Made by a program: the position numbers and the translations under genes
Notes under the pieces: model-generated
Seen by the model: only the letters and a program-made list of their open reading frames with translations
The model's database searches: none
Told to the model about the DNA's origin: nothing
From: a virus
Taxonomy: Duplodnaviria > Heunggongvirae > Uroviricota > Caudoviricetes
Strand: one strand, 5' to 3'
IMG/VR virus record: IMGVR_UViG_638275541_000001
Length of the DNA: 64,000 nucleotides
Shown here: positions 1-64,000 of the stretch, in pieces
How the letters are laid out: each line of letters begins with the position of its first letter
Position numbering within the stretch: the stretch's first letter is position 1

Positions 1-2292
1 ATGACACCTGAAATGTTCAGCCTTCTGAGTTCTGGTGTATACACATTCAAAGAAAGGGCAGTGATTCGTGAGCTGTCATGTAATGCAGTAGATGCTCAGA
101 AAGAAGCTGGAAAAGAGAACATCCCATTCCATGTGCATTTACCTACTCGATTTGAGCCTTACTTTGAAGTCCGTGACTTTGGAACTGGTTTAACCCATGA
201 CAAAGTAATGAGTTTGTACCTGAACTACGGGGCTTCTACGAAGAACGACTCTAATGACTACATTGGTGCAATGGGTATCGGCTCAAAGTCACCGTTTGCA
301 ATTGCTCAGTCATTCACAGTATCTAGCTATGTTGATGGTGTTGTTAATAAGTACTCTGTTTACCTTGAGAATGGTATCCCTCAAGTGACTAAGCTTACTA
401 CCAACCCAACAAATGAACCTAATGGCTTAGCTGTACGTGTGGCAGTTGCTGACCATCGTATTTCAAAGTTCTTTGAAGAGGCTGGTAACGTATACTCATA
501 CTTTGCTGTAAAACCAGAAAGTAATATTGTATATGATGATGTATTAGCAGACATGAATGTCATTGCCCGTGAAAAAGGTGTTTATGATGCTATGATTCAT
601 AAGCAAAGCTGGCGTTCTAGTGGCAACAGGACAGATTTTAATGTGGTAATGGGTAATATTGCCTACCCAGTTAATATGGAAGCATTACTTGGCGATGATT
701 TCTTCAAAGTCTTGCCAGAATTTTTCCGTAGGAGCGTAGACCTTGTAAACATCTACATGCCTATTGGCTCAGTTGCTATTGCAGCTTCTCGTGAAGCATT
801 GCAGATGAATGATACGACAAAAAATGTTATCATTGAGGCTACCAAAAAGATAACTGAAGCAATTACAAAGGATGTTATCAAGAGAGTTAATAGTCAACCT
901 ACACTCATGGATGCTGCACAGGCTTATGCTGAGTTACGTTTGAACTCACGAGAGATGTTGAATGCTGTGTGTCCAAAACTAGAGTGGGGAGGTGTTAAAC
1001 TTGATACTCTGGAAGAAGAGTTGCTGAATATTCGTCGTGGAATTATCCATGCGGAAGACGGCTCAGTCATCTATGAACGTGACGGCAAAGGTAATATTAA
1101 GGTTGACAGCAAAGGAAACAACATCCCCAAAGTTGCCTACCTATACAATCCAGTTGCTTATGTTAAGTTTAACTCTTTAGAGAGTAAGATTCGTGCAACA
1201 GCACTTTCCTACACTCAAGAAGCAAGCATGTTCAATATCTTTGGTGCAATGCGTAAAAGTCAAATTGAACAGTTTTTGTTTGTTATTAATGACCGTCGCA
1301 ATAAAAATGGTACTGAGAAGACTGTAGGCCGCAATCAGATTCTACGTGGTGCATGTCGAGACTACGCCAGTGAGTCAAGTCTGTTTCACAGATACAATGG
1401 TATTGTGTTTGTATTCTCGACTGAAAAAGAGTTAGATGATTTAATCAATCTGCACAAACTTGATAAAAGCTTGTTAAAGATTGTGAAAATGTCTGATAAG
1501 GAACACCATTACCAGCGCAAAGAAGCTGTAAGGGGTGTTGTAAAACTCTGGAAAGCAGTTCCAGCAGAATCTGTAGCTTCATACACAGAGGTGTCAGAAG
1601 ACTTAGACACAATTGAAGAACCCCAGCTTTACATTAAGGCAGTAGGTGACACAGTTGACAGCGAATGTTTTTGCTCATCTCCAGAAGATGTAGCTAAGTC
1701 AGTTGCTAATGTTATAGGGAAGACAGTCTATGTTTTCCGAAAAGCAAATTGGAAAAAGATACCAGAAGACTGGATTGAAGTAGATGAGAAGCTCTTGAAC
1801 GACAGCTTAACTGATGTTCATTGGATTAATCATAACAGGTATATGACACGCATCTACATGAATGGTGTTCTTGACCTTACAAGCAGTTGGATTATTGCCA
1901 GAAACTTTACATTCAATAACAGGAAGATTTCTCGTGGTTATTGCTATTCACGAGATACTAGCAAAACTATCTTCCTAGAGGGTAACGAAGAGGCTGTAGA
2001 GGCAATTTTCGGTAAAATCCAGTATGTTGCTGCACCATTTGCATACACTTACACTATTAGTGTCTTGCAAACTCTGAAAGGGTGTCTTGACAATAACACA
2101 AAGCTTTACAAGAAAATCAGGAAAGCTGGTGACCGTATGGTTATTAAGGTGACAAACTACCTTTCAAAAAGAAAACAAGAAAACTTCTTGCTTTCCCATT
2201 TAGATTGGAATAAAGTGTCACCTATTGAAGTGAGTAAGTTTTTGGGCTTTAATGTGAAATGTGTTCCAGAAGGTACAACAGTTTACGATTAA
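1..2292 (+). CDS. rIIA: rIIA-like protein with N-terminal GHKL-type ATPase fold (5'-truncated by window edge)
   Basis: ORF open from base 1; DFGTGL and GAMGIGSKSPF resemble GHKL ATP-binding boxes; large early protein followed by a second ORF as in rIIA-rIIB pairs. Confidence 0.5.
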   Translation: MTPEMFSLLSSGVYTFKERAVIRELSCNAVDAQKEAGKENIPFHVHLPTRFEPYFEVRDFGTGLTHDKVMSLYLNYGASTKNDSNDYIGAMGIGSKSPFAIAQSFTVSSYVDGVVNKYSVYLENGIPQVTKLTTNPTNEPNGLAVRVAVADHRISKFFEEAGNVYSYFAVKPESNIVYDDVLADMNVIAREKGVYDAMIHKQSWRSSGNRTDFNVVMGNIAYPVNMEALLGDDFFKVLPEFFRRSVDLVNIYMPIGSVAIAASREALQMNDTTKNVIIEATKKITEAITKDVIKRVNSQPTLMDAAQAYAELRLNSREMLNAVCPKLEWGGVKLDTLEEELLNIRRGIIHAEDGSVIYERDGKGNIKVDSKGNNIPKVAYLYNPVAYVKFNSLESKIRATALSYTQEASMFNIFGAMRKSQIEQFLFVINDRRNKNGTEKTVGRNQILRGACRDYASESSLFHRYNGIVFVFSTEKELDDLINLHKLDKSLLKIVKMSDKEHHYQRKEAVRGVVKLWKAVPAESVASYTEVSEDLDTIEEPQLYIKAVGDTVDSECFCSSPEDVAKSVANVIGKTVYVFRKANWKKIPEDWIEVDEKLLNDSLTDVHWINHNRYMTRIYMNGVLDLTSSWIIARNFTFNNRKISRGYCYSRDTSKTIFLEGNEEAVEAIFGKIQYVAAPFAYTYTISVLQTLKGCLDNNTKLYKKIRKAGDRMVIKVTNYLSKRKQENFLLSHLDWNKVSPIEVSKFLGFNVKCVPEGTTVYD

Positions 2293-2297
2293 AGTGC

Positions 2298-2327
2298 TTG
2301 ACAAGGGGCTTTGAAGCCCCTTAGAAT
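2298..2327 (+). promoter_or_regulatory. sigma70-like promoter (TTGACA-18-TAGAAT) with embedded GC hairpin
   Basis: TTGACA at 2298, TAGAAT at ~2322; spacer is palindrome AGGGGCTTTGAAGCCCCT. Confidence 0.35.
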
Positions 2328-2371
2328 AGCCTCACAAAATGATTTATTAACTAACAAGAGAGAGTAATAAG

Positions 2372-3481
2372 ATGACTACTAAAACTAAAGCACAGATTGA
2401 CGCAGAAATTTACAAACTGGTTAAAGAGGGCAAGCTGACTAAAACAGCTATTGCACAGAAATTTAACACCTCAACCCGTTCAGTCGGTCGTGCTGTAGAG
2501 CGTCATGAAGCAACCTTAAAAGGGAATAAAAAGGCAACTTCTACACCAGCTACGAAGACTTTAAAGCAAGTTGCTAAGACCTTTAAAAAGAAAGCTGGAA
2601 AACCAGTTGAAAAGGCTGTTAAAGAGGATGTACAGAAAGCTCCGGTAAATAAGCTGCATGAAGCTATGCAGAATGGCAACCAGATTGAGTACATGATTAC
2701 TGGCGACTCTGTTATCATGACTTTCGGTGCAGACTCTGAAATCGTTGAATCTACCCATCCGAACTACAAAGAAATCGTGATGGCTGTTGTATCCGGTGAG
2801 TATAAGAAAGCTTTCGAACTGATGAACATTCGTAAGTCTATCGAAAACTTCACTCAGGGTGCTATCACCATCAAAGGTGACAAGTTATTCTATGGTGCTG
2901 TTGAGATGCGTTCTACTCTGGTTGACCGTATTCTTCACATGATGGAGACTGGAGATAAAGGTTTTGAACGCCTTGTGATGTTCTTCGAAAAACTGATGGA
3001 AAACCCATCTAAAGATTCTGTAGAACAACTTTGGGGCTTCGTATCTCACCTTGATGTTGAAATTGATGAAGAGGGTTACATCATTGGTTGGAAGAAAGTG
3101 TCTACTCGTGAAGGCAAGCTGGTTGACTCCCGCACCTGCAAAGTACCTAATGATTTGGGTAACATTGTAGAAATGCCACGTTGGATGGTTGATAATAACC
3201 GTAACGTAACTTGCTCTCAAGGTCTTCATGTTGGTGCTTGGGATTATGTTCGTTGCTTCTCAGGTGATACAATCCTGAAGGTTCGTGTCCATCCACGAGA
3301 TGTTGTATCTGTTCCAACTGATTACAACGATATGAAGATGCGTTCGTCTCGTTATGAAGTTGCAGCAATCGTTGATAATCAACGTAAAGTACTGAAAGAA
3401 TGGGATGGCAAGACTGAAGCTTTGCATGTCATCGTTGGCACTGCTGGAGAACTTATCTCCCAACGTAAACGTGAAATCTAA
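2372..3481 (+). CDS. rIIB-like protein (by synteny)
   Basis: 369 aa ORF immediately after rIIA-like gene; no motif recognised. Confidence 0.35.
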   Translation: MTTKTKAQIDAEIYKLVKEGKLTKTAIAQKFNTSTRSVGRAVERHEATLKGNKKATSTPATKTLKQVAKTFKKKAGKPVEKAVKEDVQKAPVNKLHEAMQNGNQIEYMITGDSVIMTFGADSEIVESTHPNYKEIVMAVVSGEYKKAFELMNIRKSIENFTQGAITIKGDKLFYGAVEMRSTLVDRILHMMETGDKGFERLVMFFEKLMENPSKDSVEQLWGFVSHLDVEIDEEGYIIGWKKVSTREGKLVDSRTCKVPNDLGNIVEMPRWMVDNNRNVTCSQGLHVGAWDYVRCFSGDTILKVRVHPRDVVSVPTDYNDMKMRSSRYEVAAIVDNQRKVLKEWDGKTEALHVIVGTAGELISQRKREI

Positions 3482-3496
3482 TAAGTAATTTCTTAA

Positions 3497-3521
3497 AAGG
3501 CTGCTTCGGCGGCCTTTTTTA
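3497..3521 (+). terminator. rho-independent terminator
   Basis: AAGGCTGC-TTCG-GCGGCCTT hairpin followed by T-run. Confidence 0.7.
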
Positions 3522-3581
3522 TTTGTATTTTGTGCAGAGTGCTGTATAATTGTTGTCACGATAAACTAAACAGGAGAACCA

Positions 3582-4130
3582 ATGAAGAAATTGATTCTAG
3601 GTTTGTGCTTAATGTTTACAGCACACTTATCTTATGCAGTTGACTGCCCAGAGCTATCAATTAGCCAAAAAGTAAACATGTTAAAAGCTTACCAGTATGG
3701 TGAGAATAACATGGGTAAAGGTTGGGGTATTACTCTAGCAGCTATAGCCTTACAAGAGTCAGAGTTAGGTCTGAAGGTAGAGAATAAAAAGACCCATGAC
3801 TATGGTATTTTCCAGAATCACTTGAAGACTGTTGTAAAGCGTAACAAAATTAGCCCTAATGTGGCTAAAAAGAAACTCTTAAGAGACTTTGATTATGCTG
3901 CGAAGGAAACGCACAAAGAGCTTGAGTTTTGGACAAAGGTACATGGTCAGCCAAAGTCAAAGAAGACTTTACAAAAAGTTTTAGCATCATATAATGCTGG
4001 GTATTCGTACAGAATCCCTAAAGCTAAGAAATATTCTCAAGATGTTTATAACAATATGAAAGTAATTGCTCAATGTGAATTTGCAACAAACATTTCTAAG
4101 GTAAACCATGAAAAAATTAAGAAAGTCTGA
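3582..4130 (+). CDS. secreted lytic transglycosylase-like protein
   Basis: N-terminal signal peptide; QESELG...DYGIFQ resembles SLT catalytic motif. Confidence 0.45.
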   Translation: MKKLILGLCLMFTAHLSYAVDCPELSISQKVNMLKAYQYGENNMGKGWGITLAAIALQESELGLKVENKKTHDYGIFQNHLKTVVKRNKISPNVAKKKLLRDFDYAAKETHKELEFWTKVHGQPKSKKTLQKVLASYNAGYSYRIPKAKKYSQDVYNNMKVIAQCEFATNISKVNHEKIKKV

Positions 4131-4803
4131 TGAAGTATTGTGCCATGCTTATGACTTACAGCCTCATGAGTTAGGACTTGATTCCTGTGTATGGACTCCA
4201 GAACAGTGCAGGGATTTTGAAGACACCGCAAGAGAAGTTGTATGCTCACTTGAAGAGTTCCACACATCAGAACCAATTGTGAACGTTGTGGACAAAGAGA
4301 CTGGGCAATCCATAGGTGTAAAACGTGATAGCTTAGTCATAGTCAACAAAGACCTTGTAGAGAAAGGTAATCTTATCTTAGCAGATATTGATGGAGTTCT
4401 TACAAATTTTAATCACGAAGATTGTTCAACGGAATTGACTGATGGTTCATTTTCACAGTACACTAATCTTCTTGATTCTGTAAGAGCAAAACCAACGTAT
4501 GTTTTCAATATCATTGATGCAATTGCTAATCATGCTGCCGTTGGACTCTTGACAGCGAGAGGTGAATCTCAGAGAATACCCACTGAGATGTTTTTAAGGC
4601 ATAACACGGAGCATGACTACATGCTTTTTATGCGTGGTTTTGGGACTAACTCTATAAGTGCAGAAAGTTTGAAAGTGAGGATGATTCAGTCTTGCATTCT
4701 GCCTTACTTTAATATAGTATGTTTTATAGAAGACACAGAGAAGAATGTGCAGAAGGTGAACAGAATCCTTCCACACATCAAAACCATGTTAGTTAAACAT
4801 TGA
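4108..4803 (+). CDS. HAD-superfamily hydrolase-like protein
   Basis: ILADIDGVLTNF matches HAD motif I (DxDGxL). Confidence 0.4.
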   Translation: MKKLRKSDEVLCHAYDLQPHELGLDSCVWTPEQCRDFEDTAREVVCSLEEFHTSEPIVNVVDKETGQSIGVKRDSLVIVNKDLVEKGNLILADIDGVLTNFNHEDCSTELTDGSFSQYTNLLDSVRAKPTYVFNIIDAIANHAAVGLLTARGESQRIPTEMFLRHNTEHDYMLFMRGFGTNSISAESLKVRMIQSCILPYFNIVCFIEDTEKNVQKVNRILPHIKTMLVKH

Positions 4804-4813
4804 GAGAAAACTT

Positions 4814-5278
4814 ATGAACAATATCATTACGGTAGCACTGGACGTTACGGCAAACAAATCTGAAGTAGTTCGTAACATTATCAAGAGCAACTTTGAGGGT
4901 AAAATCTTCCGTGCTGTCAATGTAAAAGCAGACGGTAACATTCGGGAGTATCGTGCCCTTTTGAATGTTAAGAAACACGTCAAAGGTGCTGGTTCAACGA
5001 CTGCACACAAAGAAAACCTGATGACCATCTATGATATGGGGATGGCTTCAGAATTAGGTGCTGAAGGTATCGTTAAAGAAGGTGCTCCGTATCGCTCTTT
5101 CAATCTGGAAACTGCTCTCATGCTTTCCTTTACAAGTGGTTCTAAAACAACTACTTATCTCTTTACTGATGCTGCAACGGTATCTGCTATCAAGGATAGC
5201 ACTGTCAAAGCTGGGGTAGCTGCTGCTGCAAAAGCTTCTTCGATGGCTGCAAATGTCCTTGCTAAAGTCCTCGGTTAA
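4814..5278 (+). CDS. hypothetical protein
   Basis: 154 aa ORF in co-directional array, followed by terminator. Confidence 0.45.
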   Translation: MNNIITVALDVTANKSEVVRNIIKSNFEGKIFRAVNVKADGNIREYRALLNVKKHVKGAGSTTAHKENLMTIYDMGMASELGAEGIVKEGAPYRSFNLETALMLSFTSGSKTTTYLFTDAATVSAIKDSTVKAGVAAAAKASSMAANVLAKVLG

Positions 5279-5289
5279 GGTTAAGATAC

Positions 5290-5311
5290 AGGCTCCTTCG
5301 GGAGCCTTTTT
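5290..5311 (+). terminator. rho-independent terminator
   Basis: GGCTCC-TTCG-GGAGCC hairpin plus TTTTT. Confidence 0.75.
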
Positions 5312-5330
5312 CATTTCAGGAGATTGTTAA

Positions 5331-5678
5331 ATGACATTTAAAGAGTTCTGTCAAGCTACTTTCATAATTGTTTTCTTAGTTGGGGCAGGTGTCTGGGGAG
5401 GATACTCTTACAGAGACTATCAAGTTGCTGAAACTGAGCTAAACAATCAAAAGCTCATAAGTGTTGCTAAAGATGCTTATCAGGAAGGATTAGTCACACT
5501 GAGCACCAATTACAAAAATGATTTGAAAGATGTGCTTGCTAAGAATAAGCATACAAAAGAGGTACTAACATATGAAAAAACTAAGCCAGAGTTTTATAAT
5601 GTTTGTGTTACTGATAACTATGTCAGGGTGTTCAACGAACAAAGTGAACAGTACATTCAAAAACTCCCAAGTAAGTGA
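5331..5678 (+). CDS. membrane-anchored protein, i-spanin-like
   Basis: AGGAG RBS; N-terminal TM helix (FIIVFLVGAGVWGG) then soluble domain; 3' end overlaps next gene by ~107 nt. Confidence 0.4.
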   Translation: MTFKEFCQATFIIVFLVGAGVWGGYSYRDYQVAETELNNQKLISVAKDAYQEGLVTLSTNYKNDLKDVLAKNKHTKEVLTYEKTKPEFYNVCVTDNYVRVFNEQSEQYIQKLPSK

Positions 5679-5841
5679 GAGCGATAAGTACACTCAAGAA
5701 GAGTCACGTTATATCATCAAAGGCAACACAGGCAGTGATGTAGCAGCAGCCCTTGAGTTCTATCGTGACGGCTTTTACCAGTGTACAATCAAAGCTAATA
5801 ACCTTATTGACATGATTTTATTAGGGAATAAGCAGCAATGA
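5572..5841 (+). CDS. lipoprotein, o-spanin-like
   Basis: GAGG RBS; signal peptide with lipobox (ITMSGC); overlaps preceding TM-protein gene in another frame. Confidence 0.4.
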   Translation: MKKLSQSFIMFVLLITMSGCSTNKVNSTFKNSQVSESDKYTQEESRYIIKGNTGSDVAAALEFYRDGFYQCTIKANNLIDMILLGNKQQ

Positions 5842-6107
5842 CAGAGAATCAAGAGACTTTCTATGTAGAAGGTTACTTACTGTTACCACGACCAAAAGAA
5901 ACTTATATGCGAATTGATTTCTCACCAACCATCATGGATAATGTGCTGTGCCATATCTTTATGCAAGGTGTCACAGCACAACTTAAGCATGTTGGCAAAG
6001 AGTGCAAAATAAAGGTTGACACTCATCCAGAAATCAAAGAGAATCACTACACATGGTTCTTACCAGACTCTAAAGAAATCTTAGCAGTTCTTAAAACGAG
6101 GAAATGA
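5838..6107 (+). CDS. hypothetical protein
   Basis: ORF in tightly packed early array (4 nt overlap). Confidence 0.4.
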   Translation: MTENQETFYVEGYLLLPRPKETYMRIDFSPTIMDNVLCHIFMQGVTAQLKHVGKECKIKVDTHPEIKENHYTWFLPDSKEILAVLKTRK

Positions 6108-6418
6108 TTATGCAATTCCAGCCAACAAATCGTGGATTTTCTTATGCAGAATTTAAAGATGCTAAAGGGGAAATTTGTACTTTACAAGAGAGTTCATCAT
6201 ACGAACCATGTATCTGGTTAGGTGCTAAAGAGGTCTCTGTTCAGTACCTAGATAATGGCTGGAAAACACTTGATATCCCAGCATTAGTTGGTAAAGATTT
6301 TGTAGGTAATCAAAGAATGAAGCTCAATCAAGAACAGGTAAAAGAGTTGTTGCCGTACCTCCAATACTTTGCTGAAAATGGTGAATTACCAACAGAGGAA
6401 CTTACAAATGCAGATTAA
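6104..6418 (+). CDS. hypothetical protein
   Basis: ORF in early array. Confidence 0.4.
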   Translation: MIMQFQPTNRGFSYAEFKDAKGEICTLQESSSYEPCIWLGAKEVSVQYLDNGWKTLDIPALVGKDFVGNQRMKLNQEQVKELLPYLQYFAENGELPTEELTNAD

Positions 6419-6734
6419 TGGAAGAGACTTTGTAGCCGTTTACTACGAGAAAGGTAAAGAGGTTGGTGTAGCACAAGTAACTTATGGCAATGGTAAGTGG
6501 CTATATGGAACAATCGCAGTAGTAGGAACAAGAAGTGATACAAAAACTTTTAAAGATTGTGTTGACCTTCTTGAAGAATCCATCCAGAATCATTGGTGTC
6601 TGATATGGATGACTGATAACGAAGTGATGGAGCGTTTCAAAAAGATTGATATCAACATTGACAGTATTGAGCATGTTGATTTATATGAGCTAACTGAGAA
6701 GGTAAACTATGAAAGTAATACTAGCCAGAGATAA
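6408..6734 (+). CDS. hypothetical protein
   Basis: start trimmed to internal ATG with GAGGA RBS; track ORF began at 6369. Confidence 0.4.
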   Translation: MQINGRDFVAVYYEKGKEVGVAQVTYGNGKWLYGTIAVVGTRSDTKTFKDCVDLLEESIQNHWCLIWMTDNEVMERFKKIDINIDSIEHVDLYELTEKVNYESNTSQR

Positions 6735-6936
6735 AAAGACACGAAAACTTATCAGGTCAGCAGTGTTCATTGGACGAAATGAGGTCATCCCATTTACAGC
6801 AAATGATGTGATAGCTTACAGGAAGAACTTAGTATTCACTGACTGCTTACGTGGCTTCATCTCTGAACCATTGGAAGACTTTAAAAGTCGTTGTGGTAAA
6901 GGTATCATCATTCAAGAGGCAACTATTCATGGCTGA
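6709..6936 (+). CDS. hypothetical protein
   Basis: ORF in early array. Confidence 0.35.
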   Translation: MKVILARDKKTRKLIRSAVFIGRNEVIPFTANDVIAYRKNLVFTDCLRGFISEPLEDFKSRCGKGIIIQEATIHG

Positions 6937-7129
6937 CTTCTGTAAAGACTGTTCTATCGAAATGTTCGGACGTGATACAGGTGACTTAAAAGGTCTTATC
7001 ACTGAAGAGGACTTTAAAGCTGGCTATGCAATGCCAGTAATCTGTGAAGGATGTGGATGTATCTGGGTAGACCACGAAGGACAACGTGTAAAACCTTCAG
7101 AAGATAAAGAATCTTGGGAGAGATGTTAA
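6929..7129 (+). CDS. small Cys-rich (zinc-ribbon-like) protein
   Basis: internal ATG start (MADFCKDCS...CEGCGC); AAGAGG RBS upstream. Confidence 0.4.
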   Translation: MADFCKDCSIEMFGRDTGDLKGLITEEDFKAGYAMPVICEGCGCIWVDHEGQRVKPSEDKESWERC

Positions 7130-7915
7130 ATGGGTATTATAAAAATCATCAATGGTGATATCTTTGCTGCATTTGATAAAGGTAAGTTTGACATCATTGG
7201 TCACGGTTGCAACTGTATGAATTTAATGGGTGCAGGTATCGCTGACAAGATTTCTAAACTTTACCCAAAAGCATATGAGACCGATACAGAAGTTTATCTA
7301 TATGCAGGTGGTATAGGCCACAAACCCTGTGAAAATTTACTGGGTAATTTCTCCGTAGCACGTTTAAAACAAGGTCGTATAGCTAACCTTTACACTCAGC
7401 TTAAGACTGGTAAAGATGCACGATACAGTGCTTTAGAGTCATCTTTGAAACAGCTTAACAGATACTGTGAAGTTAACCAGTTGAAGAAGGTTGGTCTACC
7501 TATGATTGGTGCAGGTATCGGTGGACTTGACCCGCAAGCTGTCACAGTTATCATCAATCAGGTCATGAAGAGTGTAGATGTTTATCTGTATGTCTATGAA
7601 GGAGAGATGTACCACAAGTTACGCTCAGGTTGGAAGAACTACTGTGAACCAGAATACTTTGCAGGCGTAGCTGTGTTCACGGATAATGCAGTTACCCTCT
7701 TCAGACGAAGAAAAGGTAAGATACATCAAAGTAACCCTCCGGTTGAAAAGATGTCTCTAAGTAACGCTCTAGTTACCCACCTGTCGAAGAGCAATCACAG
7801 AATTGCAGTAACATTTGGCAGTGATGCAGATACTTATATCTATGCAAGAACTGATGAGGATATCGAGTTAATCTTCTCTTCACCAGAGCTTACCTTCTTA
7901 GACGCAAAGAACTAA
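7130..7915 (+). CDS. macro-domain protein (ADP-ribose binding/hydrolase-like)
   Basis: IINGDIF...FDIIGHGCNCMNLMGAGIA and GLPMIGAGIGGL match macro-domain signature blocks. Confidence 0.5.
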   Translation: MGIIKIINGDIFAAFDKGKFDIIGHGCNCMNLMGAGIADKISKLYPKAYETDTEVYLYAGGIGHKPCENLLGNFSVARLKQGRIANLYTQLKTGKDARYSALESSLKQLNRYCEVNQLKKVGLPMIGAGIGGLDPQAVTVIINQVMKSVDVYLYVYEGEMYHKLRSGWKNYCEPEYFAGVAVFTDNAVTLFRRRKGKIHQSNPPVEKMSLSNALVTHLSKSNHRIAVTFGSDADTYIYARTDEDIELIFSSPELTFLDAKN

Positions 7916-7986
7916 GAAACTTCGTAGTATATTCACAATAGACTAAGCCTTTCTTATCTGGTAAATTTTTCAGGTAAGGAGGGCTT

Positions 7987-8167
7987 TTTCATTTCAGATT
8001 TGTGCAGGTAGAGTTCTGTAGAGAAATCTATAGAGAAAATTTTGAACTCCAAAGAGAAAATTCATTTTCAAACTGTGCAGGTAATCTCCAAAGAGCTTTT
8101 TCATTTTCAAAACGTGCAGACCCCGCTCAGGTCGGGCAAGAAAAATCATTTTAGAATTGTGCAGGTA
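7987..8167 (+). repeat. four direct copies of a ~23 bp element (TTCATTTTCAAANTGTGCAGGTA)
   Basis: copies at ~7987, 8059, 8097, 8145 upstream of the early-operon promoter. Confidence 0.7.
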
Positions 8168-8180
8168 GGTTTTTATAGAG

Positions 8181-8222
8181 AGCCAGCCCAGCCCCTCTCC
8201 CCCTCTTACTCCCCCTCCCCCC
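8181..8222 (+). repeat. polypyrimidine (C/T-only) tract
   Basis: CCCAGCCCCTCTCCCCCTCTTACTCCCCCTCCCCCC in an otherwise AT-rich genome. Confidence 0.8.
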
Positions 8223-8343
8223 AAAAGTCAAGAGAAAAATTTGTAGCGGATTGAAAAATAATTCTTGATTTGCGTTCTGTTTTGTGGTAGTCGTGTGCGC
8301 CCGTTCATTTCCCAACCTTACAAAAAATATTTAATAAAAACCG

Positions 8344-8372
8344 TTGACACGCCAAACAAGTTTACGTACTAT
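8344..8372 (+). promoter_or_regulatory. strong sigma70-type promoter (TTGACA-17-TACTAT)
   Basis: consensus -35, 17 nt spacer, near-consensus -10, ~50 nt upstream of first small early gene. Confidence 0.6.
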
Positions 8373-8422
8373 TTGCATCAGACGGGCAATCAAGCCACTT
8401 CCTAAACTGGAGAATCTAAAAA

Positions 8423-8629
8423 ATGCTTTACAGTCGTGAATTGATGGTTACAACCAACGTTAATACAAATGTAAAACGCTTTTACATGCAAGTATGTGGC
8501 GCATGGTCCAGAATTTCAGAAGCTGACTATTGCAACTATGTAGAAACAGCTATAAACTCTAATTGCTACCTTACAAGAAATACTAAGAATTTTACAAGGC
8601 AGACAGCAATTTACTATTACGATAAATAA
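8423..8629 (+). CDS. small early protein (unknown)
   Basis: ATG preceded by conserved leader CCTAAACTGGAGAATCTAAAAA. Confidence 0.5.
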   Translation: MLYSRELMVTTNVNTNVKRFYMQVCGAWSRISEADYCNYVETAINSNCYLTRNTKNFTRQTAIYYYDK

Positions 8630-8643
8630 AAAGTACTTTACAT

Positions 8644-8672
8644 GGGGCTTAAAAGTCTGTAAAGTAAGCCCC
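8644..8672 (+). promoter_or_regulatory. intergenic leader hairpin, type A (GGGGCTTA...TAAGCCCC + CAGATAAAGAG)
   Basis: GC-clamped hairpin followed by conserved CAGATAAAGAG and RBS leader; copies also at 9246 and 10313. Confidence 0.5.
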
Positions 8673-8716
8673 AGATAAAGAGCTTTACCACTTAATCCTA
8701 AACTGGAGATTCAAAA

Positions 8717-9229
8717 ATGAAAACTGTAGACGCTACTTTTGAAGTCGTAAAAGAAAAATTCACTATTATTTATGAAGCGGTAAATTGCTACGAAGCAAGC
8801 CATAATCTTGATAATTGGAAGTTTACAGATGACCATCAAGGCGGCGTGACTGTTAAAAATCCTAACTGTCAGTATAATGAATTTAAATATGCAATCCCTT
8901 TGCATTACAGCCTTAAACAGCTTTCAAGTGACTATGCAAAACAAGGCCGGGAAAATCCATCAAAAGATGCTTACATTAGCTTACAGAAAGAATTAGAAAG
9001 AGATTTAGAGGCTTCAGAATACGACCTTGCCGCGAAAGTTGTCGATGCAAATGGCAACACGGTTTTAGAGAGTTTTTATCTAGGATATGCCTTTGACTGG
9101 TGCTATAGTGACGGTGATGATTTAGAGGAAAGACTAAAAGAAGAGGTGAGCAATTCAGACGCAGAAACTGAAGTATTAGAACGTTTGGAATCATTAAAAG
9201 ACTCAGTGATGAATATCTTTAAGAACTAA
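8717..9229 (+). CDS. small early protein (unknown, acidic C-terminus)
   Basis: ATG preceded by conserved CCTAAACTGGAGATTCAAAA leader. Confidence 0.5.
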   Translation: MKTVDATFEVVKEKFTIIYEAVNCYEASHNLDNWKFTDDHQGGVTVKNPNCQYNEFKYAIPLHYSLKQLSSDYAKQGRENPSKDAYISLQKELERDLEASEYDLAAKVVDANGNTVLESFYLGYAFDWCYSDGDDLEERLKEEVSNSDAETEVLERLESLKDSVMNIFKN

Positions 9230-9245
9230 AGAGATTTCTTTACAC

Positions 9246-9273
9246 GGGGTTATCAAGCTGATAAGATAGCCCC
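9246..9273 (+). promoter_or_regulatory. intergenic leader hairpin, type A variant
   Basis: GGGGTTATC...GATAGCCCC: different stem sequence, same pairing, followed by CAGATAAAGAG. Confidence 0.45.
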
Positions 9274-9315
9274 AGATAAAGAGATTTATCAACTGTCCTA
9301 AACTGGAGATTCAAA

Positions 9316-9612
9316 ATGAAATTATCAAATAAAGTTCGTGAAAATCTAAGCAAGTTACTAAACAAAATTGATTTCATTGAAACATCAAGGAATAATCATG
9401 ATGTTATGGAATGGTTACATGGAAAAATAAAAGGCCGTCGTGTAGTGATTTGCTTATGGAATAGTTGCAGGGAGTATAAAAAACCTGTATTGCAAGTCAA
9501 TATTTATGATGACACTTTTAAAAGTCCAGTAAAGTCTAAAAGCGATTTATTAGAATCCTATGAGATAACTGTAAATGGCAAAGTATCACGTAAAGAGGAA
9601 ACACCATGTTAA
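9316..9612 (+). CDS. small early protein (unknown)
   Basis: conserved leader + ATG. Confidence 0.5.
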   Translation: MKLSNKVRENLSKLLNKIDFIETSRNNHDVMEWLHGKIKGRRVVICLWNSCREYKKPVLQVNIYDDTFKSPVKSKSDLLESYEITVNGKVSRKEETPC

Positions 9613-9938
9613 TGACTGGTATCACTGCAATCATTGCCATTTTCGCGCTATATAAGGCATATAAAGCCTATAATCTAGCAAATAAGGCAATCACACAGCA
9701 GGTTAGCAATAGCCTCGTAGAGAGCTTTCTAGAGCGCCTCAGTGATGAGCAAATAAAGCGGCTAGAGATGAGCTTCAGATATAAAGCGAAAACCTATCAG
9801 ATAAGTGACATCTTCAAAGATGATTTTCAGTTAGTCGATGATTATAATTCACTGATAAATGCTTTAAATATCAGTGGCTTAAAAGACTACTACGCTGTAA
9901 TTGTTCAAGAATTGAGCAAACGAAAACAAAGTGTTTGA
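9606..9938 (+). CDS. small membrane protein (N-terminal TM helix)
   Basis: overlaps previous gene by 7 nt; hydrophobic N-terminus ITAIIAIFALY. Confidence 0.4.
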   Translation: MLMTGITAIIAIFALYKAYKAYNLANKAITQQVSNSLVESFLERLSDEQIKRLEMSFRYKAKTYQISDIFKDDFQLVDDYNSLINALNISGLKDYYAVIVQELSKRKQSV

Positions 9939-9973
9939 CACTGGTTTTTAGATAGATTAAATTACACATCAAC

Positions 9974-9993
9974 GGGGAGGGAATGACCTTCCC
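9974..9993 (+). promoter_or_regulatory. 5'-leader hairpin, type B (GGGGAGGG-AATGA-CCTTCCC)
   Basis: preceded by TTGACA-N17-TAAATT promoter-like block and followed by conserved ACTAAATAAAGTCCTTAAACTAGGAGA RBS leader. Confidence 0.5.
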
Positions 9994-10027
9994 ACTAAAT
10001 AAAGTCCTTAAACTAGGAGACTCGAAA

Positions 10028-10300
10028 ATGTATACTACTAACAACGGTCGTACTCTAAACGTAACTTTACGGCACTATGTAGACGGTGTAATGCACTTTG
10101 AGGATTTACGGGCTGAACAACATATCTTAGATTGGCAAGTAGCAGGACTCCAAAAAACTGCTACGGGATACGGTAAAAAGATTCCAACCAGTTGGAAGGT
10201 ACACTATGAAGGACGTCTGCGCAGAATTTATCAAGATGTGTGTAGTAATAGCGCATCAAGTTACATCATAGTAAAAGGTAAAAAACTGCACTTAGTATAA
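10028..10300 (+). CDS. small early protein (unknown)
   Basis: start set at ATG after conserved leader; track ORF started upstream inside the leader. Confidence 0.5.
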   Translation: MYTTNNGRTLNVTLRHYVDGVMHFEDLRAEQHILDWQVAGLQKTATGYGKKIPTSWKVHYEGRLRRIYQDVCSNSASSYIIVKGKKLHLV

Positions 10301-10312
10301 AGTGCTTTACAT

Positions 10313-10341
10313 GGGGCTTAAAAGTCTGTAAAGTAAGCCCC
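10313..10341 (+). promoter_or_regulatory. intergenic leader hairpin, type A
   Basis: near-identical copy of the 8644 element. Confidence 0.5.
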
Positions 10342-10386
10342 AGATAAAGAGCTTTACCACTAAATCCTAAATTGGAGAACTTAAAA

Positions 10387-10791
10387 ATGGCTATTAATAA
10401 CCGTGAATTAGCAATCTTAAAAGCACGTTTGACCGTTAACCGGATTAATGTTATTACGTCATCAGCACCGGATGAAACATTGCATAACATTATTGGGAAG
10501 ATTCAAAGTGTTATCTTAGACGTTGAAAATGTAAAAAGTTCATTGGCTGACGTTGCAGCAGGTATCACGCTAGACGGCGCACAATATGAAATGTCCGACA
10601 TGTTAGGCAAATCAAAGGTAATGAATAAAGAATTAGACTTGAAAATGTTTCGATTTGCTGTCAAAGTGTGGCTATCTGTCGAGTATGACGCTAATTTTGC
10701 AATCGCTGATTTCTTTGCCACTTGGTTACAACGTAATTTGACAAATCACGATTTTCGTGATGTCTGTGATGCAATTTATGCAGAACTCTAA
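10387..10791 (+). CDS. small early protein (unknown)
   Basis: ATG after conserved CCTAAATTGGAGAACTTAAAA leader. Confidence 0.5.
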   Translation: MAINNRELAILKARLTVNRINVITSSAPDETLHNIIGKIQSVILDVENVKSSLADVAAGITLDGAQYEMSDMLGKSKVMNKELDLKMFRFAVKVWLSVEYDANFAIADFFATWLQRNLTNHDFRDVCDAIYAEL

Positions 10792-10839
10792 AAATTTTAT
10801 TGACACTGGTTTTTAGATAGATTAAATTACACATCAACT

Positions 10840-10859
10840 GGGAGGGAATGACCTTCCCC
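10840..10859 (+). promoter_or_regulatory. 5'-leader hairpin, type B
   Basis: GGGAGGGAATGACCTTCCCC preceded by TTGACACTGGTTTTTAGATAGATTAAATT block. Confidence 0.5.
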
Positions 10860-10894
10860 ACTAAACAAAGTCCTTAAACTAGGAGATTCTAAAA

Positions 10895-11236
10895 ATGGCT
10901 TATGTGACTGTAATTACCAATAAGGCAGATTCATCTTGGTCAACTCAGGTTAGTGATAAGATGTCACCTATGCAGTGTCTAAAATACTTTGAGCAATGGA
11001 ATAAAGGCGAAGATGTAAGCCCCTTTCAAGTAATGCAGATTATCCATGTAGACAACGAAGGGAAGAAAACAACTCTGAATAGTGAGTACTACGCAAGCCG
11101 TTTTGAAACGAGAAGTAAAACAATGAAGCTTCTTCGTGAATCCGGTTATCCTCATATTGCCGCTCTAATCTGGGATGACCTGCTAAAAAGTCAGCGTATC
11201 AGCTATGTAAAACCTGAAAAAATATTCATCAGTTAA
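10895..11236 (+). CDS. small early protein (unknown)
   Basis: conserved leader + ATG. Confidence 0.5.
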   Translation: MAYVTVITNKADSSWSTQVSDKMSPMQCLKYFEQWNKGEDVSPFQVMQIIHVDNEGKKTTLNSEYYASRFETRSKTMKLLRESGYPHIAALIWDDLLKSQRISYVKPEKIFIS

Positions 11237-11404
11237 TCAATAACTTACAAAAAACTTTTAAAAAAGTGTTGACAATACCCCTTGACATTGGTAACTTTGT
11301 TCGAGGGGGTTTATCTAAAAGGGATTCACTTAAAAGATTCTTTATAGATAAGCTTAAAAAATTGCTTGCAATCAGCTATCAAAACAAGTAAATTACTAAT
11401 CAAC

Positions 11405-11425
11405 GGGGAGGGAATGACCTTCCCC
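11405..11425 (+). promoter_or_regulatory. 5'-leader hairpin, type B
   Basis: GGGGAGGGAATGACCTTCCCC. Confidence 0.5.
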
Positions 11426-11458
11426 ACTAAATAAAGTCCTTAAACTAGGAGAGTCAAA

Positions 11459-11989
11459 ATGAACAAGTTTAAAGCTATCAACTTCATTCGTTCAAATGCT
11501 GTAATGTCTAAGCCTGTAAAAGATACATACGAATTTCGTTGTAATGGGGTACATTTCGCAACAATCACCAAATCAGAAAACGGGGCTTATTACGTTCATC
11601 GTCGTAATGTTTCGACCGTTGTAGTCTCTCACTTTATGCAAGCTGTAGCGGAATTATTACCGTTATTCTTAGAGATTTACTTAGATGAGTGTAAAAACGT
11701 TCACAACCACGTTAAAAGCCTTTTAAACGGTTATAAAATGGCTTATGAACGTTCTATCAAGTCACTAAACAAGTTCTATAAAGCCCCTGTAAATACTGTT
11801 TCAATGGCCTACGCTGCAAATGGTGAAAGGGTAAACCTATCCAATGTGGAAGAAATCGAGCTTTACGACCATCGACCTAGCGGTTACTCTAAGACACTGG
11901 GAGAAGGTTTATCTTTCAATATCAAGAACTTAGAAAAAACTTTAAAAGATATTGAAAAAGACATTGACGAGACAATCAAAAATCTGTAA
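11459..11989 (+). CDS. early protein (unknown)
   Basis: conserved leader + ATG. Confidence 0.5.
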   Translation: MNKFKAINFIRSNAVMSKPVKDTYEFRCNGVHFATITKSENGAYYVHRRNVSTVVVSHFMQAVAELLPLFLEIYLDECKNVHNHVKSLLNGYKMAYERSIKSLNKFYKAPVNTVSMAYAANGERVNLSNVEEIELYDHRPSGYSKTLGEGLSFNIKNLEKTLKDIEKDIDETIKNL

Positions 11990-12002
11990 ATTACTAATCA
12001 AC

Positions 12003-12022
12003 GGGGAGGCGATAACCTCCCC
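12003..12022 (+). promoter_or_regulatory. 5'-leader hairpin, type B with compensatory substitutions
   Basis: GGGGAGG-CGATAA-CCTCCCC: stem preserved by covarying bases relative to other copies. Confidence 0.5.
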
Positions 12023-12056
12023 ACTAAATAAAACCCTTAAACTAGGAGATTCTAAA

Positions 12057-12305
12057 ATGGCTACTATCCGCGCAACTGTTAACGAATTTGGCTTCTACTC
12101 TCTGGATGTTAAATTTGACATTGCAGGCACTGATAACGCCTTTGAAATGGTGAAAGGCCTTATCAGTCAGACCATCAAAGATTATAATCCTTCGGATGAG
12201 TTCTGGGAGGAAACAAAACAAGAAGTTCTCAAGGATGGCTATACTTATCACTATTGGGGAGAAAAAATCGTCTCCCTGTACTACAATAAACAAGATTATA
12301 ACTAA
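12057..12305 (+). CDS. small early protein (unknown)
   Basis: start at ATG after conserved leader; track ORF began at 11952. Confidence 0.5.
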   Translation: MATIRATVNEFGFYSLDVKFDIAGTDNAFEMVKGLISQTIKDYNPSDEFWEETKQEVLKDGYTYHYWGEKIVSLYYNKQDYN

Positions 12306-12343
12306 TCGACGCAGCGGGGCTAAATAGCCCCAGATACCCTAAC

Positions 12344-12368
12344 AGCCCCTATTTAAAGGGGCTTTTTT
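12344..12368 (+). terminator. rho-independent terminator closing the early array
   Basis: AGCCCCT-ATTTAA-AGGGGCT hairpin plus TTTTTT. Confidence 0.7.
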
Positions 12369-12639
12369 ACGTCTATCGAATCCTTATACAAACCCTTTCC
12401 ACCTCCTTTCTAGAATCTTATCAGACCTTAAAAACAATAACTCTATAGTCTACTCTATAGCCTTTTATCAAATCAACTTAAATATAAGCCCATAACCCGA
12501 AAGGGAAGGGCAACCACTAAAACGCTCTATAACGCTCTATAACAGCCTTATCAACCTAACTTAAGCAATCATATTAACCCACCCTAAAAAGCCCTTTATA
12601 AAGCTTCTTAGAGCCTTAAAAGAATCTTATAAGGGTGTA

Positions 12640-13830
12640 AGCTTTATTATCTCGTTAGCTATCTTGTGAACTACTAAAAAGGGCTTGGTAGCTCCTTTAA
12701 AGTATGTTATAGGGGCTATGAAGTTACTTCAAAGTAACGTAAAAGGGGCTTAAAAGTTACGTAAATGCTAGCCCCCTTAACATTTTCTTAACAATTTCTT
12801 AACAAATCCTACATAGTTATGCTTGTTAGAGACTTGTTAAATCTCTGTTAAGACCACGTAAAAGCCTTGTAAGAGTCTTTGGCATAGCCTTAAAAGCTCC
12901 TGTAAAGCCCTATAAAGAGCTATCCATACAGTTGAGGGGTAAATACTAGGGAGAGACTTAAAAGAGCTTATAAAGAGCTATAGAGAGCTTTTAAGAGGTA
13001 TGTTTAAGGAATCACTAAGAAAGGAAAGGGAACGATAAGAAAGAAGTAGTGACCATGTTAATAGCTTGTTAAAAAGGTTAAACACTTGTTAGGAACTTGT
13101 TAATTATCTTAACAAAATAACTCTTTAAAATTAACTTGTTAGCTCTTGTTAGTCATCTGTTAAGCATCTGTAAAGCCTATTCAGCACTTGTTAGAAAACT
13201 GTTACATCCTTGTTAGTTCTGTTAAGAAACTGTTAAGACCTTTGAAGAGTTGTTAAGAAGATGTGAGAACTGTTAAGAGATTGTTAAGGATATTTTAAAA
13301 TTTTGCAAAGGGGGTGTTAAGGGGCTGTTAAGGGCTACCAAGCAGATATACATCCTAATCAGATATTTTTCAGTTCCTTCAAAGACCCTAAAAAATGACT
13401 TGATAGCTCTATTTTATAAAAATTTTAAAATTCTGAATAATTACCTATACAGTCTTTTAAAAATACAGGTAGAAACAGGCTTATAAGATACCTTGTTAGT
13501 ACCGTGTTAGACCTTGTGAGATAAGGTCTGTAAAGATATTCCTGTTAAGTTTGTTAAAACAGTCTATATAGAGGCTTAGTAATACCTAGTGAACACCTAT
13601 AGAGGGTATCATAGCTGACATAGAGATTAAGAGGTGTATAGGAGCTTCTAAGAGGGTATAGAGAGATGGTTAAGGTGATTATATAGGCTGTTAAGAAGGC
13701 TTGTTAGAGGGCTAGTTAGAAGGGTTATACAGAGGGGCTATTAAGACCACTAGATAGTTACTAAGATACTATATAGTACTATATAACTATATAGAGAGTA
13801 AGATTAAGAAGGTTGTTAAGAAGGATAGAT
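12640..13830. repeat. ORF-free region with dispersed and tandem YTGTTARG repeats in both orientations
   Basis: ~30 copies of CTTGTTAG/CTGTTAAG and reverse complement TTCTTAACA; no ORF >60 aa between convergent transcription units. Confidence 0.8.
13045..13335 (+). repeat. core tandem array of TGTTAAG units with ~10-11 bp period
   Basis: e.g. 13207-13292: TGTTA motif recurs every 10-11 nt for 8 consecutive units. Confidence 0.75.
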
Positions 13831-13927
13831 ATTTTATTCACATATGATGGTGACCCAGAGGTTGGGACAACCGATAAAATTTTATAAAAATTAAAAAGCC
13901 CCCAATTAAGGAGGCTCTTAAGATATT

Positions 13928-14533
13928 TTAAATCAAACTTTCTAAAACTGTTTTTAGTGATGACTTAGTTGTCTGATAAAAATGAGTGAATCCGTTGTTG
14001 TTATCGAATATCTGCATCATAACAGCATCTCCCTTGATTGGATACACTCGGATATCATAGTGAAACCCGTTAAAGACAGCAGAACCATTACAGAACACAC
14101 TAAAATCATCCACTGAGATGTACTCTTCATGACCTGTGATTTTTATACAAACACCTTTACTCGGTCTCTTAGGGTTGATATCTTCCATCACAGACATACT
14201 CTGTCCACCAAGAGATACCATAGTGACCACTTTACGGTTCTTCTGTTTAAAGTACATCTTAACTTTCTGTAAAGTGTCTTCATAGAACGGATAAGACTTC
14301 TCTACAAAGATTCCTTCAAGTGGCTCTTTACCATTCTTAACTTCTCTGATATGTCGTACTGAGAAGACAAGCTGCTCTAGTATGTCAAGGCTTTCTTTGG
14401 ATAATGCTTCTCGAATATCACTCCAGTCAAGGACTAGGTAGTTACCTTCAACTTCTTTTAAGTTATCTTTTTCCATAGCTGTCACACCATTATCGTAAAA
14501 CTTGGTAGTCTGGTACTGCAAACTTGTTGTCAT
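13928..14533 (-). CDS. hypothetical protein
   Basis: 201 aa ORF, last gene of minus-strand block. Confidence 0.45.
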   Translation of the reverse strand: MTTSLQYQTTKFYDNGVTAMEKDNLKEVEGNYLVLDWSDIREALSKESLDILEQLVFSVRHIREVKNGKEPLEGIFVEKSYPFYEDTLQKVKMYFKQKNRKVVTMVSLGGQSMSVMEDINPKRPSKGVCIKITGHEEYISVDDFSVFCNGSAVFNGFHYDIRVYPIKGDAVMMQIFDNNNGFTHFYQTTKSSLKTVLESLI

Positions 14534-14954
14534 TGTTTTTAATGAGGTCTTCTTCTGTTACTAAAAATGTAAGACCACACAAGTGCGTATAGCGGCTATC
14601 ATACTCAAATATTTTAAGTAAGTATTTACCATCATGATAGACAGATTCTACTACACCTTTTGCAACAATCTTCCCAGTCTTGAAATCTTTAAGAGGGTAT
14701 ACATTACCAGCTTTAGGGACTGTTTTCACTTCAGGTTCTTTTAGCTTCTCACCAGCTTCTACATCCCCTAGTAAGTGAGAACTTTCAAACGCTACATATT
14801 GCATATAAGCTTCTGAGCATTCCCAGATAAAACAGTGTACAAGAACCTTAGCAGCATGTCTTGAGCAATTCAGCTTATCACAAATCTCTTTGTACATTTC
14901 ATCTTTAGTTGAGTTGTCAAGCATTGCTTTTTGAACGACTTCTTTAATTTTCAT
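14490..14954 (-). CDS. hypothetical protein
   Basis: ORF in minus-strand array. Confidence 0.4.
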   Translation of the reverse strand: MKIKEVVQKAMLDNSTKDEMYKEICDKLNCSRHAAKVLVHCFIWECSEAYMQYVAFESSHLLGDVEAGEKLKEPEVKTVPKAGNVYPLKDFKTGKIVAKGVVESVYHDGKYLLKIFEYDSRYTHLCGLTFLVTEEDLIKNNDNKFAVPDYQVLR

Positions 14955-15007
14955 ATTCGCTACCTTCTAAGTTTCTACAAAGGGGCTATCAAGTAACCCC
15001 TAAGTTA

Positions 15008-15232
15008 TTACTCAGACTTTTCAGCCTTCTTATCGGATTTCTTACTAGTCTTCTTCTCAGCTTTCTGTTCAGGCTCCTTCTCAGGAGTTGCCTTGATAAC
15101 CATATCAAGAAGCTCTGATAAGTCACTCTTCAGCAAAGTAACAGGCTGCTCATTGTAGAAGTTTTTGTCAAGATAAACTTTGAACTCTTCTATAGAAGTA
15201 AATCCAAAAATTGGTACAGGTGTCTTAATCAT
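15008..15232 (-). CDS. small protein with Lys-rich C-terminal tail
   Basis: 74 aa ORF; KKAEKSE-type basic/acidic tail. Confidence 0.35.
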   Translation of the reverse strand: MIKTPVPIFGFTSIEEFKVYLDKNFYNEQPVTLLKSDLSELLDMVIKATPEKEPEQKAEKKTSKKSDKKAEKSE

Positions 15233-15308
15233 TACTTAGTCTCTCCATAGGCATCTTTTAAGATTGCCTTGTTAATCATTTCAGCGATTGCAAAACGAAC
15301 ACATACAG

Positions 15309-15842
15309 CTATAATTGTAGGTTGCATTCTTTACTTACCTCTTCAAGTTTAACCTCAGAGTCCTTAAGTCGTTTCTTATGAACTCTGAACCTCATTAGTG
15401 AGATGATGATACCAGCTAAAGGAACAGCATACAAGTACCAGATATCGTGTATCTTTGTAGTAATCTGTGTAATTGTCAAATCTTGAGCTATGCAGCTAAT
15501 TGCTGATACTGCCAGCAACATTGCTAAGAAGAACGCCAGTACCATAACAATACTTAGGCAGCCTCTGGCATGGTGTTCATGCTTAATGCACTTATTCTTT
15601 TCGTCAACAACTCTGTTGTAGTCATTTGTAAAGTCTCTGTAGAAAGCTTTCAAGTATTCTTGACTGTAGCCTTCAAAGCAACCAGTACCATACCAATAAT
15701 CACCACCAAAATGTGCTATGATACCGGTATCTCCATTTGGTTTTGTTACTCTTAGGGAGACATGATGACCAGTCTTCTGGTAATCTATTTTGTATCTTTC
15801 TTCGTAAATCATTTTCCAACCCCTCTCAATCGTTTGTTCCAT
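15309..15842 (-). CDS. membrane protein
   Basis: two predicted TM helices (LSIVMVLAFFLAMLLAVSAI; AVPLAGIIISL). Confidence 0.4.
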   Translation of the reverse strand: MEQTIERGWKMIYEERYKIDYQKTGHHVSLRVTKPNGDTGIIAHFGGDYWYGTGCFEGYSQEYLKAFYRDFTNDYNRVVDEKNKCIKHEHHARGCLSIVMVLAFFLAMLLAVSAISCIAQDLTITQITTKIHDIWYLYAVPLAGIIISLMRFRVHKKRLKDSEVKLEEVSKECNLQL

Positions 15843-16027
15843 TCAAGGTCAACAAATCTTTGCAGAACTTTCCCTCTAGGTGTTACGCCTTTTAAATCTG
15901 CATCATAGCAATGGTAAAAATCACCTTCAGCGTGCTTACCATAGCATTTTCTGATATTCTGGCTTCTGCGATACTGTTCTAACAGGGAAAGTTTGTAGTA
16001 ATCTTCAACTGTAGTTAACTTTTTCAT
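15809..16027 (-). CDS. hypothetical protein
   Basis: ORF in array. Confidence 0.3.
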   Translation of the reverse strand: MKKLTTVEDYYKLSLLEQYRRSQNIRKCYGKHAEGDFYHCYDADLKGVTPRGKVLQRFVDLEWNKRLRGVGK

Positions 16028-16569
16028 TCTTTCACCATAGCATTTCTGAACTGGCGTTGTGTTTCTCTTGTAATTTCGTTTGGAGTAAACCCTGCTTTTA
16101 GCATATCTCTGAAAAGAACTTCTAAATGGTTCCTCTCAATGATGTAAATGGCATTCTGAATAGCTGTTTTACGCTCCTTCAGGTCACTACTTATCTCTTC
16201 GCACTTACTGGTAAGTTCTGTATCAACTTTCTTATAGACTGGCATAACATGTGCGTAGCAACCTTTATTAGTCTCCATGAAAAATTTAAAAGATTCTTCA
16301 GAGTCCTTTAGAGCAATACCTATAAAGTTTTTGTAAGCACCTGTGAAAGATAAGGACTCAATCTCAGCAGTTGAGTATACAGTCCCGGCACACAGTCTTG
16401 CAGAAGTACTAAATGTGTGGTTTGGTGTTATGTCAAAGTCTAAGTTCTTTAGTGGTCGGAAATAAACTGTACCATTGTGTGAGATGTGTGTTACAACAGC
16501 CTCAACACTCTTTGAAGGGTTCTGTTTAACATACAAAATAATTTTATCGTGCTCTTTCACTTTAGCCAT
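16024..16569 (-). CDS. hypothetical protein
   Basis: ORF in array. Confidence 0.45.
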   Translation of the reverse strand: MAKVKEHDKIILYVKQNPSKSVEAVVTHISHNGTVYFRPLKNLDFDITPNHTFSTSARLCAGTVYSTAEIESLSFTGAYKNFIGIALKDSEESFKFFMETNKGCYAHVMPVYKKVDTELTSKCEEISSDLKERKTAIQNAIYIIERNHLEVLFRDMLKAGFTPNEITRETQRQFRNAMVKE

Positions 16570-16641
16570 ATCTACTCTCCAGAAACTAAAAAGGGAACTA
16601 CCTCTCGATAGCTCCCATCATAATCAGTTTTGTATACTCGG

Positions 16642-17223
16642 TCAAGAGTATTTTTTAGGCAGTAATGCACTGCGCTTGTTACTCTCTTCACTCAATAGTG
16701 CAATGAAATCATCACTTTTACCTTTCCACGGGCTGAATGAAGGGATATGTTCGCGGATAGCCTCAATCACTGTTTTAAGTGCTGTGTTCTTCATCCACCA
16801 ATCAGAATCTGCTGATGCTACCACGTAGTATCCACCGTCATCAGTTAAAATTGGCTCTGAAATACATGGTGAAATCAAAGTGGTGATGATTGAACCATTG
16901 TTCATGTAGTATGTACGCTTAATAACCTTTTCAAGAAGCTTGTGAAGGTCACCAAATAGTGTTACAAGTTCTTTGTGGTCAATATCTTTTTCGAGGTTTG
17001 CTCGATACTTCAATAGTGCAGCATCAACCTCTCTGTCATTGAACTTGAAATATTGAACTTCTTCAACAAGGCAAACACTGATATTGTTAACGTTCATAGT
17101 CAACTTGCAAACTTTTACAGGAGAATTGATGTTTGGTTGAAAAAGTGCAACACACCCTTCAATATTTCCAAAGTGTTGTACAAGTGTTACTTGTGGAATG
17201 ATATCCTGTTGCTCTTCGGACAT
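16642..17223 (-). CDS. hypothetical protein
   Basis: ORF in array. Confidence 0.45.
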   Translation of the reverse strand: MSEEQQDIIPQVTLVQHFGNIEGCVALFQPNINSPVKVCKLTMNVNNISVCLVEEVQYFKFNDREVDAALLKYRANLEKDIDHKELVTLFGDLHKLLEKVIKRTYYMNNGSIITTLISPCISEPILTDDGGYYVVASADSDWWMKNTALKTVIEAIREHIPSFSPWKGKSDDFIALLSEESNKRSALLPKKYS

Positions 17224-17567
17224 TACAGTTTCCTCATTAAATATTTTTTAAGTTGTGTGTTAGGTTTCTCAAAAACTTCTATAGAAGATATCTTGACAGA
17301 TTCACCACGCATACCTGTATGTTTGAATATGTAGTACTCTAACATCCCTATACACTTTGCTGGTAAGTCGTGTTTGACATACACCGTCACAGAATCTTCA
17401 AATTCAACGACCTTCGTACCATCTTTGTAGTTAAACTCTTTAGGATGGTTGTAGTTGTCTATGTCATACATTAAAAAGAGTCTTTTACGTTGTAAGTCAA
17501 GCTTATTTGTTAAAGACTCTTTAATATCTGAGAAGTTTTTGTAAACTGTGACATGGAGCTTACTCAT
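17223..17567 (-). CDS. hypothetical protein
   Basis: ORF in array, 1 nt overlap. Confidence 0.4.
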   Translation of the reverse strand: MSKLHVTVYKNFSDIKESLTNKLDLQRKRLFLMYDIDNYNHPKEFNYKDGTKVVEFEDSVTVYVKHDLPAKCIGMLEYYIFKHTGMRGESVKISSIEVFEKPNTQLKKYLMRKL

Positions 17568-17853
17568 CGTTAAACTCTCTGACGAAGAAATAGTTGACTT
17601 TGTTATTGCCTACCATAAGGTCAAAACAGGTATTCTCAAAAGGTTTGTTGTAGGCATCATAGGAAGTGTATGTATCAGCTACTTGTTTAGTATTGAGCTT
17701 TTTACTTGATGGGTTTAAGAGGCCACCATACAGTTTCTTGATAGCCTCTTCTACAACAGACCAGATAATTTCGTCAGTAATTTCTTCGTACAGGTCAAGT
17801 TCACGCTCTAGTGAGAAGTCACAAATAGGGAAAACAACCTGTACTTTACTCAT
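17560..17853 (-). CDS. hypothetical protein
   Basis: ORF in array. Confidence 0.4.
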   Translation of the reverse strand: MSKVQVVFPICDFSLERELDLYEEITDEIIWSVVEEAIKKLYGGLLNPSSKKLNTKQVADTYTSYDAYNKPFENTCFDLMVGNNKVNYFFVREFNDE

Positions 17854-18248
17854 TAACGAATAACCTGTGAGACTTGAATTGCTTCGGTTACTGACAAGTC
17901 ACCTACTTTCTCTTCTTTGATAAAAGTGAAGGTAAGTTCAACGGGTTCTTGCTCTTCTTGCTCAACTGGAATACCGTTAAGTTCATCAAAGATTGATTGA
18001 GTAGTCCAGTCTTCCCCACCATCTGGGTAGTGGATTGCATAAAGAGGTAACTCTAAATTATACCAAGCAAAAACAGGACAACCATCTACATCATCTCGAC
18101 ATCTGTGTAGATATGTGTTTGTACCTTCAAAATGTAAATGCAGATTACCATTCTTCTCATAGAGAATCGCATCTCGCATGTCTAATTCTTCATCTCCACT
18201 GTAACGGCTAACATCGACTTTAACTTTAATCTGACTGATATTATTCAT
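17853..18248 (-). CDS. hypothetical protein
   Basis: ORF in array. Confidence 0.4.
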   Translation of the reverse strand: MNNISQIKVKVDVSRYSGDEELDMRDAILYEKNGNLHLHFEGTNTYLHRCRDDVDGCPVFAWYNLELPLYAIHYPDGGEDWTTQSIFDELNGIPVEQEEQEPVELTFTFIKEEKVGDLSVTEAIQVSQVIR

Positions 18249-18639
18249 AAAAACCTCTCTCTGCTTGTTCGATTTTTGCTCTTAAAGTTTCGCAATGCTG
18301 TAAATGGTAGTTAGCTTCTTGTTCATGTGTTGCTAACTGCCTTTCCAGAACAGATTTATAGTAACCTGCAAGTTGCTCTTTTGTCAATGGGTGCTCTGAA
18401 ATAATATCAAGTCCACTTTCACCAAGAGGGTTGAATTGTCCATGTTCGTTGACATTGTAAGTCTCAAACTTGAACAGACCATTGTTCACAGACTCAATAG
18501 GTGACAGTTCAACAAGTTCTACAGTAAACCGTGTATACACCTTGTCGCCTCTTGAAACAACATTGTTTCCTACAATGCGTACAAGAGAACCATTACGAGT
18601 GTATTTAAAAGTTCCAAAGTCACTAGCCCAAAGTTTCAT
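18241..18639 (-). CDS. hypothetical protein
   Basis: ORF in array. Confidence 0.4.
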   Translation of the reverse strand: MKLWASDFGTFKYTRNGSLVRIVGNNVVSRGDKVYTRFTVELVELSPIESVNNGLFKFETYNVNEHGQFNPLGESGLDIISEHPLTKEQLAGYYKSVLERQLATHEQEANYHLQHCETLRAKIEQAERGFYE

Positions 18640-18656
18640 AGTTTTCTCCTTAGAAA

Positions 18657-18681
18657 ATAAAAAAGGCTCCCGAAGGAGCCT
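18657..18681 (-). terminator. rho-independent terminator (minus strand)
   Basis: on minus strand AGGCTCC-TTCG-GGAGCCT then T-run, downstream of lysozyme gene. Confidence 0.65.
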
Positions 18682-18690
18682 ATGAAGATA

Positions 18691-26047: not shown

Positions 26048-26395
26048 ATGAAAACTTGTCTTAAGTGTAAACTTAGCAAGGATGAAAATGATTTCTACAT
26101 GAAAGATGGTAAGAGAACTCATTCATACTGTAAAAAGTGTGTTAATGAGCAAACCATAGAAAGACAAAGAGCACTTAAACTTTCAGCTATTGAATACAAA
26201 GGTGGAGTTTGTCATGATTGTGGTAAAAGGTATCATCCAGCAGTGTATGACTTCCATCATTTGAATCCTTCAGAGAAAGATTTTAGCATTGGTCATAGAA
26301 AGAGCCTTAAATTCTCTCAAGAGTTAAAGGACGAACTTGACAAATGTGTTTTGCTATGTTCAAATTGCCATAGGGTAAGACATGCAAAGTATTAG
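26048..26395 (+). CDS. HNH endonuclease (paralog 2)
   Basis: DFHHLNP and CSNCHRVRH motifs; start set to ATG downstream of tRNA. Confidence 0.7.
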   Translation: MKTCLKCKLSKDENDFYMKDGKRTHSYCKKCVNEQTIERQRALKLSAIEYKGGVCHDCGKRYHPAVYDFHHLNPSEKDFSIGHRKSLKFSQELKDELDKCVLLCSNCHRVRHAKY

Positions 26396-26532
26396 TTAGC
26401 AGATTACTTAGACGACCTAAGCGGGTCTTCCTGTAGGGAGGTGGTCTGTATCTCATGTTTTCCAGAACATGTAAATAATCTGAGAAGGGGCTTTACAGTG
26501 TTGAGATAATACGGTAAGCTTCGAATTATAGT

Positions 26533-26615
26533 ATGGGACGATGTTAAGACTCTAAGGCATGAGCAACGGCTTCCAACACCGTTTCAAAGGGGTTCAACTC
26601 CTCCGTCCCATGCCA
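26533..26615 (+). tRNA. tRNA-like gene, non-canonical interior (anticodon unresolved)
   Basis: perfect 7 bp acceptor ATGGGAC/GTCCCAT, T-loop TTCAACT, CCA; interior does not fold into a standard cloverleaf by eye. Confidence 0.45.
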
Positions 26616-26628
26616 AAGTCTTATTATG

Positions 26629-26716
26629 GGTAGGTAGCGGCTAATGGTAGCCAAACTGTCTTGAAAACAGTTGCCACTGTAGAGATACGGTGAGGGTTCG
26701 ACTCCTTTACTTACCG
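26629..26716 (+). tRNA. tRNA-Ser (anticodon TGA), long variable arm
   Basis: anticodon stem ACTGT/ACAGT loop CTTGAAA; ~20 nt variable arm; T-loop TTCGACT; CCA not fully encoded. Confidence 0.75.
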
Positions 26717-26974
26717 CCTAATAAGATTTTAAAGCCAAGCTTCATTCGGATGTTGCTTTGGTATCCCTCGTGTATTGTCGTACACACTGATAAAACACCT
26801 AGTAGGTGTCACGGAGAAGAGATAATATCAAGCTCTCCAAAGGTTCTAGTCACCGGATTAAACAAGACTATGCAAAGACCTTTTTAGGTCTTTTTAGAGG
26901 GCTTCTAAGGTTATTACCGCTTGTTGTGGAACCTTGTTGCTTAGGTTCTTAGAAGTTCTCTAAAAAGATTTAAT

Positions 26975-27052
26975 GGGAGATTGATGGTAATTGGTAAACC
27001 TATCTCGCTTAGAACGAGATGTTTGAGGGTTCGAATCCCTTGTCTCCTACCA
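26975..27052 (+). tRNA. tRNA with TAG anticodon (Leu codon CUA), short variable arm
   Basis: anticodon stem TCTCG/CGAGA loop CTTAGAA; T-arm GAGGG-TTCGAAT-CCCTT; CCA. Confidence 0.6.
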
Positions 27053-27059
27053 AATTAAT

Positions 27060-27135
27060 GCAGGTGTAGCAAAATGGTTATGCGGCTGACTCTTAATCAG
27101 TAAGACGATGGGTTCAATTCCCTCCACCTGTACCA
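27060..27135 (+). tRNA. tRNA-Lys (anticodon CTT)
   Basis: acceptor GCAGGTG/CACCTGT, anticodon loop CTCTTAA, CCA. Confidence 0.7.
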
Positions 27136-27141
27136 GACATT

Positions 27142-27217
27142 TGGGTCATAGTTTATATGGTTAAAATTCGAGTTTTGCAAACTTGGGAACTGAGTTCAAT
27201 TCTCAGTGACTCCACCA
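27142..27217 (+). tRNA. tRNA-Ala (anticodon TGC)
   Basis: T-arm CTGAG-TTCAATT-CTCAG, anticodon stem CGAGT/ACTTG loop TTTGCAA, CCA. Confidence 0.65.
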
Positions 27218-27223
27218 ATTAGT

Positions 27224-27298
27224 GCATCCATAGTTTAAACGGGAAAATTACAGTCTTCCAAACTGAGGTTGAGGGTTCGATTCCCTCTGGATGCTCCA
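27224..27298 (+). tRNA. tRNA-Gly (anticodon TCC)
   Basis: acceptor GCATCCA/TGGATGC, anticodon loop CTTCCAA, T-loop TTCGATT, CCA. Confidence 0.7.
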
Positions 27299-27312
27299 AA
27301 TTAAGGTGTGAT

Positions 27313-27726
27313 ATGAAAATATGCAGTACTTGCAGAATACCAAAAGATGAAAGCTTATTCCATAAGAATAAGAACAAGAAAGATGGTCTTCAAAGTCAAT
27401 GCAAAGACTGTGCAAGACTTCGTGATGCAAAGAGTTATCAAGCAAATGATAAAAGGAAAGAGGCTATTAAAAGCACTCGTAACTTCAAGAGAGAGTATAA
27501 TAAAGCTCTAGCTAGAAGGTACAAAGCTTTATGCAAATGCCATATATGTGGTGAGAAAGAACCAGTTGCACTGGATTTACACCATACAGACCCTTCCCAG
27601 AAAGATTTGAATCCTGCATCACTTTATTCATACTCCACAAAAAGATTAAAAGATGAAATCAGAAAGTGTATTGTCTTGTGCGCTAACTGCCACAGAAAAG
27701 TACATGCTGGCATCATAAAAGTTTAA
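27313..27726 (+). CDS. HNH endonuclease (paralog 3)
   Basis: DLHHTDP and CANCHRKVH motifs plus CxxC pairs. Confidence 0.7.
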   Translation: MKICSTCRIPKDESLFHKNKNKKDGLQSQCKDCARLRDAKSYQANDKRKEAIKSTRNFKREYNKALARRYKALCKCHICGEKEPVALDLHHTDPSQKDLNPASLYSYSTKRLKDEIRKCIVLCANCHRKVHAGIIKV

Positions 27727-27727
27727 T

Positions 27728-27804
27728 GCTGCTTTCGTATAATTGGCTATTACACATCCCTTGTAAGGATGGAAATGCAGGTTCAAGTCCTGTGAGCAGC
27801 ACCA
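27728..27804 (+). tRNA. tRNA-Thr (anticodon TGT)
   Basis: anticodon stem CATCC/GGATG loop CTTGTAA; T-arm GCAGG-TTCAAGT-CCTGT; CCA. Confidence 0.8.
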
Positions 27805-27899
27805 ATTCAGAGGTCAAGTGAAAGACCGCTGGTGTCAACTGAAGACCGTAACAAATTCCACGGAGTTGAGTTAGCGGCACAACTTCAGACCTCTTTCAC
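27805..27899 (+). ncRNA. structured inter-tRNA element with nested inverted repeats
   Basis: GTGAAAGA...TCTTTCAC outer pairing, CCGCT/AGCGG inner pairing, internal GAAGACCGT motif shared with Y-like elements. Confidence 0.3.
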
Positions 27900-27974
27900 A
27901 CTCGCTTAGTTTATATGGTAAAACATCACCCTTACAAGATGAAGAAAAAGGTTCAAGTCCTTTAGTGAGTACCA
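27900..27974 (+). tRNA. tRNA-Val (anticodon TAC)
   Basis: acceptor ACTCGCT/AGTGAGT, anticodon loop CTTACAA, T-arm AAAGG-TTCAAGT-CCTTT, CCA. Confidence 0.75.
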
Positions 27975-27975
27975 T

Positions 27976-28053
27976 GTTCCAGTATCCCAATTGGCAGAGG
28001 ATGCAAGCTCAAACCTTGTATTAGTGACGGTTCGAATCCGTCTTGGAACACCA
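27976..28053 (+). tRNA. tRNA with CAA anticodon (Leu codon UUG), short variable arm
   Basis: anticodon stem GCAAG/CTTGT loop CTCAAAC; T-arm GACGG-TTCGAAT-CCGTC; CCA; body paralogous to 28906 tRNA. Confidence 0.6.
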
Positions 28054-28166
28054 ATTTGAGGAGAGCACTATGAGTAATAACTCCATCGCAAAAAAGTTTA
28101 GAGCGTCATACCTAAACAGACGTAAAAACAAAGTTTGTGAAAAACTGTATGGTGTTCTCGTAGGTA

Positions 28167-28242
28167 AGCAGGATTAGTTCAAATGGATAGAGCAACAGTC
28201 TACGAAGCTGTTAATAGGGGTTCGAATCCCTTATCCTGCGCC
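28167..28242 (+). tRNA. tRNA-Arg (anticodon ACG)
   Basis: D-stem GTTC/GAGC, anticodon stem ACAGT/GCTGT loop CTACGAA, CCA. Confidence 0.8.
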
Positions 28243-28261
28243 AATTTAAAGAGGCTATTTA

Positions 28262-28819
28262 ATGAGATATTTGAAGTATGCTTCATGGATTTTCTTAGCT
28301 TTACTAGACCCAATTGCAGCAATCCTAGCAGTTATCTTAGCACCTTTCGTAGTTCCATTCTACAGTGAGAAGAAAGGACATCTACCTTTTGGATTCAGAT
28401 GGATGGAGACCTATGACAACCCAATTGATGGTGATGAAGGTCACGTTAAAAGATGGGCTAAGATTAGAAAGATTGGTAAGCTGGGTGTCTACATGCAGAG
28501 AGTCGGATGGCTCTGGAGAAACAAAGCTTATAACTTATCTTACCATGTATTAGGAAGAGATGTAAAAGATGTTACTAAGTGGAAAGGTAATATCAACGTA
28601 AGTTCTGACCCTGAAGATAATCAGACAGGTTATCTCCTAATGTGGAACAACAATGCTTGGGGATTATTCGCTTTTATTCCGTCAATTAAAATCTTTGGTA
28701 AACAGTTTTACTGGAGAATTTATGTTGGATGGAAACTAAAAAGTGTTGTCCCAAAAGAAAGAGCATTCTCAAGGGAAAGAGTTATGTTGGCATTCTTTAT
28801 TCATCCACTGAGAAAGTAA
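28262..28819 (+). CDS. membrane protein embedded in tRNA cluster
   Basis: 185 aa ORF; hydrophobic N-terminus IFLALLDPIAAILAVILAPFVVPF. Confidence 0.5.
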   Translation: MRYLKYASWIFLALLDPIAAILAVILAPFVVPFYSEKKGHLPFGFRWMETYDNPIDGDEGHVKRWAKIRKIGKLGVYMQRVGWLWRNKAYNLSYHVLGRDVKDVTKWKGNINVSSDPEDNQTGYLLMWNNNAWGLFAFIPSIKIFGKQFYWRIYVGWKLKSVVPKERAFSRERVMLAFFIHPLRK

Positions 28820-28827
28820 AGATTTAA

Positions 28828-28903
28828 AGGGGATTAGTTTACAAGGTTAAAACCTCGGTCTTTGAAATCGAAGAAGTTGGTTCAATTCCAACATCCCCCG
28901 CCA
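28828..28903 (+). tRNA. tRNA-Gln (anticodon TTG)
   Basis: D-stem GTTT/AAAC, anticodon stem TCGGT/ATCGA loop CTTTGAA, T-arm GTTGG-TTCAATT-CCAAC, CCA. Confidence 0.7.
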
Positions 28904-28905
28904 AT

Positions 28906-28984
28906 GCTCCATTACTCCAATTGGCAGAGAGGCCAGACTTAAAATCTGTGTTATGTATCGGTTCGAATCCGATATGGAGTACCA
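28906..28984 (+). tRNA. tRNA with TAA anticodon (Leu codon UUA), short variable arm
   Basis: anticodon loop CTTAAAA; T-arm ATCGG-TTCGAAT-CCGAT; CCA. Confidence 0.6.
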
Positions 28985-28989
28985 ATTTT

Positions 28990-29065
28990 AGCGGTATAGC
29001 ATAACTGGCAATGCAGCAGTCTCTGAAGCTGTCCTATTAAGGTTCAAATCCTTATGCCGCTGCCA
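28990..29065 (+). tRNA. tRNA-Gln (anticodon CTG)
   Basis: D-stem GCAT/ATGC, anticodon stem GCAGT/GCTGT loop CTCTGAA, T-arm TAAGG-TTCAAAT-CCTTA, CCA. Confidence 0.8.
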
Positions 29066-29096
29066 CTTCTAAGGGTTCTTACGAGAGTCCTTAAAT

Positions 29097-29172
29097 GTGG
29101 CCTTATCATAAATGGTAATGACCCATGCTGTGAACATGGTCTATACGGGTTCAAATCCCGTAGGTCACCCCA
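29097..29172 (+). tRNA. tRNA-His (anticodon GTG)
   Basis: D-stem TCAT/ATGA, anticodon stem CCATG/CATGG loop CTGTGAA, T-arm ACGGG-TTCAAAT-CCCGT, CCA. Confidence 0.8.
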
Positions 29173-29177
29173 ATTTA

Positions 29178-29254
29178 TAGTCCAAGTAGCTTATATGGTT
29201 AAAGCGCGTGTCTGAAAAACATGAGAAGAGGGTTCAAATCCCACTGGACTACCA
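29178..29254 (+). tRNA. tRNA-Phe (anticodon GAA)
   Basis: anticodon stem CGTGT/ACATG loop CTGAAAA, T-loop TTCAAAT; acceptor register ambiguous by 1-2 nt. Confidence 0.7.
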
Positions 29255-29270
29255 ATTTCAAAGGTGCTTA

Positions 29271-30005
29271 ATGAAAGAGATGACAGAACAAGGTAAGGAG
29301 ATTTTTAATCTCTTAAAAACCGGTAAAGGGTTTTCTAACCCACTTATTACTGGTGCAGCAGTTCTCGGTGGAACCGTAGCTGCCTCTACATCACTTGTAA
29401 GCTCTATTAGCTCTGTAACAGACCCTACAATGAAGGAGAAGCTTGTTGCTGCTGGACTCACAACAGCCCTCCTAAACAGCTTTACAACAAGCCTGACAAG
29501 CACTACAGCAACTACTAAGACCCTAACAGACTATGGTCAAAAGTCTATTGATGAGTTTTCATCACGTATGCAGGTAGCAAAGGGGTACTCCAATGTTATG
29601 GGTGCAGCAGGAGAACAAGTTGGTTGTACACCATTCAGTGGTATTATGGGTGTTGCTACAGAGTACGGTCAGCAAGCTATTGACACTATTAACAGCACAC
29701 TAGACAGTGTTAACGGTGTGTTAAGTGACTTACAAGACGCTATTGATAAGGGTCTTGCTACTGTTTCTGATTTAGCTAACCAAGCTGTCAGTAAGATTAA
29801 TGAAGGTATTTCAAAGATTACAGCTTATGCAGATGAAGTTGTGCAGATGATTGAAGAAGAAGCTGCCCTTATTGCAGAGTACCTTAAAACGAATATCAAT
29901 GGGTTCTTAGCAGGTATCTTACCAGACTGGTTTGATGATGCTTATAAAACTGGTGTAATTGACACTATTGCAACACCAGAAATGAAGAGCGCATTACAGA
30001 AATAA
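29271..30005 (+). CDS. hypothetical Ser/Thr-rich protein
   Basis: start trimmed to ATG after tRNA-Phe; track ORF overlapped the tRNA. Confidence 0.45.
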   Translation: MKEMTEQGKEIFNLLKTGKGFSNPLITGAAVLGGTVAASTSLVSSISSVTDPTMKEKLVAAGLTTALLNSFTTSLTSTTATTKTLTDYGQKSIDEFSSRMQVAKGYSNVMGAAGEQVGCTPFSGIMGVATEYGQQAIDTINSTLDSVNGVLSDLQDAIDKGLATVSDLANQAVSKINEGISKITAYADEVVQMIEEEAALIAEYLKTNINGFLAGILPDWFDDAYKTGVIDTIATPEMKSALQK

Positions 30006-30007
30006 AT

Positions 30008-30100
30008 GGAAGATTAACCCTAAAAGGTAAGGGAGCAGTTTGCTAAACTGCCAGTAGCTGAGAAATCGGTGTACCAGTTCAAGTCTGGTATCTTCCTCCA
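30008..30100 (+). tRNA. tRNA-Ser (anticodon GCT), long variable arm
   Basis: anticodon stem GCAGT/ACTGC loop TTGCTAA; 21 nt variable arm; T-arm ACCAG-TTCAAGT-CTGGT; CCA. Confidence 0.75.
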
Positions 30101-30104
30101 ATCT

Positions 30105-30180
30105 GAATCCGTGACAGAAATGGATATGTGCCTGTCTGCAAAACAGGTTTATAAGGGTTCAAGTCCCTTCGGATTCTCCA
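30105..30180 (+). tRNA. tRNA-Cys (anticodon GCA)
   Basis: acceptor GAATCCG/CGGATTC, anticodon stem CCTGT/ACAGG loop CTGCAAA, T-arm AAGGG-TTCAAGT-CCCTT, CCA. Confidence 0.8.
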
Positions 30181-30217
30181 AGTTATTTTACTCTCTCTCA
30201 ATTAAAATAATAATAAT

Positions 30218-30277
30218 GCCCTGCTATAAGTATTCTTCCTTTCGCTACCGAAGAGTATTTTTAGACAGGGCTTTTTT
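30218..30277 (+). terminator. terminator-like hairpin after tRNA cluster
   Basis: GCCCTG...CAGGGC stem followed by TTTTTT. Confidence 0.5.
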
Positions 30278-30402
30278 ACAGAGTTATACTTTATAGGAAG
30301 ACTTATACAGTATGTCTCTGACGTACATTGTGGTTTCTCCTTGACGGTCTCCGTGCCGTCTTTTTTAAGGGGAAACGAGATTTATTATTTGGAGAAAACA
30401 TA

Positions 30403-30603
30403 ATGAGCGAGAACGTTTATAAAGAACTTTATGAAGCTAACAAGAAGTTAGAGTTTATGCAGAATACTATCATGGCAATTGCAGATAGACTGTCTGTAGC
30501 AACAGGTATTGATATTAAAGAAGCATCTATGGATGCACTTCTTGATGCTGTTGATGCAAAGTTCGAAGTTAAGAAAGAAGAGACTGCTACAGACTCTGAA
30601 TAA
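30403..30603 (+). CDS. small protein upstream of terminase (function unknown)
   Basis: 66 aa from ATG with GGAG RBS; track ORF started upstream. Confidence 0.4.
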   Translation: MSENVYKELYEANKKLEFMQNTIMAIADRLSVATGIDIKEASMDALLDAVDAKFEVKKEETATDSE

Positions 30604-30624
30604 TTCTATTTGCGGAGGCGCTTA

Positions 30625-32226
30625 ATGGACTTAAATGCTGTTAAGCAGAAGCGAGTGGAAGATGTTAGGAAAGTCCTAGCTGGAGAGTTGGGGCTTTCTG
30701 ATGAAGTAAAAGAAATTATTAAATCATTCGGTAAAGACCCCTCTAAATTCCTTCCAACTCAAATTCTGACTTTATTAAGATACACACCAGACCAAGTTCG
30801 CCTTATCTTTAAATTGATGACTGATAAGAACTATGTAGCCCCTCAGCCGGGTTCTCAAGAGGTCTTTTTAAACACTAATGCTGACTTGGTACTCTATGGT
30901 GGTGCTGCTGGTGCTGGTAAGACTGCTGCATTGTTAATGGACTCCTTAAGATTTATTGAAGACCCTAACTATAATGCTGTGTATTTCCGTCGAAATACAA
31001 CACAGCTACAAGGTGGTTTATGGCCTGCTGCAAAGAAACTATTTGGTAAGTTTGGTGGGATTCCTCACGAGCAGAAAATGACTATCACATTCCCTTCTGG
31101 GGCAACTATCAAGTTTACCTATCTAGAACTTGAAAAGCACGCTGAAGGTCATCAGGGTATTGAATACTCAGCTATTTACTTTGACGAAGGTACACACTTC
31201 TCTGCTTCACAGATTTCATACCTACAAACCCGTCTACGTTCTGGTGCTGAAGGGGATTCATACATGAAGATTTCCATGAACCCAGACAGAGACCATTTTA
31301 TTTATGATTGGGTAGAGCCATTCTTAGATGAAGAAGGTTATCCAGACCCTGAAAAGTGTGGTCGTATTCGTTGGTATGTAATGAATGATGGTGTGATGGT
31401 TTCTGATTGGGAGAGAGACAAGATTCTTGAAATGTTCCCTCTTGAGATTCCTCAAACATACACCTTCATCTCTGGTACGATTGATGATAACCCAATTCTT
31501 GACTTCTTAGAACCTAAGTACCGTGGTAAGTTGGAAAACAACACCCCTGTAAACGTTGCAAGACTTCGTTTCGGTAACTGGAAGGCTCGTGCAGAAGGTT
31601 CAAACTATTGGCAAAGACAATGGTGTGAAATTGTTGATTCACTCCCAGAGGATGTATTTGATGTTAGAGCATGGGACTTAGCAGCAACTTTACCATCTGA
31701 AATTAACCCTAATCCAGACTGGACAGCAGGTGTTAAGATGGGTAAATCTAAAAAAGACGGTTGCTATTATATCATTGATGTAGTAAGATTTAGAGATAGA
31801 CCCTCTGGAGTCGAAACACAAATTAATTTGACTGCTGAAAGTGACGGTAAGCGAACTGGTATTTTTATCCCTCAAGACCCAGGCGCTGCTGGTAAATCCT
31901 ACGCAACATCCCTCATCAGGAAACTTGCCGAGAAAGGCTATCGTGCAAGAGCTAAACCAACAAATAAAGATAAAGTTACCCGATTCGCGGGGTTTTCTGC
32001 TGCTTCTGAAGCTGGACTTGTAAAAGTTTTGAGAGGTAGTTGGAACGAAGCTTATTTCCAAGAGCTTGAAGGCTTTTGTGGTGATGGCAAAACTAAAGAT
32101 GACCAAGTGGATGCTACCAGTGATGCTTTCAACAGTCTTAACGAAGTTAAATTATTCAAGCCACCATCAATGGGTGCTCACACAGACTTAGTGAGAGGAA
32201 ACCCATATGAGGGGCTTAGACGTTGA
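30625..32226 (+). CDS. terL: terminase large subunit
   Basis: Walker A LYGGAAGAGKT; acidic ATPase and C-terminal nuclease-type regions; start at first ATG with GGAGG RBS (track began at TTG 30610). Confidence 0.8.
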   Translation: MDLNAVKQKRVEDVRKVLAGELGLSDEVKEIIKSFGKDPSKFLPTQILTLLRYTPDQVRLIFKLMTDKNYVAPQPGSQEVFLNTNADLVLYGGAAGAGKTAALLMDSLRFIEDPNYNAVYFRRNTTQLQGGLWPAAKKLFGKFGGIPHEQKMTITFPSGATIKFTYLELEKHAEGHQGIEYSAIYFDEGTHFSASQISYLQTRLRSGAEGDSYMKISMNPDRDHFIYDWVEPFLDEEGYPDPEKCGRIRWYVMNDGVMVSDWERDKILEMFPLEIPQTYTFISGTIDDNPILDFLEPKYRGKLENNTPVNVARLRFGNWKARAEGSNYWQRQWCEIVDSLPEDVFDVRAWDLAATLPSEINPNPDWTAGVKMGKSKKDGCYYIIDVVRFRDRPSGVETQINLTAESDGKRTGIFIPQDPGAAGKSYATSLIRKLAEKGYRARAKPTNKDKVTRFAGFSAASEAGLVKVLRGSWNEAYFQELEGFCGDGKTKDDQVDATSDAFNSLNEVKLFKPPSMGAHTDLVRGNPYEGLRR

Positions 32227-32242
32227 TAGCTAGGTGAGAAGA

Positions 32243-33709
32243 ATGGCAGATATTACAGAAACACAAGAAAGCTTACCACCATTTAGAATGGGTGAAGTAG
32301 GTTCTTTGGGTCTGAAGGTTAAGAATGGAAGAATCTATGAAGAACCTCGTCAGGCACTAAGGTTCCCTGAAAGTATTAAAACTTTCCAATTAATGATGCG
32401 TGACCCTGCTGTAGCAGCATCTGTAAATATTATTAAGATGTTTGTCAGAAAAGTCAACTGGAGATTCGTACCTCCAAAGGGAAAAGAGCAAGACCCTAAA
32501 ATGCTTGAAAGAGCAGACTTCTTTAATTCTTTAATGGATGACATGGAGCATGATTGGGCAGATTTTATTAACTCTGTAATGTCATTCTGCACTTATGGGT
32601 TCTGTGTTAACGAGAAAGTTTATAAGAAGCGACAGGGTAAAAAAGGAAAGTACCAGTCAAAATTTGATGATGGTTTAATCGGATGGGCTAAATTGCCAAT
32701 CAGAAACCAGTCAACGCTTGATAAGTGGTACTTTGACGAAGACTTTAGAAGAGTTACTGGTGTTAGACAGAATCTGAGAAATGTTTCACATATTGCTGGA
32801 GCAATTAATCTCGGAGAAAGACCACTGACAAGAAAACTTCCACGAGCTAAATTCATGCTGTTTAAGTATGACGATGAATATGGAAACCCAGAAGGTCGTT
32901 CACCATTACTTAATGCTTATGTACCGTGGAAGTATAAAGTACAGATTGAAGAGTATGAAGCTGTTGGTGTTTCAAGAGACTTGGTAGGTATGCCAAAGAT
33001 TGGTTTACCACCAGACTATCTGGATGAAAATGCAGAACCTGAAAAGAAAGCTTTCGTACAATACTGCAAAACTGTTGTTAATGATATGATTGCTAATGAC
33101 AGAGCAGGTTTAATCTGGCCTAGATATATTGACCCAGACACTAAAGAGGATATTTTTGAGTTCTCATTAGTCTCTAGACAGGGTGCTAAAGCATACGATA
33201 CAGGTTCTATTATTGACAGATATTCCAAGCAGATTATGATGGCATTTATGTCAGATGTTCTTGCTATGGGTCAGTCAAAATACGGTTCATTCTCTCTTGC
33301 AGATTCTAAGACAAGCTTACTAGCGATGTCGGTAGATATTCTGCTGAAGCAAATTAAGAACGTAATTAACCGTGATTTAGTTGCACAGACTTATGCTCTT
33401 AATATGTGGGATGATGAAGAACATGTACAAATCACATATGATGATATCGAAACTCCAGACCTTGAAGCAATTGGTTCTTATATTCAGAAGACTGTTGCAG
33501 TAGGTGCTTTGGAAGTTGACAAAGAGCTATCTAACAAGCTTAGAGAGCATATTGGTCTTCCTCCTGCTGATGAGTCTCAGCCAGTATCTGAAAAGCTTTC
33601 TCCAAATAGCCAAAGCCGCTCAGGAGATGGTTATAAGACCGCTGGAGAAGGTACTGCAAAGACACCTTCAGCGAAAGACCCAAGCACAGCAAATAAGGCA
33701 AATAAATAA
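32243..33709 (+). CDS. portal protein
   Basis: ~490 aa ORF immediately after terminase; track ORF began at GTG 32234. Confidence 0.6.
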   Translation: MADITETQESLPPFRMGEVGSLGLKVKNGRIYEEPRQALRFPESIKTFQLMMRDPAVAASVNIIKMFVRKVNWRFVPPKGKEQDPKMLERADFFNSLMDDMEHDWADFINSVMSFCTYGFCVNEKVYKKRQGKKGKYQSKFDDGLIGWAKLPIRNQSTLDKWYFDEDFRRVTGVRQNLRNVSHIAGAINLGERPLTRKLPRAKFMLFKYDDEYGNPEGRSPLLNAYVPWKYKVQIEEYEAVGVSRDLVGMPKIGLPPDYLDENAEPEKKAFVQYCKTVVNDMIANDRAGLIWPRYIDPDTKEDIFEFSLVSRQGAKAYDTGSIIDRYSKQIMMAFMSDVLAMGQSKYGSFSLADSKTSLLAMSVDILLKQIKNVINRDLVAQTYALNMWDDEEHVQITYDDIETPDLEAIGSYIQKTVAVGALEVDKELSNKLREHIGLPPADESQPVSEKLSPNSQSRSGDGYKTAGEGTAKTPSAKDPSTANKANK

Positions 33710-34209
33710 TGGCTGAAGTTATCTCTATTTCAAATGCTACACGAGTGCATTCGTATAGAGGTGTTCTTATCGTTACTGACAAATTATCTGTAGAGGCTGG
33801 CTCAAGGGTCAGCCTTTCAGGTTATGTAAGTGATGGTGGAACCTCTGACGTTTTCACTATTTGTAGGTTACTTGATGCACCAATGAGTGGAAAACCGTTT
33901 ATTTTAGGAAATTGTAGTGAAATTGTTAAAATTCCATTTGACAGTTCATGCCTTTTGGGTGTAAAGTTATATAACTGCGAGAATAAACGTATCAATGTTA
34001 ATAGCATTGAAGCCGCTTTCATTACCCTCGACACTGCATTTCAATCTCCAATGACAGTTAATAAAGAAACAAACAGACTTGAATACATTTTTTCACAAAA
34101 TGATTACAAAGTACTTGTCAAAGGCAAAGTATATGATATGATTGTAAATGTGGTAGATGAATCTGGTAACCATTCAACAGTCCTTAAACAAAAAGTAAGG
34201 TTTAATTAA
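33709..34209 (+). CDS. hypothetical head-module protein
   Basis: between portal and protease. Confidence 0.4.
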   Translation: MAEVISISNATRVHSYRGVLIVTDKLSVEAGSRVSLSGYVSDGGTSDVFTICRLLDAPMSGKPFILGNCSEIVKIPFDSSCLLGVKLYNCENKRINVNSIEAAFITLDTAFQSPMTVNKETNRLEYIFSQNDYKVLVKGKVYDMIVNVVDESGNHSTVLKQKVRFN

Positions 34210-34541
34210 TGGGAACATTAACTATTGATGGTAAGAACAAAATCCTCGCCACGCTAACCCCAACGACTATTATTTTACACAATGTAGACCCAACGGCAGA
34301 CCCTACAGCAAATAAGGTTACTCAGCCAGTGGCTATTTATTTTTCTGAACCGGATAATGGCTTAATTGCCTCAGAAGACACAGTTAACATTACTGTCCCA
34401 GCTTCTGCAACGGTCTCACACTATAGCTTGTGGGATGCTAACGATAAATGCGTGGCAACTGGTGCTCTTAGCAAACCTCAATTCTTTGCTGAAGAAGGTA
34501 TTTATGTTATCTCTTCAGTCTCTGTAGATTTAAACAAATAG
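34209..34541 (+). CDS. hypothetical head-module protein
   Basis: ATG overlaps previous stop. Confidence 0.4.
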   Translation: MGTLTIDGKNKILATLTPTTIILHNVDPTADPTANKVTQPVAIYFSEPDNGLIASEDTVNITVPASATVSHYSLWDANDKCVATGALSKPQFFAEEGIYVISSVSVDLNK

Positions 34542-34552
34542 GGTGAGTAAAA

Positions 34553-35899
34553 ATGAGTTCGAATATCTTCAGACTTGCTGATAGATTATTCAACCAACCT
34601 TTACTAGCCACTGAATCATTAGCTCACTCAGCAGCAACTTATGTGAATAACAGATTGCTGGGTGATGTCCAAGCAGCAGTAAACTTTGATAAACCCAAAG
34701 GTGAAGCAAGAAGTCTTTTAAAAGTAAAAGATGACATTGCCATTATCCCTATTATGGGTGGTTTAACCCATCGTATGACATTCATTGATGCAATGTGTAC
34801 AGGTGGATTAAGCTCTTATGAGGGTTTACGTAGAGGCTTTGACGAAGCTTTAGCAGATGAGTCAATTAAGACTATTGTTCTGCACATCGATTCTGGTGGT
34901 GGTGAAGCTTCAGGTTGCTTTGAATTAGCACGTCACATTATGGCTTCAAGAGGCCAAAAGAAAATTATTGCTTATGTAGATGAGTTCGCTTGTTCCGCTG
35001 CATACGCTCTTGCATCTTCTGCTGAAGAAATTATTGCATCACCAGATGCAGATGTTGGTTCTATTGGTGTCATTATGGTTCATCAGGAATTAACTAAAGC
35101 ATTTGAAAAGAATGGCGTGACAATTAACGTCATCAAAGCTGGTGAGTTTAAAGGTATGGGTTCACCATTCCAAGCACTTTCAGAAGAAAGCAAAGAAAGA
35201 CTTCAAAAGAGAATTAATGATACCTACGCAACCTTTACAGGTTTTGTAGCTGAATCTCGTAATCTCTCTGAAGAAGCTGTAAAGAATACTGAGGCGAATG
35301 TTTATTCTGCTCAGGAAGCTCTTGAACTTGGTTTAATTAACTCAATCATGTCTCAAGATGATTTCTTAAATTACTTACAAGGTTCTGAAGAGGCTCCTGT
35401 AAGTTTAAACGTTAACAATTCAGGTGAAGAAATGACTGAACAAGAAAAGCAAGAACTAGAAGCTTTGCGTCTTCAGGTTGCTCAAATGAAAGCTAAAGAA
35501 CAGGAAGCTGCTTTGTCAGATTTGACTAATAAGATTTCTGCTTCTGCTGAAGCTTTTGGATTTGATGCAAAAGAAGCTGCAACGACTATTTTAGGTGCTG
35601 GTCTTGATAACCCTCTGAGTGTTCTGTTTATGAATGCTATGGAAGGTGCTAACCAGAAACTTAATGAAACTATCGCGTCCCATGCTTCTGCAATGGAAGA
35701 AAAAGAATCAGAAATTACCAAGCTGAAAGAAACTGCTGGTGCTGTTCTTGAACATTCCAATGCTATGGAAGAAGTGGGTAATGACGGCGAAGCTGATTTG
35801 GTTGAAGAAGAAAAAGAACCAGCTAAGAATGCTTCCGAAGACACCGCTGAACAACGCAAACTGGCTCTCCAGAATGCTCTAAAATCTCTTATCAAATAA
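34553..35899 (+). CDS. prohead protease (S49/ClpP-like) fused to coiled-coil scaffold-like C-terminus
   Basis: IDSGGGEASG serine-protease block; C-terminal Glu/Lys/Ala-rich heptads (EQEKQELEALRLQVAQMKAKEQEAA). Confidence 0.6.
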   Translation: MSSNIFRLADRLFNQPLLATESLAHSAATYVNNRLLGDVQAAVNFDKPKGEARSLLKVKDDIAIIPIMGGLTHRMTFIDAMCTGGLSSYEGLRRGFDEALADESIKTIVLHIDSGGGEASGCFELARHIMASRGQKKIIAYVDEFACSAAYALASSAEEIIASPDADVGSIGVIMVHQELTKAFEKNGVTINVIKAGEFKGMGSPFQALSEESKERLQKRINDTYATFTGFVAESRNLSEEAVKNTEANVYSAQEALELGLINSIMSQDDFLNYLQGSEEAPVSLNVNNSGEEMTEQEKQELEALRLQVAQMKAKEQEAALSDLTNKISASAEAFGFDAKEAATTILGAGLDNPLSVLFMNAMEGANQKLNETIASHASAMEEKESEITKLKETAGAVLEHSNAMEEVGNDGEADLVEEEKEPAKNASEDTAEQRKLALQNALKSLIK

Positions 35900-35910
35900 G
35901 GAACACAATA

Positions 35911-36288
35911 ATGGCATATCAAGGTTTTACTAAGTTAGGTAACAGAGAACCTCTGAATGATATCATTCTTTGGGAACAGGTTACACCAACAGGCCACTCT
36001 CGTAAAGAGTACACTCCAGTTGCTTCAACAGAATACCGTGTAGGTGAAGTTCTGAAAGCAGATGGTACTAAGGTACAAGCCGGAGAAGAAGCCCAAGCAG
36101 ACTCTGTATGTATCGTTAATTTCTACGCAGACCTGCAACTGTCTTATCATGGTCAGTTGAAAGTAGTAGGTATCCACCGTGATGCAGAACTGAAAGACCT
36201 GCTAACTCTTGAATCAAGCGTTGATGCTACTGAAGTCAAGAAAGCTCTGGCTGCTAAAGGTATTGATTTCGTACCAACTGGCCTGTAA
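35911..36288 (+). CDS. hypothetical head protein (decoration/stabiliser candidate)
   Basis: 125 aa ORF directly upstream of capsid gene. Confidence 0.35.
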   Translation: MAYQGFTKLGNREPLNDIILWEQVTPTGHSRKEYTPVASTEYRVGEVLKADGTKVQAGEEAQADSVCIVNFYADLQLSYHGQLKVVGIHRDAELKDLLTLESSVDATEVKKALAAKGIDFVPTGL

Positions 36289-36321
36289 TAACAATAATAA
36301 GACATTCTGGAGAATTTTACA

Positions 36322-37428
36322 ATGTTGACTAATTCTGAAAAAAGCAGATTTTTCCTTGCTGACCTGACTGGTGAAGTCCAGTCTATCCCAAATACTTATG
36401 GGTATATTTCCAACTTAGGTCTGTTCCGTTCAGCACCAATCACCCAAACTACTTTCCTTATGGACTTGACTGATTGGGATGTTAGTTTGCTTGATGCGGT
36501 AGACCGTGATAGCCGTAAAGCAGAGACTAGCGCACCTGAGCGTGTTCGTCAAATCAGCTTCCCAATGATGTACTTCAAAGAAGTTGAAAGCATTACTCCT
36601 GATGAGATTCAGGGTGTACGTCAGCCAGGAACTGCAAACGAACTGACTACTGAAGCGGTAGTACGTGCTAAGAAGCTGATGAAGATTCGTACCAAGTTTG
36701 ATATTACTCGTGAGTTCCTGTTCATGCAAGCTCTGAAGGGTAAAGTTGTTGACGCTCGTGGTACTCTGTACGCTGACCTGTACAAGCAGTTCGACGTTGA
36801 GAAGAAGACTATTTACTTCGACCTTGACAACCCTAATGCTGACATCGACGCTTCTATTGAAGAACTGCGTATGCACATGGAAGACGAAGCTAAGACTGGC
36901 ACTGTAATCAACGGTGAAGAAATTCACGTAGTTGTTGACCGTGTATTCTTCAGCAAACTGACTAAGCATCCTAAGATTCGTGACGCTTATCTTGCACAGC
37001 AGACTCCACTGGCTTGGCAACAGATTACTGGTTCTCTGAGAACTGGTGGTGCTGACGGCGTTCAGGCTCATATGAATACTTTCTACTACGGTGGTGTTAA
37101 GTTTGTCCAGTACAACGGTAAGTTCAAAGACAAGCGTGGTAAGGTTCACACTCTGGTGAGCATTGACAGTGTAGCAGACACTGTTGGTGTTGGTCATGCT
37201 TTCCCTAACGTAGCTATGCTGGGTGAAGCTAACAATATCTTCGAAGTGGCATATGGCCCATGTCCTAAGATGGGTTACGCAAATACACTTGGTCAGGAAC
37301 TGTACGTATTTGAATACGAAAAAGACCGTGACGAAGGTATTGACTTCGAAGCTCACTCTTACATGCTGCCATACTGCACTCGTCCTCAGTTGCTGGTAGA
37401 TGTTCGCGCTGACGCTAAAGGTGGCTAA
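36322..37428 (+). CDS. major capsid protein
   Basis: 368 aa; position after protease/scaffold; strong codon bias (CGT/CTG/GAA), which also produces a long antisense ORF. Confidence 0.65.
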   Translation: MLTNSEKSRFFLADLTGEVQSIPNTYGYISNLGLFRSAPITQTTFLMDLTDWDVSLLDAVDRDSRKAETSAPERVRQISFPMMYFKEVESITPDEIQGVRQPGTANELTTEAVVRAKKLMKIRTKFDITREFLFMQALKGKVVDARGTLYADLYKQFDVEKKTIYFDLDNPNADIDASIEELRMHMEDEAKTGTVINGEEIHVVVDRVFFSKLTKHPKIRDAYLAQQTPLAWQQITGSLRTGGADGVQAHMNTFYYGGVKFVQYNGKFKDKRGKVHTLVSIDSVADTVGVGHAFPNVAMLGEANNIFEVAYGPCPKMGYANTLGQELYVFEYEKDRDEGIDFEAHSYMLPYCTRPQLLVDVRADAKGG

Positions 37429-37448
37429 TAAACTTAGGAGGGTTATGA

Positions 37449-37898
37449 ATGTGTTATACAGGCGACCCAGCCAATAACCCTCTTGATAGAGTAAGAATCC
37501 TCTGCACAGACACTAATAATGATGAAATTCTTATTGAGCAGTCTGTGCTAGAGTGGTTCTATCTAGAATCTGGAAAGGATGAAAAGAAAGCAGCCATCAA
37601 AGCTCTTAAATATTTACTCTTTCAAGTAGCCAAGATGGGAGATGAGAAGGTTGGTGGTGTTTATTTACGTAACTCTTCCAGATTCAAATCTCTGAAAGCT
37701 GTTTATGACGACCTTGTTAAAAGCTCTGTTTCAGGACTACCCTATGCAGGTGGTATTAATCAGTGTGATATTGACATGCGTCGTCAGAATCCTTGCTCTG
37801 TCAAGAAATACACAGAATATGGTGATGCTGCCAGATACGAAGGCAGAGATTACTGCAACCGTGTTAATGGCGTATTTATTATCGAGCGAGATGAATAA
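37449..37898 (+). CDS. head-tail joining protein (by synteny)
   Basis: ORF between capsid and sheath genes. Confidence 0.35.
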   Translation: MCYTGDPANNPLDRVRILCTDTNNDEILIEQSVLEWFYLESGKDEKKAAIKALKYLLFQVAKMGDEKVGGVYLRNSSRFKSLKAVYDDLVKSSVSGLPYAGGINQCDIDMRRQNPCSVKKYTEYGDAARYEGRDYCNRVNGVFIIERDE

Positions 37899-38380
37899 TG
37901 GTTAAAAGGGTTATTCACCCCGCTAGAGCAAAATTAGTCGGGGCTATGAAGAACTTGCAAACGGCTAATGCTCAAGTTGGGTATTTTCAAGAACAAGGTC
38001 AACATAGCTCTGGTTTTTCTTATCCTGCTTTAATGTATTTACAAGAAGTTATTGGGGTTCCTTCAGCTTCTGGTAAAGTATATCGTAGGTTGTTTGAAAT
38101 CACTATGATGCTAAACAAACAGACCTTGTTAGAGCAGACTAAGAAGAATCTATATAAGCAACTTAGCAGTCTCAACACAGACCCTTCAAATACCTTAGAA
38201 GCATTTGCAAAGAATGCTCAAAAGGCAATTAAAAGAGGTTTTGGTAACTCTGCTATACTCCCTCCTAACGCACCTTCCACAGTCAAGAAAAAAGGCTTTA
38301 ATGCACCTCTTGTTGAGACAGGTGACTTAAGAGATAACCTTGCTTATAAAATTTCTACTAAGAAGGGTATTAAGAAATGA
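37898..38380 (+). CDS. head-tail joining protein (by synteny)
   Basis: ATG overlaps previous stop. Confidence 0.35.
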   Translation: MVKRVIHPARAKLVGAMKNLQTANAQVGYFQEQGQHSSGFSYPALMYLQEVIGVPSASGKVYRRLFEITMMLNKQTLLEQTKKNLYKQLSSLNTDPSNTLEAFAKNAQKAIKRGFGNSAILPPNAPSTVKKKGFNAPLVETGDLRDNLAYKISTKKGIKK

Positions 38381-38778
38381 GACTCTTAAACAGACACAGC
38401 TTTGTAGTAAAGCGTAAAGTCTCTGAAGACGGTTATTACAATGATGATGGTGATTGGGTAGCTTCACAAGATATTGTAGAGGTTAACTGTAAAGGTAATA
38501 TCCAGCCATATATCAAAGGTTCTGTAAAGAATGGTACACAGATTGCTTTACCGGAAGGTATCAGACTTACCGATACAAGAATCCTGTATACTACATATAA
38601 ACTTAGAACTTCAGATGATGTAGAGTGGAATGAGTCTGATATTGTTATGATTGATGGTCATGAGTATGAAGTATTTATGACTATGGATTGGTCACAGCAA
38701 TTATCCCATACGTCCCATTATGAATATATCATTATTAGAAGGGATAAAATGAATGCAGTTAGAAACAGCAGAACTTGA
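38377..38778 (+). CDS. head-tail joining protein (by synteny)
   Basis: overlapping start. Confidence 0.35.
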   Translation: MRLLNRHSFVVKRKVSEDGYYNDDGDWVASQDIVEVNCKGNIQPYIKGSVKNGTQIALPEGIRLTDTRILYTTYKLRTSDDVEWNESDIVMIDGHEYEVFMTMDWSQQLSHTSHYEYIIIRRDKMNAVRNSRT

Positions 38779-39352
38779 AAAAGGTCTAGTTAGAACCTTA
38801 GTGGATGTTATTGGTCACAGATTAGCTCGTGATAAAAATAATAGGCCAAACGTAATTAGAGCTTACCCTTCTGATAACTCAAATGACAAAGGTTTAAAAC
38901 CTGACCAGCCATTTATCACTGTATATTGTCAAGATGCTGCAACACCTTATGGTTGGGTTCTTGATAAGTTTGTTGAGGATGATGTAGTTTGCTACAGAAT
39001 TGCTTTTCAGATTCCAGTATTAATTACGGTGAATGGTAAAGGTGCTCACAGTATTATGCTTGAGCTTAAACAACGATTAGAGATGAGTTCAGTCAGAGAT
39101 TTAATCCTTGAAGAAACAGGGGCTACAGTATTAGACACTGGAGCTATCCCGAATGACTATACTTATCTCAATACAGATTTCGAAAATTCTGCGCCTCTTG
39201 TTGTAACTCTTGTAAAAAACTCAGTCCTGAAGGATGAACGTGGAAGTATTATTGAGCGTGTCATTGTTGATGGTGAGTTGGTTTATGAAGAAGGACAAGA
39301 GCCACCAGAATATACTATCCATCTAGATGTAGACTCCAAAGGGGTAAAATAA
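38753..39352 (+). CDS. tail completion protein (by synteny)
   Basis: ORF preceding sheath gene. Confidence 0.35.
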   Translation: MQLETAELEKGLVRTLVDVIGHRLARDKNNRPNVIRAYPSDNSNDKGLKPDQPFITVYCQDAATPYGWVLDKFVEDDVVCYRIAFQIPVLITVNGKGAHSIMLELKQRLEMSSVRDLILEETGATVLDTGAIPNDYTYLNTDFENSAPLVVTLVKNSVLKDERGSIIERVIVDGELVYEEGQEPPEYTIHLDVDSKGVK

Positions 39353-40705
39353 ATGTGGAATCCAATTGTTAATGTAGATATTACATTGAACACCGCAGGA
39401 ACTACAAGAGAAGGTTTTGGTTTGCCACTATTCTTAGCTTCAACAGATAACTTTGAAGAAAGAGTACGTGGTTACACTTCCTTAACTGAAGTTGCTGAAG
39501 ATTTCGATGAGAATACTGCTGCATATAAGGCTGCTAAACAACTTTGGAGTCAGACTCCTAAAGTAACTCAGCTTTATATTGGTAGACGTGCTATGCAGTA
39601 CACTGTATCAATTCCTGATGCCGTTACCGAAAGTACAGACTACTCAATTACTGTAGCTGCTGGCGGTGGAATTTCTCAACCATACCAGTACACAGCACAA
39701 AGTTCAGACACTGCTGAGAACGTGTTACAACAGTTTAAAACACAGATTGAAGCTGACCCAACAATCAAAGATAAGGTTTCTGTGAATGTAACTGGTAGTA
39801 ATGGCTCTGCCACAATGATTATTGCCAAAGCTGGTGATAATGACTTTGTGAAAGTAACAACCACAGCACAGACTGTATATATTGCAAGTACAACTGCTGA
39901 TACAGCATCAACTGCTCTGGCAGCTATCGAAGCTTACTCTACCGACTGGTATTTCATTGCAGCAGAAGACAGAACTCAACAGTTTGTCTTAGCAATGGCT
40001 TCTGAGATTCAGGCTCGTAAGAAAATCTTCTTTACAGCTAACTCCGATGTAACAGCCCTACAAGGTACAGAATTAGCCAGTGCAAATGATGTTCCAGCAC
40101 AGCTTGCTAAGAATATGTACACTCGTACAGTTTGCTTGTGGCATCACGCAGCAGCAGAAGATTACCCAGAGATGGCATACATTGCTTATGGTGCTCCATA
40201 TGATGCAGGTTCAATTGCTTGGGGTAATGCTCAGCTAACTGGTGTAGCAGCTTCTCTACAACCATCTAATCAGAGACCTCTGACAAGTATTCAGAAGTCT
40301 GCTTTAGATGTACGTCACTGTAACTTTATTGACCTTGATGGTGGTGTTCCAGTGGTTCGTAGAGGGATTACTTCTGGTGGGGAATGGATTGATATCATCC
40401 GTGGTGTTGACTGGTTAGAATCAGACCTGAAAACTTCTCTGAGAGACTTGCTAATTAATCAGAAGGGTGGTAAGATTACTTATGATGATACTGGTATTAC
40501 CCGTATTCGTCAAGTCATTGAAACCTCTCTGCAAAGAGCAGTCAACAGAAACTTCCTGTCATCTTACACAGTTAATGTTCCTAAAGCCTCTCAAGTTGCT
40601 TTAGCAGACAAGAAAGCTCGTATCCTGAAAGACGTTACCTTCGCAGGTATCTTAGCAGGGGCTATCTTGGATGTTGACTTGAAAGGTACAGTGGCTTACG
40701 AATAA
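39353..40705 (+). CDS. tail sheath protein
   Basis: 450 aa ORF followed by 148 aa tube-like ORF and tape measure. Confidence 0.55.
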   Translation: MWNPIVNVDITLNTAGTTREGFGLPLFLASTDNFEERVRGYTSLTEVAEDFDENTAAYKAAKQLWSQTPKVTQLYIGRRAMQYTVSIPDAVTESTDYSITVAAGGGISQPYQYTAQSSDTAENVLQQFKTQIEADPTIKDKVSVNVTGSNGSATMIIAKAGDNDFVKVTTTAQTVYIASTTADTASTALAAIEAYSTDWYFIAAEDRTQQFVLAMASEIQARKKIFFTANSDVTALQGTELASANDVPAQLAKNMYTRTVCLWHHAAAEDYPEMAYIAYGAPYDAGSIAWGNAQLTGVAASLQPSNQRPLTSIQKSALDVRHCNFIDLDGGVPVVRRGITSGGEWIDIIRGVDWLESDLKTSLRDLLINQKGGKITYDDTGITRIRQVIETSLQRAVNRNFLSSYTVNVPKASQVALADKKARILKDVTFAGILAGAILDVDLKGTVAYE

Positions 40706-40720
40706 TAGAGGTAAATTGGA

Positions 40721-41167
40721 ATGGCTATGTATCAGCAATATTCCCCTAAAGACGTTGTATGTAGCTGGAACGGCATTGCTATTGAAGGCTTTGCTCCAGA
40801 CTCATTCTTGCGTCTACAGAGAACATCACCACTTGTGACACCAGTTGTTGGTGCAGGTGGTCAGGTTGCTCTGACAAGAAATGCAGACAAGACAGGTACT
40901 ATTGAGATTGAGCTAATGCAGACTTCTCTCTCTAACCAGATGCTTTCTGCAATTCAAGCTAAACAAGACAATATGGAACTTGAAGTAGATATCTCTTCTA
41001 ACTTCGTAATCTACGACCCATCAGGCTCTGTTCTGGCAACTGGTATTAATGCTTGGTTGCAGGAGTTACCACAGATTGAACTTGGTCGTGACCAGAACTC
41101 TAAAACTTGGATTTTTGGTTGTGAGAAGTTAGACTATACTTCTACAATTCCAGCGTCAAGTGTTTAA
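40721..41167 (+). CDS. tail tube protein
   Basis: 148 aa ORF after sheath, followed by terminator. Confidence 0.5.
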   Translation: MAMYQQYSPKDVVCSWNGIAIEGFAPDSFLRLQRTSPLVTPVVGAGGQVALTRNADKTGTIEIELMQTSLSNQMLSAIQAKQDNMELEVDISSNFVIYDPSGSVLATGINAWLQELPQIELGRDQNSKTWIFGCEKLDYTSTIPASSV

Positions 41168-41179
41168 TAAATCCTATAA

Positions 41180-41211
41180 GGGGGAGACTTTAAAAGGTCT
41201 TCCCCTTTTTT
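41180..41211 (+). terminator. rho-independent terminator
   Basis: GGGGGAGAC...GTCTTCCCC hairpin plus TTTTTT. Confidence 0.7.
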
Positions 41212-41240
41212 GTTTCTTTTAAAAGTATTAAGGAATCACA

Positions 41241-41639
41241 ATGAAAACAGAATCTAGAGTAATTAATGGGAAGAAAGTAAATATCGTTCTGCTTGGGGCA
41301 AGAGATGGTATTAAGATGTCTATGAAGTTGGGTAAAATTGTTGTCCCAACCTTTGCACAGATGCTATCAAGTCTGACTGACAAGGGTAAGAAGGAAGCTC
41401 CGATGGTTCCATTTAAAGAACTTGTTGAAGCTTGTTTTGACAGAATTGAAGAGATTAACCTTGAAGAGATGGCAACCCTGTTATTTCAAGGGGCAACTGT
41501 TGATGACTTCCCACTTAATATTGATACGTACTTCCAAGCAAACTATGGTGAGTTCATTGATTACTTAGCATTTGCGCTGGAGGCAAACTTCGGAAGTTTT
41601 TTCGAAGCAAGCATTTTCAAAAGCCTAACTTCTCAGTAA
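41241..41639 (+). CDS. tail assembly chaperone (by position)
   Basis: small ORF upstream of tape measure. Confidence 0.4.
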   Translation: MKTESRVINGKKVNIVLLGARDGIKMSMKLGKIVVPTFAQMLSSLTDKGKKEAPMVPFKELVEACFDRIEEINLEEMATLLFQGATVDDFPLNIDTYFQANYGEFIDYLAFALEANFGSFFEASIFKSLTSQ

Positions 41640-41641
41640 AC

Positions 41642-41880
41642 ATGGGTAATACTCTACAGACACCACTGACTGATGCTGCTGTAGAGGCAACCTATGAAGA
41701 AGCAGACGAGATGAAATTTGTGCTTGCTATTTATGGTATGGAAGGGTGTAAAGAAACACTTGACCAACTCTTTGCTATGACATTCTCTGATTTATTATCA
41801 TTGAGACAATTTCTTGAGATTCAGAGGTCGTATAAAGAGGAAATTGCTTACAACGAACTTAGAAGAGCAGGAAAAATGTA

Positions 41881-41881
<1 letters not shown>
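41642..41881 (+). CDS. tail assembly chaperone (by position)
   Basis: 79 aa ORF; stop overlaps tape-measure ATG. Confidence 0.4.
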
Positions 41882-49897
<8,016 letters not shown>

Positions 49898-49899
49898 TA

Positions 49900-51066
49900 A
49901 TGGCAGTAGGTGAAATTCAAATTAGTGCCTTGCCTCAAGCAGCCTTACCAATTGACCTTAGTGATATCTTCCATCTTAAGCAGGGTATTGAGGATAAGAG
50001 ATGTACTCTTGAGCAATTACTTGCTCCACACTCAAGCCTAAGAAATAACCCTCACGGTGTTACTAAAACACAAATTGGTTTAGATAATGTTATCAATGCT
50101 CTTCAGTTAGTTGCTGCAAATAACTTATCAGATGTTGCTAATGTCACTGAGGCAAGAGCAAATCTACAGATTATGTCTTCAGAAGAGGTTAATAGCCTTG
50201 TTCAACAGCATATTAATGATAAAAGTAACCCACACAATACAACTAAGGCACAGGTTGGTTTGAGCAATGTCCAGAACTGGGTGACATCTAACCTTTATAA
50301 TGAGGATGCAGATAAGTATGCTACAGCAAGAGCAGTAAATAACTTGTACAAGGCTGTTCAGGCTTCTTATCCAGTAGGTACTATCCATCTCTCTATGAAT
50401 CCTGCAAACCCTTCTACATATTTAATTTGTGGGGGTACTTGGGAGTTAGTTTCAAGAGGAAGAGCACTTGTAGGTTATGATAGTGCTTCTAGGCCAGTTG
50501 GTAGTAACTTTGGCTCAAGTAGTATTAGCTTATCTAGTAACAACCTACCATCACATAGCCATTCAATCTATCTAACTGGTGGTGGACATACTCATGGTGC
50601 TGCTATTACTATCGATGGCTTTGATTACGGCAATAAGAGCACAAACAGTTTCGATTATGGAACAAAGACCACTAATAGCACTGGTGCTCACACCCACTCA
50701 GTGAGTGGTTCAACAAATACCACAGGTAATCACACACATACTGTAGGTGGTCGTTACGGAGGTGACTCTATCGGTGGTAAACATCGTGTTCAGGTCTCAG
50801 GGACTGAACAGGTTTCCAGTGTAGCTGGTGACCACTCACACACTATTAGTGGTTCAACAAATACCACAGGTAATCACCAACACACTGTTGCAATTGGTGC
50901 TCACACACACACTGTTGCAATTGGTGCTCATACCCATAAAGGCACAGTAACTTTGCAGTCATCTGAACATACTCACTCAGGTACTACAGGTACTACAGGT
51001 TCTGGTCAAGCATTTAGCGTTGAACAACCATCCTTTGTGGTTTATGTATGGCAAAGAACCGCTTAA
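49900..51066 (+). CDS. tail fibre protein with C-terminal His-rich (HxH) tip module
   Basis: NLPSHSH, HTHSVSGSTNTTGNHTHTVGG, GAHTHTVAIGAHTH repeats; C-terminal ~150 aa shared with next gene. Confidence 0.6.
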   Translation: MAVGEIQISALPQAALPIDLSDIFHLKQGIEDKRCTLEQLLAPHSSLRNNPHGVTKTQIGLDNVINALQLVAANNLSDVANVTEARANLQIMSSEEVNSLVQQHINDKSNPHNTTKAQVGLSNVQNWVTSNLYNEDADKYATARAVNNLYKAVQASYPVGTIHLSMNPANPSTYLICGGTWELVSRGRALVGYDSASRPVGSNFGSSSISLSSNNLPSHSHSIYLTGGGHTHGAAITIDGFDYGNKSTNSFDYGTKTTNSTGAHTHSVSGSTNTTGNHTHTVGGRYGGDSIGGKHRVQVSGTEQVSSVAGDHSHTISGSTNTTGNHQHTVAIGAHTHTVAIGAHTHKGTVTLQSSEHTHSGTTGTTGSGQAFSVEQPSFVVYVWQRTA

Positions 51067-51077
51067 AAATTCTTTTA

Positions 51078-51102
51078 CAGGGGGCTGTACAGCCCTCTTT
51101 CT
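51078..51102 (+). terminator. rho-independent terminator
   Basis: GGGGGCTG-TAC-AGCCCTC hairpin then T-rich. Confidence 0.6.
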
Positions 51103-51116
51103 AGAGGACAAAAATA

Positions 51117-53465
51117 ATGGCAGATTACAAGTTGAGTGAATTAAACTCAATCGATACAATCCGTTCAGATGACCTTCTTCATGTCAGGGTTAAAAAGAGA
51201 CCTGAAATGCTTGGTGATGAAGACCGTCGAATGACCTATCAAGATTTCTTAGCGTCTTTTAAGCTTGAAAGATTTGTTCAGATTGCTGGTAGCACTATGA
51301 CTGGTGACTTAGGGATTGTTAAGTTACTTTATGGTGGTAAGGCAGTCTTTGACCCTACAGGCTCTTCTGAGATTACTATGGGGGATGTTTTAAAGACTTT
51401 TAAAATTAATGCAAATGGTCTTAAACTAACTATTGCAGATGCTTCAAGGTCTGCAACTGTTTATCATACTCTTAATAAGCCAAGTCCTAATGAGCTTGGG
51501 ATGAGAACTAATGAAGAGAATGATGCAAGATATGCAAGGCTTGCTGTCACAAACACATTCTCTGGGACTCAGAACATTCAAGGTGATGTTAACTTACTTC
51601 GCCTTAGAAACCAAAATGCAAATAATGCACAATATATTGAAGGTGTAGACCTAGATGGCTCGGCTAGATGGTTGGTTGGTATTAGTAAAAATGGTTCTGA
51701 TGCAGTGCAGTTGTACAATAATAAATATGACTCAGCTTTGACTATTGCAAGTAATATCTCTGTTAATAAGTCTTTAGCAATCACTGGTCAAGTCCAACCT
51801 TCGGATTTCTCTAACTTAGATGCTAGATACTTTACTCAGACAGTTGCTAATCAGAGGTTTGCACAGTTAGCTGCTAATAATAATTTCACGGGCACTAACA
51901 CGTTTAGTAGAAATCTAACCATCATTAGTGACAGTGCTGCTTTAAGGTTGAAAAATGCAACATCTAGCTCACTATTCGTTCAGGGTGTTGACTCTCAGAA
52001 TACTAACAGGTGGTATGTAGGGAACGGGGATAACACAGCCTCTGTGCTGCTACACAACTATGTACACGGTTCAAATATCAGACTTGATAATGGTTATATC
52101 TCAGTCAACCAGAACTTCAGAATTACTGGTCAAGTCCAACCTTCGGATTTCTCTAACATTGACTCTAGGTATATTCCGGCAGCAACATTAAGTACAATTG
52201 CAAGAACTAATGCACAAAATACTTTTAATGGTGCGCAAACAGTTGTTAGTGATGGCGAAGGTTTAGTTATTAAAAACTCTACTCAGAATAGGCCATTGTA
52301 TATTCGTGGTAAGGACGCTGCCAATGTATCAAGATGGTGGTTAGGTGTTGGTGACCCAAATTCTACTGATGTAGCCTTAAACAACAGCTTCTCTGGCACT
52401 CAGTTAATTTTAGGTAACTCATCTGCAAGTATCAATAAGACATTAACCCTAGCAGGGCAGATTCAACCTTCAGATTTCTCTAACTTAGATGCTAGATATT
52501 ACACGCAATCTACCGCAAACTCTAGGTATATGCTTGCTTATTCTTCTGGCACTGGTACAGAGGTAGGTGATAGTGATGGCATTGCTTGGAATGCTAAAAC
52601 TGGTCTGTATAATGTTACAGGTTATAGTGGAGGCTCAACACAGCTTGTTTTCCAAATGTATCAGGGTGCAAGCTCTACTCCCTCTGCTCAATTAAAATTC
52701 AACTACAGGAATGGGGGTTTTTGGTATAGGTCATCAAGGGATGGTTTTGGTTTTGAAGAGGACTTCACACAAATTTATACAGAGAAGTATAAACCAACTC
52801 CTTCAGCTATTGGTGCATACACTAAAGCAGAGACTGACCAGAAGATTGCAGAAGCGATTAGTGACTCTACAGACCTGAATAAAATCTATCCAGTAGGGAT
52901 TGTGACATGGTTTAACAGTAATGTTAACCCTAATACAGCACTCCCTGGGTTAACTTGGACGTATCTGAACAATGGTGTTGGTAGAACTATTAGAATTGCA
53001 GCAGCAAACGGTTCAGATGTTGCTACAACTGGTGGTTCAGATTCTGTAACGTTATCTGTTGGTAACTTACCTTCACACACTCATAGCTTCTCTGCGACTA
53101 CCTCTAGCTTTGACTACGGTACTAAAACCACTAATACTACTGGTGCTCACACCCACTCAGTGAGTGGTTCTACTAACAACACTGGTGCTCATACACATAC
53201 ATTTGGTGGTCGTTATGGTGGTGACTCTATCGGTGGTAAACATCGTGTTCATGTCTCAGGGACTGAACAGGTTTCCAGTGTAGCTGGTGACCACTCACAC
53301 ACTGTATATGGTACTGCTGCCTCTAACGGAAACCATGCTCACACAGTTGGTATTGGTGCTCACAGTCATACAGTTAGTGGTAACACTGGTGGTACAGGTT
53401 CTGGTTCAGCATTTAGTGTAACTAACCAGTTCTATAAGCTGATGGCTTGGGTAAGAACTGCTTAA
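51117..53465 (+). CDS. long tail fibre protein with triplicated internal repeat and shared HxH tip
   Basis: three ~110 aa repeats each containing ITGQVQPSDFSNLDARY; C-terminus homologous to 49900-51066. Confidence 0.6.
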   Translation: MADYKLSELNSIDTIRSDDLLHVRVKKRPEMLGDEDRRMTYQDFLASFKLERFVQIAGSTMTGDLGIVKLLYGGKAVFDPTGSSEITMGDVLKTFKINANGLKLTIADASRSATVYHTLNKPSPNELGMRTNEENDARYARLAVTNTFSGTQNIQGDVNLLRLRNQNANNAQYIEGVDLDGSARWLVGISKNGSDAVQLYNNKYDSALTIASNISVNKSLAITGQVQPSDFSNLDARYFTQTVANQRFAQLAANNNFTGTNTFSRNLTIISDSAALRLKNATSSSLFVQGVDSQNTNRWYVGNGDNTASVLLHNYVHGSNIRLDNGYISVNQNFRITGQVQPSDFSNIDSRYIPAATLSTIARTNAQNTFNGAQTVVSDGEGLVIKNSTQNRPLYIRGKDAANVSRWWLGVGDPNSTDVALNNSFSGTQLILGNSSASINKTLTLAGQIQPSDFSNLDARYYTQSTANSRYMLAYSSGTGTEVGDSDGIAWNAKTGLYNVTGYSGGSTQLVFQMYQGASSTPSAQLKFNYRNGGFWYRSSRDGFGFEEDFTQIYTEKYKPTPSAIGAYTKAETDQKIAEAISDSTDLNKIYPVGIVTWFNSNVNPNTALPGLTWTYLNNGVGRTIRIAAANGSDVATTGGSDSVTLSVGNLPSHTHSFSATTSSFDYGTKTTNTTGAHTHSVSGSTNNTGAHTHTFGGRYGGDSIGGKHRVHVSGTEQVSSVAGDHSHTVYGTAASNGNHAHTVGIGAHSHTVSGNTGGTGSGSAFSVTNQFYKLMAWVRTA

Positions 53466-53544
53466 TCCCTTATTGACTGATTGTTAAGATGGTGTTAATA
53501 TTCTTTATGGGTATTCTCACCATCTTGGCTGATGAGGTGATTAA

Positions 53545-53739
53545 ATGCCTACAATCCTAGCAATTCTCCTAAAAAATCTAGGTAGCTTCTTCTGGAAACT
53601 CATTTTATCCCTTCTAAGTGAATACATGATTGAGAAAGTGTTCTTTAAGCTTGCAAGATACCTTGCGGGTAAGACAGACACACCTATTGATGATGAGTTC
53701 GTAGATAACTTAGAAAAAGCTTTTAAGGGGGAGAAATAA
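53545..53739 (+). CDS. small membrane protein (holin-like candidate)
   Basis: 64 aa, one hydrophobic helix, charged C-terminus. Confidence 0.3.
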   Translation: MPTILAILLKNLGSFFWKLILSLLSEYMIEKVFFKLARYLAGKTDTPIDDEFVDNLEKAFKGEK

Positions 53740-54105
53740 ATGAAGTGGCTAGAGGAAGCTTTTAAAAATAATATTGGTGCAATTGTTGTTGGTATTTTTA
53801 GTGTTATTGGGATGTATACCACGATGCAAGTTTCAAGTGGTAAGCAAGAAGTGTCTGTCACAACAAAGTTACAGCAGCTAGATAATTATTCCAAAAGTAA
53901 CTATTCAGCTATTCGTGATTTACAGTCTGACATGAGACTGATTCAGCTAGGGATGGAGAACCAGAAAGTTCAGTTAGAGAATGTTAAGGGTGAAAACGCA
54001 AAACTTACCAAAACCCTTGATAAATTCTCTGACAGTGTAAATAATCTGGCTCAATCAGTATCAGCCCTCCAAGCTATTACTGAGAAGAACACAAAAGAAC
54101 ACTGA
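53740..54105 (+). CDS. membrane-anchored coiled-coil protein
   Basis: N-terminal TM (IGAIVVGIFSVIGMY) then coiled-coil. Confidence 0.35.
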   Translation: MKWLEEAFKNNIGAIVVGIFSVIGMYTTMQVSSGKQEVSVTTKLQQLDNYSKSNYSAIRDLQSDMRLIQLGMENQKVQLENVKGENAKLTKTLDKFSDSVNNLAQSVSALQAITEKNTKEH

Positions 54106-54118
54106 AAATAAAATTTTA

Positions 54119-54145
54119 AGGCTCCTTTTTACGGGAGCCTTTTTG
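54119..54145. terminator. bidirectional rho-independent terminator between convergent blocks
   Basis: GGCTCC-TTTTTAC-GGGAGCC flanked by A-run upstream and T-run downstream. Confidence 0.7.
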
Positions 54146-54147
54146 TT

Positions 54148-55047
54148 TTACTTACCTACTGACAAAGGTGCTTCAATCTTCCCTGCGTGTTTGTAGTTGT
54201 TAATACCACCAATAAAATCACTCGCAGTAAGGTGTTTTAGGTCACTTAGCGTGTTAAGTGGTAGACCAATCTCAAAAGTTGGTGCATGGAACTCTTCATT
54301 ATTCATCAATTCATAAACCTGCTTCATATGGTTCTGATAAATCTGAGTATCCCCAAAGACACCTATCAAGTATCGTGGAGTGTACCCAGTCATCTTGCAA
54401 AGTACTTCCAGAATAAAACCATAAGATGCAATGTTAAACGGAAGTCCTAAAAAGGTGTCTACAGAACGCTGATACCATTGTAAGTCAACTTCACCTTCGT
54501 TAGTGATATAAATCTGAAACATAACATGACAAGGTGCTAAAGCCATTGAGTTAGCTGCAATATCTGCTGCATTCCAAGCATTGACAAGCATGTAACGGTC
54601 TGTGATATCACCTTTCATCTTCGTTACTAAGGTTTCTAACTGGTCTACAACACAACCATTATGACCTTCAAAGTTTCTCCACTGAACTCCGTAGATTCTT
54701 CCACCTGCATCTTCTAACCAGTCTTGTTCAGAAGAATAATTAGAGCTTAACCAGCGTTTAAAATCATCTGACCAGATAGTCCAGCGTTCCCCATCATTTT
54801 CACCCCAAGTACGGTAACGGAGTTCACTAAGTTTATTCTCACCATTCAGGAACCATAAAGCTTCCCCAATAACTTGCCGTGTAAACACCTGTTTAGATGT
54901 TAAGAGTGGAAAACCAGTACGCATATCAAAACGAAATTGTGGTGGAGCAAATGCAGAGATAACATCTCCAGTTCGTGTAGTACGTAGTTCACCAACGGAT
55001 AAAACATGGTTCAGGATATTTTTGTAACTCAAATCAGCTTGTGACAT
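54148..55047 (-). CDS. thyA: thymidylate synthase
   Basis: ALAPCHVMFQ active-site Cys block, QRSVDTFLGLPFNIASY and GDTQIYQNH motifs. Confidence 0.85.
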   Translation of the reverse strand: MSQADLSYKNILNHVLSVGELRTTRTGDVISAFAPPQFRFDMRTGFPLLTSKQVFTRQVIGEALWFLNGENKLSELRYRTWGENDGERWTIWSDDFKRWLSSNYSSEQDWLEDAGGRIYGVQWRNFEGHNGCVVDQLETLVTKMKGDITDRYMLVNAWNAADIAANSMALAPCHVMFQIYITNEGEVDLQWYQRSVDTFLGLPFNIASYGFILEVLCKMTGYTPRYLIGVFGDTQIYQNHMKQVYELMNNEEFHAPTFEIGLPLNTLSDLKHLTASDFIGGINNYKHAGKIEAPLSVGK

Positions 55048-55048
55048 A

Positions 55049-55594
55049 TCAAAAGTGTCCTTTTACTTGTGGAACATAAATTTCAAAGGTTGCTTTACCA
55101 TCTACTGATGGTTTTGACTGAATCTTAGCGAAAATTTGACGGTCATGCAACTTATCAAAGAAATTCTCAAAAGGTAGATGCACAGTTGCCTCTTCAGTCA
55201 CTTCATGAAAAACTGTATGGAACACTACATCAGCATACGGTAAAGCACTGACAAGAATACCTACACCACCAATTACGAAGACGTCTTCTTCAATATTACT
55301 ATCAAGATACTTTAAAAATGCTCCAAAAGAATCTTGATGAGCCTTAGCAAACATAACATCATCTTTGGTGAAGTCCATACCATAATAAGGCACAGAATTT
55401 GTTAAGATGAGGTTTGTACGTTCTGGTAAAGGTTTACTACCCAGAGTCTTAAAAGTTTCATTACCCATGACTACTAAGTTGTCTTTAGTGAGTCTCTTAA
55501 ACTCTTGCATATCCTGTTTATGTTGAGGCCACGGCATACCAGTTGGAGTACCAAACTCCCCATTTTCACCACTTGCAAAGATTAATTTAATCAT
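55049..55594 (-). CDS. frd: dihydrofolate reductase
   Basis: N-terminal IFASGENGEFG...MPW block and size (181 aa); adjacent to thyA. Confidence 0.7.
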   Translation of the reverse strand: MIKLIFASGENGEFGTPTGMPWPQHKQDMQEFKRLTKDNLVVMGNETFKTLGSKPLPERTNLILTNSVPYYGMDFTKDDVMFAKAHQDSFGAFLKYLDSNIEEDVFVIGGVGILVSALPYADVVFHTVFHEVTEEATVHLPFENFFDKLHDRQIFAKIQSKPSVDGKATFEIYVPQVKGHF

Positions 55595-55851
55595 TTTGTA
55601 AATCCTTTCTTAATGAACCAGTTGATAACATTCTTCACAGCTTTATTGCTATGGTAGATTAAGTGCGGTGTGGGTTGGTATGAACCATAAGCCCAGAATG
55701 ATAGCTGCTCACCACAACCAACACATGTCGTACTCTCTTCAGCTATATGACCATTAACAATCATATGAACTTCACCTTGCAAGTCTGTACACCCACAATG
55801 TGGACATCGGATAGGTGTTCCATCAGACTCATAGCAGTGTTCAATTTTCAT
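55591..55851 (-). CDS. zinc-ribbon protein
   Basis: CPHCGC...CVGCGE paired CxxC. Confidence 0.4.
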   Translation of the reverse strand: MKIEHCYESDGTPIRCPHCGCTDLQGEVHMIVNGHIAEESTTCVGCGEQLSFWAYGSYQPTPHLIYHSNKAVKNVINWFIKKGFTK

Positions 55852-56367
55852 TTACTTAACCTCAAAAACTGGCTCAAGAACCAATATAAAGTCTACACAG
55901 TCATCTTCTTCATCCAGAATACCATCAAAGTTCTTAGGAACGAAGTCGAAGAGGCTCATAACAAAACAGTCAGAAGTGACCCTGATAGTCCCTCCCATGT
56001 TCTCTACAGTTAACACTGTACGACTTTCTTTTACCTCCCTCAGAAGATTACTCACAAAGTCATCTAAGAAATACTTCATTAGTGACTTGAAACCTTTAGG
56101 GTAATCTGTACCAGAGTATGTTTCAATCTGTGGTACAAGCTTAACATTTATACTAGTCTTTGTTAAGAACGTTTTAGAGAACATACTATCAGGTAACTTA
56201 CAAACAGTCTTTCCAGTACCTTCATGTTCAATCTCAACAAAACCAGCTTCGTCGCCACATGTGACTATTTTAAAAGATGCTTCATTCTCATGCTGCGAAG
56301 CCATAAACTTTTTAAGCATCACTTTAAGGAAATCTGCATGAGCATCTTGTAAGTAGATATCAATCAT
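55852..56367 (-). CDS. hypothetical protein
   Basis: ORF in array. Confidence 0.4.
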   Translation of the reverse strand: MIDIYLQDAHADFLKVMLKKFMASQHENEASFKIVTCGDEAGFVEIEHEGTGKTVCKLPDSMFSKTFLTKTSINVKLVPQIETYSGTDYPKGFKSLMKYFLDDFVSNLLREVKESRTVLTVENMGGTIRVTSDCFVMSLFDFVPKNFDGILDEEDDCVDFILVLEPVFEVK

Positions 56368-56380
56368 AGTTAATCACCTA

Positions 56381-56740
56381 TTATGGGAACAGACACTTGA
56401 TGTCATCGTTTTTAAAAACAAAACTTGTGTAGTTGTGACCATCAACATCCAGCCAAACAGCCTGAACATCTACACCATCAAGATTGTGGTAAAGCTCTTT
56501 GATGAAGTGGTCTTTCACAATCTGACTGCTAGTTGTTTCTAGCTTAATGTTTGAGATTGCTGAACCTACAGCCATATAACCCATGACACGTTTCTTCTCA
56601 GTATGCTTAATCTTACCATCTTTGTAAGCCATAATGAGATTGGAAAGAATCTTCACACCATAATACTTCTCAAGGTGAGTAGGTACGCCATAAAAACCTA
56701 ATGCGAAGTTTTCAAAGTGGATAATGTTTTCACGTTTCAT
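56381..56740 (-). CDS. hypothetical protein
   Basis: ORF in array. Confidence 0.4.
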   Translation of the reverse strand: MKRENIIHFENFALGFYGVPTHLEKYYGVKILSNLIMAYKDGKIKHTEKKRVMGYMAVGSAISNIKLETTSSQIVKDHFIKELYHNLDGVDVQAVWLDVDGHNYTSFVFKNDDIKCLFP

Positions 56741-56741
56741 A

Positions 56742-57071
56742 TTAATCTGCCAACCTTAAATTGAAATTAACACCAAATTTTTCACACACTCCCAACATAT
56801 ACTCAAGGGAAACATTCCCAGTGAGGTGGATTATGTTGGATACACGAGCCTGAGAGATACCGCAAATTTTAGCAACTTGTTCTTGAGAAAGACCTCTGGA
56901 TTTAATCTCTCTCTTAAAACGATGTGCAACGAAGTCTCTCATTTCGTCTACATCCATTGGACAAATATAACTCTCCATTTCAGCCTCTCTATCAGCCTCC
57001 CAATCATCTTGTGGGGCATAAGGGTCAAAAACATCATTCATCTTTCTTCTTCCGTTTGCGTGAAGTGTCAA
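56742..57071 (-). CDS. HTH DNA-binding protein
   Basis: LSQEQVAKICGISQARVSNI helix-turn-helix. Confidence 0.45.
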   Translation of the reverse strand: MTLHANGRRKMNDVFDPYAPQDDWEADREAEMESYICPMDVDEMRDFVAHRFKREIKSRGLSQEQVAKICGISQARVSNIIHLTGNVSLEYMLGVCEKFGVNFNLRLAD

Positions 57072-57246
57072 TCAATGAATCTATGTTTGTAGCCCTAACC
57101 TTTTCACGTTCATCGTTAAGATAATCATCAAGAACCTTTTCAATCTGTGAATCATCTTGACAGATAACTGTAAAGACTGTAAAGCCGTCTGTATCATCAA
57201 TTATCTTACCATAACCGCTTCTGGGATGTAACTTTTTAAGAGCCAT
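57034..57246 (-). CDS. hypothetical protein
   Basis: 70 aa ORF overlapping neighbour. Confidence 0.3.
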   Translation of the reverse strand: MALKKLHPRSGYGKIIDDTDGFTVFTVICQDDSQIEKVLDDYLNDEREKVRATNIDSLIDTSRKRKKKDE

Positions 57247-57247
57247 A

Positions 57248-57631
57248 TCAAATACCTGTGCAGCTTCTGTTTTCTAAGAAATACTCAACACCATACATAG
57301 CTTTTTGCATCAAATCTTCTTTAAACTGGATACGATGGTTGAGCATAGCCTGTACATCAATATCATCATGGTGCTTCTCTTTAATATTTGCAGATTGCAG
57401 GAAATACTCTGCAAGAACGCGATACTGATAGTCAGTTACCTTATCAGTCATCTCTGTTAAAGACTCTTCAGAGATTGGTTTCAGTAGCTCACCATTAGCT
57501 AGAGCAACACCTTTAACAATCTGGCAAGTGTCTTCTGGAACACCTGATAAGTCCACATTTGGAAGTTCTGTTGCATTGACTGGTAAATTCATTGCCATAA
57601 CCATTGCAGCAGCTAATAAAATCTTTTTCAT
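57248..57631 (-). CDS. secreted/periplasmic protein
   Basis: signal peptide MKKILLAAAMVMAMNLPVNA. Confidence 0.45.
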   Translation of the reverse strand: MKKILLAAAMVMAMNLPVNATELPNVDLSGVPEDTCQIVKGVALANGELLKPISEESLTEMTDKVTDYQYRVLAEYFLQSANIKEKHHDDIDVQAMLNHRIQFKEDLMQKAMYGVEYFLENRSCTGI

Positions 57632-57670
57632 AATGACCTCAAAGTTATATTAAATTTTGTATTACATTGA

Positions 57671-57721
57671 GTATAAAAATAAGCTATAACACCTGACTTG
57701 TCAACAGATTTTATAGCTTAT
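57671..57721 (-). terminator. hairpin terminator (minus strand) downstream of ligase
   Basis: 11 bp inverted repeat ATAAGCTATAA/TTATAGCTTAT followed on minus strand by T-run. Confidence 0.5.
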
Positions 57722-57913
57722 TTGGCAGATTTTTTATAAGGCTACTGCCATCCTTCCATACCAGACTACGCCATGCCAGACCAGACTTCACATCACCTTA
57801 CCGTGCAATACATCGCTTAAAACCCTCTTAGAAGACTCTTAAGTGATGCTGGTGAGTACCCGTTGGTTCATGCTGCTCAGCATACTCACCAAATTTTCTA
57901 TGTCAACAACTTT

Positions 57914-59014
57914 TTATTCGTAATCTCGAATAACTAGCCCAACAGGGAACTGTAAAGACCCCTTACGAGTCATCTTCTGGAACTGAACCGTCAAAGGTTT
58001 CCCGATAAACTCTTCAGGATGCTCAGCAAGATACTGTTTCTTCTCATGAGTAGTCTTCCATGAGACATCTACAAAGACGTTAGGAAGAGTCTCTACAACG
58101 AACTTACCATGACCACGTTTATCGGTCTTGACACCAGTCACTTTAAACTCTTCAGTGTGCATCTTCTTGTGCTTAATCAAGAAGTATGAACGGTGACAAC
58201 ACTCATAGAAGGAGTCTTCAGAGATTGAACGGTACATTGCACCTTCAAACTTAGCTTCAACCCACTTATCATGGGCTTCGTCAAACTCTTCCCAAGAATT
58301 TACACGGATAGTCTGTACAGGAACCACTCTACAGGTATCACCAAGCCCAACAATGGGTGAGTTATCAATAACTTCACGACGCTCAGGCCAAGATTTTGAA
58401 TTGTCACAGATATCATACCAGTAGAATTTAAGAAGGTGACGGTCTGGATTGTCAGCATTCTTAATCATAGATACAATATCTTCTAAGTCCCAACCATGAG
58501 CATAAATCTCTCCATCAAAGTCTTCAACTTGTGGATGTAATTTAAGCAACAAAAGTAAATCTGGAATTAGTTCTGCTGGAACGTTGTAAACAGTATTCTC
58601 ACGAGAATAAGCTGTGAAACCGACTGAATCAGCATCTCTTGAAATTCTACAACGGACACCATCAAGTTTTGGTTGAGCATCAGCAGGGAACTTCAGATAC
58701 TTTGCATGGCTAACCTTTGCAGCATCATGAGCAAGCTGTACACCTACCTTCTCAGTATTCTGTGCAGACTCTTTTGTGTAAGCGTAACCTTTACGGTCTA
58801 CTTGTTTCTTGTACTTAGCAGAAACTTCAAAGAGAGCTTGCTGTTCAGCGTTACGCTCATTCTTTTTACCGATGTTCTTAGGCTCTGCTGTGTACTCTTC
58901 AAACATCATCTTGCCATTTTCTTTACCGTAGGTTGTGATAACTTTGTCACCTACAGCAACGCATGACCAGACGTTGAAGGAACCATCTTTATTTTGTTTG
59001 TATAGGATTGTCAT
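57914..59014 (-). CDS. ATP-dependent DNA ligase
   Basis: adenylation motif KLDGVR (KxDG); start set at internal ATG (track ORF to 59050). Confidence 0.65.
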   Translation of the reverse strand: MTILYKQNKDGSFNVWSCVAVGDKVITTYGKENGKMMFEEYTAEPKNIGKKNERNAEQQALFEVSAKYKKQVDRKGYAYTKESAQNTEKVGVQLAHDAAKVSHAKYLKFPADAQPKLDGVRCRISRDADSVGFTAYSRENTVYNVPAELIPDLLLLLKLHPQVEDFDGEIYAHGWDLEDIVSMIKNADNPDRHLLKFYWYDICDNSKSWPERREVIDNSPIVGLGDTCRVVPVQTIRVNSWEEFDEAHDKWVEAKFEGAMYRSISEDSFYECCHRSYFLIKHKKMHTEEFKVTGVKTDKRGHGKFVVETLPNVFVDVSWKTTHEKKQYLAEHPEEFIGKPLTVQFQKMTRKGSLQFPVGLVIRDYE

Positions 59015-59207
59015 TTTTAACCTCTGAGTGATACCAAGTATTGCAAGCATTACATGCGTAAAGCTCTAAGTCATTTTTATCTGGTTTATGGAAACAGTTT
59101 GACCCACAACGACACCGGAATAGCTTACCATCAACACGAAGAATGAATGTTTCAAGCTCACCATCTTCTGTAAGAACTGCGTTCTTAAATTTATCTTCTA
59201 CAGTCAT
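58989..59207 (-). CDS. zinc-ribbon protein
   Basis: CRCGSNC...CNACNTW. Confidence 0.4.
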   Translation of the reverse strand: MTVEDKFKNAVLTEDGELETFILRVDGKLFRCRCGSNCFHKPDKNDLELYACNACNTWYHSEVKNDNPIQTK

Positions 59208-59410
59208 TTTCTCTTACCACCAATCTCTACGTCGATAACTTGAACATCACCAGCAACATCAAACTTATGAATGATGCTCTCAACAGTGTAAGTCCAACCA
59301 TCAATGCGAACCAACTCACCTTCTCGTGGGACGATTGGATTACGTTGAGCTATGGTTGTAGTGGAGTGAACAACATCATAACGGTAGATATAGTTTACTA
59401 GGACTTCCAT
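59204..59410 (-). CDS. hypothetical protein
   Basis: start trimmed to internal ATG to avoid 89 nt overlap. Confidence 0.3.
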   Translation of the reverse strand: MEVLVNYIYRYDVVHSTTTIAQRNPIVPREGELVRIDGWTYTVESIIHKFDVAGDVQVIDVEIGGKRK

Positions 59411-59420
59411 CGTGAAAACC

Positions 59421-59678
59421 TCACTCAATAACCGTAGTATGTGATTGACCATTTTTGCCGTAGCTATAAGATGTTGTTGTTTGAGAGTTTGGACATCTGA
59501 CAACAACAATATCCCTACTTATAGCGTCACCATTGAGTTTGTAGATTTTGCAGTCTTGCATCTCTGGAGGGAGGCTATAAGAGGCGTCTTTGTTTTCATA
59601 AGATGGGTTACAGCCAGCCAGAAAAATTACTCCAAGTGCAACCATTGCTTTCACACAACTCTTAACCTTATTGTTCAC
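59421..59678 (-). CDS. lipoprotein
   Basis: signal peptide with lipobox LAGC. Confidence 0.45.
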   Translation of the reverse strand: MNNKVKSCVKAMVALGVIFLAGCNPSYENKDASYSLPPEMQDCKIYKLNGDAISRDIVVVRCPNSQTTTSYSYGKNGQSHTTVIE

Positions 59679-59810
59679 GATAGTCTACCTCTCTGTATGT
59701 TTTTAAATAGTGAGTGATGAGTTCTGGTAATTCACTACGTTTAACGTTTGAACGAAGAAGTGTCCAGTCAAAACCTTTACCAACCCTTCCCCAGAGACTG
59801 TACATTTTCT

Positions 59811-60044
59811 TCATAGCAACTCCAGAATATCAATACGTTCACCTTTGAGTACTCCAGTACGGTCTCTTGCAATCTTACCATCAACAATAAGAATGTGCGC
59901 AGACTTTAAAGAGTCACCATTAAAACCTTTTACGAACTTACTAGGCATCACTACAATGGACATCTCCTGAATCAACTCTGGAGTATAGCAATTGTCGTGA
60001 AGTTGCTGAATAACGTCTGAAAGTGTCATTTTTGATGTCTCCAA
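59811..60044 (-). CDS. hypothetical protein
   Basis: ORF in array. Confidence 0.35.
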   Translation of the reverse strand: METSKMTLSDVIQQLHDNCYTPELIQEMSIVVMPSKFVKGFNGDSLKSAHILIVDGKIARDRTGVLKGERIDILELL

Positions 60045-60235
60045 TACTCAATGTCAATAAGTTCTTGTGCAATGCTTTTCAGATTACCTTTCAAGAAAAC
60101 CTTCTCAGAACCTGAAAGAGATGAATTGTCAATTAACCTGTTCATCCTCTCAAACAACTTCTGCTTACGGTTCTTGATAGTTTCCTTTGAAGCACCTTTC
60201 ATCATTGCTGCATGGGTTCTTCCACGGTGGCTCAT
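60026..60235 (-). CDS. hypothetical protein
   Basis: ORF in array. Confidence 0.35.
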   Translation of the reverse strand: MSHRGRTHAAMMKGASKETIKNRKQKLFERMNRLIDNSSLSGSEKVFLKGNLKSIAQELIDIEYWRHQK

Positions 60236-60286
60236 AAGCCCTCCTATACAAGATATAGTATAAGGTACTCTTCCCTGAGCACCTTG

Positions 60287-60790
60287 TCAACTTAGTTTTG
60301 CAAACTCTCCGTGGAGTTTAATAGCAGCTTCACAGTAAGCTTTATGGGCTTCTTCAGGTGTGTCAAATAAACCAAGTGATGTCCTTTTACCTCTGCATGT
60401 TATAGCTGCCCTCCACTTATTGCAGTCTTTAAAGTAATGTACACCCTTGTAACCTGATTTGTTAGTCGTCTGCTTTATTCTATTTTGAGCATTTCCGTAT
60501 TTATCAGTCTCCCTAAGATTAGAAATGTGATTATTACTTCTGTTACCATCAATGTGGTCTATCATCTTAGTGGGTTTGTAACCATGTTCAAACCACCAAA
60601 CGAGGTGATGAATTTTTATTACGACATCTTTGAATTTAAGTACTTTGTAACCGTAAGCATCAGCACCTCCTGCAATCTGCCCAGCTTTAGCTTGTCTATT
60701 CCTGTCATACTTGTTGTAGAAGACCCCTTTGTCGGGGTCGTAAATAAAATTATCCTTGTAATCTTGAAGTGTTAGTGTACGGCGTACCAT
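60287..60790 (-). CDS. HNH-AP2 homing endonuclease
   Basis: HHLVWWFEHG...IDHIDGNRSNNHISNL HNH block plus YKGVHY...WRA AP2-like DNA-binding segment; overlaps 3' end of polymerase gene. Confidence 0.65.
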   Translation of the reverse strand: MVRRTLTLQDYKDNFIYDPDKGVFYNKYDRNRQAKAGQIAGGADAYGYKVLKFKDVVIKIHHLVWWFEHGYKPTKMIDHIDGNRSNNHISNLRETDKYGNAQNRIKQTTNKSGYKGVHYFKDCNKWRAAITCRGKRTSLGLFDTPEEAHKAYCEAAIKLHGEFAKLS

Positions 60791-63471
60791 GTCTTACCTA
60801 CCTTACCAGTACCTGTAACAAGCGTCTTACTCTTTAATCCAAGATTTTTTGATGCTTGACCATACATTCTATCAATAATCTCTTTAACATCAGGTACATC
60901 TTTGGTTGGAACCTCTAAAGAGACCTCATCGTGGTAACTACAGACCCACCTAGCACCAATAGCAGGCTTCCTACCATTTAGAACTGTAAGCTTGCGCTCT
61001 GTTAACTCTCTGTTAGCCAAGTTAATACCCTCATTCTGCACCTGAGCCTCACTGCCCATAAGTGTGTAATTCAATAACTTATGTGGAGATTTACACCATA
61101 ACCACGCTCCAGCAACTTTGATATAACCACCTTTGGCAATTGCAGAAGTTTTTCCGAAAACCTCTTCAAGTGCTTTCTTAGTTGCTTTGAAGTCTTCCTC
61201 TAGTCTATCAAGCAGCTTTTTAATCTTAGGTAGACGCACAAAGTAAGTTTGTTTAGTTAATGCACCTTCTTCCGTAGATGATGCCTTGATAGTTTTTGCA
61301 AACTTCTCGTCTCCGGCTCCAAATAACAGGGCGTAGATGCCATTCTTAGCCTTCTTACGGCCTTTTGTAATCTCGTGAAGAAGTTCCTCATCCTGTGTCT
61401 CCCTACAACGAACAATATCTTCTTCCTTGTTCAGACCGAAGTAAATACTGTTCAGTGTATGCGCATCAGTCCCTGTGTAGACTTCATAGAGGTCATTTTC
61501 AGCATCATAACGCAGATACTTGTCAGTTTCTGGGTTAAGATACTTGTCAAGATGCTTACAGTAGTATCTACCATCATCTTGCTTAGTGAACTCTACTGAC
61601 TCTTTACCCTCAGTTACCGCTTTAGTAAAGTCTTCATCACCCATAAAGTTACAAAGAAGAACTAGCTGGGCTGAGTTTTGGTCTACGGAGATGATATCTG
61701 TACCTTCCTCACAAATCCACACTGCCCTCATTGGCTCCCCATAGACAGCAGCACCAGACGGTACGTTTACAATACCATATTGTGTCATACGTCCAGTTGA
61801 AGTACCAAATACCATTGCACCAGCACTAAGGCGACCATCAGGACGAATCTGGTTCAACCAACCTTTTTCATCATCCTTTGAGTTCTCAATAGTTCTGCGT
61901 CGGTGCATCAAAGTGTAGTATTTAGCAATCTTCTGTCCAAGTTCACCTTCAATCGTATCATAAGATGACTCAGTAAGCTTTGGTGAAGTACGGATTAAGC
62001 AAGGTTCAAGCAAATCTGTGTATTTCTTCACAGACCAGTTATGCTCAATGTACTGGACACCTTCATGTTCAACATAACTCAAACCACACCGCTCAACCAT
62101 TTCCTGCCACTTAGGATGTTTTGTAATCATCTTTTTATTGTCTTTGAAACGACAAACTTTGACAGGGCGACCATCTGAGTCTTTCTTGTAGTTCCAGTCA
62201 TCTGGAATCCAACCAACTGATTTCAAGTAGTCTTTAACAACTGCTACCTGAGTCATACGAGAAACTTCAAACTCAATTGGTGTATATGGTGCATCAATCA
62301 AACCTGTGTAGCGACTTGACTCAAGTTCAAAGTGGTTAACAACGTGGCTGTTATAGTACTTCACAGTTTTGACTGTTTTTACTGGTTTCCAGTCTTTGCA
62401 TTTCTTACCAATCTTTGCGTTCAACTCATTGCAAATTGCACGAGCATCCTTCATTGCTACAAAACCTTCCTTGTACTCTTCACCAGTTACAGTGTTGGTT
62501 GGTGTATAGCAATTTCTCTTTTCAATGTTAAAAATCTTTGTAGTTGGCTTACCAAATGGCTTGATTTCATAAGTTTGCATCTCACCGTTACGTACCTGCT
62601 GACGATACTTTGTTTTAGGGTACTTGGTAATTCTCTTCAGTCCATCTGCATGACCAAATGTTTCAACATACTCATTCCAAGCTTTTGCAAACTCTTCTCC
62701 AGTGACTTTACCTTTGGTCTTAATAGTTGGAGGTAGATGTGGTTCAACCTCTGAAGCAAGCTCATTAGTCAACTTGTCAAGTTCCTTTACATGGAACTCC
62801 ATAAGCTCCTTATCAGCTTTCCAACCATTGATAGCTTGTTGACTCATCCAGAAAGATGTTTCTTTAGCTCGCATGTAGGTTTCATAAGTGTCTATGCCAC
62901 ACTTCTTAAGCTTGAGATACTCATTATCAAGTGCCCGTTTAGCTTTGGCGTTAATACGGATATCTTCTACAACACGAGTGAAGATTTCTGCATTCCACAC
63001 ACCCCAATGCTCAATCTCTGGCTTACGAACACCAACACGAGCACCCCATGCAGCCAAGCCATGAGCACCTTTATAACCCTTTGGGGTTGGTCTATCCATC
63101 CACTGAACACGAGACTGGATAAGAGAGTCCTGAAAGAAATTACTCCACGGTTTACACTTTGGATTATCAAAGTTCCATAAATCAGGTGCAATGTGATTGA
63201 AAACCCACCAGTCATAACCGAGACCATTATGGATGCAAAGACGTTTTGCCTTTAACGCAAATTCAACACCTTCACGTAAACCACCTTTGATGTACTTAGT
63301 GTACTTGTGACCGAGGATAGGCTCATCTGTAAAGACCCATACAGGTGGCTCTTCATCGTCAGATTTATAGTCTGCAAAGGCCATTACGTGAACTTTAGTG
63401 AACTCAAGGAGTAAACCATCAGTTTCTGTATCACCAACCAAATGTAAGTTTTTAAAATCTACGTTTTCCAT
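60772..63471 (-). CDS. DNA polymerase, family A, with 3'-5' exonuclease domain
   Basis: exo motif VGDTETDGL; motif B RKKAKNGIYALLFG; motif C SYHDEVS; start set to ATG with GAGGGAG RBS (track ORF to 63501). Confidence 0.8.
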   Translation of the reverse strand: MENVDFKNLHLVGDTETDGLLLEFTKVHVMAFADYKSDDEEPPVWVFTDEPILGHKYTKYIKGGLREGVEFALKAKRLCIHNGLGYDWWVFNHIAPDLWNFDNPKCKPWSNFFQDSLIQSRVQWMDRPTPKGYKGAHGLAAWGARVGVRKPEIEHWGVWNAEIFTRVVEDIRINAKAKRALDNEYLKLKKCGIDTYETYMRAKETSFWMSQQAINGWKADKELMEFHVKELDKLTNELASEVEPHLPPTIKTKGKVTGEEFAKAWNEYVETFGHADGLKRITKYPKTKYRQQVRNGEMQTYEIKPFGKPTTKIFNIEKRNCYTPTNTVTGEEYKEGFVAMKDARAICNELNAKIGKKCKDWKPVKTVKTVKYYNSHVVNHFELESSRYTGLIDAPYTPIEFEVSRMTQVAVVKDYLKSVGWIPDDWNYKKDSDGRPVKVCRFKDNKKMITKHPKWQEMVERCGLSYVEHEGVQYIEHNWSVKKYTDLLEPCLIRTSPKLTESSYDTIEGELGQKIAKYYTLMHRRRTIENSKDDEKGWLNQIRPDGRLSAGAMVFGTSTGRMTQYGIVNVPSGAAVYGEPMRAVWICEEGTDIISVDQNSAQLVLLCNFMGDEDFTKAVTEGKESVEFTKQDDGRYYCKHLDKYLNPETDKYLRYDAENDLYEVYTGTDAHTLNSIYFGLNKEEDIVRCRETQDEELLHEITKGRKKAKNGIYALLFGAGDEKFAKTIKASSTEEGALTKQTYFVRLPKIKKLLDRLEEDFKATKKALEEVFGKTSAIAKGGYIKVAGAWLWCKSPHKLLNYTLMGSEAQVQNEGINLANRELTERKLTVLNGRKPAIGARWVCSYHDEVSLEVPTKDVPDVKEIIDRMYGQASKNLGLKSKTLVTGTGKVGKTWYAVH

Positions 63472-63531
63472 TTTTACTCCCTCTAAAATCATTAACCTCA
63501 TACATTACTGCAAAAAATTATAAAAAGCAAG

Positions 63532-63560
63532 TTGACAATGCACTTGACAAGGTGTTAATC
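63532..63560 (+). promoter_or_regulatory. tandem TTGACA promoter-like element in divergent region
   Basis: GTTGACAATGCACTTGACAAGG, same architecture as 21515 and 11269. Confidence 0.4.
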
Positions 63561-63728
63561 TTTGCGAAGTGGGTTTTTACTTAAAAGGTTACTTAACAGT
63601 TTAACTATACAGATACTTTAAAACTCTTAAAAGATTATTTAATAGCTTTTAAAAAGCTTTAAAGTATAACGTATAGAATACGTTAAGATAAAAGATTAAA
63701 ACTTAATAGTTACTTAAAAGAGGCTTAC

Positions 63729-64000
63729 ATGCAGAAAATGTTTGTTCACCCAGACATAGCTGACTTTGTTAGAGCTTTGCAGAAGTTGGAAGAACTTGAC
63801 ATTGCTGCTCAACGGGAATATGCTCACCATCACAGGAGAATGGTTGATATACAACATGAAATAGAGTTATCTGAAAACTATGAAGATGACTTAAAATGCT
63901 CTGTATTTGAGCATATGAAAGATGTTGCTACAGCGAGACGTAAAGCTAAAGACACAGTTGCTTTACTAGATTCTCTTAAAAAGAGGTTGCAAAGTGGTAC
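63729..64000 (+). CDS. hypothetical protein (3'-truncated by window edge)
   Basis: ATG with AGAGG RBS, open to window end. Confidence 0.45.
   Translation, partial: MQKMFVHPDIADFVRALQKLEELDIAAQREYAHHHRRMVDIQHEIELSENYEDDLKCSVFEHMKDVATARRKAKDTVALLDSLKKRLQSG

Follow-up and report, generated by a model that had tools for sequence, protein, structure and literature searches.

The gene at positions 7130 to 7915 of this phage DNA raises the question of whether it encodes a macro domain protein, as an earlier note had proposed from the sequence, and, if so, which of the two roles considered there, reversal of ADP-ribosylation by host toxins or degradation of ADP-ribose-derived signals, such a protein could play in infection. 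The window (the whole 64,000-nucleotide stretch that was analyzed) is the Salmonella phage FO1a, a variant of Felix O1, and the 786 bases from 7130 to 7915 are 100% identical to FO1a gp13, a homolog of FelixO1p025 of Felix O1. The reading frame assigned to this locus is correct: an ATG-to-TAA open reading frame of 261 codons plus stop occupies exactly these coordinates on the plus strand, and the only other frame longer than 40 amino acids within them is one of 53 amino acids on the minus strand. The start codon lies 7 nt downstream of a ribosome-binding site, GGGAGAG, read from the sequence at 7116-7122 (plus strand), and directly adjoins the TAA stop codon of gp12 (7127-7129). A terminator-like hairpin (17 pairs) with a T-run is located on the plus strand at 7945-7996, 30 nt past the gp13 stop; it was found by a consensus scan that is a pattern match only, and such matches are no commoner in this region than expected by chance. 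Probably, gp13 is the final gene of a unit that begins after a hairpin at 5290-5307.

The placement of the gene in an early region holds as well, gp13 lying in the early region of Felix O1 that contains rIIA, rIIB and pnk, within the plus-strand order rIIA - rIIB - pnk - spanin - small-ORF region. The ten neighboring ORFs that were scanned comprise 2 spanin-type lysis proteins and 8 proteins of unknown function; none of the ten matches an ADP-ribosyltransferase family, no darT gene was found among them, and the annotation of a related genome lists no ADP-ribosyltransferase in its first 45 kb. The product of the upstream gene gp12 is a small Cys-rich protein; two CxxC pairs are present both in this protein and in a 63-aa protein encoded upstream of a distant gp13 homolog, and a BLASTP comparison of the two is not significant (E 0.51). 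At the nucleotide level, 203 phage records, namely those of Felixounaviruses plus a small number entered under different host names, match at least 80% of the gp13 DNA at 80-100% identity. The annotation of these relatives is usually 'phosphatase', along with 'macro domain protein' and 'O-acetyl-ADP-ribose deacetylase'.

The macro fold call is borne out by sequence profiles and by structure prediction alike. The sequence blocks on which it had been based are present in the gp13 translation, with IINGDIF at residues 6-12, IIGHGCNCMNLMGAGIA at residues 22-38 and GLPMIGAGIGGL at residues 122-133. The Pfam Macro profile (PF01661) matches gp13 with a score of 32.3 bits (gathering cutoff 22; E 1e-7) over profile positions 2-117 of 118. 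The search against solved structures and the AlphaFold2 model were both built on an alignment of 30 gp13 homologs. The resulting profile matches TARG1 (E 8.5e-17), the Mycobacterium tuberculosis DarG macrodomain (2.3e-16), Poa1p (3e-14), SCO6735 (5E3B; 1e-13) and Thermus aquaticus DarG (1.1e-13). The model (mean pLDDT 90.7, pTM 0.89), compared to the PDB with Foldseek, has the three-layer alpha/beta/alpha architecture of the macro fold and is most similar to TARG1 (E 2e-10; target-normalized TM-score 0.81-0.85), with values of 0.77-0.80 for DarG and 0.75 for Poa1p. The resemblance of gp13 to the macro fold is well above chance. Pfam, the PDB profile matches and Foldseek together delimit an N-terminal macro domain at residues 1-157 (7130-7600, plus strand), which belongs to a Tk.4/Poa1p-like clade and to the ALC1/TARG1-like class. 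The macro identity thus stands for residues ~1-157 and fails for the last ~104 residues, which form a separate domain overlooked by the earlier note.

Among phage protein families, gp13 matches PHROG 335 ('phosphatase') with a profile E-value of 5.9e-113, and the same family is matched by T4 Tk.4 (1.3e-65), Adpp of the Vibrio phage Gary (1.3e-49), and proteins of rV5, Maynard and other Ounavirinae; by tblastn, the macro domain is found in 2,848 phage records. Two members of PHROG 335, Tk.4 and Adpp, have experimental support. A transposon screen on a DarTG2 host showed depletion of a single T4 gene, Tk.4, and a clean Tk.4 knockout sensitizes T4 to DarTG2, the genetic evidence in this preprint on which the gene was named AdfM (bioRxiv 10.1101/2025.11.20.689424). 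The same name was given in an unrelated study to PhiKZ gp104, a DarG-like macrodomain from a different, more distant macro clade that keeps the Lys and takes thymidine-linked ADP-ribose (T-ADPr) off DNA in vitro (PMC13309987). The gene for Adpp lies between Adps and Namat; the RES-domain defense system aRES cleaves NAD+, giving ADPR-1''-phosphate, which Adpp converts to ADPR in vitro, and this protein is needed for NARP1-AP to overcome aRES, as it lets NARP1 rebuild NAD+ (aRES preprint). The gp13 protein shares 34% identity with Tk.4 (E 5e-24, across the whole macro domain) and 28% with Adpp (E 3e-14), and the latter two are 35% identical to each other. The reversal of toxin ADP-ribosylation suggested for gp13 has an experimental precedent within PHROG 335, that of T4 Tk.4/AdfM against DarTG2. 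The degradation of ADP-ribose-derived signals has no direct support, the closest documented activity in the family being the dephosphorylation of ADPR-1''-phosphate by Adpp.

The residues expected to form the active site are strongly conserved. Across the 30 homologs, H25, G26, N28, C29, M33, G36, A38, P46 and G72 are invariant, and so are N86, L87, T89, Q90, P124, G127 and G129. The HGCNC motif (codons H25-G26-C27-N28-C29, 7202-7216, plus strand), which is reported as invariant in these 30 homologs, includes N28. Opposite this residue lies N22 of DarG, the Asn in contact with the distal ribose; DarG N22 and its PhiKZ AdfM counterpart N23 are active-site residues (PMC13309987). In the alignments, the NLYTQ motif (codons N86-L87-Y88-T89-Q90, 7385-7399, plus strand) places T89-Q90 of gp13 opposite T79-K80 of DarG and T83-K84 of TARG1, so that the column of the catalytic Lys contains Gln90 in gp13 and Gln in all 30 homologs, T4 Tk.4 included; Gary Adpp likewise has Gln at this position. 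The glycine-rich diphosphate-binding loop, PMIGAGIGG (codons P124-G132, 7499-7525, plus strand), contains the invariant P124, G127 and G129, and its G131 aligns with D125 of TARG1. Conservation accordingly extends to the candidate ADP-ribose binding-loop residues, N28, G34-A38 and P124-G132.

Although gp13 lacks the Lys used for catalysis by DarG and TARG1, the Gln variant of this site is active in SCO6735. In that enzyme, Gln85 is equivalent to the DarG and TARG1 lysines, thymidine-linked ADP-ribose is efficiently removed from DNA, the Q85A and Q85E mutants are inactive, and DNA activity is retained with a longer, mobile loop (PMC9411070). The equivalence of the gp13 and SCO6735 glutamines was drawn via the DarG K80 and TARG1 K84 columns. 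Because SCO6735 with Gln85 and Adpp with the same Gln are both enzymes, Gln90 is no argument for an inactive gp13.

To place gp13 with respect to the two studied members of its family, we aligned 8 Ounavirinae macro proteins, a group of 4 T4-like Tk.4 proteins with those of rV5 and Maynard, 11 NARP1-adjacent proteins (10 from Table S1 of the aRES preprint and Gary Adpp) and 4 outgroups. The NARP1-adjacent proteins have H-[QV]-[AC]-N-C in most cases and, in 11 of 11, G-L-[AG]-G-G, a Q followed by an aromatic-x-aromatic triplet (YNY, YHW, KYY, YDY), and a loop before the next helix that is longer by 4-7 residues, a long loop being found in Poa1p too; this Adpp signature was derived here from the 11 sequences and has no published definition. 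All 8 Ounavirinae proteins display the features of Tk.4: HGCNC (or QGCNC/HGANC), NLYTQ with a 9-residue loop, and IGAGI[GA]G. The loop after the Gln has the same length of 9 residues in Tk.4, DarG and TARG1. The Adpp/Poa1p signature was not found in the 8 Ounavirinae sequences, gp13 itself reading TQLKTGKDARY and GAGIGGL at the corresponding positions. In profile HMM comparisons, gp13 scores 123.8 bits with the Tk.4 group and 110.4 bits with the Adpp group, a small margin of 13 bits, and all 8 Ounavirinae proteins score 6-23 bits higher with the Tk.4-group HMM than with the Adpp HMM. Given that genuine members of the Tk.4 or Adpp groups are usually separated by 50-100 bits between these HMMs in leave-one-out runs, the Ounavirinae macro proteins appear, from their sequences, to constitute a clade of their own that is somewhat nearer to Tk.4.

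Genomic context also leans, weakly, towards the Tk.4 type. In UAB_Phi87, the macro gene (22404-23189) and the Namat/Adps pair (30969-33677) are on the same strand ~8 kb apart, with rIIA and rIIB between them, and Escherichia, Salmonella and Felix O1-like phages are absent from the list of NARP1-adjacent genes (Table S1, aRES preprint). FO1a itself has a 2.17-kb deletion that takes out Adps together with 226 N-terminal residues of Namat and leaves gp13 intact. Pointing in the other direction, Namat homologs were found in Felixounavirus, Suspvirus and Kolesnikvirus, co-occurrence being judged on genus-level counts. The macro domain is present in 999 Escherichia-phage records versus 178 for Namat, and the T4-like phages carry the Tk.4 form without Namat. 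No pattern emerged from the net charge or pI of either the macro or the C-terminal domains, and the charge values give no hint of DNA binding.

The macro-domain gene was already known from its annotation, and what had not been described is the C-terminal domain that is fused to it. This orphan domain (residues 158-261; 7601-7912, plus strand) comprises six β-strands and one helix and is confidently predicted in the model of the whole protein and also when modeled by itself (pLDDT 79.7). It has no match in Pfam at E-values up to 5 and none in PADLOC, no similar fold among the solved structures in the PDB, and a single match, the SUSP2 ortholog, in a Foldseek search of BFVD; no similarity to the DarT-binding domain of DarG was detected with NCBIfam or PADLOC. 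When 1.84 billion cluster representatives were searched with a profile HMM of the domain, 13 matches were obtained, the true ones being macro-fused proteins or their fragments. Two large matches (P0039 and P0041) are spurious, being repeat proteins that align on GVVYV-like strands, and four further multi-stretch matches were discounted for the same pattern. By tblastn, the domain is found in 254 phage records, and all those among the matches listed belong to Felixounavirus, Suspvirus or Mooglevirus; more divergent two-domain versions are encoded in Kolesnikvirus, in Pectobacterium phages and on a metagenomic contig where the rIIA-rIIB-pnk synteny is preserved. The C-terminal domain is restricted to Ounavirinae and is always joined to a gp13-type macro domain.

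The C-terminal domain diverges at about twice the rate of the macro domain. Identity to gp13 in the C-terminal versus the macro domain is 53% versus 81% for the SUSP2-type proteins, 22% versus 52% for the BPS17L1-type, and 16-21% versus 41-47% for the 250-aa group. The allele of BPS17L1, a phage of the same genus, is only 41% identical at the gp13 locus, the flanks are 91-94% identical in nucleotide sequence, and no nucleotide similarity is detectable from window position 7273 to 7967. Since so divergent an allele sits between nearly identical flanks, the gp13 locus undergoes allele replacement. On the basis of this architecture and evolutionary rate, we propose that the C-terminal domain is a partner-binding or targeting module.

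Comparison with characterized macro domain proteins brings out a mosaic of shared and distinct features. The only NCBIfam and PADLOC matches of gp13 are to DarG, in the macro part: the DarG equivalog model NF048014 scores 48.7 bits against a cutoff of 250 over positions 1-154 of 338, and the PADLOC match covers profile positions 2-147 of 329. Like gp13, the DarG of DarTG2 has a macro domain of the ALC1/TARG1-like class at the N-terminus of a two-domain protein, with N22 in the place of N28. It differs in the catalytic K80 where gp13 has Q90, in a C-terminal domain that binds DarT and in the presence of a DarT neighbor. The identification of gp13 as a DarG was rejected because gp13 falls short on four counts: the score, the catalytic Lys, the C-terminal domain and the neighboring toxin gene. 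TARG1 (human OARD1) shares the fold and is the top sequence and structural match, but has a K84/D125 dyad in place of Q90/G131, whereas yeast Poa1p, with the same fold and an H-x-C-N-C motif, carries long insertions and a Ser where gp13 has Gln. SCO6735 of Streptomyces coelicolor, identified through the profile match to 5E3B, has Gln at the catalytic-Lys position, as gp13 does, and is likewise a stand-alone protein outside a toxin-antitoxin pair; unlike gp13, this protective enzyme is bacterial and single-domain, and its Gln is followed by a mobile loop that is longer and bears a lysine.

The two PHROG 335 proteins are closer to gp13. T4 Tk.4/AdfM shares with it the HGCNC, NLYTQ and IGAGIG motifs, the length of the loop after the Gln and the lack of an adjacent toxin gene. 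It is, however, a single domain of 155 aa, compared to the 261 aa of gp13 with its extra domain of ~104 residues, and the anti-DarTG2 phenotype has been shown for T4 only, gp13 belonging to a separate clade. Gary Adpp resembles gp13 in the conserved Asn and Gln positions and in coming from a phage lineage that encodes NARP1, but its gene is located between Adps and Namat and its product has no C-terminal domain; the Adpp-type proteins further differ from gp13 in the Y-G-Q-Y-x-[YW] motif, the loop that is longer by 4-7 residues and the G-L-A-G-G motif.

From the fold, the family membership, the conserved motifs, and the domain architecture and its distribution, all observed here, we infer that gp13 may be an AdfM-like counter-defense ADP-ribosylhydrolase of the orphan-antitoxin type, a tentative reading to which we assign a probability of about 0.4. 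Under this scenario, the macro domain would bind ADP-ribose and hydrolyze the substituent at the C1'' carbon of the ribose, with an active site (N28, Q90 and the glycine loops) that would be of the Gln type, as in SCO6735, Tk.4 and Adpp, rather than of the Lys type found in DarG and TARG1. The predicted substrate is thymidine-linked ADP-ribose that DarT2-type toxins or, alternatively, a related nucleic-acid ADP-ribosyltransferase had placed on the phage DNA; its removal would yield cleaned DNA on which phage replication could continue, and, on the analogy of DarG's second domain, the C-terminal domain might bind the toxin or the DNA. The AdfM-like role is favored because the Tk.4 motifs, loop length and HMM preference are found in all 8 Ounavirinae proteins, because DarG, in its macro part, is what NCBIfam and PADLOC retrieve, because SCO6735 shows that a Gln in the place of the catalytic Lys allows hydrolysis of T-ADPr on DNA, and because gp13 lies outside the NARP1 operon and is retained in FO1a despite the deletion of Adps. 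A fast-diverging second domain also fits a variable macromolecular partner better than it fits a small-molecule phosphatase. Against the AdfM-like role, we count the fact that the Tk.4 evidence is of a purely genetic kind and comes from a preprint, that the HMM scores bring gp13 almost as near to Adpp as to Tk.4, that loop length is no strict predictor, as SCO6735 has a long loop and acts on DNA, that the C-terminal domain is unlike that of DarG or any solved structure, and that Felixounaviruses, FO1a excepted, carry NARP1, so that an Adpp-type activity would have something to serve.

The strongest rival to an AdfM-like role is an Adpp-like one, which we regard as possible but on the doubtful side: gp13 would be a phosphatase that converts to ADPR the ADPR-1''-phosphate formed by aRES through phosphorolysis of NAD+, and Adps and Namat would then rebuild NAD+. 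The similarity to Gary Adpp within the same PHROG, and the structural match to Poa1p, the family's closest characterized cellular relative by HHpred (aRES preprint), are consistent with this possibility, and the old 'phosphatase' annotation is itself based on ADPR-1''-phosphate phosphatase activity. The presence of Namat in three genera, with the Adps-Namat pair ~8 kb off in UAB_Phi87, would supply the downstream enzymes, but gp13 is outside the NARP1 operon, with no Escherichia or Salmonella phage in the NARP1-adjacent list, and the Tk.4 form is abundant in T4-like phages that do without Namat. The retention of gp13 in FO1a after the loss of Adps and part of Namat points the same way, if weakly, as the deletion may be recent. 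Furthermore, gp13 has a lower score with the Adpp HMM and lacks the signature common to 11 of 11 NARP1-adjacent sequences, and a hypervariable extra domain has no obvious use in a small-molecule phosphatase. The Adpp-like and DNA-directed roles may nevertheless be compatible, given that both reactions would release a group linked to C1''.

Hydrolysis of ADP-ribose from another target, that is, from protein or from RNA (uracil- or phosphate-linked ADPr) modified by other host ADP-ribosyltransferase toxins, or else the tuning of a modification driven by the phage, seems unlikely to us. The substrates of the nearest structural relatives, TARG1 and SCO6735, comprise proteins, thymine-ADPr DNA and uracil-ADPr RNA, selection of a protein or RNA target could fall to the variable C-terminal domain, and a metagenomic relative (P0026) is fused to cREC_REC, to which Pfam gives the name of a cyclic-phosphate processing receiver domain; however, activity on protein or RNA is reported for no PHROG 335 member, and neither the ten neighboring ORFs nor the annotated first 45 kb of the related genome offered an ADP-ribosyltransferase. 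We consider it very improbable that gp13 is a non-catalytic ADP-ribose binder that sequesters a His-ADPR or gcADPR signal or docks on an ADP-ribosylated partner, with the C-terminal domain as the effector. Macro domains can be pure readers, as in the Thoeris II effector ThsA, which binds His-ADPR by its macro domain, and the Lys/Asp catalytic dyad of TARG1 is missing in gp13; but a Gln-type site supports catalysis in SCO6735, and the Gln-bearing Adpp is an enzyme too. No variation is seen within the family at N28, Q90 or the glycine loops, which is what one would expect of an active site, and a phage macro-domain sponge was not found in the literature searched.

Returning to the AdfM-like hydrolase, we can envisage an elaboration, rather speculative in its present form, in which gp13 is a two-module factor whose C-terminal domain is a specificity module for toxin variants (such as DarT2 alleles) or recruits the enzyme to the replisome or DNA, or else a bifunctional enzyme. 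If the two-module reading is true, the whole-allele replacement between FO1a and BPS17L1 would be a trace of an arms race; in the bifunctional version, T-ADPr hydrolysis and removal of the 1''-phosphate from ADPR-1''-phosphate would be carried out by one site that serves both the DarTG and the aRES/NARP1 conflicts. The literature located in our searches contains no treatment of Felix O1 together with a macro domain and no link between Felixounavirus and DarTG, the one co-mention being concerned with phage adsorption; the gp13-type gene is absent from the text of the Bas63 PhageMaP essentiality study, and the HIDEN-SEQ preprint has no mention of Bas63, Bas6, Felix, Felixounavirus or Ounavirinae. 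On the whole, the interpretation given in the earlier note is essentially right, with the function of gp13 itself being a prediction from sequence.

Felix O1-type phages are used in Salmonella typing, biocontrol and therapy, and knowing which defenses they neutralize helps host-range prediction. Two counter-defense roles have now been reported for PHROG 335, one directed against DarTG2 and the other consisting in the recycling of ADPR-1''-phosphate for NAD+ reconstitution. The Ounavirinae proteins, which fall between the two studied clades and come from genomes with NARP1, are a good case in which to ask whether one Gln-type site can do both jobs, and the orphan domain, whose alleles turn over, is a candidate for a new module of specificity or toxin binding that is both small and tractable.

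The macro gene of Salmonella phage FO1a (gp13, window 7130-7915, plus strand), which encodes a macro domain followed by a C-terminal domain, is flanked by sequences that are 91-94% identical to those of another Felixounavirus, BPS17L1, whereas from window 7273 to 7967, which takes in most of the gene itself, the two phages share no nucleotide similarity, and the macro proteins are only 41% identical. The difference between FO1a and BPS17L1 at this locus is a mosaic allele replacement.

Immediately upstream of gp13 lies gp12 (window 6929-7129), which encodes a zinc-ribbon-like protein of about 65 aa with two CxxC pairs. A zinc-ribbon-like two-CxxC protein of about 65 aa is also encoded in a distant Ounavirinae-like contig (7810-8001 of that contig), and in both this contig and Felix O1 the respective gene is located directly 5' of the macro gene, whose start codon it abuts or overlaps; homology between the two small proteins is undetectable by BLASTP (E 0.51). 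Farther upstream, 3' of a terminator-like hairpin (5290-5307) and in an apparent unit shared with gp13, we identified a putative spanin pair that consists of an Rz-like i-spanin gene (window 5331-5678) and an ORF embedded in it out of frame (window 5572-5841), which carries the lipobox LLITMSGC and is a candidate o-spanin. The spanin pair sits inside a region that is otherwise called the early region.

The gap of about 500 nt 3' of gp13 (window 7916-8420) contains 4-5 copies of a repeat of about 34 nt (families D5 and D6), chiefly at 7989-8181, with the 3' end CATTTT(C/A)A(A/G)A(C/T)(T/C)GTGCAGGTA. These repeats look like reiterated regulatory sites, and the annotated 'gp14' of FO1a (window 8042-8254), which consists of the translated repeats (HFQTVQV...HFQNVQT), is probably not a true gene. 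Beyond this array, two families of intergenic cassettes of 80-120 nt recur 5' of successive small early genes, one at window 8627-8709, 9246-9291 and 10296-10378, and the other at 9958-10037, 10823-10902, 11389-11468 and 11987-12066. In one type of cassette, the hairpin GGGGAGGGAATGACCTTCCCC precedes TAAACTAGGAGA and an ATG, and the other type contains TTTACA...GGGCTTAAAAGTCTGTAAAGTAAGCCCC; both probably serve the early region of Felix O1 as repeated modules for promotion or termination of transcription or for RNA processing.

Among the relatives of the gp13 macro domain, a metagenomic protein of 339 aa combines a domain similar to Tk.4, the T4 macrodomain, with cREC_REC (PF20274), a cyclic-phosphate processing receiver domain according to its Pfam name. 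This fusion hints at a role of some relatives of this macro clade in RNA-end or cyclic-phosphate processing. The macro protein of Cronobacter phage CR8 (1459-2001) is of the type of Adpp, the ADPR-1''-phosphate phosphatase of Vibrio phage Gary: it contains the full signature (YGQYTF..., GAGLAGGDW), and its score is 173 bits with the Adpp HMM compared to 103 with the Tk.4 HMM. No annotated genes of NARP1, the phage NAD+-reconstitution pathway, were found within 1.5 kb of the CR8 gene; thus, the Adpp-type form also exists away from NARP1 operons. In FO1a, a 2.17-kb deletion relative to UAB_Phi87 (81736-81744 of the FO1a record, outside the window; 31988-34159 in UAB_Phi87) has eliminated the PrsA-like Adps gene together with the N-terminal 226 residues of Namat ('nadV'), and therefore this variant of Felix O1 has no functional NARP1 pathway.

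Follow-up and report, generated by a model that had tools for sequence, protein, structure and literature searches.

The DNA analyzed here is a 64,000-nucleotide stretch, hereafter the window, of the genome of Salmonella phage FO1a (JF461087; species Felixounavirus felixO1), in which each position equals the JF461087 record position minus 75. A group of direct repeats and an adjoining C-rich tract fall within a 507-bp gap (7916-8422) between two genes on the plus strand. Upstream of the gap lies gp13 (7130-7915), which encodes a macro-domain protein annotated as "phosphatase". Downstream, gp15 (8423-8629) opens a terminal block of small genes, which is transcribed towards the right end of the genome. 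From gp15 onward, each small gene has a promoter of its own, and the block is composed of repeated cassettes of terminator, promoter and ribosome-binding site. The gap starts with the rho-independent terminator of gp13 (7945-7986, plus strand), a stem of 17 pairs followed by a T tract that leads straight into the first repeat. This terminator is also annotated in wV8, Barry and AYO145A, and in the alignment its stem pairs are preserved via one-sided changes. The gap ends with a sigma-70-type promoter on the plus strand (8344-8372), composed of TTGACA (8344-8349), a 17-nt spacer and TACTAT (8367-8372), with an UP-like A/T-rich stretch (8320-8343, plus strand) directly before the TTGACA. Among the aligned relatives, TTGAC and TA.TAT are invariant, and it is this promoter that drives the transcription of gp15.

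On the 3' side of the C-rich tract, we found an A/T-rich imperfect inverted repeat (8226-8270; alignment columns 320-364), with AGTCAAGAGAAAAATTT and AAATAATTCTTGAT as its two arms. The element is nearly invariant in Felixounavirus, Suspvirus and Mooglevirus; since its pairs never vary, it yields no covariation evidence. It is possibly a second operator, and the C-rich tract and the inverted repeat may well be neighbouring elements of the same control region as the repeats.

The sequence-only reading of this region had reported four direct repeats of 23 bp, and these proved to be real. They all lie on the same strand, at 7988-8010, 8061-8083, 8100-8122 and 8145-8167; the reported 23-mer is copy 2 exactly, and the other three copies match it at 18-19 of 23 positions. 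Framed by the 26-bp motif described below, repeat 1 spans 7983-8008 (core TCATTTCAGATTTGTGCA at 7989-8006; 36.4 bits), repeat 2 spans 8056-8081 (core TCATTTTCAAACTGTGCA at 8062-8079; 35.7 bits), repeat 3 spans 8095-8120 (core TCATTTTCAAAACGTGCA at 8101-8118; 35.9 bits), and repeat 4 spans 8140-8165 (core TCATTTTAGAATTGTGCA at 8146-8163; 32.9 bits), all on the plus strand and with start-to-start distances of 73, 39 and 45 bp. A degenerate 19-mer, searched with at most two mismatches, matched five times in the 64 kb compared with 0.65 matches expected, and none of 100 shuffled sequences reached five. Scored with a position weight matrix, the array copies reached 33-36 bits; no site outside the array in the 83-kb genome exceeded 15.6 bits, and 20 shuffles peaked at 13.4 bits. 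The high array scores are partly circular because the matrix was derived from the arrays themselves. For the simpler pattern TYATTT-N7-GTGCA, the 83-kb FO1a genome has exactly five matches, always on the plus strand, and the whole genome of Moogle likewise has exactly five.

From 44 distinct copies we derived a motif, G-N-W4-TCATTTY-N-RR-W-N-Y-GTGCA-K, that is asymmetric and bipartite and measures about 26 bp. The blocks TCATTT and GTGCA and the G at -6 are invariant in all of these copies, whereas the 7 nt between the blocks are variable. About 12 bp, or roughly one turn of the helix, separate the two blocks. The motif comes in two variants, with GTGCAGG representing the Felix type and GTGCATAGG the type found in Erwinia phages and in a distant metagenomic lineage, L114.

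Conservation in related phages had been suggested as a check on the repeats, and the array is indeed kept in every Ounavirinae locus examined, covering Felixounavirus, Suspvirus, Mooglevirus, Kolesnikvirus and L114. It usually includes four copies, with three in Si3-type phages and five in L114, and in the loci examined all copies lie on the transcribed strand, right after the terminator of the macro gene. A BLASTN search with the gap sequence retrieved 287 phage records across Felixounavirus, Suspvirus and Mooglevirus; when the whole gap was searched against the Erwinia phages (Kolesnikvirus), the repeat segment alone matched. The order shared among these loci is macro gene, terminator, repeats, C-rich tract, promoter and small-gene block, with the C-rich tract as the replaceable member, as seen in Barry-type phages. 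L114, an uncultured distant relative that emerged when IMG/VR was searched by pattern, shares synteny with FO1a at approximately 46-58% amino-acid identity, and its macro protein comprises only 148 aa. Additional arrays of the Felix, Susp and Moogle types were detected in metagenomes.

The repeats evolve more slowly than their surroundings. Between FO1a and SUSP1, identity is 89% in the repeats, 66% in the spacers and 60% at the third codon positions of gp13; between FO1a and phiEa21-4, the corresponding values are 67%, 33% and 33%. Being more conserved than both the spacers and the third codon positions, the repeats are evidently under purifying selection. Their spacing, on the other hand, is not constant across genera (37/37/39 in Erwinia phages, 73-77/39-41/45 elsewhere), indicating that strict helical phasing is not required. 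We detected no such array in bacterial genomes, where a two-copy pattern matched unrelated repeats only and nothing in Enterobacterales. Outside Ounavirinae, pattern matches in viral and metagenomic sequences were coding repeats or chance occurrences, and no analogous repeats were found after the macro gene in more distant phages. Of the non-coding sequences we encountered in the early region of the whole subfamily, the array is the best conserved.

The C-rich tract (8181-8222, plus strand) holds 28 C in 42 nt and reads GGGGGGAGGGGGAGTAAGAGGGGGAGAGGGG on the minus strand. It had been described as a 42-nt pure pyrimidine tract that is atypical for this genome. Atypical it is, but it is not pure: 35 of the 42 nucleotides are pyrimidines and seven are purines, and the pure pyrimidine runs measure 16 nt (8192-8207) and 14 nt (8209-8222), with one A between them. 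No other part of the window has as strong a G4Hunter score as the tract (-2.64; the next strongest is 1.84), and the minus strand of 8192-8222 contains the only canonical G4 motif in the 64 kb (four runs of at least three G, with loops of 1-7 nt). It also forms a near mirror repeat (27/31). The suggestion that it could adopt non-B DNA therefore survives in part, as the tract could in principle form a G4, an i-motif or H-DNA, though not from a pure pyrimidine run throughout.

Among the relatives, a C-rich tract is present in the same place in Suspvirus, Mooglevirus and, in a shorter form, Kolesnikvirus. The canonical G4 pattern is present in FO1a, Si3, SUSP1, Moogle and the loci L029-L033, and absent from typing phage 1, Barry-type phages and Erwinia phages. 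In the Barry-type Felixounaviruses, an unrelated sequence, G-rich on the opposite strand, takes the place of the tract, and the repeats remain intact. Since the tract is replaced or altered in these relatives, it is not essential to whatever the repeats do; its distribution suggests an element that is ancient but replaceable.

The most informative result of our analysis is a fifth copy of the motif, the sole copy outside the array in the 83-kb genome. This copy lies on the plus strand at 3513-3538 (3513-3551 when extended to the TATAAT; TTATTTGTATTTTGTGCAG), with its TYATTT-N7-GTGCA part at 3519-3536. It comes directly after the terminator of rIIB and is followed, at a fixed spacing, by a perfect TATAAT (3546-3551). 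The motif thereby spans about -38 to -18 of this promoter, namely its -35 and spacer region. In a set of transcription-factor sites, at least one copy is expected to overlap core promoter elements, which is the case for the fifth copy and not for the copies of the array. We collected six variants of this footprint from Felixounavirus, Mooglevirus and metagenomic relatives, all of which read TTATTTG-N5-TGTGCAGR-N6-TATAAT, where the lengths of N5 and N6 are fixed and their sequences vary. In Mooglevirus and the metagenomic relatives, the fifth copy scores 24.8-24.9 bits with the weight matrix. Part of its conservation may reflect ordinary promoter constraint, because its 5' half partly coincides with a plausible -35 element (TTGAAA-N16-TATAAT in Moogle). 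In phiEa21-4, no fifth copy was found in the 19 kb scanned, and thus the link to a promoter is not universal. Repeat 1 and the fifth copy each start in the T-run of a terminator, so the two could share ancestry.

Scanning from window position 7000 on, we found only one terminator-like site between the promoter at 3546 and the array. This single site, together with the gene layout, suggests that the promoter drives an operon that ends just before the array. The operon would extend from the gene after rIIB to the macro gene and would encode an SLT-like protein, a polynucleotide kinase, spanin-like genes, small genes of unknown function and the macro protein.

The relation of the array to the promoter downstream of it is less intimate than had been proposed. 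The repeats and tract had been placed immediately upstream of the strongest early promoter, which is an overstatement: the promoter at 8344-8372 lies 177 bp from the last repeat and approximately 120 bp from the tract, and other promoters in the small-gene block score equally (10/12). Likewise, of the proposal that the region is a protein-binding or enhancer-like control region, protein binding is the best reading of the data, but a role as enhancer of the adjacent promoter is unsupported, given that this promoter follows the array at a distance of 177-355 bp (with the nearest -35 element 177 bp away), that its spacing is unphased and varies among genera, and that other promoters of the block have no array. 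Nor are the array copies promoters themselves, as none has a -10 element at the spacing seen for the fifth copy.

In the broad sense, the repeats are very probably a functional array of protein-binding DNA sites. The more specific explanation that we favor, that they form an array of double-stranded DNA sites for one sequence-specific protein with a transcriptional role, is tentative, and we place it slightly below an even chance. Our analysis directly shows the motif, the number, orientation and conservation of its copies, the fact that they are neither coding nor RNA, and the promoter setting. That a protein binds, which one it would be and in which direction it would regulate are matters of inference. 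The arrangement of the motif in two blocks one helical turn apart is expected if one protein contacts two successive major grooves. Such a protein, which would probably be encoded by the phage, would bind over the -35 and spacer region of the promoter at 3546 and control that promoter, most simply as a repressor acting by occlusion or else as an activator of class-II type. At the end of the operon, the four strong sites would form a high-occupancy cluster, which might serve as a cooperative anchor (through looping, or through titration as a sink), a polar roadblock or an insulator separating the operon from the terminal small-gene block. Two observations count against parts of this scheme: no array copy overlaps a promoter, and the sites are spaced out of phase (37-45 and 73-77 bp), which speaks against a rigid cooperative complex.

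As for the putative binder, an XRE-type helix-turn-helix protein (HTH_3) is encoded at 56745-57041, and a protein of this type is the only annotated transcriptional regulator in Moogle. We consider it a candidate and nothing more. XRE-type regulators usually bind palindromes rather than asymmetric 26-bp sites, and this preference counts against it. A Pfam search of 17 neighbouring or replication-module proteins revealed no Rep-like or other DNA-binding domain. The C-terminal extension of gp13 was also considered as the binder, an idea weakened by L114, which keeps the array with a macro-only protein of 148 aa. Turning to host proteins, a cluster of DnaA boxes (TTWTNCACA) was rejected for FO1a, whose array contains no site at one mismatch or fewer and whose repeats are three mismatches away; in the Erwinia phages, four sites with a single mismatch (8/9 matches) fall in the repeat copies. 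To our knowledge, and judging by eye, none of the consensus sites of IHF, Fis, CRP, Fur, the marbox, sigma-E, sigma-54 and sigma-32 fits all copies.

The arrangement recalls phage operators. In phage lambda, CI bound at OL and OR forms long-range loops, and CII recognizes TTGC-N6-TTGC straddling the -35 region of pRE, pI and paQ. Similar to these operators, the FO1a motif occurs in a handful of copies per genome and is bipartite with a variable center, one copy lies over a -35 region, and a cluster of several sites lies kilobases away. Unlike them, the array copies are located off any promoter and form direct repeats, asymmetric and about 26 bp long, that are irregularly spaced at 37-77 bp; moreover, the lambda CI and CII operators share no sequence similarity with the FO1a motif.

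A different view of the locus, which we hold to be rather unlikely, is that the array and the G4 tract together constitute the cis-acting start site of the subfamily, as either a replication origin or a polar checkpoint for DNA entry. In this case, TCATTT-N7-GTGCA would represent a new family of iterons, recognized by a putative protein that also controls a promoter.

The origin version is, taken alone, unlikely. It envisions an initiator bound to the four repeats, next to a GC-rich clamp and A/T-rich unwinding segments. In a variant of this scheme, a G-rich leftward transcript over the C tract forms an R-loop that serves as a primer for a T7-like replisome. We compared the locus with known iteron origins (lambda ori, P1 oriR, F oriS, the oriV of RK2 and RSF1010, and T4 oriE). 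By the usual definition, iterons are at least three direct repeats of about 17-26 bp in the same orientation at a single locus, which is what the array contains. As in iteron origins, 3-5 asymmetric sites of about 20 bp (20-26 bp in these phages) share one orientation at one locus and are followed by a GC-rich and then an A/T-rich segment, an order that resembles the oriV of RSF1010 and RK2. The spacing sets them apart, being approximately 40 bp and unphased in FO1a compared with approximately 22 bp in iterons. A putative identity of 8 nt with the F iteron, ACAAATTG, may be due to chance.

Several further features speak for or against an origin. The conserved block at 8223-8275 is 72% A/T compared with 61% for the whole gap, but the best 40-nt window in the gap reaches only 31/40 A/T, and no marked unwinding element of the kind that iteron origins possess is apparent. 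The copies in the Erwinia phages match the DnaA box at 8 of 9 positions, yet the FO1a array and the Felix O1 group as a whole have no DnaA boxes. On the minus strand, an invariant TTGACT (8228-8233) faces the G-rich tract, as a leftward primer promoter would, but the -10 element of this putative promoter is poor in FO1a (TAAGAG). A primase-helicase of the gp4 type (gp4/DnaB-type by Pfam) was found, in line with a T7-like replisome, and replisomes of this kind can initiate from transcripts; no Rep-type initiator gene, however, was found among the 17 proteins searched. The replisome of Felix O1 includes a family A polymerase (PMC3185647). A T7-like replisome also counts against an iteron-type origin. 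In addition, the array lies within a block of co-directional genes rather than at a divergent junction, the GC skew shows no switch at the array and follows gene orientation only, and the C tract is replaced in Barry-type phages. The promoter context of the fifth copy does not discriminate here: origin initiators often regulate promoters as well, and iteron initiators also bind promoters, so a copy within a promoter is compatible with an origin. Our literature search found no report of a replication origin in Felix O1.

It is improbable that the C-rich tract is itself the functional element, acting through non-B DNA (a minus-strand G4, a plus-strand i-motif or H-DNA) as a barrier or topological element to which the repeats are accessory. 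The tract does stand out as the only canonical G4 and the most extreme G4Hunter window in the 64 kb, its mirror symmetry extends over 27 of 31 positions, and its C-rich character recurs in the same place in Suspvirus, Mooglevirus and Kolesnikvirus. Nevertheless, the pattern of four runs is missing from typing phage 1 and the Erwinia phages, Barry-type phages exchange the tract while leaving the repeats intact, and mirror symmetry is weakly informative in a sequence of essentially two letters.

We assign a similarly low probability to the idea that the repeats are an evolutionary by-product, that is, tandem duplicates of a unit composed of a terminator tail and the upstream half of a promoter that are retained as linkers for recombination between gene cassettes, with no binding protein at all. 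Their setting lends this idea some appeal, as a terminator T-run forms the start of repeat 1 and of the fifth copy alike, the downstream block is made of repeated cassettes, and the number of copies ranges from 3 to 5. Neutral copies would decay, however, and the cores are still 67% identical where third codon positions are saturated at 33%; furthermore, conservation is block-wise inside the motif. A related comparison is with the PeSL cassettes of T4-like phages, which reportedly combine a terminator stem-loop with an early promoter (Arbiol et al. 2010). The FO1a array resembles them in starting a plastic block of small, early-type genes with repeated terminator, promoter and ribosome-binding-site modules, but its repeats contain neither a hairpin nor a -10 element, and there is one array rather than one per cassette.

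The DNA-entry version of a start site has a still smaller probability. It proposes that, by analogy with phage T5, the right end with its small early genes enters the cell first and that the array, or a protein bound to it, pauses or anchors the DNA until the early proteins have been produced. The T5 injection stop signal has been placed in Repeat Region 3 of the left terminal repeat (Davison, bioRxiv 10.1101/866236). In both phages, conserved untranslated repeats lie at the inner edge of a terminal block of host-takeover type that is transcribed towards the end. In T5 this edge bounds the first-step-transfer DNA; in FO1a the array delimits, on the inner side, the terminal small genes with their individual promoters. 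The distance between the array and the direct terminal repeat (DTR) is 4.6 kb in FO1a, approximately 5.4 kb in Moogle and approximately 7 kb in phiEa21-4. The copies all have one orientation, as a polar signal would need, and those of the Erwinia phages resemble DnaA boxes, which the T5 signal contains. The differences are considerable, though. The T5 region extends over 1.2 kb within a 10-kb terminal repeat, consists mainly of inverted repeats and palindromes, and has eight paired DnaA boxes (bioRxiv 10.1101/866236), whereas FO1a has four direct repeats outside a DTR of about 0.6 kb (573 bp) and no paired consensus DnaA boxes. The literature we searched describes no two-step transfer for Felix O1-like phages or Ounavirinae, and the fifth copy, located in a promoter 4.4 kb further in, would have no role. 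The array is also not the genome terminus itself: the published DTR sequences of UAB_Phi87 and UAB_69 map to 12769-13341 (573 bp), 4.6 kb downstream, in agreement with the direct terminal repeats of about 0.6 kb of Felix O1-like phages (PMC4837284, PMC8303462, PMC11350853).

Finally, that the region encodes a small protein or a small RNA is highly improbable: although open reading frames of 50-76 aa exist on both strands of the FO1a region and genes over the repeats are annotated in three records (gp14 in FO1a, gene 13 in wV8 and, on the other strand, Moogle115), from one relative to another the open reading frames over the repeats change in strand, frame, start and extent, Coenus has none of at least 40 aa there, the repeat spacings are not multiples of three, the predicted RNA folds are no better than those of shuffled sequences (z-scores of +0.6 and +1.1 for the two strands), the alignment fold yielded no covariation outside the terminator, and a comparison with Rfam gave no match. 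The GenBank gene gp14 (8042-8254, plus strand), a 70-aa reading frame with a TTG start that covers repeats 2-4 and the tract, is thus probably not a gene.

Arrays of direct-repeat protein-binding sites are well known as a kind of element, but this motif family and the five-site pattern that extends across the subfamily appear to be undescribed. The genome papers and annotation of Felix O1 and wV8 list other direct repeats and not those of the array, and the repeat sequences were not found in the literature we searched. We also found nothing usable on Felix O1 transcriptomes, origins or the essentiality of intergenic regions. The Felix O1 genome paper states that the temporal control of transcription in this phage is not understood (PMC3185647).

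Felix O1 is a classical phage for Salmonella typing and biocontrol, and its relatives are among the most commonly isolated coliphages. The array and the promoter-embedded copy make up a set of five motif sites that could be used as bait for the regulator. Our analysis also corrects three database annotations of hypothetical genes over the repeats. Lastly, the array marks the boundary between the end of an operon and the plastic terminal block of these genomes, and phage engineers should avoid disrupting it.

The C tract is separated from the promoter by an A/T-rich, imperfect inverted repeat (window 8226-8270) that is nearly invariant. Its minus strand carries a TTGACT that never varies and that faces the G-rich tract; the element could serve as a second operator or, alternatively, as a weak promoter directed leftward. 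As a candidate for the protein that binds the repeat motif, we propose a 99-aa XRE/HTH_3 protein encoded on the minus strand (window 56745-57041), which shares 70% identity with the only annotated transcriptional regulator of the related phage Moogle. Hypothetical proteins are annotated over the repeats themselves in three GenBank records (window 8042-8254, plus strand; wV8 7726-7890; Moogle 82112-82336). These differ among the records, and since none of the three is conserved, they are probably mis-annotations.

Examining the array in other records revealed a sub-lineage with just three repeats, comprising phage Si3 (L061:4340-4560) and the metagenomic contigs L205, L251 and L268. Its members also differ in their terminator and carry a variant form of the gp13 C-terminus, showing that the copy number of the array can change through recombination at its left edge. 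DNA matching this Felix O1 region, at 89-92% identity, was also recovered from two records named “Staphylococcus phage SA1” (GU169904, 128471-129644) and “Campylobacter phage A132” (MG065664, 69678-70676), both of which are probably contaminated or mislabelled.

Upstream of the array, gp13 (window 7130-7915) encodes a TARG1/OARD1-like macro domain at residues ~1-160, of the branch that also includes the DarG antitoxin. The protein is possibly a counter-defence enzyme acting against ADP-ribosylation. Its C-terminal extension of ~100 aa has no family match and is absent both from the protein of L114, a distant uncultured relative, and from T4-type Tk.4 proteins. In an unrelated 95-kb viral contig (L042:3595-3790), a macro-domain gene is likewise followed by repeated units, palindromic GTAGTATACTAC elements that occupy an analogous place to the FO1a array but differ in motif.

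Downstream, the small-gene block is made up of repeated cassettes (window 8630-8716, 9230-9316, and onward to ~12.7 kb), each consisting of a -35-like TTTACA, a terminator hairpin, a -10-like TAAAGT or TAAGAT, and then an identical ribosome-binding stretch, TCCTAAACTGGAGATTCAAAA. This arrangement recalls the PeSL cassettes known from T4-like phages.

The homolog of the direct terminal repeat (DTR), which was mapped experimentally in Felix O1-like phages, lies at window 12769-13341. It is crowded with short CTTAACA, TGTTAAG and CTTGTTA repeats, plus- and minus-strand genes converge on it, and the GC content reaches its minimum directly past it. In L114, the repeat array is directly followed by ~200 bp with many TTAACA-type repeats (L114:560-790, minus strand), which resemble motifs of the Felix O1 DTR. 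The contig runs out ~770 bp past the array, and in this relative the array may adjoin the genome end.

Follow-up and report, generated by a model that had tools for sequence, protein, structure and literature searches.

A variable array of small genes in Salmonella phage Felix O1 that is probably built from PeSL-like expression cassettes

We propose that this region is probably a variable accessory-gene array of Felix O1-type phages, made up of self-contained expression cassettes of the PeSL (promoter-early stem-loop) kind. The proposal draws on the anatomy of the cassettes, the conservation of their promoters, covariation in the type A stem and indel junctions that lie inside heads. Each cassette would begin with a head of about 70-90 nt, in which an AT-rich tract is followed by a putative host sigma-70 promoter, a stem-loop clamped by GGGG...CCCC and a uniform, presumably strong ribosome-binding leader; after each head would come one small gene of unknown function, which local initiation would provide with its own message. 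In type B heads, the promoter and a 10-nt segment ending in ATCAAC would be followed by a hairpin of 6-8 bp; this hairpin would stand 5'-terminally in the mRNA of its own cassette and would also be present in RNA read through from upstream. In type A heads, the whole promoter would lie inside a two-part hairpin whose structure forms only in read-through transcripts that enter from the cassette upstream. Hairpins in read-through RNA may insulate neighbouring cassettes, by transcription attenuation, as a block to 3' exonucleases or as a processing site. With about 87% identity at unrelated positions, the heads may also act as portable homology, recombination between them deleting, inserting or swapping cassettes while leaving the genes intact.

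The window (the whole 64-kb stretch analysed here) corresponds to Salmonella phage Felix O1, as shown by the 100% identity of Salmonella phage FO1a to the array region. The coordinates published for terminators t13 and t23 of Felix O1 (PMC3185647) agree with those in the window. The genes and boundaries of the array are as follows.

7945-7994, + strand: intrinsic terminator t13 from a terminator scan (7947-7994 in PMC3185647), which bounds the array's transcription unit on its upstream side
8344-8372, + strand: promoter P15, TTGACA-N17-TACTAT, predicted +1 at about 8380 (or 8377)
8380-8422, + strand: gp15 leader region, with a weak hairpin GGC/GCC at 8385-8396 and leader A with Shine-Dalgarno at 8401-8413
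8423-8629, + strand: gp15, 68 aa; phrog_5293, unknown function
8717-9229, + strand: gp16, 170 aa, acidic (pI 4.5); PHROG without named function; RT-PCR maximum at 5 min
9316-9612, + strand: gp17, 98 aa; PHROG without named function
9606-9938, + strand: gp18, 110 aa, hydrophobic N-terminus; 7-nt overlap with gp17, no head of its own
10028-10300, + strand: gp19, 90 aa; PHROG without named function
10387-10791, + strand: gp20, 134 aa; PHROG without named function; RT-PCR maximum at 5 min
10895-11236, + strand: gp21, 113 aa; PHROG without named function
11459-11989, + strand: gp22, 176 aa; PHROG without named function
12057-12305, + strand: gp23, 82 aa, acidic; PHROG without named function
12344-12368, + strand: intrinsic terminator t23 from the same type of scan (12345-12368 in PMC3185647), the array end

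The preliminary description had listed nine small, unrelated ORFs of 68-176 aa, and all nine are found on the + strand at 8423-12305. Their products show no mutual similarity and fall into separate BLAST families and separate PHROGs. None of the nine proteins had a Pfam match above the cut-off, an NCBIfam match at E up to 0.01 or a PHROGs match with a named function, and all nine are unannotated; the three largest had no PDB sequence match. The role of host-takeover or anti-defence factors, for which the preliminary description had made the proteins candidates, gained no support from these searches. By RT-PCR, transcripts are at their maximum 5 min after infection for ORFs 16, 20, 21 and 22 and at 25 min for ORFs 17, 19 and 23, so that timing is mixed (PMC3185647). 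The peaks at 5 min support the idea of an early-type array; nearly every small gene in it has its own putative sigma-70 promoter, a hairpin and a uniform ribosome-binding leader. We infer that the array is of an early type, and presume early timing for every cassette.

The head and leader repeats are real and far above chance. Leader A (CCTAAACTGGAGA) and leader B (CCTTAAACTAGGAGA) are each present in four copies, against about 0.16 and about 0.00, respectively, expected by chance in 64 kb, and a search of the rest of the window and of the other 19 kb of the genome found the repeat motifs nowhere else. A leader is carried by eight of the nine genes and a GC-clamped hairpin by seven (three of type A and four of type B). 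Thus, the claims that each ATG has a conserved leader, and each gene a GC-clamped hairpin of one of two families, hold with exceptions: gp18 (9606), which overlaps gp17, has neither element, and gp15 (8423) combines leader A with no more than a weak hairpin of 3 bp, in a leader region that folds no better than shuffled sequences (z -0.13). The strong promoter described upstream of gp15 is present. Relatives keep its boxes (TTGACT-N17-TAATAT or TAGTAT) with a different spacer, and in some of them P15 is fused to a full type B hairpin. Spacing and the pyrimidine-purine rule were used to predict all +1 positions given here.

Comparison with about 20 related genomes indicates that both head types are sigma-70 promoters, because the boxes stay 17 nt apart while the spacers differ. 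The 25 nt upstream of the -35 box are 77% AT, versus 61% for the window. Type A heads have the following parts.

8630-8716, + strand: type A head 1; lower stem 8630-8640/8676-8686, upper stem 8644-8651/8665-8672; -35 TTTACA 8637-8642, -10 TAAAGT 8660-8665, predicted +1 8673, leader A 8697-8709; read-through RNA at -26.5 kcal/mol, z -3.56
9230-9315, + strand: type A head 2 (variant A2); lower stem 9232-9242/9277-9287, upper stem 9246-9254/9265-9273; -35 9239-9244, -10 TAAGAT 9262-9267, predicted +1 9274, leader A 9297-9309; stems of 11 bp and 9 bp with a 3x3 internal loop, -26.6 kcal/mol, z -3.96
10299-10386, + strand: type A head 3; lower stem 10299-10309/10345-10355, upper stem 10313-10320/10334-10341; -35 10306-10311, -10 10329-10334, predicted +1 10342, leader A variant 10366-10378; -29.8 kcal/mol, z -3.25

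The type A hairpins, at 8644, 9246 and 10313, lie within the promoter TTTACA-N17-TAAAGT and not 3' of it. The upper stem encloses the spacer and the -10 box, and the lower stem pairs the stop-codon/-35 region with positions +4 to +14. When copies were collected with an anchor that leaves out the promoter boxes, TTTACA-N17-TAnnnT was kept in 119/119 distinct copies, while the loop varied. Every one of the 44 distinct core variants folds, with energies of -12 to -18.5 kcal/mol in 43, and in an arm-swap test the native energy was reached in none of 2000 permutations. The extended structure is 93.3% paired, versus 29-57% in slid registers, and its covariation score is 0.091 versus 0.055 in shuffles (0/500 reach it). 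Both sides have changed at three pairs, from G-C to U-A at two and from U-A to A-U at one; of these changes, the one in the GC clamp is that of the Erwinia phage copies. U.G pairs are frequent on the + strand (22/49 at one pair, 44/49 at another); on the opposite strand these would be mismatches. Since the predicted +1 (8673, 9274, 10342) lies directly 3' of the upper stem, the cassette's own transcript would be without the hairpin, and since the promoter is wrapped by it, the structure of about 20 bp would form only in read-through RNA.

Type B heads are organized differently, as listed below.

9935-10027, + strand: type B head 1; -35 TTGACA 9935-9940, -10 TAAATT 9958-9963, predicted +1 9971, hairpin 9974-9993, leader B 10006-10020
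10800-10894, + strand: type B head 2; -35 TTGACA 10800-10805, -10 10823-10828, predicted +1 10836, hairpin 10840-10858, leader B 10872-10886
11366-11458, + strand: type B head 3; -35 TTGCAA 11366-11371, -10 11389-11394, predicted +1 11402, hairpin 11405-11425, leader B 11438-11452
11964-12056, + strand: type B head 4; -35 TTGACG 11964-11969, -10 11987-11992, predicted +1 12000, hairpin 12003-12022, leader B 12035-12049

The type B hairpins start at 9974, 10840, 11405 and 12003, as first described, each 10 nt past TAAATT. The promoter TTGACA-N17-TAAATT assigned to several of them was right in its 17-nt spacing, which all four copies share, but an exact TTGACA is found only at 9935 and 10800, with TTGCAA at 11366 and TTGACG at 11964. 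Among 98 distinct copies, 89 have TAAATT as the -10 box and 95 have a -35-like hexamer exactly N17 from it, in at least seven unrelated spacer families. Head 2 is a chimera of two heads kept separate in relatives, head 3 is the best match to the covariance model, and head 4 has its -35 box within the end of gp22 and its -10 box across the gp22 stop codon. Compensatory changes had been reported for the type B stem. However, the pair in question, GGGGAGGG/CCTTCCC versus GGGGAGG/CCTCCCC, differs by a one-sided change from G.U to G-C and by a change in length, and no double substitution is involved. Across 88 distinct relatives, the stem is 93% paired, and 95% when the register is slid by -1; two-sided changes are no commoner there than in shuffles (the observed value is reached in 264/500), and the arm-swap test is marginal (92/2000). 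The claim fails because arms made of a G-run and a C-run pair in several registers.

Neither hairpin type is followed by a U-tract (the tails are AGAUAAAG and ACUAAAUA), and they are therefore not canonical intrinsic terminators. One more hairpin lies 3' of gp23.

12316-12336, + strand: type-A-like hairpin GGGGCT-AAAT-AGCCCC, then AGATA, without a promoter

That this hairpin at the array end is kept in 12 of 13 distinct relatives suggests that it has value apart from a promoter. We infer both the function of the hairpins and the transcript starts from the sequence.

Possibly, every hairpin is the 5'-terminal element of a monocistronic mRNA of its own, which it shields from 5'-end-dependent decay (RppH, RNase E) in the manner of the ompA 5' stem-loop, although we find this doubtful for the array as a whole. 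E. coli mRNA is stabilised by 5' stem-loops with very few unpaired 5' nucleotides. The type B hairpin begins 11 nt after the -10 box; in the invariant ATCAAC, the C-A step falls at positions 7-8, the A being the 8th nucleotide after the -10 box, and a start there would leave about 3 unpaired nucleotides before a stem of 6-8 bp at -12 to -15 kcal/mol. A 5'-terminal protective role is thus possible for type B, as its hairpin sets in about 3 nt past the predicted start; were the A at position 5 used instead, 6 nt would be unpaired. The preliminary description, which had placed all hairpins at transcript 5' ends, is plausible to this extent but not for type A, where the hairpins enclose the -10 box and end at -1. 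The conserved promoterless hairpin, and the type B covariation that does not exceed controls, also speak against it.

It is unlikely, on balance, that the type A structures are RNase III-type sites at which a polycistronic early transcript would be cleaved between its cistrons, in the way known from the T7 early region, with the embedded promoter secondary. The RNase III sites of T7 have the general shape of two stems with an internal loop between them, and the type A read-through RNA, with stems of 9 bp and 10-11 bp and a symmetric internal loop of 2-3 nt, has this shape. Its lower stem covaries, and P15 could feed read-through transcripts. Nevertheless, conservation of the promoter boxes does not depend on the stem (all copies have TAnnnT, whereas the loop varies), and type B heads, with a hairpin of only 6-8 bp, fall short of the length that RNase III needs.

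We consider it improbable that the inverted repeats are DNA operators through which a phage or host regulator switches the cassette promoters off (or on) together, with RNA structure incidental. The promoter lies at the centre of the type A palindrome, invariant blocks such as AGATAAAGAG and ATCAAC are conserved beyond the needs of pairing, and the timing of Felix O1 transcription is without explanation (PMC3185647). However, the U.G pairs fit the + strand only, two-sided changes alter the sequence and keep the pairing, the loop varies freely, and an Erwinia phage has another stem sequence with the same architecture.

Returning to the cassette reading, relatives differ in which genes they carry. 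Across 22 loci, 24 gene families occur in conserved order but differ in presence or absence; the upstream block without heads is conserved. Six indel junctions, read base by base in seven genomes, all lie inside heads or leaders (6/6). All four combinations of hairpin and leader type occur, even for one gene in different phages, suggesting that head and leader types recombine freely. Heads are 86-87% identical at different positions and 89-91% at orthologous ones, a similarity that could come from selection on every position rather than from ongoing recombination. Multi-copy head matches were found only in Felix O1-like contigs of 51-90 kb, and related heads in Citrobacter and Erwinia members of the Ounavirinae. 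Cassette gain, loss and swapping with junctions inside heads is the main comparative feature of the region, and was absent from the preliminary description. It is hardly credible that the repeats arose by recent neutral duplication of a single intergenic region and have no function of their own: two window copies are nearly identical (83 nt at 95%), but heads have been maintained in Felixounavirus, Citrobacter and Erwinia phages alike, divergence of spacers and loops has left the promoter boxes intact, and the flanking gene is different at every copy, a conservation pattern that already contradicts this reading.

Several known systems share part of this design. Lambdoid morons (independent promoter-gene-terminator units) are likewise single accessory genes inserted between genes with their own expression signals, but they have no conserved repeats at their flanks and move independently of their regulatory sequences (PMC2839356), whereas the Felix O1 heads are a repeated family with junctions within them. 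The stabilising stem-loop of the ompA 5' UTR resembles the type B hairpin, predicted at about 3 nt from the transcript 5' end; type A and the promoterless terminal hairpin cannot act in this way, and the type B position is a prediction. The early RNase III sites of T7 likewise stand between the cistrons of an early polycistronic unit as hairpins of two parts with an internal loop, the shape of type A in read-through RNA, but type A embeds a complete promoter and type B hairpins are too short. In integron attC arrays, small unrelated genes in conserved order are each bounded by an imperfect palindromic repeat where cassettes exchange; in Felix O1 no integrase is implicated, each cassette has its own promoter, and exchange presumably occurs by general homologous recombination.

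The closest likeness is to the PeSL cassettes of T4-like phages (Arbiol et al. 2010, PMC2839356; Comeau et al. 2014, PMC4122927), so far described only in that group. A PeSL combines an AT-rich upstream tract, a sigma-70 promoter and a Shine-Dalgarno sequence with a GGGG...CCCC stem-loop that most often lies over the -10 box or between it and the -35 box; PeSLs occupy variable regions, where they adjoin genes without a known function and mediate indels (PMC2839356). The Felix O1 heads have the same parts, with the stem-loop between the boxes, over the -10 box or just after it, and the Shine-Dalgarno sequence before a start codon; they cluster in a variable region beside small genes of unknown function, and indel junctions between close relatives sit in the elements. 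The type A -35 box, TTTACA, resembles TTTACW of the T4/PST PeSLs. Felix O1 belongs to another lineage (Ounavirinae, about 86 kb) and has a single array in its genome in place of many variable regions. Its type A heads add a covarying lower stem, which brings the whole promoter inside the hairpin, and its leaders come in two discrete forms and are far more uniform. No sequence similarity to the T4-like PeSLs was detected, and no T4-type phage was among the matches listed for either head; the Felix O1 array thus appears to match the PeSL design and to be related to it by design, not by descent.

The terminator coordinates published for Salmonella phage Felix O1 (t13, 7947..7994; t23, 12345..12368; PMC3185647) are also the window coordinates, which makes the window the Felix O1 genome from its position 1 onward. 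Genes 15-23 (gp15 to gp23) lie between these terminators on the + strand, and t13 and t23 alone passed a scan of the array region for intrinsic terminators. Salmonella phage FO1a (Felixounavirus felixO1) matches region 8200-12400 at 100% identity over 97% of the region, which is common to more than 250 phage records. The FO1a record shortens gp21 to 123 nt, whereas the window has an open frame of 342 nt. As previously proposed, the array contains nine small, mutually unrelated ORFs (68, 170, 98, 110, 90, 134, 113, 176 and 82 aa, in order); they form separate families and belong to one PHROG apiece, all of unknown function. Pfam, NCBIfam and PHROGs gave no named function for the nine proteins, the one Pfam match, of gp18 to DUF3139, being sub-threshold, and there was no usable PDB sequence match for gp16, gp20 or gp22. 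That the proteins act in host takeover or anti-defence is a reasonable guess.

Most of the genes are preceded by a head, a unit of ~70-90 nt made up of an AT-rich tract, a promoter, a hairpin and a ribosome-binding leader. In type A heads, of which A2 is a variant, the hairpin wraps the promoter; in type B heads the promoter comes first. The head motifs are confined to 8344-12368, as judged by a search of the window and the remaining 19 kb of the 83-kb genome. The preliminary description assigned a hairpin and a leader to each gene. This holds for most of them, but gp18, which overlaps gp17, lacks a head, and gp15, though it carries leader A, shows only a weak hairpin that folds no better than shuffled sequences. 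We conclude that the feature is real and well delimited, and that its first description was partly accurate. Its elements are as follows.

8344-12368, + strand: array of genes gp15-gp23
8344-8372, + strand: promoter P15, before gp15
8401, 8697, 9297 and 10366, + strand: leader A (CCTAAACTGGAGA)
8644, 9246 and 10313, + strand: type A hairpins
8673, 9274 and 10342, + strand: predicted type A transcript starts
9971, 10836, 11402 and 12000, + strand: predicted type B transcript starts
9974, 10840, 11405 and 12003, + strand: type B hairpins, after TAAATT-N4-ATCAAC
10006, 10872, 11438 and 12035, + strand: leader B (CCTTAAACTAGGAGA)
12316-12336: type-A-like hairpin without a promoter, just 5' of t23

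The promoter claimed before gp15, TTGACA-N17-TACTAT, is present. A plain count of sigma-70 consensus sites was uninformative (27 sites vs 20 expected in 7 kb), and promoters were therefore judged from relatives, namely six annotated genomes, IMG/VR contigs caught by two exact motifs, phage wV8 and an Erwinia phage. For type B, the anchor was the hairpin and the following ACTAA only. The -10 was TAAATT in 89 of 98 distinct copies, and a -35-like hexamer (TTGACA, TTGCAA, TAGACA, TTGACG, TTGACT or TTGATT) lay at exactly 17 nt upstream in 95 of the 98, the spacers falling into at least seven unrelated families. Type A heads, for which the sole anchor was CCCCAGATAAAGAG, showed TTTACA-N17-TAnnnT in all 119 distinct copies, with a loop in between that varied (TAAAGT, TATCTT, TAAGAT, TATGAT, TAGTAT, TACAGT and others). 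This conservation of the boxes is the pattern that would be expected of working sigma-70 promoters. Moreover, the 25 nt 5' of the -35 are 77% AT, compared with 61% in the whole window.

In type A and type B alike, positions 7-8 after the -10 are a C-A step. Since the usual spacing from the -10 to the start is 7-8 nt, with a pyrimidine-purine preference, the A of this step is the likely, predicted transcript start in both. The array had been described as early. In RT-PCR of Felix O1, ORFs 16, 20, 21 and 22 were maximal at 5 min, but ORFs 17, 19 and 23 at 25 min (PMC3185647); thus, "early" holds for some of the cassettes and less clearly for the others.

The type A hairpin does not lie downstream of its promoter, as first described, but within it, in TTTACA-N17-TAAAGT. 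Read-through RNA is predicted to form a two-part hairpin, in which an upper stem of 8-9 bp (GGGGCTTA/TAAGCCCC; GGGGTTATC/GATAGCCCC in A2) is joined by a symmetric internal loop of 2-3 nt to a lower stem of 10-11 bp, formed by the stop-codon/-35 region (AAAGTACTTTA) and positions +4 to +14 (TAAAGAGCTTT). The predicted energies of the three folds are -26.5, -26.6 and -29.8 kcal/mol (z -3.6, -4.0 and -3.3). The predicted start is the first base past the upper stem, so that the hairpin ends at -1 and the cassette's own transcript would lack it. Each of the 44 distinct variants of the type A core folds, with energies of -12 to -18.5 kcal/mol in 43 cases. Swapping 3' halves between variants weakened the fold, the mean rising from -13.95 to -12.42 kcal/mol, with 0/2000 permutations reaching the native mean. 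The lower stem pairs in 72 of 74 haplotypes. Gapless RNAalifold recovered only 3 pairs, the A2 variant being 1 nt shorter, and was replaced by a MAFFT alignment of 49 sequences, including four copies from Erwinia phage Panisse, with a hand-set structure. In this alignment the 19 pairs were 93.3% paired, against 29-57% when the register was slid. Two-sided changes were found at three pairs. At two of them G-C became U-A, one being a lower-stem pair changed in 6 sequences and the other a GC-clamp pair changed in the 4 Erwinia copies; at the third, U-A became A-U. The covariation score was 0.091 vs 0.055 for shuffled alignments, and none of 500 shuffles reached it. A promoter enclosed in a covarying two-part hairpin is a previously unreported detail.

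Nearly all of the ~40 genuine type B hairpin variants fold (6-8 bp, -10 to -16 kcal/mol), and an arm-swap test was marginal (92/2000). MAFFT put the stems of type B heads out of register because of indels, and a covariance model with realignment was substituted; over 88 distinct copies the stem was 93.1% paired and the -1 register 95.1%. Two-sided changes were not enriched in these copies, the observed number being reached by 264 of 500 shuffles. The pair of window copies cited earlier as compensatory is really a G.U to G-C change plus a change of length. Hence, evidence for compensatory evolution in type B is weak, as the G-run and C-run arms pair in several registers. No extended stem forms around type B hairpins. 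A reading of them as lambda nut/boxB-like, on account of their purine-rich 5-nt loops, seems unlikely, as the loops (AAUGA, GAUGA, GAUAA, AACAA) are too poorly conserved.

Leaders A and B had 0.16 and 0.00 matches expected by chance, respectively, and one or the other stands 8-10 nt 5' of the ATG in eight of the nine array genes. They are one U and one A apart, which together give an extra base pair in a mini-hairpin (3-4 bp) that pairs the Shine-Dalgarno with an upstream CCU: CC[UAAACU]GG in A vs CCU[UAAACU]AGG in B. Across the loci compared, form A was counted 204 times and form B 215 times, with only 5 intermediates (~1%). In Erwinia phage Panisse the leaders read CCUU-N3-AAGG, CCUC-AAA-GAGG and CCU-UAAAC-AGG. 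The mini-hairpin occurs in 8/9 array genes, as compared with 9/66 other window ORFs with a Shine-Dalgarno. This second unreported detail is suggestive of paired change, but linkage alone could explain the coupling, as the indels are only 7 nt apart.

The hairpin without a promoter, GGGGCT-AAAT-AGCCCC (12316-12331) followed by AGATA, is kept before t23 in 12 of 13 distinct relatives, which shows that the hairpin matters independently of a promoter. Most likely, we infer, the hairpins insulate neighbouring cassettes in read-through RNA, which they could do through attenuation, a 3' exonuclease block, or processing. The preliminary description placed a hairpin at the extreme 5' end of each transcript. 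By the predicted start this would be so for type B, whose transcripts begin with AAC and thus leave three unpaired nt before the hairpin, but type A fails here, its hairpin ending at -1; the type B hairpins may have an additional role in 5' protection, though it is doubtful that this is their main function. RNase III processing of type A read-through RNA, which has the shape of a T7-type site (~20 bp of irregular dsRNA with an internal loop, between cistrons), is a live alternative but an unlikely one, and type B does not have this shape. A broader scheme, to which we give little weight, would have the heads act throughout Ounavirinae as a common post-transcriptional code for the early accessory genes. 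Type A read-through RNA would fold and then be processed or insulated in an RNase III-like manner, whereas locally started type A RNA would be unstructured; the leader mini-hairpin, kept by paired changes between forms A and B and between CCUU/AAGG and CCUC/GAGG of an Erwinia phage, would be a switch through which a RegB-like nuclease or an RNA-binding protein of the phage could shut the whole array off together. That the hairpins are DNA operators is quite improbable: U.G pairs are common on the + strand of type A (22/49 sequences at one pair, 44/49 at another), which points to a structure of the single + strand and not to a symmetric protein site on duplex DNA. A function on the minus strand was rejected, as the G.U pairs are specific to the + strand, and so was an intrinsic terminator, as the tails, AGATAAAGAG and ACTAAATAAA, have no U-tract.

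Between the macro-domain gene and t23, 22 loci hold 24 gene families, in the same order and with differences in presence or absence; the upstream block, without heads, is conserved. In three-way alignments, 6/6 indel junctions fell inside heads or leaders, the sequence agreeing with one parent on the left, as far as the head, and with the other parent on the right, from the head outward. In NBEco004 two type B heads flank three extra genes, and the Felix O1 head between gp20 and gp21 is a chimera of these two; a 52-aa gene of NBEco004 is bracketed by copies of leader B, one on each side. Each hairpin type is found with each leader type, and one and the same gene can be preceded by different pairings in different phages. 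Heads are 86-87% identical at unrelated positions vs 89-91% at orthologous ones. At 222 nt, the spacer between gp21 and gp22 is unusually long; its stretch 11237-11365 has TTGACA twice, at 11271 and 11283 with 10 nt in between, and a 41-aa GTG ORF. It may be the scar of a lost cassette, an extra small gene (family F41) being found there in the loci of two relatives (L013 and L118). The array of Erwinia phage Panisse (Kolesnikvirus), at 4360-10510, has three head types, all with a hairpin around the -10. The head architecture is thus kept across genera despite diverged sequence.

Several neighbouring sites were also noted. From t23 to a convergent gene ending at 13928, the 1.5 kb at 12370-13900 is free of ORFs that reach 40 aa. 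The window has 32 exact YTGTTARG sites, against ~15 expected over its 64 kb, and 16 of them fall here. Many are 10-11 or ~20 bp apart, those at 12787, 12798 and 13108 are inverted, and the sequence is AT-rich at 13290-13310 and 13410-13440. This stretch resembles an iteron array, and may serve as a replication origin or bind a regulator. Between t13 and P15, 7985-8225 contains direct repeats of TCATTTYnnAWYTGTGCAGGTA, three clear (7989, 8062, 8146) and one degenerate near 8101, followed by a C-rich tract at 8187-8222; "gp14" of FO1a, annotated over this region, may not be a real gene. In the rIIA-rIIB intergenic region, a promoter-like TTGACA-aGGGGCTTtgaAGCCCCt-TAGAAT (2297-2326), whose spacer is a 6-bp GC hairpin, shares the head design outside the array, 5' of the conserved rIIB.

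The Felix O1 genome paper of 2010 lists repeats of 57 bp and 39 bp merely as direct repeats, and gives the way in which the phage times its transcription as unknown (PMC3185647). The wV8 GenBank record (EU877232.1) labels the heads DR_1 to DR_9, as direct repeats; the wV8 paper and a Felixounavirus comparison paper contain nothing on these elements. Public records of wV8 and XTG1 give the heads as direct repeats alone, and in places mark Rho-independent terminators on them, some on the minus strand. A permissive Rfam scan of 7000-14000 gave no match in the array and two chance-level matches outside it, none better than E = 0.55.

Read as cassettes, the array supplies candidates for eight early promoters, whose start sites can be tested, and block differences among otherwise near-identical therapeutic and typing phages would be explained. 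The heads would provide safe insertion points for engineering Felix O1-type phages, and delimit a pool of candidates for roles in host interaction, made up of ~24 small gene families.

This organization recalls the promoter-early stem-loop cassettes (PeSLs) of T4-like phages. PeSLs combine a sigma-70 promoter and an AT-rich tract with a GGGG...CCCC stem-loop, which mostly lies over the -10 or between it and the -35, and with a Shine-Dalgarno; they are found in variable regions beside genes of unknown function, where they mediate indels, and their promoter activity, attenuator activity and mini-circles have been shown experimentally in T4-like phages (PMC2839356). We found no literature linking PeSLs to Felix O1-type phages. 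Nor was homology to T4-like PeSLs found: among the matches listed by distant blastn with both heads were Ounavirinae phages and single Campylobacter and Staphylococcus records. The latter, Staphylococcus phage SA1 (GU169904.1), from an unexpected host, matches the type B head in five places at 93% identity, which suggests that this record contains Felix O1-like sequence. Because there is no sequence similarity to T4-like phages, the match to PeSLs appears to be one of design only, in another lineage. The design corresponds in several points. Sigma-70-like boxes at N17 recur across unrelated spacers and loops, preceded by an AT-rich tract upstream of the -35. G-run...C-run stem-loops lie in or beside the promoter in seven hairpins of the window, and nearly all hairpin variants of the relatives fold (-10 to -18 kcal/mol). 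The 3' end carries a Shine-Dalgarno and start codon in 8/9 array genes; the elements cluster in a variable region beside nine unannotated genes, and crossovers between relatives fell inside them at all six junctions aligned. We therefore regard the Felix O1 array as probably made up of PeSL-like cassettes, which would extend the PeSL design past T4-like phages and suggest convergent evolution of portable cassettes for accessory-gene expression.

Follow-up and report, generated by a model that had tools for sequence, protein, structure and literature searches.

The DNA of phage T7 reportedly carries a short exact terminal repeat that consists largely of short reiterated motifs, and more such repeats are said to lie in the unique DNA on either side of it. 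The ends of T7 are made by terminase, which cuts at the junctions of concatemers. Arrays of short motifs are also known from cos and pac regions: cosB of lambda is made up of R sites with IHF and gpNu1 sites, pac of P1 contains seven TGATCA/G hexamers flanking the cut, and SPP1 has pacL and pacR. On these arrays, a bent nucleoprotein complex is built that places the nuclease, with participation of a host architectural protein in lambda and P1.

The most closely related termini are those of the Felix O1-like phages. The genus Felixounavirus comprises Felix O1-like myoviruses whose hosts are Escherichia, Salmonella, Shigella and Citrobacter. The chromosome ends of UAB_Phi87 have been mapped by Bal31 digestion and run-off sequencing, which gave a direct terminal repeat (DTR) of 608 bp whose sequence is printed in Figure S1 of that study, and the large terminase of this phage was reported to cluster with terminal-repeat terminases (Bardina et al., 2016; PMC4837284). 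PhageTerm reports are available for relatives, with terminal repeats of 581 bp in Pr103Blw and 439 bp in SPARTY. The existence and approximate length of a terminal repeat in Felixounavirus are therefore already published, and several records open at the repeat. Record JN225449 has a start that differs from the mapped end. In our literature search, we found no description of phased TGTTA elements in this repeat, of their conservation at the level of individual sites, of an outward-facing triple or of a likeness to the sites of a host regulator. Such a regulator is ArcA of Escherichia coli, whose published sites contain groups of 2–5 TGTTA direct repeats, 11 bp apart from centre to centre, and additional repeats at a distance of 11 or 22 bp (Park et al., 2013; Park and Kiley, 2014).

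Here, we analyzed a stretch of tailed-phage DNA of 64,000 nucleotides (hereafter, the window). On the basis of sequence matches, the source phage is a member of Felixounavirus: the 1.6-kb region considered below matched 255 phage records at 80–95% identity, nearly all of which were Felixounavirus, and positions 12779–13341 (563 bases) were 100% identical to Salmonella phage FO1a. The window appears to start upstream of rIIA, the conventional opening point for Felix O1-like genomes, since a 763-aa ORF runs from base 1, FO1a opens with RIIA and the convention is given in the Felix O1 paper. A preliminary description of the window had pointed to 12640–13830, between a plus-strand early gene array and a minus-strand gene block, as an ORF-free convergent gap. 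The absence of coding sequence was confirmed, with zero ORFs of at least 40 aa within 12327–13928, and the true extent of the gap proved to be wider than that interval. Its limits are as follows:

12306–13927, no strand: ORF-free convergent gap and probable genome-terminus module (left flank, terminal repeat and right flank), from an ORF scan
12344–12369 (hairpin 12344–12363), plus strand: terminator-like hairpin closing the plus-strand early gene array, from a hairpin scan
13894–13919, minus strand: terminator-like hairpin closing the minus-strand gene block, from a hairpin scan

Both edges of the gap are formed by these convergent terminator-like hairpins, and the genes on either side converge, with their 3' ends facing the gap. 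In phage AYO145A, a rho-independent terminator is annotated at the place homologous to 12344–12369, and a terminator is also annotated for the end of the minus-strand block, at the homologue of 13894–13919. The genes adjoining the gap matched PHROGs of unknown function only and gave no significant match in Pfam. An Rfam scan of 12200–14000 (E⩽1) returned two chance-level matches only and no family, and the number of sigma-70-like promoters in the gap (8 sites) was close to expectation (6.9), without enrichment. Because of this count, a role of the gap as a promoter array or as a decoy for the −35 element is unsupported, though TTAACA looks like TTGACA.

By homology to mapped relatives, 12771–13339 is a DTR of 569 bp. 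The DTR of UAB_Phi87 could be aligned end to end with 12779–13341 of the window. In addition, the records E9, ZX4221 and SPJ41 contain exact terminal repeats at both ends (580, 591 and 613 bp, respectively), which share a common start, GCCCCCTTAACAT, and a common end, GTTAAGGGCTACC; both strings were located in the window and gave the repeat bounds 12771 and 13339. The boundary strings were identical in the three records, that is, independent isolates end at the same nucleotide, but the published boundaries of UAB_Phi87 were 8 nt (left) and 2 nt (right) apart from those of the records with repeats at both ends. Evidence of the same kind was found in Kolesnikvirus, where SPARTY has an exact 439-bp repeat at both record ends with positionally homologous boundaries, and where the vEam_PM_6 record has an Illumina adapter remnant joined directly to the homologous left end. 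By this homology, the concatemer or circular map contains a single DTR and the virion DNA contains two, one at each end, and the unique non-coding DNA at 12306–12770 and 13340–13927 lies beside the right and left genome ends, respectively. Taken together, the UAB_Phi87 alignment and the three records with the repeat at both ends indicate that what had been described as an iteron core is the DTR, which implies that the array contains both predicted terminase cut sites, with both cleavage boundaries lying in it. The elements mapped in the repeat are listed below:

12771–13339, no strand: direct terminal repeat of 569 bp by homology to mapped relatives, held in the window as a single collapsed copy
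12776–12804, minus strand: three consecutive TGTTAAG at 11-bp spacing, all outward-facing, from the motif map
12815–12852, plus strand: phased run of four, AGTTA followed by three TGTTA, from the motif map
13056–13332, plus strand: main array, 17 TGTTA cores grouped into phased runs of 5, 4, 5, 4 and 2, from the motif map and phase test

In total, the DTR is composed of about 25 head-to-tail TGTTA(A/G) elements, arranged in runs of 2–5 with 11-bp spacing. The first element of the outward-facing triple starts 6 nt from the left genome end, 5 nt from the predicted cut, an arrangement common to all four genera compared (Felixounavirus, Mooglevirus, Suspvirus and Kolesnikvirus), and the last element of the DTR, a TGTTAAG in Felixounavirus, lies 7 nt from the right terminus. 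Further elements were found in the two flanks:

12441–12541, minus strand: four TATAGAG copies (CTCTATA on the plus strand), including a tandem of two AACGCTCTAT, from the motif map
12745–12776, plus strand: member of the GGGGCTTAAAAG family that folds into a weak hairpin, with its 3' arm directly at the predicted left cut site, from an exact match and folding
13340–13355, plus strand: AAGCAGATATACATCC, directly outside the predicted right cut site and conserved across genera, from a cross-genus alignment
13400–13465, no strand: 66-bp stretch with 17% G+C in the highly conserved right flank, from base composition
13492–13727, plus strand: TGTTA runs outside the repeat (13494–13519, 13543–13556 and 13702–13727), from the motif map

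The TGTTA runs outside the repeat interleave with plus-strand TATAGAG copies at 13567, 13598, 13657 and 13790. More than half of the TATAGAG copies in the window (9 of 14) were located in the gap, where they are mirrored: the left flank has four minus-strand copies, and five copies lie on the plus strand (one in the DTR at 12979 and four in the right flank). Two smaller features noticed earlier could also be placed. The short tandem repeat near 12523 consists of two copies of AACGCTCTAT at 12521–12540, and the hairpin family of the early array is represented in the gap by an exact copy of GGGGCTTAAAAG at 12745, with further copies at 8644 and 10313. The fold of this left-boundary hairpin (12745–12776) was no better than that of shuffled sequences (z=0.31). 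At the homologous DTR boundary of Kolesnikvirus SPARTY, CCACT is followed directly across the boundary by AAGCAGATATACA. The right flank was very well conserved within the genus (90–99% per 50-bp bin over 13351–13900), mostly exceeding the DTR itself (85–97%).

The abundance of the motif was not a consequence of base composition. Exact TGTTAAG occurred 41 times in the window as compared with 17.2±4.3 expected, a count reached in 0 of 100 shuffles, and 16 of the 41 copies were within 12776–13820. Dinucleotide shuffles of the gap contained on average only 0.10 matches of at least 15 bits to the ArcA-box matrix introduced below. Thus, the simple compositional explanation that had been named as a possible refutation was ruled out. 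Relative to the rest of the window, the gap was enriched 9-fold in TGTTA, 23-fold in TGTTAAG and 65-fold in CTTGTTA. The relaxed motif TGTTAR was present 31 times in the whole gap (26 on the plus and 5 on the minus strand) and 30 times in 12640–13830 (26 and 4, respectively). The claim of about 30 YTGTTARG copies in both orientations therefore holds for the relaxed motif, whereas strict YTGTTARG was found 15 times in that interval.

The spacing of the elements was also far from random. Neighbouring cores on the same strand were 11 bp apart in 13 cases, and the number of 10–11 bp spacings (n=14) was reached in 0 of 5000 random placements. The 17 plus-strand cores at 13056–13330 shared a common phase over ∼270 bp, with a period of 10.3 bp (R=0.82), which places them on one helical face; occasional steps of 9, 10 and 20 bp offset those of 11 bp and thereby keep the phase. 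Thus, the proposal that units recur every 10–11 bp on one face of the helix was borne out. In the window, Michonne and SUSP1, a long-range phase of 10.3–10.4 bp outperformed the jitter null (P<0.005), and Sf19 and Ea21-4 had other best periods (10.2 and 11.4 bp, respectively; P about 0.015).

The array is kept in relatives, contrary to the second refutation that had been named (its absence from related phages), and is present in four Ounavirinae genera. When 23 Felixounavirus loci were aligned and scored as match to the window, conservation of the gap was 80–99%, and within the repeat the TGTTA columns were 98% conserved as compared with 89% for the other columns. The difference was larger between genera: in the comparison with Mooglevirus and Suspvirus, TGTTA cores were 94% conserved as compared with 73% for the other columns, and in the main plus-strand array the spacers reached 69%. 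The 11-bp spacing and the strand layout were kept in Felixounavirus, Mooglevirus, Suspvirus and Kolesnikvirus. In Kolesnikvirus merely 75 nt of the repeat could be aligned, yet core, spacing and strand layout persist. Considering that the cores are conserved, that the spacers drift and that the layout recurs in four genera, we infer that the TGTTA elements are binding sites for a protein.

The packaging genes relevant to such a site were identified in the window as follows:

30403–30603, plus strand: 66-aa ORF directly upstream of the large terminase gene, candidate small packaging factor (PHROG 4397, unknown function)
30610–32226, plus strand: large terminase subunit (TerL), the expected cutter at the repeat boundaries (Pfam Terminase_6N, 2e-43; Terminase_6C, 4e-33)

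The 66-aa ORF had no Pfam match and no PDB sequence match, and its homologues are hypothetical in all relative records compared. Its homologue in Bas63 is gene 1, which lies within a segment reported to be uniformly essential; intergenic scores for Bas63 are absent from the main text of the PhageMaP paper. No small terminase subunit (TerS) was annotated in relatives or detected in the window genes scanned against PHROGs and Pfam.

On the basis of these results, we suggest with a probability of about 0.6 that the gap is a genome-terminus module, in which the phased TGTTA array organizes the concatemer junction for end generation and packaging. The most likely function of the array would be that of a nucleoprotein platform for these processes. 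According to this model, replicated concatemers would carry one DTR copy, and a protein would bind the elements cooperatively and in head-to-tail order, in the manner of OmpR/PhoB-type winged-helix proteins. The cooperative array on one DNA face would then fold or mark the concatemer junction, and TerL, which has no recognizable small subunit, could thereby find both conserved boundaries and nick there. The predicted cuts would fall between 12770 and 12771 and between 13339 and 13340, and copying of the repeat would yield two ends, so that the repeat ends up at both ends of the packaged DNA. A link between the elements and cutting is suggested by the triple at the left end in all genera and by the right end of Felixounavirus, which is 7 nt past the last TGTTAAG. 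On the other hand, the elements far outnumber the need of a cut-site signal and extend outside the repeat (13492–13727), and the right cut site of Kolesnikvirus is ∼20 nt from the nearest element. The latter distance implies that the choice of cut sites may rest on the conserved boundary sequences and not on the elements. Among the three functions named in the preliminary description, an array for terminase at pac or cos comes nearest to this model because the core is the DTR, although that description had not identified it as the end of the genome.

The protein that binds the array would be either host ArcA-P or a phage protein. An 18-bp ArcA-box matrix was derived from 115 of the 128 ChIP-seq boxes in Table S3 of Park et al., and the scores of these training boxes (n=115) ranged from 9.6 to 21.6 bits and averaged 15.8. 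Ten matches of at least 15 bits were identified in the window, of which 8 were inside the DTR, corresponding to a density of 4.9 per kb in the gap and 0.03 per kb outside. The DTR thus shares with ArcA sites the TGTTA direct repeats at 11 bp, two or more in number, with scores of at least 9–15 bits. The boxes of the left-end triple (22.8 and 22.6 bits) scored above all 115 chromosomal boxes (maximum 21.6), and those at 12815–12852 reached 15.7 and 17.9 bits. The position homologous to the left-end triple scored 17–20.6 bits in Mooglevirus, Suspvirus and Kolesnikvirus, and Michonne, SUSP1, Sf19 and Ea21-4 had 7 matches of at least 15 bits each, every one in the gap. However, the flanking bases differed from those preferred by ArcA: the phage elements have Y (C/T) before the core, followed by R and G (+5/+6), whereas ArcA sites have W (A/T) before, then A/C, then W (chi-square P=2e-4, 1e-4 and 5e-5 at three positions).

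We therefore regard ArcA as a tentative candidate only, and a phage protein reading TGTTAAG as at least as likely. The sole recognizable DNA-binding protein in the window was an HTH_3 protein (56742–57071, minus strand), which was set aside as a candidate binder, as proteins of this type usually bind inverted repeats and the array is head-to-tail. When 50,697 phage records were searched by tblastn with E. coli ArcA as the query, the 40 matches listed were host-contaminant contigs and unrelated phages. By this tblastn search, no OmpR/PhoB homologue was detected in Felix O1-like phages, the per-organism counts being far below the ∼250 Ounavirinae genomes. It is likewise conceivable, though doubtful, that the genome ends form a super-array of host ArcA-P sites, with ∼25 sites per repeat and two repeats per virion genome. 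If so, the strongest three sites would be at the left end, and ArcA-P would cover the genome ends or the junction between concatemer units. In this position, it could supply the specificity or architecture that a terminase without a small subunit lacks, may protect incoming ends, and may couple the maturation of phage DNA to anaerobiosis of the host in the gut, the regulator being sequestered at the same time.

A different role for the same regulator is that of a host-factor decoy or sensor, in which the array would mainly bind ArcA-P and packaging would need only the boundary sequences. ArcA-P would then be titrated off respiratory and TCA-cycle genes in step with the build-up of phage DNA, or replication and packaging would answer to the oxygen state of the host. 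The eight matches of at least 15 bits in 569 bp and the best score of 22.8, as compared with 21.6 for the highest chromosomal box, are consistent with this idea, as are the lack of an OmpR/PhoB homologue in Felix O1-like phages by tblastn and the presence of the pattern in four genera whose hosts are all Enterobacterales. There are also precedents in plasmids that co-opt ArcA, whether as a regulator or as an architectural protein, such as the psi site of pSC101 and the transfer regulation of R1. The flanking bases in the window, unlike those of chromosomal ArcA repeats (chi-square P about 1e-4), argue against it, and our literature search found no paper linking ArcA with Felix O1-like phages. 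In our opinion, a decoy or sensor is an unlikely explanation of the array.

An iteron-type replication origin, which had been the first suggestion of the preliminary description, is about as improbable. Here, the repeats would bind an initiator and the 17% G+C stretch would unwind, and the position of the array in the DTR would be secondary or dual-purpose. T7 has secondary origins near its ends. The array resembles an origin in having many direct repeats on one helical face, which lie beside the AT-rich stretch of 66 bp, 60 nt beyond the array, in a flank of 90–99% conservation; this conserved flank and its low G+C stretch keep the idea alive at low probability. However, no initiator-like gene was found, the genes on either side having only the uninformative PHROG and Pfam results given above, and the gap contains one DnaA box with 1 mismatch and zero IHF consensus sites. 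Iterons of such origins are typically 17–22 bp, whereas the units here are cores of 7–8 bp in 11-bp repeats. Moreover, the array falls exactly on the mapped terminal repeat, and an outward-facing run is found at its left end, neither of which speaks for an origin.

Terminal repeats need homology, not a specific sequence, to form concatemers, and in principle the array might be functionless debris of tandem duplication in a repeat that needs only identity at its two ends. This is very improbable, since the conservation is site-specific: the cores are held while the spacers drift, both within and between genera, and core, spacing and strand layout outlast the general sequence similarity in Kolesnikvirus. 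Finally, a partition centromere of the ParR/parC type, which the array resembles only in its 10–11 bp phased repeats and which had also been proposed, is practically excluded by the gene context, as the gap lies between convergent 3' gene ends with terminators and has no adjacent par operon, no partition or lysogeny gene was found in the annotated part of Bas63 or in the window genes scanned, and Felix O1-like phages are described as virulent.

Under the genome-terminus model, an unannotated gap of 1.6 kb becomes a defined element with cut sites, assigned by homology, and about 30 candidate protein contacts. In diagnostics and biocontrol, Felix O1 is a classic phage, and few coliphages and Salmonella phages are isolated as frequently as its relatives; with our findings, end recognition can be tested directly in a phage genus that is in wide use. 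Should a phage protein be the binder, the array could serve as bait for finding it. If it is ArcA, infection by this widely applied therapeutic genus would vary with host oxygen status, which matters for gut and food uses, and a virus would have made a two-component response regulator into a structural component of the ends of its chromosome. In addition, a rule for annotation is gained, as Ounavirinae genomes can be opened at their true ends.

The locus can be compared with several known systems. First, the DTRs of Felix O1-like phages (UAB_Phi87, 608 bp; Pr103Blw, 581 bp; SPARTY, 439 bp) have homologous sequence, the same map position and the same boundaries, and the reports on them give length and sequence only. 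Second, the repeat resembles that of T7 in being an exact terminal repeat of short motifs with further repeats outside. It differs from T7 in its T4-like terminase (Terminase_6N/6C), its occurrence in a myovirus, its length (569 bp versus 160 bp), its unrelated motif and the lack of a recognized small terminase subunit. Third, as in lambda cosB, P1 pac and SPP1, a short motif recurs next to the cleavage site or on either side of it, but those systems have 3–7 sites, whereas about 25–30 candidate sites occupy the entire repeat here and continue past it. Finally, ArcA-P sites share with the array the TGTTA core, the head-to-tail spacing of 11 bp, the runs of 2–5 and the extra repeats at ∼22 bp, and the matrix scores of the array are equal or higher. 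Chromosomal ArcA-P sites have at most 5 repeats, whereas 6 successive runs are found here within 569 bp, at the end of a virus genome and not at a promoter, and with significantly different flanking-base preferences. More generally, OmpR/PhoB-type winged-helix regulators recognize head-to-tail 7-bp repeats at 11 bp, and this geometry is matched by the array.

The exact genome ends were compared among deposited records. Relative to the boundaries common to the three records that carry the direct terminal repeat at both ends (E9, ZX4221 and SPJ41), the published repeat of the relative UAB_Phi87 begins 8 nt further in on the left (window 12771-12779) and runs 2 nt past the boundary on the right (13339-13341), and its deposit (JN225449, 87,603 bp) was opened elsewhere than at the mapped ends. 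Nucleotides 1-9 of GenBank record PP079182 (L033, Erwinia phage vEam_PM_6) are an Illumina adapter remnant (TTCCGATCT). In this record the right-hand repeat copy is 412 bp long, against 439 bp in SPARTY, also a Kolesnikvirus. It lacks the final 27 nt up to the SPARTY boundary, and the record has therefore probably been cut short on the right. At the end of the IMG/VR metagenomic contig L016 (5700-5903), the left-terminus sequence appears in scrambled, reiterated copies (…TTGTTAAGAATTTGTTAAGGGGAC…), which looks like an assembly artefact at a genome end.

Non-coding sequence and short repeats around the terminal repeat were also characterized. The right flank (13340-13927), which is non-coding and adjoins the left genome end, showed a genus-wide conservation of 90-99% in 50-bp bins, mostly higher than that of the terminal repeat and far above that of the upstream coding gene (33-63%). 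TATAGAG is a second repeat of the ORF-free gap, where nine of its 14 copies in the window were found, and its orientation is mirrored about the terminal repeat. The G/C skew also changes sign across the gap, from about -0.4 in the left flank to about +0.5 in the right flank. The features are as follows:

13400-13465: 66-bp stretch of 17% G+C inside the right flank
12441-12541, minus strand: TATAGAG copies left of the terminal repeat
12979, 13567, 13598, 13657 and 13790, plus strand: TATAGAG copies inside and right of the terminal repeat

Further features lie elsewhere in the window:

23699-30180, plus strand: single cluster of 25 tRNA genes upstream of the terminase gene
30403-30603, plus strand: ORF of 66 aa located immediately upstream of the large terminase gene and assigned to PHROG 4397, a family of unknown function
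56742-57071, minus strand: Cro/C1-type HTH_3 protein (109 aa) in the nucleotide-metabolism and replication block

The 66-aa ORF, which had no match in Pfam or PDB, is a candidate small packaging subunit; its homologue in the relative Bas63 is gene 1, within a segment reported to be uniformly essential. In the window, no recognisable sequence-specific DNA-binding protein other than the HTH_3 protein was noticed.

Finally, the GGGGCTTAAAAG family has exact copies at 8644, 10313 and 12745 and one-mismatch copies at 2309 and 9874, and one copy lies 15 nt ahead of the left cut site. Whichard et al. described 57-bp intergenic repeats in Felix O1, and it is the core of those repeats that the family matches.
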